Source: an uncultured Halothiobacillus sp.
GTDB taxonomy: Bacteria > Pseudomonadota > Gammaproteobacteria > Halothiobacillales > Halothiobacillaceae
Direction: 5' to 3'
Assembly (NCBI GenBank): GCA_964402435.1
Contig: CAYOCG010000007.1
Span: 543 to 64,542 of the forward strand
DNA: 64,000 bases
Below, in pieces: positions 1 to 64,000 of the stretch (position 1 is the first letter of the stretch; the number at the start of each line of letters is the position of its first letter). The notes under the pieces are model-generated. The model was not told the origin of the DNA and searched no databases. It worked only from the letters and a program-made list of their open reading frames with translations. A program made the position numbers and the translations under genes.

Positions 1-196
1 GATACCCTTGAATCTCCACGGTGAACTGACGCTTGAGGTTGCCGCCACGATCAAAAAAACTGCCGTAGGCGCGCGTGTGGCCGCTGAAGTAACGCTCCAG
101 ATCAAACTCAGGCTTGCTACCACGAAAATCGTCGATGTTCATGCTGGCACAGCCACTGAGCACCAAGGCCAAGATCAAACCGAGCAGGATGCGCAT
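1..196 (-). CDS. DUF3833-like lipoprotein, 5' part only (gene runs off the window start)
   Basis: Not in the ORF track because no stop lies in the window. Reverse complement from the ATG at 196 reads MRILLGLILALVLSGCASMNIDDFRGSKPEFDLERYFSGHTRAYGSFFDRGGNLKRQFTVEIQGY. This shows a signal peptide plus lipobox LSGC. It overlaps the cfa stop by 22 nt, a position typical of this lipid-modification cluster. Confidence 0.55.
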   Translation of the reverse strand, partial: MRILLGLILALVLSGCASMNIDDFRGSKPEFDLERYFSGHTRAYGSFFDRGGNLKRQFTVEIQGY

Positions 197-1425
197 GAGT
201 TGCCCTCCTCGCGTTCAAGCACGATCTGCATCACATCGATGCGTCGGCTGCGGAAACCGGCCTCGCAATACGCCAGGTAATACGACCACATGCGACAGAA
301 GCGCTCATCAAAGCCTTGCGCGAGTATCGCGTCTTTTTCTGCCTCAAAACGCGCACGCCAATGCGCCAGGGTAGCGGCATAGTCTTCACCGAACAGCAGG
401 CGATCGCGCACCTTGAGGCCGGCACGCGCGGCATGCTCGATGAACACGCGCTCGGTGGGCAACATGCCGCCGGGGAAGATGTAAAGCTGAATGTAATCCG
501 GCTCGCGCAGATAGCCCTCGTAATGCGCCTCGTCGATGACGATCACCTGAATTGCAGCACGCCCGCCGGGTTTGAGGCGATCATGCACCACGCGGAAATA
601 GTCCGCCCAATACGCCTCACCCACCGCCTCGAACATCTCGATGGAGACGATGTGATCGAACTGCCCGTCCTGCTCGCGGTAATCACGCAAGTGCAGATCG
701 ACCCGCGCATTCAACCCTTGCGCCGCCATGCGCGCCCGAGCGAAGGCCAACTGCTCCTGTGAGAGGGTCAAACCGGTCACCGTCGCGCCCTGCCGTGCCG
801 CGTGTTCGGCAAAGCCACCCCAACCGCAGCCGATTTCCAGAATGTTTTGCCCTGCGCGCACCTCAAGCTGATGAAACAGGCGGGCGTATTTCGCCTCTTG
901 CGCTGCCTCAAGGCCGACACCCGCCTGCAAACCCAACGCACTGGAATAGGTCATGCCCGCATCCAGCCACAGCTGATAAAAGTCATTGCCCAAATCGTAA
1001 TGCGCGGCGATATTGCGCCGACTACCGCGCCGCGTGTTCGGCCGTGCACGATGGCGCAGACGATGCACCAGCCGCCCAAGCGTGCTGCTTTGCATGTGTG
1101 CCTCAAAGGCATCAGCATTGTGCGCACCCAACAGCAGCAGGGCAGTGAGATCCGGCGAGGACCAATCCCCCGCGTGATAGCCCTCCGCCAAGCCGATCAG
1201 CCCGCCGCGCAGGATGCGCCACATCAGACGCATCGGCCGATGCAGCCGCCACACGGCATGCTCGCCCGGCTGCTTGCCCGCCACCTGCACGCGGTGACCG
1301 TCGTCAAACTCAAGCGTCAGCCGCCCACATTGCAGCAGACGCAGCGGACGCAGTAGCCAGCGCGCGCCCAGCGGCAACTGGAGCGCGGCAGAAGCATTCA
1401 TGGTGGTGGAGAGTTCGCTGGACAT
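175..1425 (-). CDS. cfa: cyclopropane-fatty-acyl-phospholipid synthase family SAM-dependent methyltransferase
   Basis: 416-aa ORF with SAM-binding motif ILEIGCGWGGFAEHAARQG and a Cfa-type C-terminal region (FDERFCRMWSYYLAYCEAGF). Confidence 0.85.
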   Translation of the reverse strand: MSSELSTTMNASAALQLPLGARWLLRPLRLLQCGRLTLEFDDGHRVQVAGKQPGEHAVWRLHRPMRLMWRILRGGLIGLAEGYHAGDWSSPDLTALLLLGAHNADAFEAHMQSSTLGRLVHRLRHRARPNTRRGSRRNIAAHYDLGNDFYQLWLDAGMTYSSALGLQAGVGLEAAQEAKYARLFHQLEVRAGQNILEIGCGWGGFAEHAARQGATVTGLTLSQEQLAFARARMAAQGLNARVDLHLRDYREQDGQFDHIVSIEMFEAVGEAYWADYFRVVHDRLKPGGRAAIQVIVIDEAHYEGYLREPDYIQLYIFPGGMLPTERVFIEHAARAGLKVRDRLLFGEDYAATLAHWRARFEAEKDAILAQGFDERFCRMWSYYLAYCEAGFRSRRIDVMQIVLEREEGNSCASCSV

Positions 1426-2213
1426 ACGCTCACAGACTCCTTGGGTTTGGGAGGAGAAGGAAACAGACGGCCACCGCGCAGGGCGATTTTCAAAGCCTGC
1501 CAGTGGATCAGCACAATCACTTTCAGGGTGAGGAAGGGCACGGCAAGCACCTGCTTGAGCAGCTCGCGGTCATTTAAAGGCTTGCGCCGCGCCACATGCG
1601 TGGCGAGCAAGACCAAAGGCTCGCCTTCGAGCTCGCGCTCCGTTTCGCGAATCACCACGGCCAGCGTTTCCGCCGGCAGGTTGAAGCGGAAGTGGTAACG
1701 CATCGGCATGTCGATGAACGGCGAGACATGGAACACCTTGTCCGCCTGGGCACGAAACGGCCAGCGCAAGGGGTTGCCGTGGTCATGCAGCAGGTAATGG
1801 TGAAAGCCGCCAAAGGTGTTACTCACCTCACAGAGCACGGCAAACACGCGCCCTTCGAGATCGTGCAGATACCACACGCTCAGCGGATTGAACTGGTAGC
1901 CAAGCACGCGCGGATAGGCATTGAGCAGCACGCGGCCGAGCGGCACCTCCAGGCCGGCGCGTTGCAGCATCTGCGCAAGCCAGGGGCGCCAGGCGCTGCC
2001 ATCGCGCGCCGCATGATCCTTGTCATGCACACTGAGCAGATTGAAACGGTTGTGCGACAGCCAACGCAGCCGCGGAAACCCCGCCTCCACATCCTCCAGA
2101 TCAAGCAGCAGGCTGAACACGCGGTAGGTGAAACGGTAGCACTGCGGTTTGAAGCGCTGGTGCATCACCTCACCGACATACAGTGCCGATGTGCCGCTCA
2201 TGCGGCCTCCCAC
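1398..2213 (-). CDS. DUF1365 family protein
   Basis: 271 aa. The N-terminus YVGEVMHQRFKPQCYRFTYRVFSLLLDLED is the DUF1365 signature. Overlaps both flanking genes, indicating an operon. Confidence 0.8.
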   Translation of the reverse strand: MGGRMSGTSALYVGEVMHQRFKPQCYRFTYRVFSLLLDLEDVEAGFPRLRWLSHNRFNLLSVHDKDHAARDGSAWRPWLAQMLQRAGLEVPLGRVLLNAYPRVLGYQFNPLSVWYLHDLEGRVFAVLCEVSNTFGGFHHYLLHDHGNPLRWPFRAQADKVFHVSPFIDMPMRYHFRFNLPAETLAVVIRETERELEGEPLVLLATHVARRKPLNDRELLKQVLAVPFLTLKVIVLIHWQALKIALRGGRLFPSPPKPKESVSVCPANSPPP

Positions 2214-3466
2214 GGCGGACGGATGCCGAACTGCGCCGCCACCTCCACCGCCGAGCGCAACGCATCCTCATGAAAACCGTAACCGAAATAACTGCCGCAG
2301 AAATACGTTTGCCGTTGCCCTTGCAGGCTAAACAAGCGCTGCTGCGCCTGCATGGCGGCCTGATCGAACACCGGATGGTGGTAGGTGTAATGACCATGCA
2401 CCTTGTCCGCAGCGGGTGGCAGCGGCGGGTTGAGGGTGACAAACAGGGGCGAAGTCCGCGGCAAGCCTTGCAGGCGATTCATCCAGTAACTCACCGCCAC
2501 ATGCCGTGTGGCGTTGTCCGCGCTCCAGCCAAGGTAATTCCACGATGCCCACACCTTGCGGCTGCGGGGCATCAGCGTCGCGTCGCTGTGCAACCAAGTG
2601 CTGTTCGCCTGATAAGCAAACGCGCCGAGCAGCTCGCGCTCCAGGCTGCTTGCGTCCTGCAACATGACCAAGGATTGATCGGCATGCGCGGCCAGCACCA
2701 CGGCATCAAAACCTTCGCCATCCACCCTCACCCCATCCGCCTCACGCACCACCGTACGCACAGGATGATTCAGGCGCAACTCAAAGCGCTGCTCGGCCAC
2801 AAGACGCTGCACATACTCCCGACTGCCGCCGACCACGGTGCGCCACAATGGGCGACTCACCACCTGCAGCAGGCCGTGGTTGGCAAAAAAGCGCGCAAAG
2901 CTGATGAACGGAAAGCGCAACATCGTGTCCGTGGGGCATGACCAGATTGCCGCCGCCATCGGCAGCAGGTAATGCTCGCGAAAGGCATCGCCCAAACGCT
3001 GCGCCACAAGAAATTCGCCCAGGGTCTGCACATTCGGCGCCCCGTCCAGCGCGCGCTGCGCCAGACGATTGAAGCGCAGAATGTCACGCACCATGCCAAG
3101 AAACGCAGGTTTGAACAGGTTGCCGCGCTGGGCAAACAGCGTATCGAGGTTATCCCCGGCATATTCGATCACCCCATGATCGATGGAGGCAGAAAAGCTC
3201 ATATCGCCATCGCGCGTGGGCACGCCCAGATGGCGGAACAGCGCAGTCAACAACGGATAGTTGCGCGTGTTGTAAACAATGAAGCCCGTATCCACCGGCA
3301 GAACGCCATCTTGCGTGGTCACATCCACGGTGTGCGTGTGTCCGCCGGGGTAGTCATTGGCCTCGAACAACACCACGCGATGCCGCCGACCCAGCAGCCA
3401 GGCGGCAGCCAGGCCGGCAATGCCGCCACCGACCACGGCGATGCGCTTGGACGCAGTGTTGTTCAT
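2198..3466 (-). CDS. NAD(P)/FAD-dependent oxidoreductase (amine-oxidase/desaturase-like)
   Basis: 422 aa with N-terminal dinucleotide fold KRIAVVGGGIAGLAAAWLL...FEANDYPGGHT. First gene of the oxidoreductase-DUF1365-cfa operon. Confidence 0.8.
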   Translation of the reverse strand: MNNTASKRIAVVGGGIAGLAAAWLLGRRHRVVLFEANDYPGGHTHTVDVTTQDGVLPVDTGFIVYNTRNYPLLTALFRHLGVPTRDGDMSFSASIDHGVIEYAGDNLDTLFAQRGNLFKPAFLGMVRDILRFNRLAQRALDGAPNVQTLGEFLVAQRLGDAFREHYLLPMAAAIWSCPTDTMLRFPFISFARFFANHGLLQVVSRPLWRTVVGGSREYVQRLVAEQRFELRLNHPVRTVVREADGVRVDGEGFDAVVLAAHADQSLVMLQDASSLERELLGAFAYQANSTWLHSDATLMPRSRKVWASWNYLGWSADNATRHVAVSYWMNRLQGLPRTSPLFVTLNPPLPPAADKVHGHYTYHHPVFDQAAMQAQQRLFSLQGQRQTYFCGSYFGYGFHEDALRSAVEVAAQFGIRPPWEAA

Positions 3467-3610
3467 GGTGCATACCCGTTAAAATCATGTACAACATTTA
3501 TACATCAGCATGAGCAGCACCGCTACCCCATGCGTTGAAAATCCAGATAAAACCGCATGTTTTGTCAGGATGACTACCGGATTAGCATATGCAAACCATA
3601 TACAAAATGA

Positions 3611-4375
3611 GTGAAAGCCATGCGCTTTGAACGCTTTATCGGCGTGGACTACTCCGGCGCGAACGAACCGCTCACGCCGCTTTCTGGCCTAAGGGTGTTT
3701 GCGGGAAGCGCGCGGCAGATGCCACAGGAAATCCTGCCTGAGGAAAAGCGCATGCATTGGTCGCGCGCCACCTTGTACCAGTGGCTACGCGAGCAACTGT
3801 GCGCGGACACCCCCACCCTGATCGGTCTCGACCACGGCTTTTCCTTCCCAAAGCTGTTTTTCTTACGTCACCAGCTTGAGCACTGGGATGCTTTTTTGCG
3901 TTTTTTCGTGCTCAAGATGCCCAGCCATGAGCTGAGCGTGGAGGCATTACGCCAGCAGCATCGCTTGTTGCTTGCACCCACCGCCCCGCTGCGCCTGTGC
4001 GAGATGTGGACCGCCGGCGCGAAAAGCGTGTTTCAATTCGACATGCAGGGCAGCGTGGCCAAATCGACCTATGCCGGGCTGCCTTGGCTGCACAAGCTGC
4101 GTGCGGAGTTTGGTGCGCGATTGTTCTTTTGGCCGTTTGATGGCTGGCAACCGCCCAGTGGCGTGCATGTGATCTGCGAGGCATATCCCGCACTGTACAA
4201 ACGGCGTTATCGCCGCGGCGACATGAAGCTGGACGCCTTCGATGCCTTTGCCATCGCACGCTGGATGCAAGACATGCAGCAGCGCGAGGTGCTGCACGCC
4301 TACTTTCAGCCGCCGCTGAATGCGGAGGAGCGCGCCCTTGCCGCGCTGGAGGGCTGGATTCTTGGTGTGCGTTGA
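3611..4375 (+). CDS. conserved hypothetical protein (family not recognised with certainty)
   Basis: 254-aa ORF with GTG at 3611 or ATG at 3620. Coding-like composition, N-terminal FIGVDYSGA and C-terminal EGWILG. Possibly a DUF429/RNase-H-like fold, but this is a guess. Confidence 0.5.
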   Translation: MKAMRFERFIGVDYSGANEPLTPLSGLRVFAGSARQMPQEILPEEKRMHWSRATLYQWLREQLCADTPTLIGLDHGFSFPKLFFLRHQLEHWDAFLRFFVLKMPSHELSVEALRQQHRLLLAPTAPLRLCEMWTAGAKSVFQFDMQGSVAKSTYAGLPWLHKLRAEFGARLFFWPFDGWQPPSGVHVICEAYPALYKRRYRRGDMKLDAFDAFAIARWMQDMQQREVLHAYFQPPLNAEERALAALEGWILGVR

Positions 4376-4414
4376 TCGAAGATGCGTGGCATGACGTCGT
4401 GCGGAGAAGCAGGC

Positions 4415-5032
4415 ATGCACCACCTCAGAAGATCACTGCGCCTCATCCCGTTTTTCGCTGCGTTGTTACTCACTGCCTGCGCCACCTCTGGCTACAACGT
4501 GTGGGTGGACAGCAGTCCGCAACTTGGCGGCACCGCTTATCAAACCTTTGCCTTCGCCCAGCCGCTGGGCACCGATGGCGACGGCTACCAGAGCATCCTC
4601 TCCCAGCGTCTGATGGCGGCCACCCAGCGCGCCTTGGAGGCGCGCGGCCTGCGCCGCGTGGACAACCAGCCGCAGTTGATGGTGAATTTTCACATCCTCT
4701 GGGTCGAGCGCAGTTATGTCACGCCCTACGTTTACCCCATGGTTGGCTACGGCTGGGGACGCGGCTATTACGGCAGCCGCTTCGGTTTTTACAGCAGTTG
4801 GCCGTTTTATCCTTCCTACGGTGCTGTCAACACCACGCTTGAAGGCACACTGCGCATCGACATCAACGATGAGCGCACACGGCAGCGTGTTTGGGTGGCG
4901 TTGATCGACGACTTTGCCTCCAGCCCGGACACGATCTATCCACCGGGCAGCGTGGAAAACGCGATCAACGCCGCGTTTGAGAAATTCCCGCTGCCCGTGA
5001 AACCCTCGCCTCAACCGCCCGCGGCGAGGTAA
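4415..5032 (+). CDS. DUF4136-like lipoprotein
   Basis: Start taken at MHHLRRSLRLIPFFAALLLTAC (lipobox LLTAC). The C-terminal EGTLRIDINDERTRQRVWVA resembles DUF4136. Confidence 0.6.
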   Translation: MHHLRRSLRLIPFFAALLLTACATSGYNVWVDSSPQLGGTAYQTFAFAQPLGTDGDGYQSILSQRLMAATQRALEARGLRRVDNQPQLMVNFHILWVERSYVTPYVYPMVGYGWGRGYYGSRFGFYSSWPFYPSYGAVNTTLEGTLRIDINDERTRQRVWVALIDDFASSPDTIYPPGSVENAINAAFEKFPLPVKPSPQPPAAR

Positions 5033-5877
5033 TGCGGTGCGACATCTTCCAACGCCGTCGGCTGACGCGCGCAGCCGGTTGGACAGACGCTGTCCACACG
5101 CATCGAGGCAAGGTTATCGCGGGTCAATGGCGGGTTGGGCAAGAGCTCGAACGCGCGCGCCGCAAGCTGCGCCATGAGCGCCGGCATGGGCAGAATCAAG
5201 CGCGGCTGCCCACTCCATTGAGCCGTCAGGCGCACCAACTCCAGCAGGCTGTAATCGCGTGGGCCACACAAGTCCAGCCGCTGCCCGGATTCGCCCTCCA
5301 GTGCCGCGACAAATGCCTGCGCCACATCGCCCACATACACCGGCGCAAAGCGCGCCGTCGCGCCCGGCAGCAACATCACCCCGGGCGACCATTTGAGCAA
5401 AGCCGCAAAGCGATTGATGAACGAATCCTGCGCGCCAAAAATCACCGAAGGGCGAAAGCTCACCACATGCAAACCCTGCTGGGCACAGGCATGCACCGCG
5501 TTCTCGCCGCGCCCCTTGCTTTGCAGGTAAAGACTCGGCGCATCCTCGGCGGCATGCAGTGCGCTCATATGCAGCAGGCGCGGCACACCGTTATCTATGC
5601 ACATATGTGCGATCCGCTCGGGTAGTTCGCTATGCACCTTGGCAAAACGTGCGGCATCACCGTGCAAAATACCGATCAGATTGATCGCCACATCCTGCCC
5701 TTGCAGCGCCGTGCGCAAGGTGGCGCCATCCTCCACCGCGCCGACCTGCACCTCGACCCCACGCCACTCACCTTGCGGCCGACGGCTGACCACGCGCACG
5801 GCATGCCCCGCCGCCAAAAGCTTTGCCACCAGTTCCCGCCCAACAAAGCCGCTGCCGCCAAATACTGTGATCTTCAT
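5011..5877 (-). CDS. NAD(P)H-binding SDR, complex I NDUFA9-like/epimerase family
   Basis: MKITVFGGSGFVGRELVAKLLAAGHAV Rossmann motif. Start set at the MKI codon, with a GGAGAA RBS upstream. Confidence 0.75.
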   Translation of the reverse strand: MKITVFGGSGFVGRELVAKLLAAGHAVRVVSRRPQGEWRGVEVQVGAVEDGATLRTALQGQDVAINLIGILHGDAARFAKVHSELPERIAHMCIDNGVPRLLHMSALHAAEDAPSLYLQSKGRGENAVHACAQQGLHVVSFRPSVIFGAQDSFINRFAALLKWSPGVMLLPGATARFAPVYVGDVAQAFVAALEGESGQRLDLCGPRDYSLLELVRLTAQWSGQPRLILPMPALMAQLAARAFELLPNPPLTRDNLASMRVDSVCPTGCARQPTALEDVAPHYLAAGG

Positions 5878-5895
5878 GCGCGTTCTCCTGATGAA

Positions 5896-6053
5896 CACCT
5901 CGAAAAACCTACTTCGCGAACGGATTGCTGCGTCGCGTCCTAACGCGAAGCTGGCGCAAGCCCGCTCACCTCTCGCCTATCACTTGATATGTCTCGGGGA
6001 TTCGCTGTGGGGCTCCTTGCACTCCGCCCGCTCGTGACGGTTTTTCGAGGCGT
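5896..6053 (-). repeat. Family-1 MITE-like palindromic-ended element, copy A (about 158 bp)
   Basis: Ends CACCTCGAAAAACC...GGTTTTTCGAGGCG form terminal inverted repeats. The reverse complement aligns almost base-for-base with 29664..29823 and with 63879..64000. Confidence 0.8.
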
Positions 6054-6128
6054 CCTAGTGTGAGTCTGTTGTAGCTGTTTTGTATAACTCTAGTACAATT
6101 CAACTCAAACTGCCGCAACAGGAGCACG

Positions 6129-6944
6129 ATGATGAAACTGCCCAGCCTGACTGCCCTCCTACTCAGCACCACGGGCCTGGCACAGGCCGCCTCGGTGCCC
6201 CTGCCGCCGCCCGCCGAGCGCACAGGGTGGAATGTCAGCCTCGGCGCGGCGGCCGTGGTGTCGCCACTCTACTCCGGCGACGACCAATACGCCCTGTCCA
6301 TCGTGCCCGATCTGCGCGTGCGCTATGGCGAAAGTTTCTTTGCCTCCATCCCTGAAGGTGTGGGCTACAACTTCACCCCTGCCGCACACTGGAAACTCGG
6401 CCCGTTGGTCAAGCTGCGCTTTGGCCGCAAGGAAAATGACGGCGGCACGGTGTTCCGTGTGGCGGGCAAAACCAATGACCTAAACGGCATGGGCGACATC
6501 GACCCGGCACTGGAATGGGGCGGCTTTGTGCAATACAACCTCGACCCGTGGAGCACGCGCCTGGAATTGCGCTATGGCACCGGCGGTTACTCCGGAGCCA
6601 TCGCCGATGTGAACGTCAACTTCAATCAGCGACTCGATGGCGGCACACGCTTGGCCATCGGCCCGCGCATGACATGGGCGGCGTCCGATTTCATGCAAAC
6701 CTATTACGGCGTCACCCCCAGCCAGTCGGCGGCCAGCGGCTTACCCATCTACGAGGCGCAAGGCGGGCTGGTGTCACTCGGCATCGGCGGCAGCATGATC
6801 ATGCCGCTGGATCGCAACTGGAGTGTCAGCGTGTTTGCAGGCTATGACCGCCTGATGCAGGACGCGGCCGACTCGCCGCTGGTGCAGCAACGCGGCAACC
6901 CCAATCAGTTCAGTGTGATAGGCGCACTGGGCTACCGTTTTTAA
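6129..6944 (+). CDS. mipA: MipA/OmpV family outer-membrane protein
   Basis: 271 aa with a signal peptide, beta-barrel-like alternating pattern and a C-terminal GALGYRF ending in Phe. Confidence 0.75.
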   Translation: MMKLPSLTALLLSTTGLAQAASVPLPPPAERTGWNVSLGAAAVVSPLYSGDDQYALSIVPDLRVRYGESFFASIPEGVGYNFTPAAHWKLGPLVKLRFGRKENDGGTVFRVAGKTNDLNGMGDIDPALEWGGFVQYNLDPWSTRLELRYGTGGYSGAIADVNVNFNQRLDGGTRLAIGPRMTWAASDFMQTYYGVTPSQSAASGLPIYEAQGGLVSLGIGGSMIMPLDRNWSVSVFAGYDRLMQDAADSPLVQQRGNPNQFSVIGALGYRF

Positions 6945-6960
6945 CGGGCACCTGGAAAAG

Positions 6961-7075
6961 CCTCAAAGCCCCCTGCTCGGGTTTGTGCTGGCTGAATCTA
7001 TCGAAAAATTCGATCAATCAGGCCGTTTTTTGCCCTCAATTGATCGAATTTTTCGATCAATCGCACAAAATTCCA
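6961..7075 (-). repeat. Family-2 AT-rich nested-palindrome element, copy 1
   Basis: Perfect 19-bp inverted repeat: ATCGAAAAATTCGATCAAT (7000..7018) and ATTGATCGAATTTTTCGAT (7039..7057), separated by 20 bp. Flank AAAGCCCCCTGCTCG is homologous, in inverted orientation, to the copies at 31673 and 54221. Confidence 0.75.
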
Positions 7076-7132
7076 TCAAGCAGGGGCGAGTGACGTACAA
7101 TGCGCCCACCGTGCCACGCTGCACGGCGTATG

Positions 7133-7305
7133 CAGCTTCAGGTGTCCGTCTGCATCAGACGGGTGAAACGGGAAACAGGTGCAAAACCTGTGCTGCCCCC
7201 GCAACGGTAAGTGCCTCCAGGCGTTCTTCATCACCACTGCCCCCACGAGGCGGGGCGGGAAGGCAAGAACCGCCGCATGCACCAGCCCGGAGACCGGCCT
7301 GAAGC
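7133..7305 (+). promoter_or_regulatory. cobalamin (B12) riboswitch
   Basis: Conserved core GGTGAAACGGGAAACAGGTGCAAAACCTGTGCTGCCCCCGCAACGGTAA and B12 box AGCCCGGAGACCGGCC. P1 pairing GCTTCAGG/CCTGAAGC. Lies directly upstream of btuB. Confidence 0.85.
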
Positions 7306-7358
7306 CTCATTCACCCGACGTGCGGGGCGCGCGTCGCTTGATGCAGGTTGTTGATTGC

Positions 7359-9182
7359 ATGAAAAAACTCGCTCTCTGCGCGGCCATGTCCGCCGCCATG
7401 TCGCCGTTTTCCTTCGTTTTGGCCGACACGCTCGATCACGTGGTGGTCACCGCCACGCGCACGGCACAAACGCTCGATGACACTCTGGTCGATACCACAC
7501 TCATCACCCGCCAGGAGATCGAGCGCAGCCAGGCGCGTGATCTGATGGATCTGATGCAAGGCTTGCCCGGCATCAGCTTTGCCAATGCCGGCGGCCCCGG
7601 CAAGGTCACCTCCATGTTCCTGCGCGGCAGCAACAGCGAGCACGTGCTGGTGCTGGTCGATGGCGTGCGCATGGGTTCGGCCACGCTGGGCAGCTTTGCC
7701 TGGGAACAACTCCCGCTGGCACAAATCGAGCGCATCGAAATCACCCGCGGCCCGGCCTCCAGCCTGTACGGCGCAGACGCGGTGGGCGGCGTGGTGCAGA
7801 TTTTCACCCGCAAGGGCACGCGCGACGGCGTAGCCAGCCGCGCCACGCTCGGCGGCGGCAGCTACAACAGCTTCAATGGCAGCGCCGGTCTTTCTGGCGG
7901 CAATGGCCAGTTTTGGGGCTCGGGCGAGTTTGCTTTCGATACCACCGACGGGTTCAATGCCTACAAAGGCTCCAGCGTCTTTCAGCCGTATGAAGGTGAC
8001 AAGGACGGCTACCGCAATACCTCAGGCAGTCTGCGCGCCGGCATGAAGCTGGGCGAGATGGGCGAAGCCGGCGTGAACTGGCTACGCGCCAAGGGCAAGA
8101 ACGATTTCGACGGCAGCTTCGTCAATCAGGCCGACACGGTGCAAGAGGTGCTGGCCACCAACGTCAACCTCAAGGCCAGCCCCAGTTTCAACCTGCTGTT
8201 CAACGCCGGACAAAGCAAGGATCAAGCCGACAACAGCCTCCATGGCGTGTTCAAAACCCGCTTCGACACCACGCGCGACAATGCCTCCGTGCTCGGCAGC
8301 CTGACCTTGGGTGCCGGCCAGAGTTTGACCGTGGGACTGGACTACCTGAAAGACAAGGTGGACAGCACCACCGCCTACACGGTGCAAAGCCGCGACAATA
8401 CCGGCGTGTTTGCCGAATACCTCGCGCGCATGGGCAGCTTTGACCTGCAAGCCTCGCTCCGCAACGACAATAACCAGCAATACGGCAACCATGCCACCTG
8501 GACCGCCGGCGCGGGCTACCGCTTCAGCCCGGCGCTGCGCGCCGTCGCCTTAGCCGGCACGGCGTTCAAGGCGCCCAATTTCAACCAGCTCTACTTCCCG
8601 GGCTTTGGCAACCCCAACCTCCAGCCGGAAGAATCGGCCTCGCTGGAATTTGGCCTCAACGGCACGGTGAGCGGCCTGCGCTGGAACACGCGCCTGTTCC
8701 AGAACGACATCGACCACATCATCGTCACCGCGCGCCAACCCAACGGCACCTACCTGCCGAGCAACCTCAACGAAGCACGCATTCGTGGCGTGGAGGCCAG
8801 CCTGGCCACACGCATCGACACCCTGGATCTGAACGCAAGCTACACCTGGCTCGACCCGATCCAGATCGGCGGCAGCAACGATGGCAAGCTGCTGCCACGC
8901 CGTGCGCAAAACGTGTTGCGTCTGGATGCGGATCAATCACTCGGCAGTGCATGGCGTGTTGGCGCGACGCTGAATGCGGTCAGCGGACGCTATGAAGACG
9001 TGGCCAACACGCAGCGTATGGGCGGTTACACCACGGTCGATCTGCGCGGCGAATACCTCATCAACGCGGCCTGGCGGCTGCAGGCGCGCGTGGTCAACCT
9101 GTTGGACAAAGACTACGAAACCGCTTGGCAGTACGCGCAAACCGGACGCGCGTTCTACCTCAACCTGCGCTTTGATCAATGA
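7359..9182 (+). CDS. btuB: TonB-dependent vitamin B12 receptor
   Basis: Signal peptide MKKLALCAAMSAAMS, TonB box DHVVVTATR, plug domain, and a beta-barrel ending AFYLNLRFDQ. Preceded by the B12 riboswitch. Confidence 0.85.
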   Translation: MKKLALCAAMSAAMSPFSFVLADTLDHVVVTATRTAQTLDDTLVDTTLITRQEIERSQARDLMDLMQGLPGISFANAGGPGKVTSMFLRGSNSEHVLVLVDGVRMGSATLGSFAWEQLPLAQIERIEITRGPASSLYGADAVGGVVQIFTRKGTRDGVASRATLGGGSYNSFNGSAGLSGGNGQFWGSGEFAFDTTDGFNAYKGSSVFQPYEGDKDGYRNTSGSLRAGMKLGEMGEAGVNWLRAKGKNDFDGSFVNQADTVQEVLATNVNLKASPSFNLLFNAGQSKDQADNSLHGVFKTRFDTTRDNASVLGSLTLGAGQSLTVGLDYLKDKVDSTTAYTVQSRDNTGVFAEYLARMGSFDLQASLRNDNNQQYGNHATWTAGAGYRFSPALRAVALAGTAFKAPNFNQLYFPGFGNPNLQPEESASLEFGLNGTVSGLRWNTRLFQNDIDHIIVTARQPNGTYLPSNLNEARIRGVEASLATRIDTLDLNASYTWLDPIQIGGSNDGKLLPRRAQNVLRLDADQSLGSAWRVGATLNAVSGRYEDVANTQRMGGYTTVDLRGEYLINAAWRLQARVVNLLDKDYETAWQYAQTGRAFYLNLRFDQ

Positions 9183-9784
9183 GTACGCAGGATCGCGATG
9201 CGCGCCACAAAGCACGCATGGCGCGTAAAAAAGCACTGATCGACGCCGCGATTGCGCAACATGACAAGGAGCAAGGCGTGCTGCTGGTGCTCACCGGCAA
9301 TGGCAAGGGCAAATCCACCTCCGCCTTCGGCATGGTGGGGCGCGCGCTGGGTCATGGTCTGCGCGTGGGCGTGTGCCAGTTCATCAAAAGCCGCACCGAC
9401 ACGGGGGAGGAAGCCTTTTTCGGCGCCCACCCCGCCTGCGACTGGCACGTGCTCGGCGATGGCTTCACCTGGGACACCCAGGATCGCCAGCAGGACATCG
9501 CCACCGCCGAGCGCGGCTGGGCCGTGGCCGAAGCCATGCTGCGCGATGCACGCTGCAACCTAGTGGTGCTGGATGAGCTGACCTACTTGCTCAGCTACCA
9601 CTACATCGACGCCGATCGCGTGCTCGATGCCTTGGCGCATCGCCCGGCCATGCAGCATGTTGTGGTGACCGGCCGCGGTGCCATTCCCTCCTTACTGGAA
9701 CTCGCCGACACCGTGACCGAGATGCAGGATGTCAAACATGCCTATCGCGCAGGCATCAAGGCGCAGCATGGTGTGGATTTCTAA
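9179..9784 (+). CDS. cobO: cob(I)yrinic acid a,c-diamide adenosyltransferase
   Basis: P-loop LTGNGKGKSTSAFG and VVLDELTY. ATGA overlap with the btuB stop. Confidence 0.9.
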   Translation: MSTQDRDARHKARMARKKALIDAAIAQHDKEQGVLLVLTGNGKGKSTSAFGMVGRALGHGLRVGVCQFIKSRTDTGEEAFFGAHPACDWHVLGDGFTWDTQDRQQDIATAERGWAVAEAMLRDARCNLVVLDELTYLLSYHYIDADRVLDALAHRPAMQHVVVTGRGAIPSLLELADTVTEMQDVKHAYRAGIKAQHGVDF

Positions 9785-10598
9785 ATTCTTCAGCCTGTGC
9801 CTCGCCCTGGTGCTGGCGAATCTTGCCCAAGCTGACCCTACCAAGCGCATCATCAGCCTCACGCCGCATCTTACCGAGATGCTCTTTGCCATCGGTGCCG
9901 GTGGGCAAATCGTGGGCGTGGTCAATCGCACCGACTACCCCCCGGAGGCTAATACACTGCCCTCGGTGGGTGACTACAACCTGCCCGACGTGGAAAAGAT
10001 CCTCGCCCTCAAGCCGGATCTGATCCTCGCCTGGCAGGGCGGCGTGCCGGCACAGGTGGTCGAGCGCCTACGCCAGCTCGGATTGCGCGTGGAGTGGACG
10101 CAAGGTGAGCGTCTCAGCGATGTACCCCGCACGCTGCGTCAATTGGGTGCATGGAGCGGGCACACCGCCGAGGGCGAAGAGCAGGCCAGCCGTTTTGAGC
10201 AGGCGCTGGCCAGCGAAGCGGCGCGTCATGCCGGCAAGCGCATGGTCAGCGGGTTGTACGAAATCTGGCCGCAACCGTTGATGACCGTCAGCGATCGCCA
10301 TTTCATTGCCGAAGCCATGCGCATCTGCGGCATCCGCAATATTGCCGGCGAACACCTCACCCTCACCCCCAACCTCAACGAAGAGGAGGTCTTGCGCGCC
10401 AGGCCTGAGCTTTTGCTCGCCTCCCCACCGGCACGCGATTTCCAGCGCTGGCGCCGTTTTGCCGATCTGCCCGCCGTGCGCCACAACCTGCTGATCGTGC
10501 TCCCCGCCGATGTGCTCGTGCGCCCGGGGCCTCGCCTGATCGAAGGTGTGCACGCCTTGTGTGCGGCCGCTGAGCAGGCAAGAAAGGTCATGCCCTAG
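9768..10598 (+). CDS. btuF: periplasmic cobalamin-binding protein BtuF-like
   Basis: Signal peptide MVWISKFFSLCLALVLANLAQA, then RIISLTPHLTEMLFAIGAGGQIVGV and KPDLILAW, typical of BtuF/FecB-type binding proteins. Confidence 0.75.
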   Translation: MVWISKFFSLCLALVLANLAQADPTKRIISLTPHLTEMLFAIGAGGQIVGVVNRTDYPPEANTLPSVGDYNLPDVEKILALKPDLILAWQGGVPAQVVERLRQLGLRVEWTQGERLSDVPRTLRQLGAWSGHTAEGEEQASRFEQALASEAARHAGKRMVSGLYEIWPQPLMTVSDRHFIAEAMRICGIRNIAGEHLTLTPNLNEEEVLRARPELLLASPPARDFQRWRRFADLPAVRHNLLIVLPADVLVRPGPRLIEGVHALCAAAEQARKVMP

Positions 10599-10635
10599 CT
10601 ACTGCATGGGTGCAGTGCCGTCGCACTGTGGCTAA

Positions 10636-11622
<987 letters not shown>

Positions 11623-11626
11623 CCCT

Positions 11627-11944
11627 TTGGATACCGGCGCGGCGCTGACCATCGCCTTACTGGCCGTGTTGCTCGGCCAGGTCTGGGCGGCGCAGGTGCG
11701 GCTGGAAGGACAACTGCGCTGGCAAAGCGCCCTGCTCTTGCTCAGTGCCATGATACTGCCGGCGGCGATCCTGCTGTTTGGCGATACGCACGAGGGCTTC
11801 GGGCTGGCCGCCGGCTTTCTGGCGGTGATGTTTTCCAGCGCCTCCGGGCTGGGCGCCCTGCTCTGGCTGTATCGCATCGAAAAAATCGAGCGCACACGCG
11901 CCGAAACGACGCCACCGACCCCACCGGCAGATACGCATGGATGA
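11627..11944 (+). CDS. small hydrophobic membrane protein (about 105 aa, putative TTG start)
   Basis: Only the part of ORF 11468..11944 downstream of the trxB stop is plausible. It has about 3 predicted TM helices, and its stop overlaps the ATG of the next gene (ATGGATGA). The start codon is uncertain. Confidence 0.35.
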   Translation: MDTGAALTIALLAVLLGQVWAAQVRLEGQLRWQSALLLLSAMILPAAILLFGDTHEGFGLAAGFLAVMFSSASGLGALLWLYRIEKIERTRAETTPPTPPADTHG

Positions 11945-13301
11945 TCTGAATATTGGCCTGGCACTTGCCGGGGTCTTCATGCTTATCGGCCTGCAACGTA
12001 TGACCCAGCGTCGTGCAGCTTTTGCGTGGATGGCCAGTGGTTTTGCTGCGGCAACGCTGGTGCCGCTACTGGTTGGCGGCGGCGAGCATCAGGCGCTGAC
12101 CTTGGCTGCGGTGGCGCTTGGCTTGGGCCTGGCACTGATTCTCGGCCTGCTTTCCAGCCTGAGTGAACTTCCTGCACGGCTCGCCTTGCTGCATGGCTTG
12201 AGCGGGGCAGCGGTGGCACTGGTTGGCAGCCTCGCCTTACTGGAGCAGGTGCTTGAACCCGGGCTAGCGCTTGGACTGGCCATGCTCAGCCTGCTGCTCG
12301 GGGCGTTTGCCGCTGCCGGCGCGGCGGTGGCGCATTTACGCTTAAGTCACGTGTTACCGCGCGTATTACGCCATGCAGCTCAATCCTGGGTGGGGGTGGC
12401 GCTGTTGCTCTCCACCTTGGGACTGGGAATTGCGCTGGCCATCGATGTCGTGCCCGAACCGAGTTTTTGGCTGTGGGTTTTCTTTACCCTGGCGGCTCTA
12501 TCTGGCATCGTTTTCAGCCTGCCGTTGGCCGAACGCGAGGCTCCGCTGGCCGCCTCCTGGCTCGGCGTGCTCACCGGCCTGAGCCTTGCGCTGCTGGGCG
12601 TGGCGCTGGAACTCGCCCCTCTGCTCGCCAGCGGCGTGCTTACCGCGGCATTGACCCTGATGCTCAGCGCGGAGCTTGGGCGTCGAGTCGGCACGCCGCT
12701 TTCGCGCTTGCTGTGGGGCGCGCCAGTCAATGCTCAGGCGGAGCATGCAACGGCTCAGCCACTGCCACACGCCATTGATTTCGATGGCGTGGTGAGTGCG
12801 CTGCGTCAGCAACGCGAGGTATTGATCATTCCCGGTTTCGGCTGCATTGCCGCCGAAGCATGTGGGGAGGTGCTCCGCCTCTGTACGCTGCTGCACACGC
12901 AGGGCTGTCGTGTTCACCTGCTTGCCCATCCATTGGCTGGGCGGCTGCCTGGACAACTGACCTTGATGTTGCGTGAAGCGGGTGCAAGCGAACCGTTACT
13001 CATCGAACACTGGCCCGACGATCAGCCCGTACCCGCACTGACCCTGAGCATTGGCGCACATGATTTGATCGACCCCGAACGCAGCGGCCTGGGGTTACCC
13101 GATCTCAGGCTCAATACCCTGCAGCCCGATGCGCGAGTGGTACTCATGCTCACGCAGCCACACGGCTTCAGCGGCGCCCTCAACCCCCTGCTGTTCGACC
13201 CTCATGTACGCCTGCTGCAAGCGGATGCGCGCGAGGGTCTGCAGCAAATCAACCAACGTCTTCTGACTTTGGCCGATCCAGCTGAAACGGCGTCAAACTG
13301 A
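11937..13301 (+). CDS. divergent NAD(P) transhydrogenase beta-subunit (PntB)-like membrane protein
   Basis: Multi-TM N-terminus with LLHGLSG (compare PntB ILHSFVG). The C-terminal dIII-like domain has IIPGFGCIAAEA, HPLAGRLPGQ, IGAHDLIDP and GFSGALNPLLF, aligning with E. coli PntB motifs. Confidence 0.7.
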   Translation: MDDLNIGLALAGVFMLIGLQRMTQRRAAFAWMASGFAAATLVPLLVGGGEHQALTLAAVALGLGLALILGLLSSLSELPARLALLHGLSGAAVALVGSLALLEQVLEPGLALGLAMLSLLLGAFAAAGAAVAHLRLSHVLPRVLRHAAQSWVGVALLLSTLGLGIALAIDVVPEPSFWLWVFFTLAALSGIVFSLPLAEREAPLAASWLGVLTGLSLALLGVALELAPLLASGVLTAALTLMLSAELGRRVGTPLSRLLWGAPVNAQAEHATAQPLPHAIDFDGVVSALRQQREVLIIPGFGCIAAEACGEVLRLCTLLHTQGCRVHLLAHPLAGRLPGQLTLMLREAGASEPLLIEHWPDDQPVPALTLSIGAHDLIDPERSGLGLPDLRLNTLQPDARVVLMLTQPHGFSGALNPLLFDPHVRLLQADAREGLQQINQRLLTLADPAETASN

Positions 13302-13887
13302 TTTCATCCAGCGAGAGACGAAACGCGGGGGCATAACGCTGCATGAACATCCCCACTGCCGGCACTTCGGCCTGCAACTGTTCGATTTTCTCCTTGAGTG
13401 TGCGCTCGGCATGCACAAACTCGCGGTTGCCGCCCTGGGTTTCCTCCACACATTTCAAATAGCCGGCAATGCTATCTGCGGCTTTGATCAAGCCACGTTC
13501 GGCCTCACTCACGCGCTGACTGTCGAGCAACGGCGCATAATCCTCGCGCAAATCCTGCGGCAGAAGTTCGAGCAAACGCTGTTCCGCCTGCTGCTCCAGC
13601 GATTTATATGCTAATCGCATGTTGGGGTTGCCGTATTTCACCGGCGTGGGCAGATCACCGGTGAGAATCTCACTGGCATCATGAAAAATACCAAGCAAAG
13701 CAATCCGTTCGGCATTGAAATCGCCTCCATAATGCCGGTTACTGATCAAGGCCAGTGCATGCGCAATCACCGCCACTTGCAAGCTGTGCTCCTGCACGTT
13801 CTCAGCACGTGTATTGCGCATCAAACCCCAACGCTGGATCAGGCGCATGCGCGCGAGCATGGCAAAAAAAGGGCTGGTGTCAGACAT
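13249..13887 (-). CDS. yfbR: 5'-deoxynucleotidase, HD-domain (YfbR family)
   Basis: FFAMLARMRLIQRWGLMRNTRAENVQEHSLQVA and HD motif IFHDASEILTGDLPTP. Confidence 0.85.
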   Translation of the reverse strand: MSDTSPFFAMLARMRLIQRWGLMRNTRAENVQEHSLQVAVIAHALALISNRHYGGDFNAERIALLGIFHDASEILTGDLPTPVKYGNPNMRLAYKSLEQQAEQRLLELLPQDLREDYAPLLDSQRVSEAERGLIKAADSIAGYLKCVEETQGGNREFVHAERTLKEKIEQLQAEVPAVGMFMQRYAPAFRLSLDEISLTPFQLDRPKSEDVG

Positions 13888-15349
13888 GATGCTGCTTCAC
13901 ACGTTGGTAATGCGGGCGCAGTTCTTCACACAACGCCACGGCGTAGGAATCGGTCATGCCGGCAATCATATCGCTGAGCAGTTGCGCTTCGCGATAGCGC
14001 AAGGGCATGGTATTACGCGGCGACTCGAACACTCGGCGATAGTTTTCCGAGATACGGCCATAGGCATAGGCTGCAAACGGTGTACGTCGCGGCGCATCCG
14101 CCGGCGAGCCCGCGTCACGATCGGTGATGGCAAACCAAAGCATGTCCATCAGCTCATGAATCACTTCAAACCCGTGCAATTCAACCTCAAGCACACGCGG
14201 GTGACGATACACATGCCGCTGATTGAATTGACGTAAGGCAGAGATAAACACCTTGGCAGATGAGACACCCAGCAACTCATCGTGGAACGCACCACTCAAA
14301 ATCACGGCCTGGTTGCGTAACCAGGCGTCTGTTAGGGCACGCATCAAGACACCGATCGCGCGAATGCGGAACACTTGCATGGAAATATCGTTCAACTCAT
14401 TGGGTGAAAGTCCGACTTCACGATATTCGAGGTGTTCGCGCTCCGCCTCATTACACACCCATTGCACTGTAACGTCATCACCCGCGGCATGGCGCAGAAA
14501 GGCAAGAATGTCGGCGAACGACACCAAACGCTTCTTCACCGCATCCTCCGCATCCAACACGCAATAGGCGATGTCATCGCATGCTTCGAGCACAAACGTC
14601 AGCGGATGGCGCTGCCTTGGCGACAATCCCGACGCCCGCCATACCTCCTCCACCAATGCCGCCTCCGACTGAAAGAAGCCGTGCTTGCGATTCACCGCAC
14701 GGCTTCGATCCACTTGATCCGAGGCCACAGGATATTTCAGCAGACCGGCGAGCGTGGCATAGGTCAAATTCAAACCGAAATCATCATTGATGATTTGCAA
14801 CTTGGTGAGCAGACGCAGGGTTTGCGCATTGCCTTCAAAGCGCAGGAAGTCTTGGCGCATGGCTTCGCTCAGGCCATATTCGGGGGCAAAAATCCGCTCT
14901 GCGTGCAGAGAAAACCAATCCTGCATGGCGCGCTCGCCTTGATGCCCAAACGGCGGATTGCCCAAGTCATGTGCAAGCCCCAAGGTTGCGAGCAGGGCGG
15001 GCAGATCACGCATGGCATGAGGATGACTGCTGGCCACAGCATGATTGAATACAAGATCAATACCTGCCGCGCGCGCCAGATTAGCCACTTCATGCGAGTG
15101 CGTCAGGCGGGTGCGCACGACATCATTGCGCTCCAGTGGAAAGACTTGGGTTTTATCTGCCATGCGGCGCACAGGTGCCGCATAGAGAATGCGGTCATAG
15201 TCGCGTTCGATCTCACTGCGCACCAGCCCCGTTGGGGTCTGTAAAGGGAGTTGTTGAGCGGCGGCATTTTTCCAACCAAGCTCTTTGGCAGTCGACGGTG
15301 AGCTTGCACGTCGCCGCGCAGTATTCAGCAATGTTGTCCAAGCCATCAT
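13880..15349 (-). CDS. dgt: dGTP triphosphohydrolase-like HD-domain protein
   Basis: ERDYDRILYAAPVRRMADKTQVFPL, RLTHSHEVANLAR and HDLGNPPFGH. Start set at MMAWTTLLNTARRR. 8-nt overlap with the yfbR start. Confidence 0.85.
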   Translation of the reverse strand: MMAWTTLLNTARRRASSPSTAKELGWKNAAAQQLPLQTPTGLVRSEIERDYDRILYAAPVRRMADKTQVFPLERNDVVRTRLTHSHEVANLARAAGIDLVFNHAVASSHPHAMRDLPALLATLGLAHDLGNPPFGHQGERAMQDWFSLHAERIFAPEYGLSEAMRQDFLRFEGNAQTLRLLTKLQIINDDFGLNLTYATLAGLLKYPVASDQVDRSRAVNRKHGFFQSEAALVEEVWRASGLSPRQRHPLTFVLEACDDIAYCVLDAEDAVKKRLVSFADILAFLRHAAGDDVTVQWVCNEAEREHLEYREVGLSPNELNDISMQVFRIRAIGVLMRALTDAWLRNQAVILSGAFHDELLGVSSAKVFISALRQFNQRHVYRHPRVLEVELHGFEVIHELMDMLWFAITDRDAGSPADAPRRTPFAAYAYGRISENYRRVFESPRNTMPLRYREAQLLSDMIAGMTDSYAVALCEELRPHYQRVKQHHV

Positions 15350-15391
15350 GTCACCCAGCAAAACACAAGCCAACGTTGTAAGTATTTTCCA

Positions 15392-15414
15392 TAAAAAAAG
15401 GAGGCCGAAGCCTC
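15392..15414 (-). terminator. Rho-independent terminator of the atp operon
   Basis: Read on the minus strand: GGAGGC-TTCG-GCCTCC hairpin followed by T7, 29 nt downstream of the atpC stop. Confidence 0.7.
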
Positions 15415-15442
15415 CTCTTCTCAATACGACACGTGCGCAAAC

Positions 15443-15883
15443 TCACTGCGAAATGTGCGAGCTCGTACCACGAATCTGGTGAATCCAGCGCAAACGCTCT
15501 TCACTCTCCACCGCACCGCGCAAACGGAAGTAATCCGTCTCGCGCGTGCCGATCTCGACGCGCGACTCAAGTGCCTTGAGACGCGCTTCCTCTTCAGCCA
15601 GCTCCAGTGCGCGAGCGTCTTCTTCACGCAGCGCACTATCGGCCAGAATGGTGATGGCATTCGGCTGAACTTCAAGCACACCACCTGAGACAAAGAAGTG
15701 AGAAACTTCACCCTTGTCGTTGGTCACTCGCACCTCACCCGCCTTCAGCTCTGAAAGCAGTTGGGTGTGACGTGGGTAAATCCCCAGTTCACCCATCACG
15801 GTGGGCACAACGACAAATGTCGCCTCACCACCCATCACGTTCTGGTCTGCGCTGACGATATCCACACGGACAGTCATGGCCAT
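15443..15883 (-). CDS. atpC: F1 ATP synthase epsilon subunit
   Basis: 146 aa, N-terminal VDIVSADQNVMGGEATFVVVPTVMGELGIYPRH. Last gene of the atp operon. Confidence 0.9.
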   Translation of the reverse strand: MAMTVRVDIVSADQNVMGGEATFVVVPTVMGELGIYPRHTQLLSELKAGEVRVTNDKGEVSHFFVSGGVLEVQPNAITILADSALREEDARALELAEEEARLKALESRVEIGTRETDYFRLRGAVESEERLRWIHQIRGTSSHISQ

Positions 15884-15901
15884 AACAGCCTCCTCAGTAT
15901 C

Positions 15902-17308
<1,407 letters not shown>

Positions 17309-17322
17309 TTAGAATTCACGCA

Positions 17323-18186
17323 TCAACCGACCGCAGCCGCACCGCCGACAATCTCTGCAATTTCCTGGGTAATCGCCGCTTGACGTGCCTTGTTGTACTT
17401 CAGCTTCAGCTCACGGATCAAACCACCGGCATTGTCCGAAGCATTCTTCATTGCAATGCGACGCGCGGACATCTCGCAGGCAACATTTTCAATCGTTGCC
17501 TGGTGGACGCTGGACGCTACAAAACGCTTGAGCAAAAGATCGAGCACGTCCTTAGCATCCGGCTCATACACGTAATCCCAGTGATGTTGCTTGGTTTCGA
17601 GCTCATCACGTGCAATCGGCAGAACGCGGGACAGATCCGGTTTCTGGGTCATGCTGTTAACAAATTCGTTACGCGCAACCCATACCTCATCAACACGCCC
17701 CGCCTCAAAGGAATCCAGCAGTGTCTTCACTGCCGCTTGCACTTTGAGAAAGCGCGGCCGATCGCCCAAGCCGCTGATTTGCGCCACTGGATTGAATGCA
17801 CCGCGTTTTACAAACGCTGCACCCTTCGCACCAATCACACACACATCGATTTCAATGTTGCTCTCAGACCATGCCTGCATGGAGCGCAGGACGGTACGAA
17901 AGAGGTTGACATTGAGTCCGCCGCACAAGCCGCGATCGGTGGTGATGAGAATCAAGCCGACGCGCTTCACCGGACGCGCCACCATAAACGGGTGCGTGTA
18001 TTCGGGATGCGCTTTGCTCAGGTTTGCGATTACCGCACGAATCTTGTCCAGATAGGGTCGTGTCGCCTGCATGTTTTCTTGAGCTTTACGCATTTTGCTC
18101 GCCGCCACCATTTCCATGGCTTTGGTGATCTTGCGCGTATTTTGGACGCTCTTGATCTGCGTGCGAATCTCTTTCGTGCCGGCCAT
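17323..18186 (-). CDS. atpG: F1 ATP synthase gamma subunit
   Basis: MAGTKEIRTQIKSVQNTRKITKAMEMVAASKMRKAQ and C-terminal ITQEIAEIVGGAAA. Confidence 0.95.
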   Translation of the reverse strand: MAGTKEIRTQIKSVQNTRKITKAMEMVAASKMRKAQENMQATRPYLDKIRAVIANLSKAHPEYTHPFMVARPVKRVGLILITTDRGLCGGLNVNLFRTVLRSMQAWSESNIEIDVCVIGAKGAAFVKRGAFNPVAQISGLGDRPRFLKVQAAVKTLLDSFEAGRVDEVWVARNEFVNSMTQKPDLSRVLPIARDELETKQHHWDYVYEPDAKDVLDLLLKRFVASSVHQATIENVACEMSARRIAMKNASDNAGGLIRELKLKYNKARQAAITQEIAEIVGGAAAVG

Positions 18187-18200
18187 AACAGTTGCCTCTC

Positions 18201-19739
18201 TTACCAGACACCGTTGGCTTTGAAGGCCTGGAGGGTCTTCTTCAGTCCAGCGGTAATGTCGTCATTGAGGTTGCCGTTATTGCCGATCGCATCGAGCAGA
18301 TCCTTGGCATGGCTGTGCGCGTAATTGTGCAGGGCCGTTTCAAAGGCCACGATATTGGAAACTTCCACATCGTCGAGATAGCCCTCGTTGGCCGCGTAGA
18401 GCGACAGCGCCATCTCACCCACGGACAGCGGCTTGAATTGAGCCTGCTTCATGAGTTCAGTGACGCGCTTGCCGCGTTCAAGTTGCTTACGGGTCGCCTC
18501 ATCCAGATCAGAAGCAAACTGCGAGAACGCAGCCAGTTCACGATACTGAGCAAGGTCGGTACGGATGCCACCGGCGAACTTCTTGATGATCTTGGTCTGT
18601 GCAGCACCACCCACGCGCGATACCGAGATACCAGGGTTGATCGCAGGACGGATACCTGAGTTGAACAGATCGGTTTCAAGGAAGATCTGACCGTCGGTGA
18701 TCGAGATCACGTTGGTCGGAACGAAGGCAGAAACGTCACCACCCTGAGTTTCGATGATCGGCAGTGCCGTCAGCGAACCCGTCTGCCCCTTCACCTCACC
18801 ATTGGTGAACTTTTCCACGTAATCCGCGTTGACACGTGATGCACGCTCCAACAGACGCGAGTGCAGGTAGAAGACATCACCCGGATAAGCTTCACGACCC
18901 GGCGGACGGCGCAGCAACAGGGAGATCTGACGGTAGGCCCAAGCCTGCTTGGTCAGGTCATCATAAACAATCAGCGCATCCATGCCGCGGTCACGGAAGA
19001 ACTCGCCCATGGTGCAACCAGAGTAAGCAGCCAGGTACTGCATGGAAGCAGGATCGGAGGCACCTGCGGCAACCACGATGGTGTATTCCATCGCGCCGTT
19101 TTCTTCGAGCTTGCGCACGATGTTGGCGATGGTGGATGCCTTTTGACCGATGGCGACATAGACGCAATACACGCCCTTGCCTTTCTGGTTGATGATGGTG
19201 TCAATGGCAACCGCTGTTTTACCTGTTTGACGGTCACCAATGATCAACTCCCGCTGGCCGCGACCGATGGGAACCATCGCATCCAGTGCCTTGATACCGG
19301 TGAGGAGGGGCTGATCAACCGATTTACGGTCAATGACACCCGGGGCGATGACTTCAATCGGCGCAGTCAGTTTTGCGCCGATCTCGCCTTTGCCGTCAAC
19401 TGGGCGGCCGAGAGTATCCACCACTCGACCGAGCAGTTCTTTACCGATGGGCACTTCCAAAATGCGACCGGTGCACTTGGCAACATCACCCTCTTTCAGA
19501 CCGAGGTAATCCCCCAGAACGATCGCACCGACGCTATCGCTTTCCAGGTTCATGGCCACACCGAAGGTGTTGCCGGGGAACTCGATCATCTCACCCATCA
19601 TGACATCGGTGAGACCATGAATACGCACGATACCGTCGCTCACGCTGACGACCGTGCCTACAGTGCGCGCATCCGCACCAACTTCAAAACTTTCAATCCG
19701 CTGTTTGATCAGGGAACTGATTTCAGAAGGATTAATCAT
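18201..19739 (-). CDS. atpA: F1 ATP synthase alpha subunit
   Basis: Walker [16 protein letters not shown]; 512 aa. Confidence 0.97.
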
Positions 19740-19751
19740 GAAAATAACTCC

Positions 19752-20288
19752 TTAGCGGACCACGGCATTCGCCAGGCCCTGTAGGCGACCCCGAATTGAC
19801 CCATCGATAACTAAATCCCCGGCGTACACCACAGCGCCGCCAATCAGGGATGCATCAACTTCGTTTTCAAGCGTAATGATCTTGCCAAGACGTCTGCCCA
19901 AAGCAGAGGCCAGCTGAATCTTTTCTTGCTCATTGAGCGCAAGCGCCGAAATCACGCGTACGTCCATCTTGCCTTCAGCGTCTTGAGCCAGAGCTGAAAA
20001 CTCTTCGGCAATCAGCGGCACGATCTCCATACGGCCATTTTCAGCGAGCAGACGAACCAAGTTCTCTGCTTGCGGCGTCAGTTGCCCCGACGCCACTTTG
20101 AGAACCAGCTCTGCAATACGCAGGTGGCCGATGGCAGGGGAAGCAATGAGGCGAGACATATCACTGTCCTGCACCACTGCGGCAAGAAAGTTCAGCATTT
20201 CCGACCACTTGGTGCGCTCGGCTGCTGTATGCGTCACTTCAAAGCAAGCGCGAGCATAAGCTCGTGCCGTTTTGGCATGCTCGGACAT
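19752..20288 (-). CDS. atpH: F1 ATP synthase delta subunit
   Basis: 178 aa, OSCP-like, positioned between atpF and atpA. Confidence 0.9.
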   Translation of the reverse strand: MSEHAKTARAYARACFEVTHTAAERTKWSEMLNFLAAVVQDSDMSRLIASPAIGHLRIAELVLKVASGQLTPQAENLVRLLAENGRMEIVPLIAEEFSALAQDAEGKMDVRVISALALNEQEKIQLASALGRRLGKIITLENEVDASLIGGAVVYAGDLVIDGSIRGRLQGLANAVVR

Positions 20289-20299
20289 GAAACGCCCCC

Positions 20300-20770
20300 T
20301 TAAATGCGTGCCACGAGGTCCGCAATCGACGCCTCGTGTGCTTTGGCATCGACTTCACGTTGCAGGATGCGCTCAGCACCCGCGACCGCGAGAACGGACA
20401 CTTGCTTGGCGAGATCCTGCTTGGCGCGTTCGACTTCACGGCCAATTTCGGCCTGAGCACCCGCCAGAACACGCTCGGCCTCAGCCTTGGCCGCATTGCG
20501 CGCTTCATCTTGAATCTCGGCGCTGCGTGCATTGGCTTGAGCCAACAACTCAGCAGCCTTTTCCTTGGCTTCCTTGATGACTTGTACCGCGCGCTCTTCA
20601 GCCAGCTTGAGCTCATGCTTTCCGCGCTCGGATGCAGACAGGCCATCAGCAATGCGCTGACGACGTGCTTCCATCAAGCCGGAAAGAGGAGCCCACAGAA
20701 ATCTGTTCACCAACCAGATCATCGCAACAAAGGCGATCATCTGAGCGAACAAGGTCACTGTAATATTCAC
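20300..20770 (-). CDS. atpF: Fo ATP synthase b subunit
   Basis: N-terminal TM helix followed by a long charged Ala/Glu/Arg-rich helix; 156 aa. Confidence 0.9.
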
Positions 20771-20836
20771 GACTTCCTACCTCCGCGAGTACGTTTTACG
20801 ACGTGATGCACATCGCAACGCACGCTGTCCTCTGTA

Positions 20837-21142
<306 letters not shown>

Positions 21143-21184
21143 TTACGGATTTAAGTTGAGGGTTGAATGAGAAAGGTTGAAAGG

Positions 21185-22042
<858 letters not shown>

Positions 22043-22095
22043 TCAGCAGAACCCGGCTTGTGGCCGAGCCTCAAAAATCTTGTTGCTCTACGCAC

Positions 22096-22455
22096 TCATC
22101 TCCGTGCGAGTGCCAGAAACCCTAGTTGCGCCAATACAAACCCGGCAAGCATAGGATGCGGCGAGAACTTGAGCAAGCCAAAACCGACAGCCAATAATGC
22201 GATGAGCAAAAAAAACCGGATCACCGCACCCACATACAAGATCAGCATCCCAGCCTTGGGGTCGGTCAAGGCTCGCGCTTCAGCCTTGCGCACCCCGCGC
22301 TTGTGCAACCAGGCAAGCAACATACTCACCACACCGCCAAAGACAACTGCGAGGGCGTCTGCCGCCCCGGAATATAATCCCCACCCTACCGCCAAGGCAG
22401 CGGTTAAAACTGCCTGCACCAGTAGAAGGCGGCGCGCCAGCACATCAACCTTCAT
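22096..22455 (-). CDS. atpI: ATP synthase protein I
   Basis: About 119 aa, hydrophobic, directly upstream of atpB. Start set at MKVDVLARR. Confidence 0.7.
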   Translation of the reverse strand: MKVDVLARRLLLVQAVLTAALAVGWGLYSGAADALAVVFGGVVSMLLAWLHKRGVRKAEARALTDPKAGMLILYVGAVIRFFLLIALLAVGFGLLKFSPHPMLAGFVLAQLGFLALARR

Positions 22456-22663
22456 GCTGCGCCTTGTCCCTGGCCGCGAGCATGCGATGCACGCGCTGAA
22501 AACCACCGATCAACCCCAAGACACCAAAGCTGAGCATGAACAAGGGCCGAGTATCCAACCAGCCATCCATAAGGTACCCAAGCAGCAAACCCGAGATCAC
22601 CATGGAGGCAAACACATTCCCCGCACTCACCATGAGCAGGTCGGATAAGGGATTTTTTTTCAT
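22445..22663 (-). CDS. atpZ: AtpZ/AtpI-family small membrane protein (putative F0F1-ATPase subunit)
   Basis: 72 aa from MKKNPLSDLLMVSAGNVFASMVISGLLLGYLMDGWL, with two TM helices. First gene of the atp operon; overlaps atpI by 11 nt. Confidence 0.6.
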   Translation of the reverse strand: MKKNPLSDLLMVSAGNVFASMVISGLLLGYLMDGWLDTRPLFMLSFGVLGLIGGFQRVHRMLAARDKAQHEG

Positions 22664-22771
22664 GTTTTCCAGTCTAACACTTAATGTTTTTGCCACTCAA
22701 CTTTCACAGCAGCAGCACAAAATGTGGGTTAGCATCCCCCTGTAGTGAGAACCTTTACAAGGATCATCGTG

Positions 22772-23437
22772 ATGCCCACTTCTTTGTTTGTTGTCGCGCT
22801 TTGCTTGACCAGCACGTTCGTCTTCGCTCCACCGACGCTCGCCGCCGCGCCGAGTGAAGTCGCATCCTGCCTTGCCTGTCACGGCGCGCAAGGCGAAGGT
22901 TTACCCGCAGCGGGGTATCCTCGTCTTGCCGGTTTGTCCAAAGCGTACATCAGCGCACAACTGCAAGCTTACCAAACCAGCCGCAGAGTCAATCCCATCA
23001 TGAGCGGCATTGCCCAGCCTCTCAGCGCTGCACAAATCGAGGTGATCGCAGACTGGTTCAGCACGCTGCCCATACCGAACCAAAAGGGAACCCCCATCTC
23101 AGACAGTCAGCAGGCAAGTATGGGGCAGCGTTTGGCCGAGCGTGGTGACTGGACCGCCGGCATCCCCGCCTGCTTCAACTGTCACAGCAACACCGCTAGC
23201 GGGGTGGGCGCGCATTTTCCGCCCATCATCGGTCAGCCCGCAGCCTACATCGAAGCACAGATTCAGGCGTGGAAACAGGGTCTGCGACAGGGTGTTCCCG
23301 ATGATATGGCGAATACGCTGATGTACACCATCGCTTTACGTTTGAACGATTCGCAAATCAAGAGCGTGGCCGCATGGCTTGCTGCTCAACCAACGGGCAG
23401 CGCCACATCTCCAGCGAGCTCGTTCACCAAGCATTGA
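22772..23437 (+). CDS. tsdB: dihaem cytochrome c4-like protein (TsdB-like)
   Basis: Signal peptide and two CxxCH motifs (CLACH, CFNCH), each followed by a cytochrome c4-type module. Lies immediately upstream of a TsdA-like gene. Confidence 0.65.
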   Translation: MPTSLFVVALCLTSTFVFAPPTLAAAPSEVASCLACHGAQGEGLPAAGYPRLAGLSKAYISAQLQAYQTSRRVNPIMSGIAQPLSAAQIEVIADWFSTLPIPNQKGTPISDSQQASMGQRLAERGDWTAGIPACFNCHSNTASGVGAHFPPIIGQPAAYIEAQIQAWKQGLRQGVPDDMANTLMYTIALRLNDSQIKSVAAWLAAQPTGSATSPASSFTKH

Positions 23438-23447
23438 GGATCTGGCC

Positions 23448-24395
23448 ATGCGCGCAGCAACCCGCACACTTACCACCATCATGGTGCTCACACTGAGCCT
23501 CATTCATGTCCTTTCGACCGCGCAGGCAGCGGAAATCAACCCCGCTGCGGGGACGCAGGTTTCCTTTCAGCCGCCGAGTGAGAACGACATACCTGAGGGT
23601 GAAATGGGCGACATGATCCGCCTTGGGCGGAACATCATGCTCGACACACCCAAGTACGCCGCAGCCTTTGTGGGAAACCAACTGGCATGTGTGAACTGTC
23701 ATCTGGACGCCGGCCGCATGGCCGGCTCCGCGCCCTTGTGGGCGGCCTATGTCAACTATCCCGCCTACCGCAGCAAGAACAAGCGGGTCAACACCTATCA
23801 AGAACGCCTCCAGGGCTGTTTTCGCTTCAGCATGAACGGCAAAGTTCCGCCACTTGGTGATGAAGTGCTCGTCGCACTCGAAGCCTATTCATTCTGGCTG
23901 GCCACCGGCCTGCCTGTCGGCAAAGAGGCCGCAGGTCGCGGCTACCCTGCCATCGACAACCCCCCGCTCGCTCCGGACTTCGCGCGCGGGCAAGCCGTTT
24001 ATCAAGCAAAATGTGCGATTTGTCATGGCGCGAACGGTGAGGGACAAAAAGCCGCCGGGCGCCGGGTGTTTCCGCCGCTGTGGGGCGATCAATCCTTCAA
24101 CTGGGGCGCCGGCATGGCCAATATCAACAACGCTGCGCGCTTCATCCGCGCCAACATGCCCTATGGCTTGTCGTACAGTCTCAGCGCACAGGAGGCTTGG
24201 GATGTCGCTTACTTCATGAACGCCCATGAAAGACCACAAGATCCGCGCTGGCTCGGCAGCGTACAGACCACACGCGCCAAGTTTCACGACACAGAGTACA
24301 GCCTGTACGGGCAAACCATACAGGGGCGCACGCTGGGCAACACAGGCGCACCCAAGCGCAAACCTGCCGCGCACGAAGCGGGCGTTGCGTTTTGA
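23448..24395 (+). CDS. tsdA: dihaem cytochrome c, thiosulfate dehydrogenase TsdA-like
   Basis: Signal peptide and two CxxCH motifs (CVNCH, CAICH). A Cys lies in GCFRFSMNG 39 residues after the first haem His, and an Asn-Met pair (RANMPYG) lies about 44 residues after the second haem His. Confidence 0.6.
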   Translation: MRAATRTLTTIMVLTLSLIHVLSTAQAAEINPAAGTQVSFQPPSENDIPEGEMGDMIRLGRNIMLDTPKYAAAFVGNQLACVNCHLDAGRMAGSAPLWAAYVNYPAYRSKNKRVNTYQERLQGCFRFSMNGKVPPLGDEVLVALEAYSFWLATGLPVGKEAAGRGYPAIDNPPLAPDFARGQAVYQAKCAICHGANGEGQKAAGRRVFPPLWGDQSFNWGAGMANINNAARFIRANMPYGLSYSLSAQEAWDVAYFMNAHERPQDPRWLGSVQTTRAKFHDTEYSLYGQTIQGRTLGNTGAPKRKPAAHEAGVAF

Positions 24396-24507
24396 ATCGC
24401 AAGTCACCGTATGCGCTTGGCGTGGGCTGCGTACAACGCGAGGATGAGCGACTCTCCGAGTTCTGTTATTCTCGCGCGCATCCATGATTATCCAGTGAAA
24501 CCGCACC

Positions 24508-25419
24508 ATGAAGCTTCAAACCCTTGCCATCGCCCTCGCCCTGATCGTCGGAACCAGCTCGCTGAGCGTGCACGCGGCGGAAAGCAAAAGCACCAAGAGC
24601 ACAGCCAGCAGCAAAACCAGCAAGCCAAGCGCTAAAACCACAGCAGCCGCTGCAGGTGTTGCCGGCATTGCAGGCGTCACCGCCATCGATACCGTCGCCG
24701 CCATTTCACAAACCCCCGAGCTGGATGCACTGAACAAACAGTGCGCGTCTGATCTTGTGGGCGGCAACCTGCCCAAGGCTGAAGAAAGCTGCAACAAGGC
24801 GCTGGCCACGGCTGAAAAAACCGCACCCAACTCCAAGCCCTTGGCGCTGGCCATCAGCCATCAGGCCTCTCTCTTTGCCGCCAAAGACATGAAGGCCGAA
24901 GCTGAAGCAAGCTACAAAAAATCACTGGCCATGTACGAAGCCGCACTGAACCCGAACCACCTTGCGGTGGCTACGGCTTTGAGTCAGCTCGCAGGCTTCT
25001 ACTTTGTGCAAGACCGCTACGCGGAGGCTTTACCGCTGTACTCGCGTGCACTGCAAATCGATGAACGCGCACTGGGTGCTGACCACCCGGAAGTTGCCAA
25101 GGATCTTTACAATCTCTCCACCGTCAACGCAGCGCTCGGCAACTTCAAGGATGCCGAAACCCAAGGTCAGCGTTGCTTGCAGATTCGCCAGAAAGTCCTG
25201 AAAGACAACGACCCCGCTTTGGCGCGCACCTTGGCGCGCATGGGTGAGAACTACGCGCTGCAAGGCCGTACCGACGATGCCATTCGTGCTTATGGTCTCG
25301 CCGCACGTGCCAGCGAGAAGGCGCACGGTGCCGACTCACCCGATGTCGCCAAATACAACGCCAAGGTCGCCGCACTGCAAACCCAAATGAGCGGTACCGC
25401 CCCGGCCAACAACCCGTAA
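24508..25419 (+). CDS. secreted tetratricopeptide-repeat protein
   Basis: Signal peptide, low-complexity Ser/Lys/Thr/Ala linker, then repeated TPR_12-like units (YSRALQIDERALGADHPEVAKDLYNLSTV). Confidence 0.75.
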   Translation: MKLQTLAIALALIVGTSSLSVHAAESKSTKSTASSKTSKPSAKTTAAAAGVAGIAGVTAIDTVAAISQTPELDALNKQCASDLVGGNLPKAEESCNKALATAEKTAPNSKPLALAISHQASLFAAKDMKAEAEASYKKSLAMYEAALNPNHLAVATALSQLAGFYFVQDRYAEALPLYSRALQIDERALGADHPEVAKDLYNLSTVNAALGNFKDAETQGQRCLQIRQKVLKDNDPALARTLARMGENYALQGRTDDAIRAYGLAARASEKAHGADSPDVAKYNAKVAALQTQMSGTAPANNP

Positions 25420-25449
25420 GCTGCAACTCACACGCCTGACGGGGTTGCC

Positions 25450-26427
25450 GTGCACTCGCCCCCGACACCCTGTGAACCCTCCGCCCTCGCCGTGTCCGCG
25501 CGGGGGTTGTGCAAGCGCTACGTCTCGCCGCGTGGTGATACGCGACTTGCGGTGGATCACCTGGATCTTGATGTGCTGCGTGGCATTTGCTTTGGTCTGC
25601 TTGGCCCGAACGGTGCGGGCAAAACCACGACGCTACGCATGCTGCTTGGCACCACGCCCGCCAGCGCGGGTGAGCTGGAAATTCTCGGCTTGCGCATGCC
25701 ACAGGATGCACGGCGCATCCGCGCCCGTTTGGGCATTGTGCCGCAAAGCGACAACCTCGATCCGGATCTGAGTGTTGAGCAAAACCTGCGCGTTTATGCA
25801 CGTTTCTTTGGCCTGCCGCGCAAGGGGCTGGATGCGCTGATTGATCAGCTCCTGCACTTCGCCCGTCTTGAGGATCGCCGCCATGCCACGGTCGAGAGCC
25901 TCTCCGGCGGCATGAAGCGCCGCCTGACGCTGGCGCGCGCGTTGATCAACGCGCCTGATCTGCTGGTACTGGATGAGCCGACCACCGGTCTTGATCCGCA
26001 GGCACGACACATTTTGTGGAGTCGGCTGGAAGAGCTGAAAGCAGAGGGCACCACGTTACTGCTCACCACGCACTACATGGACGAGGCCGAGCGCCTGTGT
26101 GACCACCTGGTGATCATGGATCACGGCCGGCTACTCGACCAAGGCTCACCACGCGAACTCATCCAGCGCCATGTTGAGCCTTGGGTGCTGGACATTCGCC
26201 TTGCCGCGCAGCAGGCCAAGCCCTTGCAGCCTTTAAGCGACTATGGTCGCTTGGAGCAGCACGGCACCAGCCTGCATCTTTATACCCATGATGTGCATCG
26301 GGCGCGCGCAGCACTGGACGCGCAGCTTGCCGCCACAGGGCTATCCCCCGTCGTGCTACAACGTCCAAGCGGGCTGGAAGATGTGTTTTTGCGCTTGACT
26401 GGACGCGATTTGCGCGAGGGTACTTAG
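25450..26427 (+). CDS. ABC transporter ATP-binding protein (ABC-2/NodI-like)
   Basis: Walker A GPNGAGKTT, signature LSGGMKRRL and Walker B LLVLDEPT. GTG start. Confidence 0.9.
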   Translation: MHSPPTPCEPSALAVSARGLCKRYVSPRGDTRLAVDHLDLDVLRGICFGLLGPNGAGKTTTLRMLLGTTPASAGELEILGLRMPQDARRIRARLGIVPQSDNLDPDLSVEQNLRVYARFFGLPRKGLDALIDQLLHFARLEDRRHATVESLSGGMKRRLTLARALINAPDLLVLDEPTTGLDPQARHILWSRLEELKAEGTTLLLTTHYMDEAERLCDHLVIMDHGRLLDQGSPRELIQRHVEPWVLDIRLAAQQAKPLQPLSDYGRLEQHGTSLHLYTHDVHRARAALDAQLAATGLSPVVLQRPSGLEDVFLRLTGRDLREGT

Positions 26428-26429
26428 CT

Positions 26430-27200
26430 ATGGCCACGCTCCCCTCCTTGCATGCCGCCCTCGCGGTGTTCACACGCAACTTTCTTGTCTGGCGCCGTCT
26501 GTTCTGGCCGGCCCTGGTGATGAATCTTGGCGAACCGGCGCTGTATCTCATCGGTCTGGGGCTTGGGCTGGGCACATTCATCGGCCAGATGCAGGGCATG
26601 GATTACTTGACCTTTCTTGCCAGCGGCATCCTCGCCTCGTCGGTGATGAACACGGCAAGCTTCGAGGGTATGTACTCGGTATACACCCGTATGGGGCCGC
26701 AAAAAACCTATGACGCCATGCTCGCCACGCCGCTTGGCATCGAAGATGTCGTTTTGGGCGAAATGCTGTGGTGCGGCGCCAAAGCGCTATTCAGTGCGCT
26801 GGGCATTCTCATCACTGCCTATGCACTGGGTGCCATCCATGCACCCAGCGCGCTGTGGGCACTGCCGATTGCCCTGCTCACCGGCCTCGCCTTCGCGGGC
26901 CCTGCGATGATGATGGCCGCGCTGGCGCGCAATTACGAATTCTTCAATTACTACTTCGTACTCGTGCTCACCCCCATGCTGCTGCTCTCGGGCGTGTTTT
27001 TCCCCATGGACGGTCTGCCTGCCGGTCTGCGCCCCTTGATTGACCTGTTACCGCTGGCACATGCAGTGGAGCTGATGCGTGCCGTGGTATTGGATGTAGC
27101 GCTTTCACGTCCATGGACTAATATCCTTGTTTTAGGTGCTTACATTGTTTTGGGTTTCGCTGGCGCGGCCGCGCTGATTCGCCGCCGACTCCTAATCTAG
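26430..27200 (+). CDS. ABC-2 type transporter permease (NodJ/YadH-like)
   Basis: 256 aa with about 6 TM helices. Follows the ATPase gene at a 2-nt gap. Confidence 0.85.
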   Translation: MATLPSLHAALAVFTRNFLVWRRLFWPALVMNLGEPALYLIGLGLGLGTFIGQMQGMDYLTFLASGILASSVMNTASFEGMYSVYTRMGPQKTYDAMLATPLGIEDVVLGEMLWCGAKALFSALGILITAYALGAIHAPSALWALPIALLTGLAFAGPAMMMAALARNYEFFNYYFVLVLTPMLLLSGVFFPMDGLPAGLRPLIDLLPLAHAVELMRAVVLDVALSRPWTNILVLGAYIVLGFAGAAALIRRRLLI

Positions 27201-27282
27201 CGCGACAGGGGCGCGATGACATACCCATGCCCCTTCATGAGATCACGGGGCATGGATTAAGGGTTAAATTCGGGTAATCAAC

Positions 27283-29226
27283 TTGTCGCCTTCGCCGTTA
27301 TTGCAGACTTCATCACCCTGGTTGGCGCATCCCGTCTATGGCGCTCTTCTCGCCAATATCCTGCTTGGCAGCCTTTATTTTGCGCTGGTCGCACTGGTGG
27401 CTCTTGGCTTCGAAGATGATGCGCCGGTTTGGCCAGCCAGTGCGCTTGCCATGTTTGCCATACTGGCGGGCGGCCGGCGCTGGCTGCCGGGCGTGGCGTT
27501 CGCCTCATGGCTGGGTAATCATTTTCTCATCGGCTGGTCGGCGGAATGGGCGTTGTGGATCACCGTAGGCAATACGCTCGCTCCCCTGCTTTCCAAAGCC
27601 ATCTTGCAACGTTTTACGCCTGATGCCAGCCTACCTTTGGACAGTGGACGTGACGTTGCGCTGTTCAGTTTGGTCGCGGTGCTCAATGCCACCTTGAGTG
27701 CCGGTTTTGGCGCCCAGGCGCTGCACTACGGCAGCACCAACGAATTGCCGCTCGACGATGCATTTTTTAGTTGGTTTGTGAGTGATTTGGCAGCCATTTT
27801 ATTGCTCACCCCCTCAATGCTGCTCTGGTGGCGTGATGCGCATCAACCTTGTGAGTTGCTGCGTGGCGATGGTGAAATGTGGCTGGCAGCCACCTCGCTG
27901 ATCGTGGTAACCAGCTTCCTCTTTTTCTCGCCGCCGACCGACGCGACATCACTGCTGCGTACCGGCACGTTTATGATTTTATTGCCGCTCGTCTGGGTAG
28001 CGCTGCGCTTTCCTCAGCGCAGCACGTTTACCTTGATGGCCACGGTGTTTGTCATCAGCGTGCTCGGCACATGGCTGGAAAAGGGCGTTCTCACCCAACT
28101 CACCGTACCGTACACCCGCCTGCAAATCATCCTCATCACCATCAGCCTGATCACACTCTTGGTCAGCGCCATGTCTGTCGAACGCCGCCGCGTCATGGAC
28201 GCGCTCAGTCTGAGCTACGCCACACTAGAAGATCGGGTCAAAGAACGCACCCAGCAGCTCAGTGACAACCTCAAACACCTGGAAATGCTGCTGGACAATC
28301 TGCCCGTGCCGATGGTCATCACCCGCCCGGACAAGTCGATTGTCATCTACGCCAATCTGGCTGCTGCCGACTACGGCGGGTATTCGCTGAACAAGATGAT
28401 CGGCAGCAGCAGCATGAATTACTTCCACAACATCGACGATTTTCATGCCCTCAAGACGCGCCTGGAAGCGGAGGGCTCACTCAACTCGCACGAAGTCGCG
28501 CTACGCCACCGCGACGGTCATACCCTCTGGGCGCTGCTTTCCGCTGTGCCCTCCTGGTACAACGACATCCCGGTGGTGATTTTCGCCTTCCAGGACATCA
28601 GTGAAGCAAAACAGCGCGAACTGAATCTGGAGACCATGGTCAGCACCGATGCCCTGACCCAGGTCGCTACCCGACGCCATTTCATGCAACGTGCTGAAGA
28701 GGTGCGCTTGCTGGCCGAGCGGCAGGCGCAGCCTTTTGCTTTGTTCATGCTCGATCTGGATCATTTCAAAAGCATCAATGACACCCACGGGCACCGCGCG
28801 GGCGATCATGTGCTGGCGAAGGTAGCGCAAACCTTCCGCCTTTCCTTGCGCCCCGGGGATCTGTGCGGCCGATTGGGTGGCGAGGAATTCGCCGTCATTT
28901 TGAGCAACACCACGCGCCATGCCGCAGAAATCAGTGCCGAGCGCCTACGTCAGGCGATCCATGCGCTGCACATTCACATGGACAACGGCAGCACGGTCAT
29001 CCCCTCGGTGAGTATAGGCGCCTGCATTTATTACCCCAGTGGCACAGAACCTGATACTCCATGTCTTGGCACAAGATCGATCGAGGAAATGATCGAACTG
29101 GCGGATCAAGCGCTCTATCGCGCCAAGCAAAGCGGCCGTAACCGGGTGGTCTTTGCCCATGAACTGAAAACCTCGGAAACCTCTCAGCATGTTGACGCTC
29201 GCGCGCCCCGGCCTACCCAATCTTGA
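27283..29226 (+). CDS. membrane-bound diguanylate cyclase (MASE1-like TM region, PAS, GGDEF)
   Basis: Multi-TM N-terminus and a PAS segment (PVPMVITRPDKSIVIYANLAAADYGGYS). The GGDEF domain has active site RLGGEEF, with I-site RPGD five residues upstream. The TTG start is uncertain. Confidence 0.85.
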   Translation: MSPSPLLQTSSPWLAHPVYGALLANILLGSLYFALVALVALGFEDDAPVWPASALAMFAILAGGRRWLPGVAFASWLGNHFLIGWSAEWALWITVGNTLAPLLSKAILQRFTPDASLPLDSGRDVALFSLVAVLNATLSAGFGAQALHYGSTNELPLDDAFFSWFVSDLAAILLLTPSMLLWWRDAHQPCELLRGDGEMWLAATSLIVVTSFLFFSPPTDATSLLRTGTFMILLPLVWVALRFPQRSTFTLMATVFVISVLGTWLEKGVLTQLTVPYTRLQIILITISLITLLVSAMSVERRRVMDALSLSYATLEDRVKERTQQLSDNLKHLEMLLDNLPVPMVITRPDKSIVIYANLAAADYGGYSLNKMIGSSSMNYFHNIDDFHALKTRLEAEGSLNSHEVALRHRDGHTLWALLSAVPSWYNDIPVVIFAFQDISEAKQRELNLETMVSTDALTQVATRRHFMQRAEEVRLLAERQAQPFALFMLDLDHFKSINDTHGHRAGDHVLAKVAQTFRLSLRPGDLCGRLGGEEFAVILSNTTRHAAEISAERLRQAIHALHIHMDNGSTVIPSVSIGACIYYPSGTEPDTPCLGTRSIEEMIELADQALYRAKQSGRNRVVFAHELKTSETSQHVDARAPRPTQS

Positions 29227-29656
29227 TCTGCACCACCTCGTGCTCGACTTCAACGGCACGCTAGCCTTGCGCGGCCTGTTGATCGACGGCGTGGCGACAC
29301 GCTGCGCGCACTTGGCCGAGCACCTGCAACTGCACTGCGTCACCGGCGACACGTTTGGCACGGCGCGTCTGGCGCTTGCTGGCCTGCCCATCCACCTGCA
29401 CGTTTTGCCAAGTGAAGGGCAGTCGCATACCAAGCGCGATTATCTGCTTCAACTCGAAGGCGGCGTATGTGCCATCGGCAACGGCTGGAATGACCGGCTG
29501 ATGCTGGAAGAAGCTGATCTGGCCTTCGCCGTGTTGATGCAGGAAGGCGCAGCCAGTGCCACCTTGCACGCGGCCGATGCGGTGTTCACCTGCATTCTCG
29601 ATGCGTTGGATACCCTGCTTGACCCCACGCGGCTGGTCGCACTTTTACGCGACTGA
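29189..29656 (+). CDS. HAD-superfamily protein, soluble P-type-ATPase-like (COG4087 type)
   Basis: LHHLVLDFNGTLA (DxxGT phospho-acceptor motif), VTGDT and IGNGWNDRLMLEEADL. The start overlaps the cyclase 3' end by 38 nt. Confidence 0.7.
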   Translation: MLTLARPGLPNLDLHHLVLDFNGTLALRGLLIDGVATRCAHLAEHLQLHCVTGDTFGTARLALAGLPIHLHVLPSEGQSHTKRDYLLQLEGGVCAIGNGWNDRLMLEEADLAFAVLMQEGAASATLHAADAVFTCILDALDTLLDPTRLVALLRD

Positions 29657-29663
29657 CGACCGG

Positions 29664-29823
29664 GCACCTCGAAAAACCGTCACGAACGGGCGGAGTGCGA
29701 GGAGCCCCGCAGCGAATCCCCGAGACATATCAAGTGGATAGGCGAGGGGTGAGCGGGCTTGCGCCAGCTTCGCGTTAGGAAGCGACGCAGCAATTCGCTC
29801 GCGTAGTAGGTTTTTCGAGGTGC
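29664..29823 (+). repeat. Family-1 MITE-like element, copy B (complete, 160 bp)
   Basis: 15-bp terminal inverted repeats GCACCTCGAAAAACC / GGTTTTTCGAGGTGC. Nearly identical to the reverse complement of 5896..6053 and to 63879..64000. Fills the convergent gap between the HAD gene and comM. Confidence 0.85.
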
Positions 29824-29824
29824 C

Positions 29825-31300
29825 CTACCACGGCGACTCACGATAACCCAACGCCTCGGCCAGATGTTCGGCGCGAATGGTTTCCTCACCGGCCAGATCG
29901 GCAATGGTGCGCGCCACGCGCAACACTTTGTCACGCCCGCGCGCCGACAAGGCCAAGCGATCCATCGCCTGTTCCAAAAGATGGTTTTCCGCTGCGCCCA
30001 GGCGCGCATGACGGTTCAACTCGACGCTGCTCAAGCGCGCATTCGGCAGACCAGCGCGCGCCATCTGCCGCTGCCGCGCTGCTTCAACCCGCGCACGCAC
30101 CACGGCCGAGCGTTCGCCATCCTGCGGTGCATCCTGGCGCAAATGTTCCTTGGGCACGGCAGGTAGGTTGAGCTGGATGTCGATGCGATCAAGCAAGGGG
30201 CCTGAGAGGCGGGCACGGTAGCGCCGACCCGCCTCAGGGTCCGAGTCATCGCCCTTGGGGCTGGGGTTCATGGCTGCAATCAACTGAAATGCCGCAGGAA
30301 ACTCCACCTGCCGTGCCGCGCGAGAAATGACGATGTGCCCGGTTTCCAGCGGCTCGCGTAACACCTCCAATGCGCGCCGGTCGAATTCGGGCAGTTCATC
30401 AAGAAACAGCACGCCGTGATGCGCCAGCGAAATCTCCCCCGGGCGCGGCTGCCCACCGCCACCGATCAGTGCAATCGCAGACGCGGTATGGTGCGGTGCA
30501 CGAAAAGGGCGCACACCCCACTGCGCGTCATCGAAGCCCTGGCTGCTGACCGACCAGATCGCCGCGCAGTCCAGTGCTTCCTGTTCGCTCATGCGCGGCA
30601 GAAGCGTGGCAAAACGCTGCGCCAACATGCTTTTCCCTGCCCCCGGCGGGCCGACCATCAACAGGTTGTGCCCACCCGCAGCCGCCACTTCCAACGCGCG
30701 CTTGGCGCGATGCTGACCGCGCACATCGGCCAGATCCAGCCCTTCCTCCCGCCGTGGCGTCAAGGCCGGCTGTTCGGCACCCAGCAGGGTTGCACCTAAA
30801 AGATGCGCCACCACCTCACGCACATGCCATGCACCAAAAACACGCACGCCCTCCACCCGCGCAGCTTCTGCTGCATTGTCTTTGGGCACGATCAGCGCCC
30901 GGCCGGCATCGCGGGCGCGCAGCGCGGCGGGCAGCACACCGGGCACCGGGCGCAAGGCGCCGCTGAGCGCCAATTCGCCAAGAAACTCCACGCCGTCCAG
31001 CGCCTTGGCCGGCAATTGACCGCTGGCGGCCAGCAGACCAAGCGCAACGGCCAGATCAAAACGCCCGCCCTCCTTGGGCAAATCCGCCGGCGCAAGATTG
31101 ACGGTGATACGCCGCGCCGGCATGTCATAGCCACAGGTGAGCAGCGCAGCGCGCACCCGCTCGCGGCTTTCGCGCACCGCCGCCTCAGGCAAGCCGACCA
31201 GGGCGAAGGCCGGCAGGCCGTTGGCTACATGGGTTTCCACGCTGACGAGCGGCGCATCGACCCCAAGCTGGGCACGCGCCAAGCTGACCGCAAGCGACAT
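29825..31300 (-). CDS. comM: YifB/ComM family Mg-chelatase-like AAA+ ATPase
   Basis: N-terminal Lon-protease-like domain, Walker A GPPGAGKSM, and VLFLDELPEF. Confidence 0.9.
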   Translation of the reverse strand: MSLAVSLARAQLGVDAPLVSVETHVANGLPAFALVGLPEAAVRESRERVRAALLTCGYDMPARRITVNLAPADLPKEGGRFDLAVALGLLAASGQLPAKALDGVEFLGELALSGALRPVPGVLPAALRARDAGRALIVPKDNAAEAARVEGVRVFGAWHVREVVAHLLGATLLGAEQPALTPRREEGLDLADVRGQHRAKRALEVAAAGGHNLLMVGPPGAGKSMLAQRFATLLPRMSEQEALDCAAIWSVSSQGFDDAQWGVRPFRAPHHTASAIALIGGGGQPRPGEISLAHHGVLFLDELPEFDRRALEVLREPLETGHIVISRAARQVEFPAAFQLIAAMNPSPKGDDSDPEAGRRYRARLSGPLLDRIDIQLNLPAVPKEHLRQDAPQDGERSAVVRARVEAARQRQMARAGLPNARLSSVELNRHARLGAAENHLLEQAMDRLALSARGRDKVLRVARTIADLAGEETIRAEHLAEALGYRESPW

Positions 31301-31309
31301 GGACGCGCT

Positions 31310-31594
31310 TTACTCGTTGGTTGTCGAGGATGTTGTCGCTTGCGCATCGGCGGGCATGCGCGCCTCGTACGCGGCCAAACGCGCCTCCAGCGCCTCGACC
31401 TTCTCCCGCGTGCGCTCCAGCACACGGCGCTGCACCTCAAATTCCTCGCGAGTCACCACGTCCATTGTGGCGAGCATCTGCTGCACCCCCAGGCGGACGG
31501 TTTTCTCCACGTCCTCACGCACGCCCTTGAGCTTGTCGGGCAAGCCTTCGCCCAGACGGCGCACCACCTCATCCAAACGCTTGGGATCGAACAT
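31310..31594 (-). CDS. ubiK: ubiquinone biosynthesis accessory factor UbiK (BMFP/YqiC family)
   Basis: MFDPKRLDEVVRRLGEGLP...VVTREEFEVQRRVLERTREKVEALEARL coiled coil. The start could be M13 or M15 of the ORF. Confidence 0.75.
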   Translation of the reverse strand: MFDPKRLDEVVRRLGEGLPDKLKGVREDVEKTVRLGVQQMLATMDVVTREEFEVQRRVLERTREKVEALEARLAAYEARMPADAQATTSSTTNE

Positions 31595-31672
31595 CGTCAT
31601 CCGGCATCTCCTCCATCGGTTGCATTCCGCCGCCAAGTCTAGCAGTACGCCGGCTCAACCGCCGCTGCACAT

Positions 31673-31772
31673 GATCTATCGAAAAATTCGATCAATTCGA
31701 GTGTTTTCCAGCCTTGATTGATCGAATTTTTCGATAGATCACACCCCCTTTCAGACGAGCAGGGCGTCTTAA
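31673..31772 (+). repeat. Family-2 AT-rich nested-palindrome element, copy 2
   Basis: Perfect 24-bp inverted repeat GATCTATCGAAAAATTCGATCAAT (31673..31696) / ATTGATCGAATTTTTCGATAGATC (31717..31740) with a 20-bp spacer. The tail GACGAGCAGGGCGTCTTAAA is shared with copy 3. Confidence 0.8.
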
Positions 31773-31888
31773 ACAGCTCAAAATCACTGCCCATACCATG
31801 CACCAAAACCATGCAGCGTGATGAATGTGCATCGGGCGCAGCGCGCAATACACTTCCAACCTACTGAAATAAAAACATTTTCGCCACT

Positions 31889-31904
31889 TGGCATCCGTCA
31901 TGCT
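31889..31904 (+). promoter_or_regulatory. candidate sigma-54 (-24/-12) promoter of the porin-glnK-amtB operon
   Basis: TGGCATCCGTCATGCT matches TGGCAC-N5-TTGCW with correct GG-to-GC spacing (12 nt), 61 nt upstream of the porin ATG. A TGCACC-N5-CATGCA NtrC-like dyad lies at 31799..31815. Confidence 0.55.
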
Positions 31905-31964
31905 TTCCACTCATCGCACGCTGCACACACAGCGATCACCCACATCAACCATGAGGACACGTTC

Positions 31965-32747
31965 ATGAAATTTCGTCACACCACCCTGCGCAGCGCCCTT
32001 CTTCTCAGCCTTGGCCTGGTTGCCATGCCAAGCTTTGCCGCCGAAGAGGCCAAGAAGGAGGAATCGCCCTACACCCTCAGCGCCAACCTGGGGCTGACCA
32101 CGGATTACGTGTTCCGCGGCGTGTCGCAGTCACAGAACAAGCCTGCGGTGCAAGGCGGCGTGGATTTCTCCATCAACGGCTTCTACCTCGGCATGTGGGG
32201 TTCCAACGTGGCCTGGGTGAATGACAACGGCTACCTGACCAACAGCAGCCTGGAGCTGGACTTCTACGGCGGCTACAAAGGCAGCTTCAACGATGACTTC
32301 GGCTACGACCTGGGTGTGATCACCTACTACTACCCGGGCGACAAAATTGCCGATAACCCGCTGCCCAGCCCGAACACCACGGAAATCTACGCCGGCCTGA
32401 GCTGGAAGACTGTCTCGCTGAAATACAACTATGCCGTTTCAGATCACATTTTCGGCTGGACGACCCTCGACGGTGGCAAGACCAATGGCAGCTACTACAT
32501 CGACCTGAGCGGCACCTATGACTTCGGCAACGGCTTCGGTGTGCTCGGTCATGTCGGCTACCAAGACATCAAAGGCAACGGCGATGCCTCGTACACCGAC
32601 TGGAAACTCGGCGTGACCTACGACCCGGGCTTTGGTGTCTTCACTCTGGCCTACACCGACACCGACGCCAACAAGAACGCTTACACCTGGAATGGCAAAG
32701 AGGTTGCGGGTTCCAAAGCGGTGTTGAGCTTCACCAAAACCTTCTAA
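31965..32747 (+). CDS. TorF-family (TIGR02001) putative outer-membrane porin
   Basis: Signal peptide, then YTLSANLGLTTDYVFRGVSQSQNKPAVQGGVDFS. This family commonly precedes glnK-amtB. Confidence 0.75.
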   Translation: MKFRHTTLRSALLLSLGLVAMPSFAAEEAKKEESPYTLSANLGLTTDYVFRGVSQSQNKPAVQGGVDFSINGFYLGMWGSNVAWVNDNGYLTNSSLELDFYGGYKGSFNDDFGYDLGVITYYYPGDKIADNPLPSPNTTEIYAGLSWKTVSLKYNYAVSDHIFGWTTLDGGKTNGSYYIDLSGTYDFGNGFGVLGHVGYQDIKGNGDASYTDWKLGVTYDPGFGVFTLAYTDTDANKNAYTWNGKEVAGSKAVLSFTKTF

Positions 32748-33098
<351 letters not shown>

Positions 33099-33114
33099 GC
33101 AGGAGGGAACCCTT

Positions 33115-34530
33115 ATGTACTCCAAGCTCTTGAAAACCCTCGCCCTGCCGAGCCTGCTGCTCGGTGGTGCACTCTCGGGTCTTGCCCACGCCGAGGAAGC
33201 CGCTGCGGTGGTCGAAGTGGTGGCGGAAGCCGCTGCACCCAGTGCCGATCCCGGCAATACCGCCTGGGTGATGATCTCCACCGCGCTGGTGTTCATGATG
33301 ATCCTGCCCGGGCTGGCCCTGTTCTACGGCGGCATGGTGCGTAGCAAAAACGTACTTTCCGTGCTCAGCCAGACCCTGGCGATTGTCGGCGTCATCGCCA
33401 TCCTCTGGGTGGTGTATGGCTACAGCATGGCCTTTACCTCGGGTGGCGGTCTGAACAGCTTCATCGGCGGATTCTCCAAGATGTTCCTCTCTGGCGTGGA
33501 CACCGCCGCGCTGGCCGAAACCTTCAGCAAGGACGTGTTCATCCCCGAGCTGTCATTTGTCATCTTCCAGCTCACCTTTGCCGCCATCACCGTGGCACTG
33601 GTGGTCGGCGGTCTGGCCGAACGGGTGAAATTCTCCGCCCTGCTGGTATTTGCCGTGCTCTGGTTCACCTTCTCCTACCTGCCCATGGCGCACATGGTCT
33701 GGTTCTGGGGCGGCCCATCAGCCTATGCAGACCCGGCCGGTCTGCTGTTCAGCCTTGGCGCACTGGACTTTGCCGGCGGTACGGTCGTGCACATCAACGC
33801 CGGTGTGGCTGCATTGATGGGCGCCATCGTGCTGGGCAAGCGCATCGGCTTTGGCAAGGAACCCATGCCGCCGCACAATCTGGTGTTGACCATGATCGGC
33901 GCGGCGCTGCTGTGGGTGGGCTGGTTCGGCTTCAACGCTGGCTCCAACCCGGAAGCCACCGGCACCGCCGCCATGGCCATCCTCAACACCATCGTCGCTC
34001 CCGCCGCCGCGCTGCTCGCCTGGGGTGCCGCCGAATGGCTCACTCGCGGCAAGCCCAGCATGCTTGGCATGGCTTCGGGTGCTGTTGCGGGCTTGGTCGC
34101 CATCACCCCGGCGGCCGGCTTCTCCGGCCCCATGGGCGCCATCCTCCTCGGCCTTGCGGTCGGTGTGATTGCCTTCTGGGCGGTGGGCTTCGTCAAGCGC
34201 AGCCTGAAAATCGATGATTCACTTGATGTCTTCGCCGTTCACGGCATCGGCGGTATCGTCGGCGCCATCGGTACCGGCATCGTTGCCAACCCCGCGTTCG
34301 GTGGCTCCGGTGTGTTTGATTACGCGGCCAACGCGGTGGCGGAATTCAGTCCGATGGGTCAGGTGATGAGTCAGTTGATGGGCGTGGGCGTGGCCGTACT
34401 CTGGTCCGGCATCGTCAGCTTCGTACTCTTCAAGCTGATCGACATGACCATGGGACTGCGCGTCAGCGAAGAAACCGAGCGCGAGGGTCTGGACACCGCG
34501 TCGCACGGCGAGCGGGCGTACAGCAACTAA
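33115..34530 (+). CDS. amtB: ammonium transporter
   Basis: Signal peptide, Amt signature DFAGGTVVHINAG and VHGIGGIVG. RBS AGGAGG upstream of the ATG at 33115. Confidence 0.93.
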   Translation: MYSKLLKTLALPSLLLGGALSGLAHAEEAAAVVEVVAEAAAPSADPGNTAWVMISTALVFMMILPGLALFYGGMVRSKNVLSVLSQTLAIVGVIAILWVVYGYSMAFTSGGGLNSFIGGFSKMFLSGVDTAALAETFSKDVFIPELSFVIFQLTFAAITVALVVGGLAERVKFSALLVFAVLWFTFSYLPMAHMVWFWGGPSAYADPAGLLFSLGALDFAGGTVVHINAGVAALMGAIVLGKRIGFGKEPMPPHNLVLTMIGAALLWVGWFGFNAGSNPEATGTAAMAILNTIVAPAAALLAWGAAEWLTRGKPSMLGMASGAVAGLVAITPAAGFSGPMGAILLGLAVGVIAFWAVGFVKRSLKIDDSLDVFAVHGIGGIVGAIGTGIVANPAFGGSGVFDYAANAVAEFSPMGQVMSQLMGVGVAVLWSGIVSFVLFKLIDMTMGLRVSEETEREGLDTASHGERAYSN

Positions 34531-34583
34531 ACCCACACCGCCACCCAACGCGCCACGCGGCGCGTTGCACCAAGACAGAACAG

Positions 34584-34609
34584 GCGCCCCGATATGGGGC
34601 GCTTTTTTT
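34584..34609 (+). terminator. Rho-independent terminator after amtB
   Basis: GCGCCCC-GATAT-GGGGCGC hairpin followed by T7. Confidence 0.8.
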
Positions 34610-34666
34610 GTGCTTCTATGTTTCGTGCATCTGCGTAAGCCCTGTGCCAGACAGCACATTGCGCAT

Positions 34667-34682
34667 TGGCGCAGAGATTGCT
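34667..34682 (+). promoter_or_regulatory. candidate sigma-54 (-24/-12) promoter of the second amt gene
   Basis: TGGCGCAGAGATTGCT matches TGGCAC-N5-TTGCW with correct spacing, 40 nt upstream of the ATG at 34722. Confidence 0.55.
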
Positions 34683-34721
34683 ATCAGGGAGCATCACTCA
34701 ATCTTTATCGGAATCTTGCGC

Positions 34722-35912
34722 ATGCACCCCAACGGCACAGACGTTTTCTTTCTTCTCATCGGCGCAGCGATGGTGCTGGCCATGCACGCCGGTTTCGCCT
34801 TTCTTGAGGTGGGCACGGTACGTGAAAAAAACCAGGTCAATGCGCTGGTCAAAATCATGGCCGACTTTGCCGTGGCCACCATCGCCTACTTCTTCATTGG
34901 CTACCCACTGGCTTATGGCGTGGACTTCTGGAGCAGCGCGCAAACACTCTCCGTCGATCATGGTTACGGACTGGTCAAATTCTTCTTTCTGCTGACCTTT
35001 GCCGCCGCCATTCCCGCCATTGTTTCCGGCGGCATCGCCGAGCGTGCGCGCCTGTACCCGCAAATGGGCGCAACCTTTATCCTCGTTGCGCTGTTTTACC
35101 CACTGTTTGAAGGCATGGTGTGGAATGCGCACTTCGGCTTTCAGACTTGGCTTGAAGCCAGCTTCGGCGCGAAATTCCACGATTTCGCCGGCTCCGTGGT
35201 GGTGCATGCGTTCGGCGGCTGGGTGGCGCTTGCCGCCGTGCTCGTCCTCGGCCCGCGCATGGGGCGCTACGGCAAGCAAGGCGGGATGACGGCGCACCCA
35301 CCGTCGAGCATCCCTTTCCTCGCGCTCGGCGCGTGGACACTGACCGTCGGCTGGTTTGGCTTCAATGTCATGTCAGCACAAACGGTGGATGCTGTCTCGG
35401 GTTTGGTGGCGCTCAACTCGCTCATGGCCATGGTCGGCGGCATTCTTGCCTCCTTGATCGTGGGCAAAAACGACCCGGGCTTCGTGCACAACGGCCCGCT
35501 GGCCGGACTGGTTGCGGTGTGCGCCGGCTCGGATCTCATGCACCCGTTGGGCGCACTGATCACCGGCGCAGTGGCCGGCGGTCTGTTCGTCTGGCTGTTC
35601 ACCCTGACGCAAAACCGCTGGAAGATCGACGATGTGCTCGGTGTCTGGCCACTGCACGGCCTGTGTGGCGCCTGGGGCGGCATCGCTGCCGGCATCTTCG
35701 GGCTGCAAGCGCTCGGCGGCATGGGCGGAGTGAGCATGATGAGTCAGGTGATCGGCACACTCAGCGGCGTGCTCATCGCACTCGCAGCAGGTTTGCTGAT
35801 TTACGGCGTGCTCGGCAAAACCATCGGCTTGCGCCTCGATCAAGAGCAGGAATACATGGGCGCCGACCTGTCACTGCACAAAATCAGCGCCACACCACCA
35901 AGTCAGCGCTGA
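34722..35912 (+). CDS. ammonium transporter (second, signal-peptide-less Amt paralogue)
   Basis: AMVLAMHAGFAFLEVG, DFAGSVVVHAFGGWVAL and PLHGLCGAWGGI motifs. Start set at MHPNGTD. Confidence 0.88.
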   Translation: MHPNGTDVFFLLIGAAMVLAMHAGFAFLEVGTVREKNQVNALVKIMADFAVATIAYFFIGYPLAYGVDFWSSAQTLSVDHGYGLVKFFFLLTFAAAIPAIVSGGIAERARLYPQMGATFILVALFYPLFEGMVWNAHFGFQTWLEASFGAKFHDFAGSVVVHAFGGWVALAAVLVLGPRMGRYGKQGGMTAHPPSSIPFLALGAWTLTVGWFGFNVMSAQTVDAVSGLVALNSLMAMVGGILASLIVGKNDPGFVHNGPLAGLVAVCAGSDLMHPLGALITGAVAGGLFVWLFTLTQNRWKIDDVLGVWPLHGLCGAWGGIAAGIFGLQALGGMGGVSMMSQVIGTLSGVLIALAAGLLIYGVLGKTIGLRLDQEQEYMGADLSLHKISATPPSQR

Positions 35913-35958
35913 CGGCCTTGCGCTGCCGCACGGCAGCGCATCACATCAACGCGCCATA

Positions 35959-36507
35959 TCACCGCACGAGGGCGCGCTCGACCTCGTCCGCCACGGTCTG
36001 CCCCTTGAGCTGCGCCACCAGTGTGAGCGCGAAATCCATCGCCGTGCCTGGGCCGCGCGATGTCAGCACGCGCTCATCGACCTCCACTGCCGCAGCGCTG
36101 TCTATCACGCCATCCAATTCGTGGGCACTCAATGCCGCGGGGTAATGGGTGGCGCGTTTACCATGCAAAAGCCCCGCATGCGCCAACACTTTGGGCGCGG
36201 CGCAGATCGCACCGACCAGGTGGCCGGCTTGATGCGTGCGCTGCAACAGATGAATGATGCGCGGATCATCGCGCAGGTTGTCCGCACCAGGCAGGCCGCC
36301 GGGCAGCACCACGAGATCGAAGGGCTCATCCATGACTTTTTCCAGCTCGGTGTCCGGCACCACCACCGTGCCACGGCTGGCGCACACCGTTCCCGGATGC
36401 AGACCTGCAGTGACCACTTCAACCCCCGCTCGACGCAGGATGTTGCTCAAGGTTATGGCTTCCAGTTCTTCGAAGCCCGGCGCCAATGGCATCAATACAC
36501 GTGGCAT
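35959..36507 (-). CDS. DJ-1/PfpI (YajL/ThiJ-like) family protein
   Basis: 182 aa with nucleophile elbow GAICAAP and VLPGG motif. Confidence 0.85.
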   Translation of the reverse strand: MPRVLMPLAPGFEELEAITLSNILRRAGVEVVTAGLHPGTVCASRGTVVVPDTELEKVMDEPFDLVVLPGGLPGADNLRDDPRIIHLLQRTHQAGHLVGAICAAPKVLAHAGLLHGKRATHYPAALSAHELDGVIDSAAAVEVDERVLTSRGPGTAMDFALTLVAQLKGQTVADEVERALVR

Positions 36508-36689
36508 AGCCCCTCTCCTGCTTCAGCAATGAAATCGATGCGCCAGCCCGAGGATACGCTGATGTATGCAGCGCATCTCCAAGCACCATCAGGCTGCTGA
36601 AATACTGATTTCAGAAGCCTGATAAAACGGGGCATGTACCGGACTCGATGGGGCTGAAAAACTCATGGATGGGGTTTTTCAGCATCCTG

Positions 36690-38138
36690 TTATTTCGCTG
36701 CATTTTTCTGCAACAACACCATGCCTTTGAGCATATTCAGCGCTTCAAACAGGGCGTAATCCTTTTGTGCCAAGGGACGCTTGTCTTCCTTGTCGAGCAC
36801 CGGATCACCCGAGCGCGTATTCGACGACGCATCCTCTGCCGGAGCAGCGGGCGGTGTTTCCGGCTTGGCGGGCGCAGCCTCCGATTTCGGCTCAGCTTTA
36901 GGCGCGCCCTTGCCATTGCCGTTCGGGTTATCCAGATGCCCCGCCAGATCAGCCTCTTTGATACCCATACCGGCATCTTCAACGGCATCCACCTTGAGCG
37001 TGGGCAGCTCGATATCCGGCACGATACCCTCCGCCTGAATCGAGCGGCCAGCCGGCGTGAAATAACGCGCCGTGGTCAGCTTGATGGCACCGCCGTTGGC
37101 GAGCTCCTGAATGCTTTGTACCGAGCCTTTGCCGAAGGTTTTGCTGCCCATGACGATGGCGCGCTTCTGATCCTGCAAAGCGCCGGCGACAATCTCAGAC
37201 GCCGAGGCTGAACCACCGTTGACCAAGACGACCATGGGCGCACCATCGAGCACATCGCCGGCGTGGGCGCTGTAACGCATTTTGGCATCCTTGACACGAC
37301 CGTCGGTGTAAACCACCAGGCCGTCATTAAGGAAGGCGTCCGCCACGCCCACCGAGGCTTGCAGCACGCCACCCGGGTTGTTGCGCAAGTCCAGTACCAA
37401 GCCCTTGAGTTTGCCGCCGGCCTCCTCCTTGAGCTTGTCGATCGCCTTGAGGAGTTGCTGCTCGGTCTGCGACTGGAACTGAGTGATGCGCACATAGCCA
37501 AAGCCAGGTGCCAGCATGCGGCTCTTCACGCTTTGCACGCGAATGATGGCGCGCTCCAGGGTGAATTCCATCGGCTTGTTCACGCCCTTGCGCGCCACGG
37601 TGAGCTTGATCTTGGTGCCGGGTTCACCGCGCATGATTTTCACCGCGTCGTTGATCGTCATGCCCTGCACCGGTTTTTCGTCCAGCTTGATGATCAGGTC
37701 GCCACTTTTTAGCCCAGCACGCTGCGCGGGGGTATCGTCGATGGGGGCAATCACTTTGACAAAGCCATCCTCCATGCCTACCTCGATGCCCAAGCCGCCG
37801 AAGGTGCCGGTGGTGCCTTGGCGCAGCTCCTTGAATTCTTCCGGATCAAGGTAGGAGGAATGCGGATCGAGACCGCTAAGCATGCCGCGGATGGCTTGGG
37901 TAAGCAGCTTTTTGTCTTCCGTGGTTTCCACGTAGTCATCCTTGATGCGGCCATACACCTCGGTAAAAGTGCGTAGCTCATCCAAAGGCAGGGCGTCCGG
38001 GCTATTCGCCGCACTGCCAGAAACCGCCTCCTTCTGCGCAAAAACGCCGACACCGAATGTCAGACCAAACCCTAGAGCCGCACCTGCTACAACCAAAGCC
38101 GCCGCACGCATACGCTGTTGCATTTCCATCATCCTCAA
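36690..38138 (-). CDS. ctpA: carboxy-terminal processing protease (S41A)
   Basis: PDZ segment (GLKSGDLIIKLD), catalytic region GGSASASEIVAGALQD and KTFGKGSVQ. Confidence 0.9.
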   Translation of the reverse strand: MRMMEMQQRMRAAALVVAGAALGFGLTFGVGVFAQKEAVSGSAANSPDALPLDELRTFTEVYGRIKDDYVETTEDKKLLTQAIRGMLSGLDPHSSYLDPEEFKELRQGTTGTFGGLGIEVGMEDGFVKVIAPIDDTPAQRAGLKSGDLIIKLDEKPVQGMTINDAVKIMRGEPGTKIKLTVARKGVNKPMEFTLERAIIRVQSVKSRMLAPGFGYVRITQFQSQTEQQLLKAIDKLKEEAGGKLKGLVLDLRNNPGGVLQASVGVADAFLNDGLVVYTDGRVKDAKMRYSAHAGDVLDGAPMVVLVNGGSASASEIVAGALQDQKRAIVMGSKTFGKGSVQSIQELANGGAIKLTTARYFTPAGRSIQAEGIVPDIELPTLKVDAVEDAGMGIKEADLAGHLDNPNGNGKGAPKAEPKSEAAPAKPETPPAAPAEDASSNTRSGDPVLDKEDKRPLAQKDYALFEALNMLKGMVLLQKNAAK

Positions 38139-38279
38139 GTACGGCGCATCACCGTGTTCAAAATTTGACCTTTAGCAGGGTGTTGAATTAAGGGCATTGT
38201 TACTTTTTTCAACGACCTGTTAGTACCCAGAGTGTAACAGGCAGTTCCATCCTATCCATGGATATGCGGGTGAGAAAAT

Positions 38280-39635
38280 TCAAGATTTCTTCGGCCAGGC
38301 CGACCAGCGCGCAGGATTGACAGGCTGGCCACCGCGGCGCACTTCGACATACACACCGGTCTGACGTTCGCCGCCGCTGCGCCCTGCCGTGGCCACCACC
38401 TCGCCGCGCTGCACGCTACTGCCCTGACGCTTGAGCAAGGCTTCGTTCTGCGCATACAGACTCATGTAACCCCCTTTGTGTTGCACGATCAGAAGATTGC
38501 CATAGCCGCGCACCCAGTCGGCAAACACCACTTTACCCTCAGCCACGGCGCGCACACGTGCGCCTTCAGCCGCCGCATAAAACACCCCGCGCGAGCGCAA
38601 ATCACCCACGCCCGTGGGATCACCGAAGCCGCGCACCTTCTTGCCACGCACCGGAATTTCGCCGCTGTCCGCTGAACTGGGCTTATCGTCATCATCGCTG
38701 CGCTCCGCCGTCTGAGGCGGCGGAGACGGCGGTACAGGCGCGCGTGATTCAACGGCCGGCTTGTTCTCCTCGTCCGCCGACTCGCGCAACTTGACCCTGC
38801 GCGCCTCTTCGTTTTGACGCGCTTTTGCCTGTTCGGCTTCAGCGCGTTGCCGTGCAGCCTCTTCCTGCCTGCGCACTTCTGCTGCACGCTCGGCCTCACG
38901 CTCAGCCTCGCGCGCCGCCTGCTCCAGGCGCTGTAGGGTTTGCTCCAGAGCCTGTTGATCGCGTTGCATACGCTTCATACGCGCTTCAGACGCTTCAAAG
39001 CGCGCATCCAGTGATGCAACCAATTTGGCATGCTCATCGCGCAGCTCATTCAGGCGTTTTTCTTCGGTCTCCGCCAGCAGTTGTCGGCGCGTGAGTTCTT
39101 CCAGCGAAAACTCGATCTCGCGCTGCAGGCGCGCATTCTCCTCGCGCGCATTGCGCAGCTGCTGCAATGCCTCGATGCGGCTGGCGCGCAAGTGTTGCAA
39201 ATAGCCTTCAGCGCGCATTTTGTCGGCACGCCCGCCCGGGCTGAGCACACCTTCCAGCCCATGCCCAGACCCCAGGGCGTAAAGTGCGCGCAAATTATCT
39301 TTTAGGCGCGCAAGCCCTGCGCTGATCTCGCCTTCCAGTTGCGTGTGGCGCGCGCGCAGTTGTGCCAGCTCGGCAGCTTTACTCTCCGCTGCAAAACGCG
39401 CCTCATACGCCGCGCGCGCCGCCTCGGCCTGTTGATTCTCCAATTGGCGCAGCTTGTCGCTTTCCGCATCACGCACGGCATCCAGTTCAAGCAGACGCTC
39501 ACGCTCCTGCTTGAGATTTTGCTGCACGCCCACAAGATCACGTTCAATTTGCTCTTGTGAGGGTGCGGCCATCACGCCCTGCATCAGCACAGCGAGAAGG
39601 ACAGCGAAAAAGCATTCCGAAAACCGAGTTAGCAT
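38280..39635 (-). CDS. envC: murein hydrolase activator EnvC (coiled-coil plus LytM/M23 domain)
   Basis: Signal peptide, about 250 aa of coiled coil, a Pro/Asp-rich linker, and a C-terminal M23 fold (GYGNLLIVQHKGGYMSLYAQN). Confidence 0.85.
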   Translation of the reverse strand: MLTRFSECFFAVLLAVLMQGVMAAPSQEQIERDLVGVQQNLKQERERLLELDAVRDAESDKLRQLENQQAEAARAAYEARFAAESKAAELAQLRARHTQLEGEISAGLARLKDNLRALYALGSGHGLEGVLSPGGRADKMRAEGYLQHLRASRIEALQQLRNAREENARLQREIEFSLEELTRRQLLAETEEKRLNELRDEHAKLVASLDARFEASEARMKRMQRDQQALEQTLQRLEQAAREAEREAERAAEVRRQEEAARQRAEAEQAKARQNEEARRVKLRESADEENKPAVESRAPVPPSPPPQTAERSDDDDKPSSADSGEIPVRGKKVRGFGDPTGVGDLRSRGVFYAAAEGARVRAVAEGKVVFADWVRGYGNLLIVQHKGGYMSLYAQNEALLKRQGSSVQRGEVVATAGRSGGERQTGVYVEVRRGGQPVNPARWSAWPKKS

Positions 39636-39673
39636 GTAGTATCTGAATATTCTAAAAAGCTCATGCGCCCATC

Positions 39674-40000
39674 ATGACCGAACCCGCTCTACTCTCCACC
39701 CGCTCTGAAGATATCGAGCGGGCATCACACTCACTCAAAGCCATGTCGCACCCACTGCGCCTGAAGATTCTGTGCGTGCTCGGTGAAAACGAAGTCAGCG
39801 TGCAGGACATCGTCGATGCCGTGGGCACCACGCAGAGTAATATCTCACAACATCTTGCCATCTTGCGTGATAAAGGCATCCTCGCCTCACGCAAGGAGGC
39901 CAACCGGGTATACTACCGGGTCAATGACGCCCGCACGCTGCGCCTGATCAGCATGATGCAGGATGTCTTCTGCCCATTTAACAACCCCGGTCTGAGCTGA
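39674..40000 (+). CDS. ArsR/SmtB-family transcriptional regulator, SqrR/BigR/YgaV-like
   Basis: wHTH HPLRLKILCVLGENEVSVQDIVDAVGTTQSNISQHLAILRDKG. The protein has only two cysteines, Cys34 and Cys100, spaced 66 residues apart. Confidence 0.8.
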   Translation: MTEPALLSTRSEDIERASHSLKAMSHPLRLKILCVLGENEVSVQDIVDAVGTTQSNISQHLAILRDKGILASRKEANRVYYRVNDARTLRLISMMQDVFCPFNNPGLS

Positions 40001-40031
40001 TTTTTTAATACCTTTTGAGGAATCTTGGATC

Positions 40032-40244
40032 ATGACAACCGATCGCATCGTACGCATTGTCGCTGGCCTGATGATCATGCTCACCTTGGCGCTGGCGCAT
40101 TTCAGCGGCCAAGCTGATCTGAGCAAGCTGAGCTGGCTGTGGCTCACCGCCTTTGTAGGCTTCAACCTGTTTCAAAGCGGCTTCACCACCTTCTGCCCCC
40201 TGGACAGCATTCTGGCAAAAATGGGCGTGCGCCGCGCGCAGTAA
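40032..40244 (+). CDS. DUF2892 (YgaP-like transmembrane domain) protein
   Basis: 70 aa with IVRIVAGLMIM...FVGFNLFQSGFTTFCPLDSIL, characteristic of DUF2892. Confidence 0.75.
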   Translation: MTTDRIVRIVAGLMIMLTLALAHFSGQADLSKLSWLWLTAFVGFNLFQSGFTTFCPLDSILAKMGVRRAQ

Positions 40245-40250
40245 TTCACG

Positions 40251-40673
40251 ATGGACTTTTTTGAATTTCTGCAACGCCACTGGATGCTCACCGCTGCTGC
40301 GGTGGGCATTCTGTTTATGCTGATTGCCAACGAGGTTTCTCGCGTGACACGCAAGCACAAGGAAATCACGCCATCTGAAGCCACGCGCATGCTCAGTCAT
40401 GAAGAGCCTCTGTTGCTGGATGTGCGCGAAATCGACGAATTCCGTGCCGGTTATCTGATGGGCGCCAAACACATCCCCTTGGGGCAGTTGACGGACAAGC
40501 TCGACCAGATCGAAGCCTGGAAGGACAAGCCGGTGATCATTTATTGCCGCAGCGGCAACCGCTCCGGCGTCGCCTGCGGCCAACTGGCCAAGCTGGGTTT
40601 TACCAAGCTGCACAACCTCGCCGGCGGCATTCTTGCCTGGCAGCATGAAAACCTGCCGGTGAAAAAAAAATAA
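40251..40673 (+). CDS. membrane-anchored rhodanese-domain sulfurtransferase (YibN-like)
   Basis: N-terminal TM helix, then a rhodanese domain with active-site loop YCRSGNRS. Confidence 0.85.
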   Translation: MDFFEFLQRHWMLTAAAVGILFMLIANEVSRVTRKHKEITPSEATRMLSHEEPLLLDVREIDEFRAGYLMGAKHIPLGQLTDKLDQIEAWKDKPVIIYCRSGNRSGVACGQLAKLGFTKLHNLAGGILAWQHENLPVKKK

Positions 40674-40690
40674 CCCCAGGTCACTCGCCC

Positions 40691-40960
40691 GTGAAACAGG
40701 CAGAAGTCACGGTTTATCTCTCGCAGAGCTGCTTCTACTGCATCCGCGCCCAGCGACTGCTCGATAGCAAAGGGGTGCGTTACACCCCGATTGTCGTCGA
40801 TGGCCAAGCGGCACTGCGGGATGAGATGGAAGCGCGCTCCGGGCGCAGCACGGTGCCGCAGATTTTCATTGGCCAACGTGCGATCGGCGGCTTCACCGAC
40901 TTGCGCGCACTGGATCAAAGTGGGCAGCTCGATGCCCTGCTCTATGCAAACGAGGTTTGA
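40691..40960 (+). CDS. grxC: glutaredoxin 3
   Basis: 89 aa with active site CFYC (canonical CPYC), TVPQIFI and GGFTDL. GTG start. Confidence 0.85.
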   Translation: MKQAEVTVYLSQSCFYCIRAQRLLDSKGVRYTPIVVDGQAALRDEMEARSGRSTVPQIFIGQRAIGGFTDLRALDQSGQLDALLYANEV

Positions 40961-40972
40961 GGAAACGTAACG

Positions 40973-41413
40973 ATGACGGATTTTGTACATATCGTTTCGC
41001 CGCATGACGGTACCATCAACCGTGTGCCACGTGATCGCCTGCACCAACATCCGGTGTGCGGCAAATCCGGCAAGCCGCTGTTCGTCGGCCACCCGCTGGA
41101 ACTCACCTCAGCCAGCTTTCAGCGCTACATCACGCGCAATGATTTGCCCGTGCTGGTCGATTTCTGGGCGCCCTGGTGTGGCCCCTGCCGCATGATGGCA
41201 CCGGTACTGGATGAAGCTGCCAAGCAATTCGAGCCGAGCGTACTGATTGCCAAGGTGAACACGGAGAACGAGCCGGTCATCAGCCAGCAATTCGGCATCC
41301 GTAGCATCCCAACGCTTGCCTTGTTTCAGGGTGGCCGCGAAATTGCGCGCATGAGCGGCGCCATGCAGCTGGGTCAACTCAAGCAGTGGCTCAGCCAACA
41401 CATTCATTTTTAA
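40973..41413 (+). CDS. trxC: thioredoxin 2-like (TrxC-type with N-terminal extension)
   Basis: WCGPC active site within VLVDFWAPWCGPCRMMAP. The N-terminal extension aligns with the Trx2 zinc-finger region but keeps only one Cys. Confidence 0.85.
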   Translation: MTDFVHIVSPHDGTINRVPRDRLHQHPVCGKSGKPLFVGHPLELTSASFQRYITRNDLPVLVDFWAPWCGPCRMMAPVLDEAAKQFEPSVLIAKVNTENEPVISQQFGIRSIPTLALFQGGREIARMSGAMQLGQLKQWLSQHIHF

Positions 41414-41434
41414 TCCACGCTTAGGAACAACCCC

Positions 41435-41923
41435 ATGTCTGAGAATCAAGCTGCTGAAGCGCAAACCACACCGCGTCAATACGCCCTGCAACGCATTTAC
41501 CTCAAGGATGTATCGTTCGAGTCACCGCGCACGCCGCACATTTTCCTCAACCCCGAGTGGCAACCGAACATCAATGTGCAGGTCGAAAACCGCAGCCAGC
41601 AACTGGGCGAGGGCGTGTTCGAAGTGGCACTGAAGATCACCGCCACCGCTGCCATTGAAATGGATGGCAAGCCAGAAACCGCTTTCCTCGCTGAAGTCAC
41701 CCACGCCGGCATTTTCACCATCGCGGGCTTCGAAGGGCATGAGCTGGCGCACATTCTCGGCAGCATCTGCCCCACCCAGCTTTTCCCCTTTACCCGCGAA
41801 ACCGTGGCCGATCTGGTGGTCAAAGGCGGTTTCCCCAGCCTGCTGTTGCAGCCGATCAACTTCGACGCGCTCTACATGCAACACATGCAGCAACAAGCCG
41901 AAGCGGGCGGCACACTGCAATAA
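41435..41923 (+). CDS. secB: protein-export chaperone SecB
   Basis: 162 aa with ALQRIYLKDVSFESPRTPHIF and an acidic C-terminus. Confidence 0.93.
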   Translation: MSENQAAEAQTTPRQYALQRIYLKDVSFESPRTPHIFLNPEWQPNINVQVENRSQQLGEGVFEVALKITATAAIEMDGKPETAFLAEVTHAGIFTIAGFEGHELAHILGSICPTQLFPFTRETVADLVVKGGFPSLLLQPINFDALYMQHMQQQAEAGGTLQ

Positions 41924-41928
41924 AGCGC

Positions 41929-42936
41929 ATGAGCGAGCAACGCATCGCCGTACTCGGCGCAGGCGCTTGGGGCACGGCGCTGGCCATTCATCTGGCGCGC
42001 AATGGCCATGCTGTCCGCCTGTGGGGACGTAACGCCGCACAGATGCAGACCATGCAGCACGCACGCTGCAATGCGCGCTACCTGCCGGACATCGCTTTTC
42101 CCGACACCTTGCAGGTCGAGGCTGACCTCGAACGCGCCATGCGTGACGCCACGCTCGTGCTGCTGGCCGTACCGAGCAGTGGCTTTCGCGCATTTTTGCG
42201 TGAATTGACCGAGCACATGCCCTTGTTTCCGCCGCGCATCGCTTGGGCAAGCAAGGGGCTGGAGCAGGGCACGGCCAAGCGCCTGGATCAAGTGTTTAGC
42301 GAAGAGCTCCCAAGCTTTCTGCCTCCTGCCATCATCTCGGGGCCCACCTTTGCCGGCGAAGTGGCGCGCGGCCTACCCACCGCGGTGACCATTGCCTCAC
42401 GCGATGCGGCATTTGCCGAGCAGCTTGCCCACCTGCTGCACAGCCCGGTGTTTCGCGCCTATCATGTCAACGACATCATCGGCGTGGAACTCGGCGGCGC
42501 GGTGAAAAACGTGCTCGCCATCGGCGCCGGTATCGCCGACGGCCTGCATTTTGGTGCCAATGCACGTGCGGCACTGATCACGCGCGGCTTGCAGGAGATC
42601 ATGCGTCTGGTGGACGCCGCCGGAGGCCAACGCGAAACCCTGATGGGTCTGGCCGGGTTGGGCGATCTGGTGCTCACTTGCACCGACAACCAGTCACGTA
42701 ACCGTCGTTTTGGTCTGTTGCTGGCCGAAGGTCAAAGCGTCGAAGCCGCGCTGAATCACATCGGCCAAGCCGTGGAAGGCTTGCCCAGCGCGGGCGAGGC
42801 ATGGCGACTGGCTCGCGAATATGGCATCGACATGCCCATCACCCATGCGGTGTATCACGTGGTGCATGAAGGCTTGCCCCCCAAGCAAGCGGTGGCCGAG
42901 CTGCTGCAGCGTCATGCGCGACCCGAGTTTGATTGA
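41929..42936 (+). CDS. gpsA: NAD(P)H-dependent glycerol-3-phosphate dehydrogenase
   Basis: IAVLGAGAWGTALA, GAVKNVLAIGAG and NQSRNRRFG motifs. Confidence 0.93.
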   Translation: MSEQRIAVLGAGAWGTALAIHLARNGHAVRLWGRNAAQMQTMQHARCNARYLPDIAFPDTLQVEADLERAMRDATLVLLAVPSSGFRAFLRELTEHMPLFPPRIAWASKGLEQGTAKRLDQVFSEELPSFLPPAIISGPTFAGEVARGLPTAVTIASRDAAFAEQLAHLLHSPVFRAYHVNDIIGVELGGAVKNVLAIGAGIADGLHFGANARAALITRGLQEIMRLVDAAGGQRETLMGLAGLGDLVLTCTDNQSRNRRFGLLLAEGQSVEAALNHIGQAVEGLPSAGEAWRLAREYGIDMPITHAVYHVVHEGLPPKQAVAELLQRHARPEFD

Positions 42937-42940
42937 ATCG

Positions 42941-43672
42941 TTAAGTCTCAAGAGACTCAACTATTTCAAGCACTTCCGCCGCCCCCTGCACCACCCGCCA
43001 GCGCACATCCAGCGCGTACACGCGCATGCCGTACACGCGCAGCGCATCTTCATCATGATCATGGCGCGCGTGGTACGCCGGACGCGGATCGCGCTGCAAC
43101 AATGACTCCACGAGCAAATCCAGCCCGGGATGGATGGGCAACCAGCGTGCGCAAGCCGCGCGCGCCTCGGCCGACCAACGCACGGCAAGGCGCGCGCCGC
43201 TGTCCTCGGCAGCAAATCCACCGCGCGCATCCGTGCGCGCCTCGACATAGGGCAAATAGGGTTTTACATCGAGCAGCGGCGTGCCATCGAGCAGGTCGGC
43301 GCCGCGCACATGAATGCGCACGCGGCCATCGCCAAGCGCTTCAACCCGCTGCAACGACACCAGCGACAGCCCCAGAGGATTGGGGCGGTAGGGCGCGCGG
43401 GTAGCGAACACACCCAGGCGTTGATTGCCACCCAGACGCGGCGGGCGTACGGTCAACGCGTCCTCACGCCCCTTCTCGGCATGAAACCAGGTCACAAGCC
43501 AGAGGTGGCTGAAACCTTCGATACCGCGCCAGGCATCTTCGCGATCGTAAGGCGCAAACAGCTCAAGCTGCGCCTGCACCGCATCCACCAACCCGGCTTG
43601 GCGCGGAATGCCAAATTTCTCGCTAAACGGCGTGCGCACCACGCCAATCGGACGCATTACAATGTCATCCAC
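42941..43672 (-). CDS. trmO: tRNA (t6A37-N6)-methyltransferase TrmO (TsaA/YaeB family)
   Basis: MRPIGVVRTPFSEKFGIPRQ and RPNPLGLSLV motifs. The start may be 43657. Confidence 0.8.
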   Translation of the reverse strand: MDDIVMRPIGVVRTPFSEKFGIPRQAGLVDAVQAQLELFAPYDREDAWRGIEGFSHLWLVTWFHAEKGREDALTVRPPRLGGNQRLGVFATRAPYRPNPLGLSLVSLQRVEALGDGRVRIHVRGADLLDGTPLLDVKPYLPYVEARTDARGGFAAEDSGARLAVRWSAEARAACARWLPIHPGLDLLVESLLQRDPRPAYHARHDHDEDALRVYGMRVYALDVRWRVVQGAAEVLEIVESLET

Positions 43673-43692
43673 CCTAACCTCCGTATCCTGCC

Positions 43693-44322
43693 ATGCTTTT
43701 TTCCATCATTATGCTGCACGGTCTGGGTGCCGACGGCAGCGACATGCAACCCTTGGCCGCCGCCTGGGCTGCACGCCTGAAACAGGCTCTGCCCACCAGC
43801 ACCTGCCGCATCCACTGCCCAGACGCCCCGTCACGTGCGGTAAGCATCAATGGCGGCTACGTCATGCCGGCATGGTTTGACCTTTACGCGCTCGATGCCC
43901 ATGCACCCTTGGACACCACAGGCATCGCGCAAAGCGTAGAGCGTATTCGCACGCTGCTGGACAGCGAACATCGCGCGGGGGTGCCGTGGGGGAACATGTT
44001 CCTCGGCGGTTTTTCCCAGGGCGGAGCGATCGCCTTGCATACCCTGTTGCAGTTTGATCAGGCCATCGGCGGCGTGATCGCACTGTCCGCCTGGTTGCCC
44101 ATGCCCCCCGCACCATCCAGCCACGCGCGCACGCCGGTGTTTATCGGTCATGGGGGGGACGATGACCTCGTTCCCGTGACTGCAGCAGAACGTGCCCAAG
44201 CCCATTTGCGTGCGCTCGACTACCCCACCGAGTTCCATACCTACCCGCTGGCGCACGGCATCAGCATGCAGGAAATCGATGACATCGGCACCTGGCTGGT
44301 GCAGCGCACTGCCCAATCATGA
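43693..44322 (+). CDS. alpha/beta hydrolase, phospholipase/carboxylesterase family
   Basis: Nucleophile elbow GFSQGG, Asp in GHGGDDDLVP and His in PLAHGIS. Confidence 0.8.
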   Translation: MLFSIIMLHGLGADGSDMQPLAAAWAARLKQALPTSTCRIHCPDAPSRAVSINGGYVMPAWFDLYALDAHAPLDTTGIAQSVERIRTLLDSEHRAGVPWGNMFLGGFSQGGAIALHTLLQFDQAIGGVIALSAWLPMPPAPSSHARTPVFIGHGGDDDLVPVTAAERAQAHLRALDYPTEFHTYPLAHGISMQEIDDIGTWLVQRTAQS

Positions 44323-45443
44323 ACACCCTGCGCTGGGACATTTTCTGTCGTGTGGTCGATAACTTTGGCGACATCGGTACCTGTTGGCGACTGGCGCGCA
44401 TCCTGCAACGCGAACATGGCCAGCATGTCCGCCTGTGGGTGGATGATCTGCACGCCCTTAAGCCCCTGGTGCCTGAGGCCACACTGCACACAACGCAAAC
44501 TCTACATGACATCGAAGTCTGTCATTGGGGCGAACATTTTCCAGCCACCACGGTGGCGGATATCGTCATCGAAGCCTTCGCCTGCGGCCTGCCGCAGTCT
44601 TACCAAGGCAATATGCAAGGCAGCCTATGGCTCAATCTGGAATACATGAGCTGCGAAGACTGGGTGCCGGGCTGCCACGGACAAAGCTCCATGCTCCCCG
44701 GTGGGCTCAAGCGCCACTTTTTTATTCCCAGTCTGCTCACGGGGGCAGGTGGGTTATTGCGTGAGCGCGATCTGCTGCGCCAACGCGATCAGTTTTTACG
44801 TGACCCATGCGCACAAAGCGCATGGCGGGCACGATGGGACATTCCAACCGCAGCGCCCAACAGTCTCAAAATCAGCCTGTTTGCTTACGAAAACCCGCAC
44901 TTGATGGACTGGCTGCACGCTCTGGGTCAACTCGACATCCCGGTCACCGCCTACCTGCCACAAAGCCGCCTGTGCAATAGCCTGACGCAGCCACTCAAAC
45001 CTGACGCGCCCATGCGCCTGGGCAATCTGACGCTGCATCGCATCCCTTTTCTGCCGCAAGCCGAATACGATCACCTGCTCTGGCTGTGCGACATCAATTT
45101 CGTACGTGGCGAGGACTCCCTCAGCCGCGCCATCTGGGCAGGCAAGCCCTTCATCTGGCACATCTACCCCACCGACGACCGGGCACACCTGATCAAGCTG
45201 GAGGCGTTTTTGCGCGTGTACGCAACCCACAACGCATGCTCGACCACGTTGCAAGCGTTGATGTACGCATGGAATCGCCCCGATGAAAAGCACCCATCAC
45301 CCGCGCATGCACTGCTTGCACTGCACCAACAGGCGCATGAGTTCGCCACACAGAGCCAACGCCTTGCCCGTGAACTTGATCTGGCGCAAAACCTGCTGAA
45401 CACGGTGCAATCTGGCGCAAACACGGCTAGAATGCCGGATTAA
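44319..45443 (+). CDS. earP: EF-P arginine-32 rhamnosyltransferase EarP
   Basis: WDIFCRVVDNFGDIGTCWRLARIL N-terminal signature (DUF2331). Adjacent to efp. Confidence 0.85.
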   Translation: MNTLRWDIFCRVVDNFGDIGTCWRLARILQREHGQHVRLWVDDLHALKPLVPEATLHTTQTLHDIEVCHWGEHFPATTVADIVIEAFACGLPQSYQGNMQGSLWLNLEYMSCEDWVPGCHGQSSMLPGGLKRHFFIPSLLTGAGGLLRERDLLRQRDQFLRDPCAQSAWRARWDIPTAAPNSLKISLFAYENPHLMDWLHALGQLDIPVTAYLPQSRLCNSLTQPLKPDAPMRLGNLTLHRIPFLPQAEYDHLLWLCDINFVRGEDSLSRAIWAGKPFIWHIYPTDDRAHLIKLEAFLRVYATHNACSTTLQALMYAWNRPDEKHPSPAHALLALHQQAHEFATQSQRLARELDLAQNLLNTVQSGANTARMPD

Positions 45444-45470
45444 TTCAAAACCCAACATTAAGGTAACTGC

Positions 45471-46031
45471 ATGAAAACCGCACAAGAATTCCGCGCCGGC
45501 AACGTGATGATGATCGATGGTTCGCCCTGGGTCGTGCTCAAAGCTGAATTCAGCAAGTCCGGGCGCAACTCGGCGATCGTCAAAATGAAGCTGAAGAACC
45601 TGCTCTCCGGCTCCAGCACCGAGACGGTGTACAAAGCCGACGACAAATTCGAACAGGTCATCCTCGACAAGAAAGAGTGCACCTACAGCTACTTTGCTGA
45701 CCCGCTCTACGTCTTCATGGATGAGGAGTTCAACTCCTACGAAGTCGAAAAAGACAACCTCGGCGATGCCCTCAACTACATCGTCGATGGCATGGAAGAC
45801 AAGGTGGAGGTCACCTTCTACGACGGCAAGGCAATTTCTGTAGAACTGCCCACCACCATCGTGCGTGAAATCGCCTACACCGAGCCCGCCGCACGCGGTG
45901 ACACCTCGGGCAAAGTCATGAAATCCGCCAAACTGATCAACGATTTTGAAATCCAGGTGCCAGCCTTCATCGAAATCGGCGAGAAAGTCTCCATCGACAC
46001 GCGCACCGGCGAGTGCCGTGGTCGCGCCTGA
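45471..46031 (+). CDS. efp: elongation factor P (Arg32 type)
   Basis: 186 aa. The loop [16 protein letters not shown] places Arg at position 32. Confidence 0.95.
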
Positions 46032-46056
46032 TCTTTGCATTAGGCCATGAACACAA

Positions 46057-46078
46057 CCCCGCTGCGGCGGGGTTTTTT
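46057..46078 (+). terminator. Rho-independent terminator after efp
   Basis: CCCCGC-TGCG-GCGGGG hairpin followed by T6. Confidence 0.8.
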
Positions 46079-46123
46079 GTGCATGAGCCAGTCTCATGCT
46101 ATGAATTCTAAAAAGTTGACTGA

Positions 46124-46879
46124 TTGAGCCCTCTGCCTGTGAACAAAACACTCGGCGCACTGCGCTCCGCCCTCTACACCCTTGGCTTGTGGCTGAGTCT
46201 TGTGGTCTATATCCCGGTGATTTTGGTTGCCACCGTCGTACCTGCGCCGCGGCGCTATCGCCTGATGCGCCCATGGAACTGGTTTTCCATTTATTGGCTT
46301 CGTATCGCCTGTGGCGTGCGCTGGAAGGTGGAAGGCGAAGTGCCGCGTGATGGGCTGGGCGGCGTGGTGATGGCCAAGCATCAGTCCACCTGGGAGACCT
46401 TTTTCTTTCCGTTGCTGTTCGACGGCCCGGCCTTTGTGCTCAAGCGCGAGCTGCTGCGCCTGCCGATCTTTGGTTGGGGACTGGCGATCAATCAGCCGAT
46501 TGCCATTGATCGCAAAGCAGGGCGCGATGCCCTGCGCCAAATTCTGGAACAGGGCAGCGAACGCCTTAAACAGCATCGCTGGGTGATCATTTTCCCTGAA
46601 GGCACACGCACCGCCGTCGGCGAGAAGGGTAAATACAAACCCGGCGGCGCCCTACTTGCCACGCAAAATGGCGCGCGTGTACTGCCGATTGCGCACAATG
46701 CCGGCTGCGCTTGGCCGCGCGGCGGATTCATCAAAACGCCGATGACCATCACCCTGCGCATTGGACCTTTGATTGAAACCGCAGGGCGCAAAGCGAGTGA
46801 GATCAACCAGCAGGTCGAGGAGTGGATCGAGGCGCAGATGGCCACCCTGCCCTGCCCCAAGCAAAACGCAGAATCATGA
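46124..46879 (+). CDS. plsC: 1-acyl-sn-glycerol-3-phosphate acyltransferase
   Basis: HQSTWE (HX4D/E-type) and FPEGTRT motifs. TTG start, uncertain. Confidence 0.85.
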   Translation: MSPLPVNKTLGALRSALYTLGLWLSLVVYIPVILVATVVPAPRRYRLMRPWNWFSIYWLRIACGVRWKVEGEVPRDGLGGVVMAKHQSTWETFFFPLLFDGPAFVLKRELLRLPIFGWGLAINQPIAIDRKAGRDALRQILEQGSERLKQHRWVIIFPEGTRTAVGEKGKYKPGGALLATQNGARVLPIAHNAGCAWPRGGFIKTPMTITLRIGPLIETAGRKASEINQQVEEWIEAQMATLPCPKQNAES

Positions 46880-47769
46880 CCCCGCTGTACCTGGACATCG
46901 CCGCGCAGATCAGCGCACATCTGGGTGTGCCTTTTCGTCCGCGCCAAGCGCAAGCACGCGGCGGTGGCTGCATCAGCGAAGGCATGGTTCTGGACGATGG
47001 CGTGCAGCGTTATTTCGTCAAACTCAACCGCGCCGCAAACCTGCCGATGTTTGCAGCGGAAGCGGCAGCACTGGAGCACCTCGCGTCCACACACACCCTG
47101 CGCGTGCCGCAACCGATCGTGCATGGACAGATCGGCACGCAAGCGTTTCTGGTACTGGAATACCTGCCGCTGGTGGATCATGACGACCCGGCACGTCTTG
47201 GTGAACAACTCGCCGCGCTGCATCGGCACAGTGCACCGCATTTCGGTTTCCAGCATGACAATTTCATTGGCAGCACGCCGCAGTGCAACACCGCGCAGCA
47301 GGACTGGATCCGCTTTTGGAGTCAATACCGTCTCCAGCCGCAACTCGAACGCGCGCAAACAGGAGGCATGGACAGCGCCACACTCGACCTCGGCACACGC
47401 CTGCTCGACGTGCTACCGCAGTTCTTCACTGATTACACGCCTCAACCAAGCCTGCTGCACGGCGACCTGTGGGGCGGCAACTACGGCTACATGCAGGACG
47501 GTTCAAGCATCGTGCCGGTGATCTTCGACCCGGCGACTTATTACGGCGACCGCGAAACGGATCTGGCCATGACCGAGCTTTTCGGCGGCTTCCCGCCGCG
47601 CTTTCGCCATGCTTATGAAGCCGCATGGCCGCTGGATGTCGGCTTTGCTGTGCGCCGCACCCTATACAACCTCTACCACATCCTCAACCACTTCAATCTG
47701 TTCGGCGCGGGCTATGCCGCACAGGCCAGGCGCATGATCGAGCGCCTGTTGAGCGAGGTAGCCGCGTGA
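46876..47769 (+). CDS. fructosamine/ketosamine-3-kinase family protein
   Basis: LLHGDLWGGN and DPATYYGDRETDLAM motifs. ATGA overlap with the plsC stop. Confidence 0.85.
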   Translation: MTPLYLDIAAQISAHLGVPFRPRQAQARGGGCISEGMVLDDGVQRYFVKLNRAANLPMFAAEAAALEHLASTHTLRVPQPIVHGQIGTQAFLVLEYLPLVDHDDPARLGEQLAALHRHSAPHFGFQHDNFIGSTPQCNTAQQDWIRFWSQYRLQPQLERAQTGGMDSATLDLGTRLLDVLPQFFTDYTPQPSLLHGDLWGGNYGYMQDGSSIVPVIFDPATYYGDRETDLAMTELFGGFPPRFRHAYEAAWPLDVGFAVRRTLYNLYHILNHFNLFGAGYAAQARRMIERLLSEVAA

Positions 47770-48506
47770 GCTTCATCTCTCCCGTCTGGCCTTGTCCACC
47801 CAGTGTGCGCAGTGCACAAACCACACGCCATGGCGGGGTGAGCCAGCCTCCATTTGATAGCCTCAATCTTGCCACGCATGTGGGCGACTACCCTGCATGC
47901 GTGCAAGCCAACCGTGCGCGCCTGCGCCAAGAACTGGACTTGCCCAGCGAGCCGATCTGGCTGGAGCAAGTGCATGGTGTCGACGTCTATCACGCCTTTG
48001 GCGACACCCCAACGACACCGCCGCGCGCGGACGCAGCGTACACCCGCCAACCCGGCCGCGTGCTGGCGGTGCTAACCGCCGACTGCCTGCCGGTACTGTT
48101 TTGCGCGCACAATGGCGCAGAAATCGCTGTGGCGCATGCCGGCTGGCGCGGATTGTGCGCCGGTGTGCTGGAGGCCACACTGGCCGCGTTTCAAAACCCA
48201 ACATCCGAGATCATGGCTTGGCTGGGGCCTGCCATTAGCCAAGCCGCGTTTGAAGTCGGTGAGGAGGTGCGTGCCGCCTTCCTCAGCCACGACCCACACG
48301 CCGCCGTGGCGTTTATGCCGAGCAATCGCCCTGATCATTGGCAGGCTGACCTCTACATGCTGGCGCGACAACGCCTTGCACATGCAGGCGTGAATCGTGT
48401 CTATGGCGGTGGCGACTGCACCTTGAGCGACGCCACGCGCTTTTTCTCCTACCGCCGAAGTACACCGTGTGGGCGCATGGTCAGCCTGATTTGGCTACAA
48501 ACCTAG
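47766..48506 (+). CDS. pgeF: peptidoglycan editing factor PgeF (YfiH/DUF152 purine nucleoside phosphorylase/laccase-domain)
   Basis: TTRHGGVS, ADAAYT..LAVLTADCLPVLF and HAGWRG motifs. GTGA overlap with the upstream stop. Confidence 0.85.
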   Translation: MSFISPVWPCPPSVRSAQTTRHGGVSQPPFDSLNLATHVGDYPACVQANRARLRQELDLPSEPIWLEQVHGVDVYHAFGDTPTTPPRADAAYTRQPGRVLAVLTADCLPVLFCAHNGAEIAVAHAGWRGLCAGVLEATLAAFQNPTSEIMAWLGPAISQAAFEVGEEVRAAFLSHDPHAAVAFMPSNRPDHWQADLYMLARQRLAHAGVNRVYGGGDCTLSDATRFFSYRRSTPCGRMVSLIWLQT

Positions 48507-48582
48507 GTGTAACAACGCGCCCTGTCATCCGTTTGACACCCATTTGCGTATCATCAGCCGCCTTAACCTTGAGAAGCCGATC

Positions 48583-49101
48583 ATGAACCACTGGAAACTG
48601 CTTACCCTCGTTGGCCCCGACCGTCCGGGCATTGTTGCCGCCGTCACCCGCGTGCTGCTTGGCGCAGGCGCAACCCTGGGCGAAGCGTCGATGATGCGTT
48701 TGGGCGGTTTGTTCACCATCATGCTCATGGTGGATCTGGAGGGCGACGGGGTGCAGCTCAAAGGCTTGCTCGAATCCGTGCGCAACGAATACAAGCTGCG
48801 CGTGCATGTCGATGAGCTGCCGGCCAGGCTGCACCAGCGCATCGAGCCAGATGTCCGCATCAGCGTGTACGGCGCGGATCGTGCCGGTATCGTCGCCGAA
48901 GTCACCGACGTGCTCGCCCAGGCCGGCCTGAGCATCACCGATCTGCGCTCCGATGTCGCCGGTAGCGCGGAAAGCCCCATCTACATCATGAGCATCGAAG
49001 GTGTGGCACAGCAGGGCTATGCCGCGCTGGAGCAGGCGCTGAGCAAGCTGCCGGCCGACATGCGCGTGACCCTCGAACCGATCGAACTGATGCGAGGCTG
49101 A
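48583..49101 (+). CDS. tandem ACT-domain protein, GcvR-like
   Basis: Two ACT units (LTLVGPDRPGIVAAVTRVL and ISVYGADRAGIVAEVTDVL). Confidence 0.7.
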   Translation: MNHWKLLTLVGPDRPGIVAAVTRVLLGAGATLGEASMMRLGGLFTIMLMVDLEGDGVQLKGLLESVRNEYKLRVHVDELPARLHQRIEPDVRISVYGADRAGIVAEVTDVLAQAGLSITDLRSDVAGSAESPIYIMSIEGVAQQGYAALEQALSKLPADMRVTLEPIELMRG

Positions 49102-49102
49102 G

Positions 49103-49624
49103 ATGGCCTTGCGCGATATCGTTCTCTACCCGGACAACCGGCTGAAAACCGTGTGCGAGCCGGTGGAAAGCTTCAATGCCGAGCTGCGCGATTTTGTGCA
49201 GGACTTGCTCGACACTTGCGCGGTCGGCCCCGGTGCGGTCGGCATTGCCGCACCGCAGGTGGGCGTGTTGCAGCGCGTGTGCATCGTCGATGCCACGCGG
49301 GCACGCAAGCCTGTGCCCAATCATGGCCGGCTGATTCTGGTCAATCCGGAAATCACCGCTTGGGAAGGCTTCGCCGTCGGGCGCGAAGGCTGCCTCTCCG
49401 TGCCAGACTACACTGGCAACGTGGTGCGCGCGGAAAAAATCCAGCTGCGCGCTTACGATCTTGACGGCAGCTTGCTGGAATTAGACATGCAAGGCTACGA
49501 GGCGCGCATCGCGCAGCACGAAATCGACCACCTCGATGGCGTGTTGTTCCTTGACCGCCTGATCAGCCGCGGCGCAGACTTGTTTCAGCGCAAGCCTGAC
49601 AAGCCCAAAGCGCAATCAAGCTAG
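49103..49624 (+). CDS. def: peptide deformylase
   Basis: GIAAPQVG, EGCLSVP and HEIDHL motifs. No fmt gene follows. Confidence 0.92.
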   Translation: MALRDIVLYPDNRLKTVCEPVESFNAELRDFVQDLLDTCAVGPGAVGIAAPQVGVLQRVCIVDATRARKPVPNHGRLILVNPEITAWEGFAVGREGCLSVPDYTGNVVRAEKIQLRAYDLDGSLLELDMQGYEARIAQHEIDHLDGVLFLDRLISRGADLFQRKPDKPKAQSS

Positions 49625-49930
49625 CATCTCCAGCAAAACCGGGTGCCAAACATCAAGCTCGATCGCACCCATCCTCCCCGCAAGACGACACTTGTCCACC
49701 GTGCGAATCTGATCAAGCAAGATACGCGCCTGCTTACCGGCAAACACCAGCTCAGGACGGCACCCCAAGGGCTGCCCTGCGCTAGTCAACGGGGCAATGA
49801 TCACACGCGGCAAGATGGCATTCATGTCATCGGGCGAGATGATTAACGCTGGTCGCTTCTTTTTGATTTCCGTGCCCCGCGTTGGGTCAAGATCAACCCA
49901 ATACACCTCACCACGTTTCACCAAACCCAT
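49616..49930 (-). CDS. mazF: type II toxin, MazF/PemK family endoribonuclease
   Basis: 104 aa: KRGEVYWVDLDPTRGTEIKKKRPALIISPDDMN. Its 3' end overlaps the def stop convergently by 9 nt. Confidence 0.85.
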   Translation of the reverse strand: MGLVKRGEVYWVDLDPTRGTEIKKKRPALIISPDDMNAILPRVIIAPLTSAGQPLGCRPELVFAGKQARILLDQIRTVDKCRLAGRMGAIELDVWHPVLLEMLA

Positions 49931-50157
49931 GCATCGTCACCGTCTTCATCCAGAGGCAATGCTGCCAGGACATCTTCATCCTCGGCAGGTTGATAGCCAT
50001 CGAACCAGCCCGCACGCGGAGCCTCAACGGGCGTAATGATCAAGCGATCACCCTCCAGATGAACCTCGACCACATCACGCATCTTGCAGGCCGCCAACAT
50101 GGCCGCGGGAATGATAATGCCACGTGAATTACCCACCTCACGTAAACGAATGTGCAT
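49918..50157 (-). CDS. mazE: type II antitoxin, MazE/AbrB-SpoVT family
   Basis: 79 aa from MHIRLREVGNSRGIIIPAAML (SpoVT/AbrB swapped-hairpin motif) with an acidic C-terminus. 13-nt overlap with mazF. Confidence 0.8.
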   Translation of the reverse strand: MHIRLREVGNSRGIIIPAAMLAACKMRDVVEVHLEGDRLIITPVEAPRAGWFDGYQPAEDEDVLAALPLDEDGDDAWVW

Positions 50158-50239
50158 ACTGCCTCCGCAGTAATAACTTTGTTGCAACATTATGCGCCCA
50201 TTAGGGAGTAATGTGCGCACTTCCCGCGTGACGCTCTGT

Positions 50240-51028
50240 TTACATCCTCATGGTCGACGAAGCCATGCCCGGCTGTTCGATCACCTGCGCATCGTTGTCT
50301 TGGCGCACGTCAAACACATCTTTGTAACTGACATACACCGCCGCAAAGAACACCGGCAAAAGCAGCAGCCAGCCGAGCAGCAGCGGGATGGACGCGATGA
50401 AGCCGAGCGCGATCATGATCACGCCAAACACCAGCGCCGGCAGCCAGTTGCTCAGTACCGCCTTGAAGCTGATCTTCATCGACTCAACCGGCGCCACACC
50501 GGCAAACAGCACCAAGGGCGCAGCAAACCACATGGCCATGCTGTACACCGCCACCAAAAGAAACACGAGCAAAAAGCCGCCCAGCCCCATGCTCATCATG
50601 CCCGAGGCCATCAGCGCCTCGGCGCTGACATCGCCGGATTTTTCCATCTCCGCCATGCCGCTGATCGCCCCGCCGAACATCATCATCACCACCAGCGCGA
50701 TCAAAATGCTGAACACAATCGCCATCGCACCTAAGGTCAGCAGTGGCCCGCGGGTGCGTTCATTCTTCAGTGGCTCGAACAAGAGATTGATATCCGCATT
50801 CTTGCCCTCGTCCACATAGCGCGCAGCGAGATACAAACCTGCGACCAGCCCTGGCGAAATCAGCGCCGCGAGAATGCCACCGATGAATGGAATGAGTTGC
50901 AGCACAAGCTCGATCAGCACGTAGATGATGATCAGCAAAATCCATGTGCCCAGCTGCCCTTTGACCAGATTCCAGCCATCGCCCAGCCAGCCTGCTCCAC
51001 GGCCGGCATCCACTGTTTTGAAATGCAT
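50240..51028 (-). CDS. integral membrane protein (DUF2189/BPSS1780-like)
   Basis: Start at MHFKTVDAGRGAGWLGDGWNLVKGQLGTW, with about 6 TM helices. Family assignment is from memory of the N-terminal motif only. Confidence 0.6.
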   Translation of the reverse strand: MHFKTVDAGRGAGWLGDGWNLVKGQLGTWILLIIIYVLIELVLQLIPFIGGILAALISPGLVAGLYLAARYVDEGKNADINLLFEPLKNERTRGPLLTLGAMAIVFSILIALVVMMMFGGAISGMAEMEKSGDVSAEALMASGMMSMGLGGFLLVFLLVAVYSMAMWFAAPLVLFAGVAPVESMKISFKAVLSNWLPALVFGVIMIALGFIASIPLLLGWLLLLPVFFAAVYVSYKDVFDVRQDNDAQVIEQPGMASSTMRM

Positions 51029-51071
51029 TGTTTCATCCTCGTTGTTCACTCGAACATAATGTAGACGTCTT

Positions 51072-53681
<2,610 letters not shown>

Positions 53682-53685
<4 letters not shown>

Positions 53686-54158
53686 TCGACCTTGCCGCCT
53701 GGCAGGCCACGCCGGTGCGGGCTGAGCAGGCGCAGCACGAACTCGCGCGTCTGCGTCATGCCACCACACACAGCGAACGCCTGCACGCCTTGCGTCTGCG
53801 TTTGACCCTGGATCTGCCCAGCGACATGCAGCGCGACGTCCTCCTTGCCGAGGCCAACACCCCCGCCGAGCGCGCGGCGGTGGAACTGATCACCGGCCAA
53901 GTGCTGCTCGCCAAACGCCTGCACGGCGCATGGGCGTGGCTGGATGCTGCCGAACCGCGCCTGAGCCACCTCCTGCCAGCCGCTGCCTACCTTGCAGTGC
54001 TACGCCGTCACAATGCCCTGCGCCCGCTGACCCTTTTTGCCCAGCCCAAGCCCATGCGGCCGCTGGATGCGCTTGTGCGCATTGCCGCCATGACGGCGCA
54101 GCTCGAAGGCCGCCTACGCCAACCGAGCGCCCACAACGCACGCGATACGCTGGGCTGA
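53682..54158 (+). CDS. hypothetical Ala/Leu/Arg-rich helical protein
   Basis: 158-aa ORF translationally coupled to 53260..53685. No family recognised. Confidence 0.45.
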
Positions 54159-54220
54159 ATCCCGCTGCGTGCTTTTTTCACCCGCCAAGTGCAGGTTTTG
54201 CCTCGTTACCCACGAAACCA

Positions 54221-54315
54221 CTAAAAATTCGATAGATTCCGCACAAAAAACGGCCTGATTGATCGAATTTTTCGATAGATCAGCCTGCCCGACGAACGAG
54301 CAGGGCGTTTAAAAG
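54221..54315 (+). repeat. Family-2 AT-rich palindrome element, copy 3 (left arm degenerate)
   Basis: The right arm ATTGATCGAATTTTTCGATAGATC (54258..54281) is identical to copy 2. The left arm is reduced to CTAAAAATTCGATAGAT. The tail has a CCTGC/GCAGG hairpin and GTTTAAAAG. Confidence 0.75.
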
Positions 54316-54387
54316 ACCATAGAAAAGCCTTTCAACGGCCTGTTCACACACATGACCGAGCCAACACGAAGGCTATAATCCGCAGCC

Positions 54388-55209
54388 ATGATCGCCACCT
54401 CCATGCCCCCGCCCAAAGCCACCGATGCCGCGCCGATTGGCATTTTCGACTCCGGTGTGGGCGGCCTCTCGGTGCATCAAGCCATCCGCCGCGCCATGCC
54501 GGGCGAAAACCTGATTTATGTTGCTGACTCGCGCCACGCGCCCTACGGAGAACGCAGCAGCGCATTCATCACCCAGCGCGCCATCGCCATCAGCGCATTC
54601 CTGCTTGACCAAGGCGCCAAAGCGATTGTCGTCGCCTGCAACACCGCCACGGTGATTGCGGTGGAAACCTTGCGCCAGCGTTTTGACGTACCGATCATCG
54701 CCCTGGAGCCGGCCATCAAACCTGCCGTGGCACAGACCCAAAGCGGCGTCATCGGCGTGCTCGCCACACGGCGCACGGTGGAAAGCCCCGCCGTTGCACG
54801 TCTGTGCCGCGAACATGCCGCCGACAAGAACGTACTGCTGCAAGCCTGCCCGGGGTTTGTCGAACAGGTGGAACAGGGCGACCTGCTCAGCCCCACCACG
54901 CTGGCACTGGTCGCTGAACACATCGAGCCCTTGCTCGCTGCGGGCGCGGATACACTGGTGCTCGGCTGCACGCACTACGTGTACCTGCGCCCCGCCATCG
55001 AGGCGATTGCTGGCAGCACGGTGCGCATTCTCGACTCCGGCGACGCCGTGGCACGCCAGGTCATGCGGCGGCTGGCGATTCATGCAATCAACCACGGCAG
55101 CGAAGGAAGCGAACGCTTTTTTACCAGCGCAACCTCGGCACATGCCATCCAACGCACCATGACTACGTTACTTGAACGTAACGTCCAGGTGCAATCAGTG
55201 GCGATTTGA
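54388..55209 (+). CDS. murI: glutamate racemase
   Basis: IGIFDSGVGGLSV, VVACNTAT and LGCTHY motifs. Confidence 0.92.
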   Translation: MIATSMPPPKATDAAPIGIFDSGVGGLSVHQAIRRAMPGENLIYVADSRHAPYGERSSAFITQRAIAISAFLLDQGAKAIVVACNTATVIAVETLRQRFDVPIIALEPAIKPAVAQTQSGVIGVLATRRTVESPAVARLCREHAADKNVLLQACPGFVEQVEQGDLLSPTTLALVAEHIEPLLAAGADTLVLGCTHYVYLRPAIEAIAGSTVRILDSGDAVARQVMRRLAIHAINHGSEGSERFFTSATSAHAIQRTMTTLLERNVQVQSVAI

Positions 55210-55285
55210 ACCACGCAAACACCCAGCTGGTGCAGATTGGCGAACTTCGCACCGGTCTTCAAAAATTCACTGGTCAGCGCGTATC

Positions 55286-55295
55286 GGGGGGGGGG
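55286..55295 (+). repeat. G10 homopolymeric tract in the murI-roadblock intergenic region
   Basis: Counted directly: ...GTATC GGGGGGGGGG TAACATCC... It ends 47 nt upstream of the ATG at 55343. Confidence 0.9.
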
Positions 55296-55342
55296 TAACA
55301 TCCTCGCCCGAACCAAACAACCCAGCAATTAAGGAGGACATC

Positions 55343-55705
55343 ATGCGCGCCGACATGCTCACATCCATTCTGGCCGAACTCAATGGCTCATCCGCCGATA
55401 TCGAAGCTTCTGCCGTTGTTTCCACCGATGGCTTGATGATGGCGGCATTACTGCCCTCCGGCATGGACGAAGACCGCGTCGGCGCCATGAGCGCCGCCCT
55501 GCTCTCCCTCGGCGATCGCACCGCCAAGGAACTGGCGCGCGGCACACTGGAACAGGTACTCATCAAAGGCGACAAGGGCTACATCCTCATGACCCACGCC
55601 GGTGAAGATGCCGTACTGACCGTGCTCGCCAAACCGCAAGCCAAGCTCGGCCTGATCTTCCTTGATGTCAAACGCGCTGCAGAATCCGTGGGCAAGGTGG
55701 TTTGA
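55343..55705 (+). CDS. Roadblock/LC7 (MglB-like) domain protein
   Basis: 120 aa: LAELNGSSADIEASAVVSTDGLMMAALLPSGMDEDRVGAMSAALLSLGDRTAKEL...LTVLAKPQAKLGLIFLDVKRAAESV, typical of Robl_LC7. AAGGAGG RBS at 55331..55337. Confidence 0.8.
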   Translation: MRADMLTSILAELNGSSADIEASAVVSTDGLMMAALLPSGMDEDRVGAMSAALLSLGDRTAKELARGTLEQVLIKGDKGYILMTHAGEDAVLTVLAKPQAKLGLIFLDVKRAAESVGKVV

Positions 55706-55715
55706 GGCTCTCTCA

Positions 55716-56246
55716 ATGCAATTGGATTCCAACGATAAGAACCTTACCACCTTCGGCCATATCGGCGGATTGTGTAACGAAGGGCAGGCTGTGCTCGCTG
55801 AACTCGCGCCCAAACTTGAGCCCCACCTGCCGGCGATCACCGATGAGTTCTACCGCCTGCTGGCCGAAGATGCGCAAACCGCACCTTATCTTGAGGGGCG
55901 TATCGACGCGCTCAAAGCCACCCACTTGCACTGGATGAAGGACATTCCCAGCGGGAATTACGACGATACCTTCATCAGCCGGCAAGAAAAGATTGGTGAG
56001 GTGCACGTCAAGGTGCGCGTTCCGCCGCATTTCGTTGCAGCAAGCATGAGCCATTTACGTGCTGCATTGCCGCTGCTCATTCAACGCGTCGAGGCAGACA
56101 GCACACGCGCCGCGCATGCGATCAAAAGCCTGATGCAGGTATTGGATTTATGCCATTACCTGATCGACCGCAAATACAGTGAAACGCTGATGGATAACTT
56201 GGGCATCAGTCCCGCGCTGCTCAATCGCTTGCAGACCTTGCGTTAA
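55716..56246 (+). CDS. stand-alone protoglobin / globin-coupled-sensor-type haem domain protein
   Basis: 176 aa. The ITDEFYRLLAEDAQTAPYLEG...LKATHLHWMKD...YDDTFISRQEKIGEVHVKVRVPPHFV pattern matches the sensor-globin fold, including a candidate proximal His in IGEVH. No output domain. Confidence 0.7.
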   Translation: MQLDSNDKNLTTFGHIGGLCNEGQAVLAELAPKLEPHLPAITDEFYRLLAEDAQTAPYLEGRIDALKATHLHWMKDIPSGNYDDTFISRQEKIGEVHVKVRVPPHFVAASMSHLRAALPLLIQRVEADSTRAAHAIKSLMQVLDLCHYLIDRKYSETLMDNLGISPALLNRLQTLR

Positions 56247-56322
56247 GTCGTCTTTGTTACACCTACCAACTTGCCGGTACAAGTAGCGCCGCGAATTGAT
56301 CACATATAATTGAGGTGAAGTT

Positions 56323-56760
56323 ATGAATCCCCTTTCCACCCCTGAAATCCTACAAGCGTGGGATAGCATCAACCGCACCTTTGCGGTCATTGTGTTCGAC
56401 AAAACCGGGCACATTCTTTACGTCAACGACATTTTCCTTACAGCCATGCAGTACACGCTCGAAGAGGCTGTTGGCCAACATCACCGTATTTTTTGCCTCC
56501 CCGAATACGCAGAGTCCGAGGAGTATCGTGAGTTCTGGCGCGTACTGGGCGATGGCAAGCCTAACAAGGGGACGTTTGTACGCCTGAAAAAAGATGGCAA
56601 CCAAATCACGCTTTACGCCGAGTATTCGCCGATTTTCAATGAGCACGGCGAGGTGATAAAGGTAGTCAAAGTTGCGCAGAACATTTCCAAGGTCGTCAAC
56701 GACATTCATGAGCAACTTGGGATTAGTGAAAAGTTATTGCTGCGCTTGCTCAAATTCTAA
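56323..56760 (+). CDS. stand-alone PAS domain protein (MCP-N-terminal PAS type)
   Basis: 145 aa: FAVIVFDKTGHILYVNDIFLTAMQYTLEEAVGQHHRIFCLPEYAESEEYREFWRVLGDGKPNKGTFVRLKKDGNQITLYAEYSPIFNEHGEVIKVVKVAQNIS. About 50% G+C in two hand-counted 100-nt samples. Confidence 0.75.
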   Translation: MNPLSTPEILQAWDSINRTFAVIVFDKTGHILYVNDIFLTAMQYTLEEAVGQHHRIFCLPEYAESEEYREFWRVLGDGKPNKGTFVRLKKDGNQITLYAEYSPIFNEHGEVIKVVKVAQNISKVVNDIHEQLGISEKLLLRLLKF

Positions 56761-57614
56761 ATGGGCAACCTTTGGGCTGCGAGACAGAGCTGCAAACTGC
56801 GATAACGTAGCATCACCCCCAGAACTTCTTTCACCCGCTGATTATTCAACCGGCGTGACTCATTGAGATACTCCACAAGCCCCGGAGCCGAGCTGCGCCG
56901 CGCCGCCTCCAGACCCACGCAGGGCGGGCGCGGCAAGACGAAGGCATCGGCCAGTTGGTAGAAGTAATCCGTCATGCTGCTGGGTGCATCATCGCTAGCG
57001 TTGTACACACCGACGGGGGCATCCTCTTCAGCGGCACGCGCGGCGATGGCAGCCAGATCGTCCTGATGGATGCGGTTGCTCCACGGCGCTTCCTCGGGGC
57101 ACACCACCGGATCGCCGCGGCGCAGGCGCTCCAGTGGCCAACGCCCCTCACCGTAAATGCCGGGCACGCGCAGAATGACCAAAGGCAATCCATGGCGTGC
57201 GGCAAAGGCGGCAAGCTGGCGTTCGGCATCCACCCGCCGTCGGGCGCGATCCGTGCCTGGATTGACCGGGCGAGTTTCGTCCACCCATGCGCCTTGGCAA
57301 TCGCCATACACCCCGGAGGTGGAAATGTACACGATACGCTGCGGTGGAGACTGCTCCAGTGCCGCGAGCAAGTGCGCCGTGCGCAAATCCATCTCACCGC
57401 TGGCCGGCGGCGGCGCGAAGTGCAACAAGACCTTGCCGCTGGCCTGTAAACCGTGCAAGGTCTCTGGCACATCCAGGTCAGCCAGGTGCAGGGCAAACGG
57501 CAGGTTGCCCAGCGGACGACGCCGCACGCCGCACACTGACCAACCCTGCGCACCGAGGCGGTGCGCCACGCGCTGCCCGATGTCGCCCATGCCGACAATC
57601 AGCGCAGCGGGCAT
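56757..57614 (-). CDS. NAD-dependent epimerase/dehydratase-family SDR
   Basis: Start at MPAALIVGMGDIGQRVAHRL (Rossmann fold) and YISTSGVYGD. The longer ORF extension overlaps proQ and was not accepted. Confidence 0.75.
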   Translation of the reverse strand: MPAALIVGMGDIGQRVAHRLGAQGWSVCGVRRRPLGNLPFALHLADLDVPETLHGLQASGKVLLHFAPPPASGEMDLRTAHLLAALEQSPPQRIVYISTSGVYGDCQGAWVDETRPVNPGTDRARRRVDAERQLAAFAARHGLPLVILRVPGIYGEGRWPLERLRRGDPVVCPEEAPWSNRIHQDDLAAIAARAAEEDAPVGVYNASDDAPSSMTDYFYQLADAFVLPRPPCVGLEAARRSSAPGLVEYLNESRRLNNQRVKEVLGVMLRYRSLQLCLAAQRLPI

Positions 57615-57618
57615 GGCG

Positions 57619-58404
57619 TCACTTGGCAAATTTGGCGAGCAACTGGCTGAGCTTGTCGCCTTCGGCGGGTGCCGTCGTGGGCGAGGACGCCTCAACCACC
57701 TTGGGCGCCGGCTCATGCCGCGGCGCGCGCTGCGGGCGGGGTGGGCGCTGCTCACCGCGCGCAGCCTCATTGCGCTCGCGCCGTGCGCCTCGCTTTGCTT
57801 CGCCATCACGCGGTTCGCCTTGGCGTGCCTCACGACGCGGACGTTTAGACTTACCCTCGGTTTGCGCACCGTCCTCTGTTGCTACCTGCGCAGCACGCGG
57901 CGGGCGGGGTGGGCGTTTGGGCAATTTGGGCTCCAGCGCATCCCACAGTACCTGCGCATGCTGCTTCTGCTCCTCGGTGACCTCACCCACGGCTTCACCT
58001 TGCAGGTTGATACGTGCCTCGCCGCGCAGCAAAGCCCGCAGGTAAGCCGAACCTTGCGTGTAGTAGCGTAGCGCACGGCGCAGTTCATGCACGCTCACGG
58101 GCAGCGGGTTCTCGCCTTGGCGCGCCGCACGCAACTCCTGCAACACACCCACTGCCAAGGGCTTGACCCGCCGACCGTCGGCATGAAACGCCGCTGGATA
58201 ACGCTCGGCCAGGATGTTCAACACCGCGCGCGGCGGACGTAGCTTGGCCTTGCCGCTTTCTGCTGTGCCCACAGCCTCTTGCTCTGAAGCATCCGCAGGT
58301 TCCGCAGCGTCTGTACAGGGGAGATCACCATCAAGGGCTTGCTCCTCAATGGGAGGTTCAGTGACAAGCTCATTCAAAGGGGCGTCGGCGGGGTTTTCCA
58401 TCAC
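57619..58404 (-). CDS. proQ: ProQ/FinO-family RNA chaperone with acidic N-terminus and Arg/Pro-rich tail
   Basis: FinO-like core: LNILAERYPAAFHADGRRVKPLAVGVLQEL...LRRALRYYTQGSAYLRALL. Confidence 0.8.
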   Translation of the reverse strand: MMENPADAPLNELVTEPPIEEQALDGDLPCTDAAEPADASEQEAVGTAESGKAKLRPPRAVLNILAERYPAAFHADGRRVKPLAVGVLQELRAARQGENPLPVSVHELRRALRYYTQGSAYLRALLRGEARINLQGEAVGEVTEEQKQHAQVLWDALEPKLPKRPPRPPRAAQVATEDGAQTEGKSKRPRREARQGEPRDGEAKRGARRERNEAARGEQRPPRPQRAPRHEPAPKVVEASSPTTAPAEGDKLSQLLAKFAK

Positions 58405-58469
58405 AAATCAGCAGGTTTATTCAATCAGGGTGAGAAGCTTAACAGACCCCGCCAGGAAACAGGCATTCA

Positions 58470-59711
58470 TCATGCCTCACGTGGCCGCTCGGCCTGCTCG
58501 ACCGCAGAGCGCATATGGCGCAGCACCCACAAGCCAGGAAGCGCAATCAGCACGCTGAGCACAAAAAACAACGGCCAATCCAGCCACGCCACCACACCGC
58601 CTGCCACCGGCCCCAGAAACACCCGCCCGAGCGAAGCCAAAGCAGAGAGCAAGGCAAACTGCGTGGCGGAGTAGCGGATGTCACACAAACCCATGATCAG
58701 CGCCACAAACGCCGCCGTGCCCATGCCACCGGCAAGATTCTCCAGCCCCACCACCAGCACCATCAGCGGGTAGTGGTGCCCCACCAGCGACAGGGCGAAA
58801 AAGCCCAAATTGGTCACCGCCTGCAAAATGCCGAACAGCAGCAGCGCGCGGTACAAGCCAAGGCGCATCAGCCACAGCCCGCCCGCCAATGCGCCAATCA
58901 GCGTCGCCGCAAGACCAAAACCTTTGTTGACCACACCCACATCGGTCGGCGTAAAGCCCGCACCGCGAATCAGAAACGCCGTGGTCAAGCTGCCGGCAAA
59001 GGCATCGCCCAGCTTGTACAACACCACCAGCGCAATCAGCCCCCAGGCTTCCGGGCGACGGAAAAACGCGCGCAGCGGGCCAAATACCGCCTCGCTCAAG
59101 GTGCGTGGTGCGTAATCCGTATGTGGCTCCGGGGTGACCAGGGTCACGATCAGGCTGAGCGCCATCAACCCGGCCATGAGCAGGAAGGTATTCGCCCAAC
59201 CCCAATGTTCGCCCAAAATCAGTGCGCCCGCCCCCGCCACCAACATGGCCAGACGGTAGCCAGTGACGGAAAACGCCGCGCCCAGACCGCGCTCCTGCGG
59301 CTTGAGGATGTCGGTACGCAGCGCGTCAAACGCGATGTCTTGCGTGGCGGAAAGAAAGGCGATCATGAGCGCAAAGCCCGCGATCATCAGCAAGTTGTTG
59401 TGCGGATCGAGCTGCGCCAGCGCAGCCAAAATCAGTGCCAACAGGGTTTGCGTCAGCAACAGCCACGCCCGCCGCCGCCCGATGGGCATCGGCACAAAAC
59501 GATCGATCAGCGGTGCCCAGAGGAATTTCAGCGTGTACGGCAAGCCGGTGAGCGCAAACCAACCGATGGTGACAATGGAGATGTTTTCCACCGTCAACCA
59601 GGCTTGCAGGGTGCTCGACGACAACGGCAAAGGCAGGCCGGACGCAAAGCCCAACGGCAGCATCAGCCACAGGCGGCGGTCAAAACGTGGCGCTCGCAAC
59701 CCCGACATCAC
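58470..59711 (-). CDS. ampG: AmpG-family muropeptide MFS permease
   Basis: 413 aa, 12 or more TM helices, with LGFASGLPL and LKFLWAPLIDR motifs. Confidence 0.85.
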   Translation of the reverse strand: MMSGLRAPRFDRRLWLMLPLGFASGLPLPLSSSTLQAWLTVENISIVTIGWFALTGLPYTLKFLWAPLIDRFVPMPIGRRRAWLLLTQTLLALILAALAQLDPHNNLLMIAGFALMIAFLSATQDIAFDALRTDILKPQERGLGAAFSVTGYRLAMLVAGAGALILGEHWGWANTFLLMAGLMALSLIVTLVTPEPHTDYAPRTLSEAVFGPLRAFFRRPEAWGLIALVVLYKLGDAFAGSLTTAFLIRGAGFTPTDVGVVNKGFGLAATLIGALAGGLWLMRLGLYRALLLFGILQAVTNLGFFALSLVGHHYPLMVLVVGLENLAGGMGTAAFVALIMGLCDIRYSATQFALLSALASLGRVFLGPVAGGVVAWLDWPLFFVLSVLIALPGLWVLRHMRSAVEQAERPREA

Positions 59712-60739
59712 CCGTTGTCCGGATGCAGGCGGCTATCCTCACGCAGCAACTCCAACAGTGCCTGCATATCCTCCGGCACGGGCACCTCCCACGCCATCAA
59801 TTCGCCGCTCGCCGGGTGTTCCAGCTCCAGCCGCGTGGCATGCAGCGCCTGGCGACGAAAACCGCGCAGAGCCTCCACCAGCTCGGCCGAAGCACCTTTG
59901 GGCAGGCGCAGACGACCGCCGTAGTCCGGGTCACCGACCAGCGGCAGCTTGATATGTGACATATGCACGCGAATCTGGTGGGTGCGGCCGGTTTCGAGCT
60001 GCACGCGCAGCAGGGTGTGCTGGCGGAACTTCTCCGCAACACGGTAATGCGTGATCGCCTCGCGCCCGCTCTCGGTGACCGCCATGCGTGTGCGCTCACG
60101 CGGGTGGCGACCGATGGGCAGATCCACCGTACCGCCGGCCACCAACAGCCCTTGCGCCAGGGCGAGATATTCGCGGTGCATGTCGCGCTCGGAGAGCGCC
60201 TCGATCAGTGCCTTGTGCGCCGGCAGGGAACGCGCCACCACCAACAACCCGCTGGTGTCCTTGTCCAGGCGATGCACAATGCCCGCGCGCGGCAACTGGC
60301 GTAGTTCAGGAAAATGGAACAGCAGGGCATTCATCAACGTGCCCGTGGCATTGCCCGCCCCCGGATGCACCACCAAGCCCGCGGGCTTGTTGATGACGAT
60401 GATGTGCTCATCGCTATACAGCACATCCAGCGGGATACTCTCCGGCGCCGCTTCGGTCTGCCGCTCCGGCTCGACCAGAAGCTCGATCACCTCCCCGCCC
60501 TCGACCAAGGTGCGCGGCGCAAGCCCCGTGGCGCCATTGACGCTGATCTTGCCATCTTTCAGCCAAGAGGTAAGGCGCGAGCGTGAATAATCCGGGAAGG
60601 CTTGGGCAATCGCCTGATCCAGTCGCATGCCACGCGCATCCAGCGGCAAGCTCGCACGCGAGCTGAGCTGAATGCCCACGCCTTCAGCTGGCTCATGCAG
60701 CGCATCGTCATCATCCATCAAGGGCAGCATTTCATTCAT
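59708..60739 (-). CDS. rluD: 23S rRNA pseudouridine synthase RluD
   Basis: S4 domain RLDQAIAQAFPDYSRSRLTSWLKDGKISVNG and catalytic HRLDKDTSGLLVVA. 4-nt overlap with the ampG start. Confidence 0.9.
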   Translation of the reverse strand: MNEMLPLMDDDDALHEPAEGVGIQLSSRASLPLDARGMRLDQAIAQAFPDYSRSRLTSWLKDGKISVNGATGLAPRTLVEGGEVIELLVEPERQTEAAPESIPLDVLYSDEHIIVINKPAGLVVHPGAGNATGTLMNALLFHFPELRQLPRAGIVHRLDKDTSGLLVVARSLPAHKALIEALSERDMHREYLALAQGLLVAGGTVDLPIGRHPRERTRMAVTESGREAITHYRVAEKFRQHTLLRVQLETGRTHQIRVHMSHIKLPLVGDPDYGGRLRLPKGASAELVEALRGFRRQALHATRLELEHPASGELMAWEVPVPEDMQALLELLREDSRLHPDNG

Positions 60740-60836
60740 GCGCGCATGGTAGCAGCTTTTAGCTAGCGCCACGGCGAACGAGGCGCACGCGGAGCATGAC
60801 ATCGATGGCCTTTAAGGCTATGCTTCGCGCGCCATT

Positions 60837-60913
60837 GCGGATGTAGCTCAGTTGGATAGAGTACCGCCCTCCGAAGGCGGTGGTCGCTGGTTCGACTCCA
60901 GTCATCCGCACCA
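60837..60913 (+). tRNA. tRNA-Arg (anticodon CCG)
   Basis: Hand-folded cloverleaf. Acceptor GCGGATG/CATCCGC, D arm GCTC-AGTTGGATA-GAGT, and anticodon stem CCGCC/GGCGG with loop CTCCGAA. T arm GCTGG-TTCGACT-CCAGT, discriminator A, encoded CCA. Confidence 0.93.
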
Positions 60914-61010
60914 GATTCATCCCCCGTACACGCCAAGCTGCGATGCGATGTCATGTGCATCGCCCCATTGGGCTGCTATGCTCCAAGCACGCAAAAATGG
61001 AGACGATGAC

Positions 61011-61586
61011 ATGAGCATCACTTTGATCGTTTTTATTGCCCTGCTCGGCGCACTGGTACTGTACGGTATCCTGATCTACAACAATCTTGTTAGCCTCAAG
61101 CATGGGGTGACCAAGGCGTGGTCGAACATCGACGTGTTGCTCAAGCAGCGCCACGACGAACTGCCCAAGCTGGTGGAAACCTGCCGTCAGTACATGAAAT
61201 TCGAGCAAGAGACGCTGGAGCGGGTGATTCAGGCGCGCAGCCAGGTACAGAGCGCACGTGAGTCGCACGACATTCATGCGCTCGGCCAGGCAGAGGGCGC
61301 GTTGCGACTCGGGTTGGGTAACCTGTTTGCGCTGGCGGAGGATTACCCCGACCTCAAGGCCAACCAGACCTTTCAACATTTGCAAACGCGCATTTCAGGG
61401 CTGGAAAATGCCATCGCCGACCGTCGCGAGTTTTACAACGAAGCGGTGAATGCCAATAACGTGCGTATCGAGCAGTTTCCGGACATCATCATCGCGCGCA
61501 ATTTCGGCTTCAAGTCGGCCGAGCTGCTGGAGTTCACCGAAGCTGAAAAAGCCGATGTCGATGTACGTGCCCTGTTTGCTGGCTAA
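61011..61586 (+). CDS. lemA: LemA family protein
   Basis: N-terminal TM helix, then YNNLVSLKHGVTKAWSNIDVLLKQRHDELPKLVE and FYNEAVNANNVRIEQFPD. Confidence 0.9.
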   Translation: MSITLIVFIALLGALVLYGILIYNNLVSLKHGVTKAWSNIDVLLKQRHDELPKLVETCRQYMKFEQETLERVIQARSQVQSARESHDIHALGQAEGALRLGLGNLFALAEDYPDLKANQTFQHLQTRISGLENAIADRREFYNEAVNANNVRIEQFPDIIIARNFGFKSAELLEFTEAEKADVDVRALFAG

Positions 61587-61589
61587 GTA

Positions 61590-62480
61590 ATGCCCGATTG
61601 GCTCACCGCCCTGATCGCTGCACTGCGTCACGAACCCGGCCTCGCCGTGCCTTTGCTTATGGCGGCGGGGTTTTCGCTGTTTGGATTCGACCGTTTTCTG
61701 CGCTTGCAGAAACGGCGACGCCTAATCGAGGACACGCCCACCTCGCGCATTCGCTCGGCCGCACAGGGCTATGTCGAGCTGGAAGGCTATGTCAAAGCAC
61801 CGAATGAAAAGCCGCTCTACTCTCCCTTAACCCACACTGCGTGTGTCTGGTACCGCTTTGAGGTGGAAGAGCGGAACAAGGACGATCGCAGCACCACCAG
61901 CTGGTCAACCGTACGTAGCGGCACGAGCACACACCTCTTTCTGCTTGATGATCATACCGGGGAGTGTGTGGTTGATCCCGAGAAAGCCCTGGTGGAGCCC
62001 GCCTACAAGCGCGTATGGCAGGCGGGTGATTACCGCTACACCGAGGAATTGATCCTCCCCAATGAGCATCTTTACGCACTCGGCTGGCTGAAAAGTTACG
62101 ACCCGATGCACGCCTCGCCCAACGAATGGATACGTGACACCATCGTGGCGTGGAAACATGATCCGCAGAAGCGGCGCGAATTTGACACCAATCGCGACGG
62201 TCAGCTTGATGCCGATGAGTTCGAAGCGCTGCGCAAAGCCGCGACCAATGCGGCCATGCAGGAATTCAACGCTGAAATGCTCGCACGCAGCGTGCAGGGG
62301 CAAACCCACCTACTCAACGCCGGCGATCCAAGCGGGCGCCCGCTGCTGCTCTCCTCACACCCCCAACGCATGCTCGCCAAGCGGCTACGCCTGCATGCCT
62401 GGCTCTGGTTGGGTGGTGCGCTGATCCTTCTCGGCGGCCTGCTTTATTTTGTCGTCCACGTACTGCCCAAAAACTACTAA
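61590..62480 (+). CDS. GIDE-domain membrane protein with an EF-hand-like loop
   Basis: N- and C-terminal TM helices, GIDE-like core (GYVELEGYV...CVWYRFEVEE), and DTNRDGQLDADE (62184..62219), which matches the 12-residue EF-hand Ca-binding loop. Confidence 0.7.
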   Translation: MPDWLTALIAALRHEPGLAVPLLMAAGFSLFGFDRFLRLQKRRRLIEDTPTSRIRSAAQGYVELEGYVKAPNEKPLYSPLTHTACVWYRFEVEERNKDDRSTTSWSTVRSGTSTHLFLLDDHTGECVVDPEKALVEPAYKRVWQAGDYRYTEELILPNEHLYALGWLKSYDPMHASPNEWIRDTIVAWKHDPQKRREFDTNRDGQLDADEFEALRKAATNAAMQEFNAEMLARSVQGQTHLLNAGDPSGRPLLLSSHPQRMLAKRLRLHAWLWLGGALILLGGLLYFVVHVLPKNY

Positions 62481-62486
62481 ACCCGC

Positions 62487-63251
62487 ATGAAAATCGCCAC
62501 CTGGAACGTCAACTCCCTGCGCGTGCGCCTGCCGCATGTGCTCGACTGGCTGCAAAGCACGCAGCCCGATGTGCTTGCGCTGCAAGAAATCAAACTGACC
62601 AACGACCTCTTTCCGCACGATGCTCTGCGCGAAGCAGGCTATACCTGCAGCGTTTCTGGTCAGCCCACCTACAATGGCGTGGCGGTGCTGGCGCGCGAAC
62701 CGATGCACGAGGTGCTCACCGACATCCCGGGCTTTGATGACCCACAGCGCCGCGTGCTAGCCGCCACGGTCGGGGATACACGCGTCATTAACCTCTACGT
62801 GGTCAATGGCGAGGCCGTTGGCTCGGAAAAATACGCGTACAAGCTTGCCTGGCTGGACGCCTTGCACACCTGGCTGGCGGAGGAAATGCAACGCCACCCG
62901 CGCATGGTGGTGCTCGGTGACTTCAACATCGCCCCGGAGGATCGCGATGTGCATGACCCTGTCGCTTGGGCCGGCAAGATTCTCTGCTCGGATGCGGAGC
63001 GCGCCGCGCTGCAACGCTTGCAGGCACTGGGATTGAGCGATGTGTTTCGCCAATTTGACCAGGAGGATAAAACCTTCAGTTGGTGGGATTACCGCATGAA
63101 CGGCTTCAAGCGCAACCTGGGGTTGCGCATCGATCTCATCCTCGCCAGCCCGTCCATGACCGAGGCCTGCAAGGCAAGCTGGGTGGACAAAACCCCTCGC
63201 GGTTGGGAGCGTCCATCCGATCACGCGCCGGTGATTGCCGAATTTGCCTGA
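62487..63251 (+). CDS. xthA: exodeoxyribonuclease III
   Basis: MKIATWNVNSLRVR, LALQEIK, GDFNIAP and PSDHAPV motifs. Confidence 0.93.
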   Translation: MKIATWNVNSLRVRLPHVLDWLQSTQPDVLALQEIKLTNDLFPHDALREAGYTCSVSGQPTYNGVAVLAREPMHEVLTDIPGFDDPQRRVLAATVGDTRVINLYVVNGEAVGSEKYAYKLAWLDALHTWLAEEMQRHPRMVVLGDFNIAPEDRDVHDPVAWAGKILCSDAERAALQRLQALGLSDVFRQFDQEDKTFSWWDYRMNGFKRNLGLRIDLILASPSMTEACKASWVDKTPRGWERPSDHAPVIAEFA

Positions 63252-63370
63252 CGATGTGAAGCGCCAGTCAAGCAGCATCTTCGTTAAGTATTTCTGATAG
63301 GGCGTGTCACTTGTTTATCAACTTGCGCGCGCTATCCTCTGCGCCCTACTTTTGCAACGGAGCGTAGTGC

Positions 63371-63874
63371 ATGAAGCGTATTGAAAACTTTTTGGAAAAC
63401 AGCCTGTTCCAAAGCCGCTGGCTGATGGCGCCGGTGTATTTTGGCCTGGTGATTGCCATGGCCGTGCTGCTGTTCAAGTTCGGCAAGGAACTGCTGCACA
63501 TGATTTTGCACATCGGCAGCGCCGACAGTGGCGAGATCATCGTCGGCGTGCTGACCCTGGTGGATGTGGCGCTGATCATGAACCTGCTGATCATCATCAT
63601 TTTCAGCGGCTATGAAAACTTCGTCTCCAAGCTCGATCTGGACGACCACGAGGATCGCCCGGACTGGATGGGACACATTGGGTTTTCCGACCTGAAGATC
63701 AAGGTGATTGCCTCCATCGTCGCCATCTCGGGAATCGAGCTTTTGAAGGCGTTCATGCACGTCGATAACATCTCCGACCGCCATTTGGCCTGGATGATAG
63801 GCTTGCACGTCACCTTTGTCGTTTCGGGACTTGCTTTCGCGCTGATGGATCGCCTGGGCAGCAACGATCACTAA
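63371..63874 (+). CDS. yqhA: UPF0114 (YqhA) family membrane protein
   Basis: MKRIENFLENSLFQSRWLMAPVYFGL N-terminus; 167 aa. Confidence 0.85.
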   Translation: MKRIENFLENSLFQSRWLMAPVYFGLVIAMAVLLFKFGKELLHMILHIGSADSGEIIVGVLTLVDVALIMNLLIIIIFSGYENFVSKLDLDDHEDRPDWMGHIGFSDLKIKVIASIVAISGIELLKAFMHVDNISDRHLAWMIGLHVTFVVSGLAFALMDRLGSNDH

Positions 63875-63878
63875 AAGG

Positions 63879-64000
63879 TCACATCGAAAAACTGTCACGA
63901 GCGGGCGGAGTGCAAGGAGCCCCGCAGCGAATCCCCGAGACATATCAAGTAGATAGGCGAGGGGTGAGTGAGGAAGCGACGCAGCAATTCGCTCGCGCAG
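63879..64000 (+). repeat. Family-1 MITE-like element, copy C (truncated by the window end; internal deletion of about 21 bp)
   Basis: TCACATCGAAAAACTGTCACGAGCGGGCGGAGTGCAAGGAGCCCCGCAGCGAATCCCCGAGACATATCAAGT... aligns with copy B. It lacks the GGCTTGCGCCAGCTTCGCGTT segment. Confidence 0.8.

Follow-up and report, generated by a model that had tools for sequence, protein, structure and literature searches.

A Roadblock, sensor globin, and PAS gene trio in Halothiobacillus and its possible link to Group 3 MglA/MglB GTPase systems

Genes and features of the locus

We analyzed a 64-kb stretch of DNA from an uncultured Halothiobacillus species (hereafter, the window). It contains a trio of intact genes at 55343-56760, all on the + strand, which encode a Roadblock protein, a globin, and a PAS protein, in that order. 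The features of the locus are:

55286-55301, + strand: poly-G tract of ten Gs (G10, 55286-55295), followed directly by TAACAT, which resembles a -10 element (from the sequence)
55332-55337, + strand: AGGAGG, ribosome-binding site of the Roadblock gene (read from the sequence)
55343-55705, + strand: coding sequence of the Roadblock/LC7 (MglB-like) protein, 120 amino acids (Pfam Robl_LC7)
55704-55707, + strand: GAGG, ribosome-binding site of the globin gene, which overlaps the Roadblock stop and lies 8 nt 5' of the globin ATG (from the sequence)
55716-56246, + strand: coding sequence of a stand-alone S-family (protoglobin-type) sensor globin, 176 amino acids (Pfam Protoglobin)
55851-55853, + strand: codon of Tyr46, the FY-motif tyrosine at the distal B10 position (counterpart of Tyr45 in AfGcHK; also aligned with the FY of GsGCS)
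56004-56006, + strand: codon of His97, the predicted proximal (F8) heme ligand (aligns with His93 of GsGCS and the equivalent histidine of AfGcHK)
56190-56243, + strand: globin tail MDNLGISPALLNRLQTLR, a turn and a short helix that follow helix H (alignment and AF2 model)
56312-56317, + strand: GAGGTG, ribosome-binding site of the PAS gene, within the 76-nt spacer (read from the sequence)
56323-56760, + strand: coding sequence of a 145-amino-acid PAS protein, stand-alone and from the clade of flavin-binding PAS domains (Pfam PAS_3/PAS_9)
56707-56757, + strand: PAS tail HEQLGISEKLLLRLLKF, which shares its motif with the globin tail (alignment and AF2 model)

The compact layout that the original prediction had described was confirmed. 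Ten nucleotides separate the Roadblock stop from the globin ATG, with the GAGG where it had been placed; the spacer between the globin and PAS genes is 76 nt (44.7% G+C); and the PAS stop overlaps the convergent SDR/epimerase open reading frame by 4 nt (the SDR stop begins at 56757). The position of the GAGG, across the Roadblock stop and close to the globin ATG, suggests that these two genes are translationally coupled. When we scanned for promoter and terminator consensus sequences, we found no convincing terminator in the 76-nt spacer; across the locus, the scan found no promoters, and terminators only at the level expected by chance. The neighbors are murI (Asp_Glu_race), the epimerase/SDR gene, and proQ, as originally reported, and the same neighbors are present in the relatives L014 and L016, which are 96% identical. 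The same gene order was found again in independent samples. The absence of an output or partner nearby also held up: we found no MCP, GGDEF, or kinase partner for the trio in the window, and tblastn searches with the GTPase and the other proteins of the operon described below gave no match anywhere in the 64 kb. The window contains just one copy of the Roadblock gene.

All three of the predicted domains scored above the Pfam cutoffs. The 120-amino-acid protein matches Robl_LC7 at residues 16-96 (1.6e-18; 66.6 bits versus a cutoff of 23), and with a single Robl_LC7 domain above the gathering threshold and a length of about 120 amino acids, it is a Roadblock/LC7 (MglB-like) protein. No MglA-family GTPase is encoded within four genes of it in the 64-kb window, so it is an orphan MglB by the published criterion (PMC4316618).

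The 176-amino-acid protein matches Protoglobin (3.5e-22; 79.5 bits versus a cutoff of 25). The best PDB matches for its AF2 model (pLDDT of 90.9) were the sensor globins GsGCS, AfGcHK, and HemAT, and the fold matches 2w31, 5ohe, and 1or6 with TM-scores, normalized to the query, of 0.75 to 0.77. The globin profile also matches GsGCS (2w31) at 3.5e-32. His97 and Tyr46 are both invariant across the family, and with this proximal histidine (F8) and distal tyrosine (B10), the protein is an S-family sensor globin and is predicted to bind heme. It does not have the covalent C-terminal transmitter (MCP, GGDEF, kinase, or STAS) of a globin-coupled sensor: the globin fold extends only to about residue 162 of 176. 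As a single-domain S-family protein, it fits the sensor single-domain globins (SSDgb), a class that has already been named (PMC7475203, PMC4648194) and that the original prediction overlooked.

The PAS protein matches PAS_3 (4.7e-12) and PAS_9 (3.4e-11) above their curated cutoffs, and its AF2 model has a pLDDT of 89.7. The nearest solved structures are the FAD-PAS domain of MmoS (3ewk, 3.2e-16), Aer (8dik), the FAD-PAS domain of NifL (2gj3), and short LOV proteins, and the core resembles the flavin PAS domains of Aer, MmoS, and NifL. The protein is most likely a flavin-type sensor, with the cofactor predicted from these similarities. The photoactive-cysteine motif of LOV domains (GXNCRFLQ) is missing; the corresponding stretch is GQHHRIFC. 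The MCP/Aer-type architecture, in which a PAS domain is N-terminal to HAMP-MCP, is found neither in this 145-amino-acid protein nor in its family, which is stand-alone throughout.

Sensor globins and chemoreceptor-type PAS domains frequently occur as fusions with MCP, GGDEF, or kinase domains, and one homolog of the PAS protein carries the JGI label "methyl-accepting chemotaxis protein." The trio might accordingly be what is left of a decayed chemoreceptor locus, globin-coupled or PAS-MCP, as had been suggested, but this is very improbable. The globin homologs, 71 of 71, have a Protoglobin domain alone (129 to 195 amino acids, mostly 175 to 186) and conserved ends, and all 13 PAS homologs are stand-alone proteins of 145 to 162 amino acids whose ends are also conserved. 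In addition, the open reading frames are intact, both AF2 models are confident, the key heme-pocket residues are conserved, the gene order recurs in independent samples, and the DNA downstream of the trio belongs to the convergent SDR gene.

The supposedly foreign composition of the PAS gene was not supported either. Its G+C content (48.6%) is close to the reported 50%, and that of proQ (65.1%) is close to the reported 66%, but the globin gene is at 55.0%, not 62%. GC3 is 62% for the PAS gene and 65 to 78% for its neighbors, and the PAS homologs in other genomes are likewise 5 to 7 points below their own loci in G+C while their GC3 is host-like. Thus, the low G+C content mostly reflects amino acid composition, and on these grounds, we rejected the idea that the PAS gene was recently acquired by horizontal transfer.

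Related loci in other genomes

We examined 80 genome loci that were anchored on the Roadblock gene. The original prediction had raised the possibility that the adjacency of these genes would recur, perhaps along with a GTPase partner, and both do. A stand-alone PAS or globin gene adjoins the Roadblock gene in 69 of the 80 loci, and 33 of the 80 contain what we call the main operon, with genes for c1 (a receiver/wHTH-like protein), a 180-amino-acid GTPase, a 215-amino-acid Roadblock-like protein, and the Roadblock protein, in that order. The GTPase matches ATP_bind_1 in Pfam (4.9e-11), as well as Ras and Roc, and contains the motifs GPVGAGKT, GTPGQ, TRMD, and DAR. Group 3 MglA systems were described as comprising a receiver-like/wHTH-like protein, an MglA whose G4 motif is deviant and whose G5 motif is DAR, and one or two MglB (PMC4316618), and both the gene order and the GTPase motifs fit this description. 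The main operon also contains an Aer-type PAS gene. Since the 64-kb window does not contain a Group 3 operon and 33 related loci do, the trio would be a satellite of such a system and not a member system itself.

Near-identical copies of the window's Roadblock protein, and relatives of its globin, are found in the small-GTPase operons of related genomes, which the original prediction overlooked. Roadblock genes from Halothiobacillaceae, including those in main operons, are 92 to 98% identical to the window's. Paralogs within one genome are 93 to 97% identical as proteins but just 77 to 80% identical as DNA, and where their amino acids agree, 50 to 61% of the codons differ. This pattern points to strong purifying selection and not to gene conversion, which we rejected as the source of the identity. 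When we compared Roadblock proteins across partner classes, we found no partner-specific residues, which fits a common hub surface. As for the globins, L099 encodes one that is 63% identical to the window's, directly 3' of the c1, GTPase, Roadblock-like, and Roadblock genes, and three other loci (L100, L049, and L066) have a further type of tailed globin in GTPase operons. The detached satellite loci (12 of 12) come from 8 assemblies that each also contain a main-operon locus, although errors in MAG binning could inflate this count.

Given these paralogs, related globins, and co-occurrences, the missing GTPase partner most likely lies in trans, elsewhere in the genome, and we would expect the main operon in the window's own genome. 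Overall, the balance tips slightly toward the trio being a detached satellite that provides sensory input to a Group 3 MglA/MglB GTPase system of beta- and gammaproteobacteria.

The lack of the GTPase and the other operon genes in the window counts against this satellite model, as do several loci elsewhere. First, about 30 loci (Amphritea, Pontibacterium, and Motiliproteus) contain c1, Roadblock-like, Roadblock, and PAS genes with no GTPase within 5 kb, so the GTPase is not always nearby. Second, the Roadblock-globin pairs of Acidithiobacillus ferrivorans and Acidocella have no GTPase within 8 kb, although these genomes may have an MglA-like gene farther away; neither genus is among the 8000 matches listed for the GTPase profile, the number at which that search was saturated. 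In A. ferrivorans, a Protoglobin-GGDEF-EAL gene and a P-II gene lie between two such pairs. Third, one lineage of PAS homologs (L011/L012) has no adjacent Roadblock gene, and in L011, the tailed PAS homolog adjoins a PAS-GGDEF gene. Fourth, Wohlfahrtiimonas has two tandem globins of the window's family without a Roadblock gene.

The Oceanospirillales-type operons with no GTPase within 5 kb and the neighbors in A. ferrivorans and L011 would also suit a GTPase-independent module, in which the Roadblock dimer is an adaptor that links the globin and PAS proteins to some other output, with c-di-GMP enzymes or the receiver/wHTH-like protein itself as candidates. So would the many orphans among MglB homologs (328 of 749), none of which has been characterized (PMC4316618). 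We consider such a module rather unlikely: in the Halothiobacillaceae, which is the window's lineage, all of the satellite-bearing assemblies also have the GTPase operon; globins of the window's family sit directly within GTPase operons; and the Roadblock of the satellite and that of the operon are practically one protein.

Whichever partner lies downstream, the original idea of signaling by protein-protein contact with the Roadblock protein is supported by gene adjacency and by natural fusions, which point to a putative direct interaction. A Roadblock gene followed by a globin gene of the window's type is present in Acidithiobacillus, Halothiobacillaceae, and Acidocella. The tailed PAS adjoins a Roadblock gene in the window's lineage as well as in L008/L009, L023, L024, L101, and L102; a scan of metagenomes with the PAS profile found 3 loci only. 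Roadblock-Protoglobin fusions occur in Acidocella (L006/L007) and in P0318 and P0331, and there are also Roadblock-PAS and Roadblock-Fer2 fusions. Separately, some Roadblock genes have a gene for a 140- to 146-amino-acid protein upstream, with a single weak match to V4R (E = 0.017), on which we base no assignment.

A shared C-terminal tail and a proposed mechanism

The globin and the PAS protein have unrelated folds, yet both end with the motif LG[IM]S..L[LI].RL. In the globin tail, G163 and L168 are invariant in 29 homologs, and in the AF2 model, helix H stops at residue 162 and is followed by a turn at GIS and a helix at 166-174, where the pLDDT is lower (76 to 83). In the PAS tail, L132, G133, L138, R141, and L142 are invariant in 14 homologs, and the model has a helix at 121-132, a turn, and a helix at 136-144. 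The motif is missing from three Roadblock-globin fusions. The cyanobacterial sensor globin Tlr1989 (PDB 8h17) has the same tail.

The tail is probably a docking interface to the Roadblock protein; it could equally have a role in dimerization. A different proposal is that the tails are minimal DNA-binding or dimerization elements, with the globin and PAS proteins acting as one-component regulators or simple dimers and the Roadblock gene being merely a co-regulated neighbor. The motif does match the classic helix-turn-helix pattern (hydrophobic, G, [IVM], S, three residues, L), AF2 predicts a helix-turn-helix in both proteins, short LOV proteins dimerize through their C-terminal helices, and Tlr1989 shares the tail. 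However, two helices of 8 to 12 residues are too small for an autonomous helix-turn-helix domain, the tail is gone exactly where the globin is fused covalently to a Roadblock domain, and Roadblock adjacency is the dominant context of the tailed proteins. We therefore view this proposal as improbable.

If the trio is a satellite of a GTPase system, then the Roadblock protein would be an MglB-like hub that is kept nearly invariant. It would be co-expressed, probably through translational coupling, with a heme-binding single-domain globin that senses O2, NO, CO, or redox state, and the flavin-type PAS protein, which is next in the same operon, would be a redox sensor. Each sensor would bind noncovalently to the Roadblock dimer, probably via the common helix-turn-helix tail. 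A change in ligand or redox state would then alter the action of the Roadblock protein on partners encoded elsewhere, namely the MglA-like GTPase, the second, longer Roadblock-like protein, and the receiver/wHTH-like protein, and transcription would change as a result. We infer the physical contacts between Roadblock and sensors, the binding of cofactors, the modulation of GAP or GEF activity, and the role of the tail from sequence comparisons.

The window's Roadblock protein and those of Group 3 MglA/MglB systems, whose operons contain its near-identical paralogs, fall in one MglB-like clade, but in the window no GTPase accompanies this orphan MglB anywhere in the 64 kb. Globin or PAS components, satellites, and the tail motif do not feature in the published account of Group 3, which explicitly leaves orphan MglB proteins uncharacterized (PMC4316618).

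A precedent for the globin, which the original prediction also overlooked, is HGbRL from Methylacidiphilum infernorum, a globin-Roadblock/LC7 fusion in which ligand-induced movement of the globin was proposed to be relayed to the Roadblock domain (PMC4476040). As in the window, a heme globin is coupled to Roadblock/LC7, with the same proposed logic. However, HGbRL is a single polypeptide with an N-terminal M-family (flavohemoglobin-like) globin, forms a site-swapped dimer, and was reported to be unique to one genus (PMC4476040). In contrast, the window has separate Roadblock and globin genes, in that order and 10 nt apart, with an S-family globin and an added PAS partner, and the Roadblock-globin pair spans several classes of proteobacteria.

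The globin shares its sensor-globin fold, His F8, and Tyr B10 with globin-coupled sensors (HemAT, AfGcHK, DosC, and GsGCS) and with SSDgb proteins, but it has an 18-residue tail and a separately encoded Roadblock partner in place of a fused transmitter. Actinobacterial conservons (AGPS; CvnA-D) combine Roadblock and a small GTPase with stand-alone accessory sensors that work by protein-protein contact: CvnE and CvnF (GAF and P450) act on the histidine kinase CvnA (PMC13343842). Of the components that a conservon combines in one operon (histidine kinase CvnA, Roadblock CvnB, DUF742 protein CvnC, and GTPase CvnD), the window has Roadblock alone, and neither the kinase nor the DUF742 protein is found in the window or in the related proteobacterial operons; here, the sensors are paired with Roadblock itself.

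The PAS protein is nearest, by both sequence and structure, to short LOV proteins and to the FAD-PAS domains of NifL, MmoS, and Aer, with which it shares a PAS core between N- and C-terminal helices. Like short LOV proteins, it has no effector domain, but it differs from them in lacking the photoactive-cysteine motif and in having the Roadblock-linked tail motif on its C-terminal helix. The RsbR paralogs of the stressosome combine a globin-fold sensor with STAS. There too, several paralogous sensors, some of them heme globins, share one hub, but that hub is a STAS/RsbS-RsbT complex, whereas here it would be Roadblock, and the sensors are not covalently joined to the hub domain.

The locus links two questions: what provides input to Roadblock/GTPase systems, and what sensor single-domain globins act on. 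Little has been established about how bacterial Ras-like GTPase/Roadblock systems receive signals. Nearly half of MglB homologs are orphans to which no role has been assigned (PMC4316618). The prediction from this locus and its relatives is that heme and flavin sensors directly regulate the Roadblock protein, with the conserved short tail as the candidate interface. The three proteins (120, 176, and 145 amino acids) are small and soluble, which suits them to biochemical and structural tests. The hosts are sulfur and iron oxidizers at oxic-anoxic interfaces, where the system may govern oxygen- or redox-dependent gene expression.

A possible plug-in principle and the poly-G tract

A broader reading, which we put forward only tentatively, is that a near-invariant Roadblock hub accepts interchangeable stand-alone gas or redox sensors of unrelated folds, which would dock by a common C-terminal peptide some 16 residues long. 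Every sensor gene would be accompanied by a hub copy of its own, and the resulting complexes would compete for one Ras-like GTPase/transcription module. As part of this joint reading, and just as speculatively, the sensors would include flavin-type PAS proteins as well as heme globins, the latter in four or more subtypes. Should this hold, no ligand-gated GAP/GEF input to a bacterial small GTPase would have been described before it, and orphan MglB proteins, a large class, would gain a function.

The same reading has the globin satellite also being switched by a slippage-prone poly-G spacer. The G10 tract upstream of the Roadblock gene is the sole run of at least nine Gs or Cs in the window, and together with the adjoining TAACAT, it may serve the operon as a phase-variable promoter spacer. 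This arrangement was not found in about 90 other upstream regions of Roadblock genes. It is present upstream of Roadblock in satellites with the same type of globin, and the length of the tract varies among them: G9 in L014 and L016, G11 in L043, G8 plus G26 in L027, and G8 plus an assembly gap in L048.

A Roadblock gene with two intact sensor genes

Three small same-strand genes encode a Roadblock (MglB-like) protein, a globin and a PAS protein, and the observation of this trio is real. Each of the three domain calls exceeds its curated Pfam threshold (Robl_LC7, 1.6e-18; Protoglobin, 3.5e-22; PAS_3, 4.7e-12, and PAS_9, 3.4e-11). The trio's neighbours are murI, an epimerase/SDR gene, proQ, ampG and rluD, and the arrangement is seen again in independent samples (L014, L016 and L104).

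Features of the trio locus (window positions; all genes on the same strand)
55286-55295: G10 tract, followed at once by an invariant TAACAT (tract plus TAACAT, 55286-55301); 47 nt ahead of the Roadblock ATG
55343-55705: Roadblock gene, 120 aa, AGGAGG upstream, ORF intact
55716-56246: globin gene, 176 aa, ATG 10 nt past the Roadblock stop, GAGG overlapping that stop
56323-56760: PAS gene, 145 aa, 76 nt past the globin gene, stop overlapping the convergent SDR ORF by 4 nt

The suggestion that this might be a decayed globin/PAS-MCP locus is wrong: the ORFs are intact, and the sensors' homologues all stand alone. Protoglobin is the sole domain in 71 of 71 globin homologues (from Halothiobacillaceae, Acidithiobacillus, Acidocella, Wohlfahrtiimonas and others; full-length members have 175-195 aa), and the 13 PAS homologues, all stand-alone, have 145-162 aa. 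AlphaFold2 gave confident models (globin, pLDDT 90.9; PAS protein, 89.7), and the modelled globin overlays the sensor globins of GsGCS, AfGcHK and HemAT. Profile alignments with GsGCS and AfGcHK match the globin's invariant His97 to their proximal His F8 and its invariant Tyr46 to their distal Tyr B10, so the globin is likely to bind haem. The single-domain families, the confident models and the invariant globin residues rule out a pseudogene remnant. The PAS protein is nearest to flavin-binding PAS proteins (MmoS 3ewk, 3.2e-16; Aer 8dik; NifL 2gj3; short LOV proteins), and it lacks the LOV cysteine motif.

The PAS gene had also been considered compositionally foreign. Its G+C content is indeed low (48.6%), but the globin gene is at 55.0% instead of the 62% that was reported, and the PAS gene has a GC3 of 62%, versus 65-78% for neighbouring genes. 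Because PAS homologues elsewhere also have G+C 5-7 points under that of their own locus, with host-like GC3, the low G+C reflects mostly amino-acid composition and is poor evidence for foreign origin. In 96%-identical relatives (L014, L015 and L016), codons 5-7 of the PAS gene contain a C8 run (Pro-Pro-Pro; L014 2082-2089), which might make the gene prone to frameshifts in those strains; at this point the window encodes LSTP and lacks the run.

Pairing of Roadblock and sensor genes across genomes

A Roadblock profile scan of the genome collection identified 453 relatives, and in 69 of the best 80 loci, a stand-alone PAS or globin gene adjoins the Roadblock gene. The Roadblock-sensor pair is a conserved module. 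In Halothiobacillaceae MAGs, a Roadblock-globin pair occurs by itself. PAS homologues with the same ends directly adjoin Roadblock in L008/L009, L023, L024, L101 and L102; those of L011/L012 have no Roadblock directly adjoining. In Acidithiobacillus ferrivorans SS3 (CP002985; L001 3222-8537), two Roadblock-globin pairs surround genes for an 885-aa Protoglobin-GGDEF-EAL protein and a P-II-like protein, which suggests a possible link to c-di-GMP signalling.

Two other layouts were observed. Thiofaba sp. EF100 (L024 4546-6900) has a tailed PAS gene, Roadblock, a tailed globin gene (fourth subtype) and Roadblock: the window's components in another order, with two copies of the Roadblock hub. Wohlfahrtiimonas chitiniclastica (L098 7162-8543) is an exception to the pairing, with two tandem stand-alone protoglobins of the trio-globin family beside the his operon and no Roadblock gene within 8 kb.

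The components are occasionally fused. When protein representatives clustered at 50% identity were searched, 58 of the 150 best Roadblock relatives had over 200 aa, including two Roadblock-Protoglobin fusions (P0318 and P0331, which retain the proximal histidine), two Roadblock-PAS fusions and one Roadblock-Fer2 fusion. Acidocella has a Roadblock-globin pair, and the convergent gene is a Roadblock-Protoglobin fusion (L006 8602-9483, minus strand; also L007). This fusion lacks the proximal histidine, with PAFKNLA in place of GETHVRV, and may be a haem-free paralogue. The sole precedent that we found in the literature is HGbRL, a fusion in which a C-terminal Roadblock domain follows an M-type globin; it is reported as unique to Methylacidiphilum and unassigned in function (PMC4476040). 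No paper that couples "roadblock" with "protoglobin" was found in the library searched.

A GTPase operon as probable partner in trans

Clustering the genes of the 80 best Roadblock loci revealed a recurrent operon: TPR-like protein; c1, a receiver/wHTH-like protein (~400-430 aa); small GTPase (180 aa); Roadblock-like protein (215 aa); optional genes for cytoplasmic PBP-like and 140-aa proteins; Roadblock; Aer-type PAS; and PBP-like protein. The GTPase, which matches Pfam ATP_bind_1 (4.9e-11), Ras and Roc and has the motifs GPVGAGKT, GTPGQ, TRMD and DAR, is encoded in such operons at 33 loci (representative, L017 105-6764). Besides these, the operons encode one or two Phosphonate-bd/PBP-like proteins, which are cytoplasmic and have no signal peptide obvious by eye, and a 140-146-aa protein with a cysteine in its C-terminus and a single weak V4R match (E = 0.017); these may be additional ligand sensors of the same system.

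The operon fits the Group 3 MglA systems that Wuichet and Sogaard-Andersen described by bioinformatics and predicted to control transcription (PMC4316618). These systems combine an MglA whose G4 motif is deviant and whose G5 motif is DAR with one or two homologues of MglB and a conserved protein that is receiver-like at its N-terminus and wHTH-like at its C-terminus. That study counted 328 of 749 MglB homologues as orphans, none characterised, and mentions neither PAS nor globin.

Three observations tie the window's module to a Group 3-type system. First, globins occur within the main operon: in L099, a globin gene whose product shares 63% identity with the window's comes after the c1, GTPase, Roadblock-like and Roadblock genes, and L100, L049 and L066 have another tailed globin type. 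Second, all 12 satellite loci (Roadblock with sensor genes apart from the main operon, as Roadblock-globin, globin-Roadblock or PAS-Roadblock) come from 8 assemblies that each also have a main-operon locus. Third, the Roadblock copies in the main operons of other genomes share 97-98% identity with that of the window. The original prediction was right that no partner or output is encoded locally, as the 64-kb window has no main-operon genes; however, the trio probably looks output-less because it belongs as a satellite to a G-protein system of a known but uncharacterised type. The L099 locus (1036-8534) is a complete minimal system (c1, GTPase, Roadblock-like, Roadblock and globin) whose contig also carries KfrA and an integrase; the assembly is labelled Pseudomonas aeruginosa. 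Such systems may be carried by mobile elements.

In the proposed mechanism, the three genes would be co-expressed, and the two sensors, the haem globin for O2/NO/CO or redox and the flavin-type PAS protein for redox, would each dock on the Roadblock dimer. When a ligand changes a sensor, Roadblock would act differently on its trans-encoded partners (the MglA-like GTPase, the receiver/wHTH-like protein and the Roadblock-like protein), and transcription would ultimately change. We infer these steps except where the pairing or the operon comparison gives direct evidence. Alternatively, Roadblock could be an adaptor that acts without a GTPase. About 30 Oceanospirillales-type operons (L053-L095; Amphritea, Pontibacterium, Motiliproteus and Marinobacterium) have short TPR-like, c1, Roadblock-like, Roadblock (~80% identical to the window's), Aer-type PAS and PBP genes and no GTPase gene within 5 kb, and the A. 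ferrivorans pairs sit either side of a c-di-GMP enzyme gene. Therefore, this adaptor role remains a serious rival to GTPase control.

Shared tail, hub conservation and a poly-G tract

The globin ends in ...LMDNLGISPALLNRLQTLR and the PAS protein in ...HEQLGISEKLLLRLLKF. This tail, LG[IM]S..L[LI].RL, is kept in both families, with invariant G163 and L168 in the globins and L132, G133, L138, R141 and L142 in the PAS proteins, and it occurs with variations in all four globin subtypes that adjoin Roadblock. In both cases, AlphaFold2 predicts that a helix leads through a G-[IM]-S turn into a second, short helix, with confidence below that of the core. The motif is absent from the three Roadblock-globin fusions examined (L006, P0318 and P0331) and from the main-operon Aer-type PAS protein. 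The crystallised cyanobacterial sensor globin Tlr1989 (Thermosynechococcus elongatus; PDB 8h17) aligns through the tail (...LKETGWTQALFQRLIAT), so the tail predates the proteobacterial module. We propose that it is a non-covalent tether onto Roadblock; there is precedent in the helical peptides that dock on Roadblock dimers, namely dynein intermediate chain with LC7 and LAMTOR1 with LAMTOR2/3. Instead, the tail may serve dimerisation.

Roadblock paralogues within one genome share 93-97% protein identity but just 77-80% DNA identity, and codons differ at 50-61% of the positions with identical amino acids. The pattern indicates ancient duplicates that very strong purifying selection has kept alike, rather than gene conversion. 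The few substitutions track genome lineage, not partner type; our reading is that every copy has to suit one set of partners and that each sensor gene brings its own hub gene along. We found no previous description of single-domain sensor globins and PAS proteins coupled to an MglB-like hub, of the satellite organisation, of the common tail or of the hub's extreme conservation.

The G10 tract upstream of Roadblock is the sole G/C run of at least 9 in the window. Gn-TAACAT also precedes Roadblock in other satellites of the trio-globin type, in differing genomic contexts.

Gn-TAACAT in other satellites
L014/L016, about 1033: G9
L043, 4935: G11
L048, 4927: G8 plus an assembly gap, which falls exactly on the tract
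L027, 152-186: G8+G26

Across satellites, the tract varies from G8 to G26 and lies 56-90 nt before the Roadblock start; part of this length variation could be assembly error. Gn-TAACAT was not found in ~90 other Roadblock upstream regions and is limited to satellites of this type. The tract looks like a slippage-prone promoter spacer and is a candidate for phase variation.
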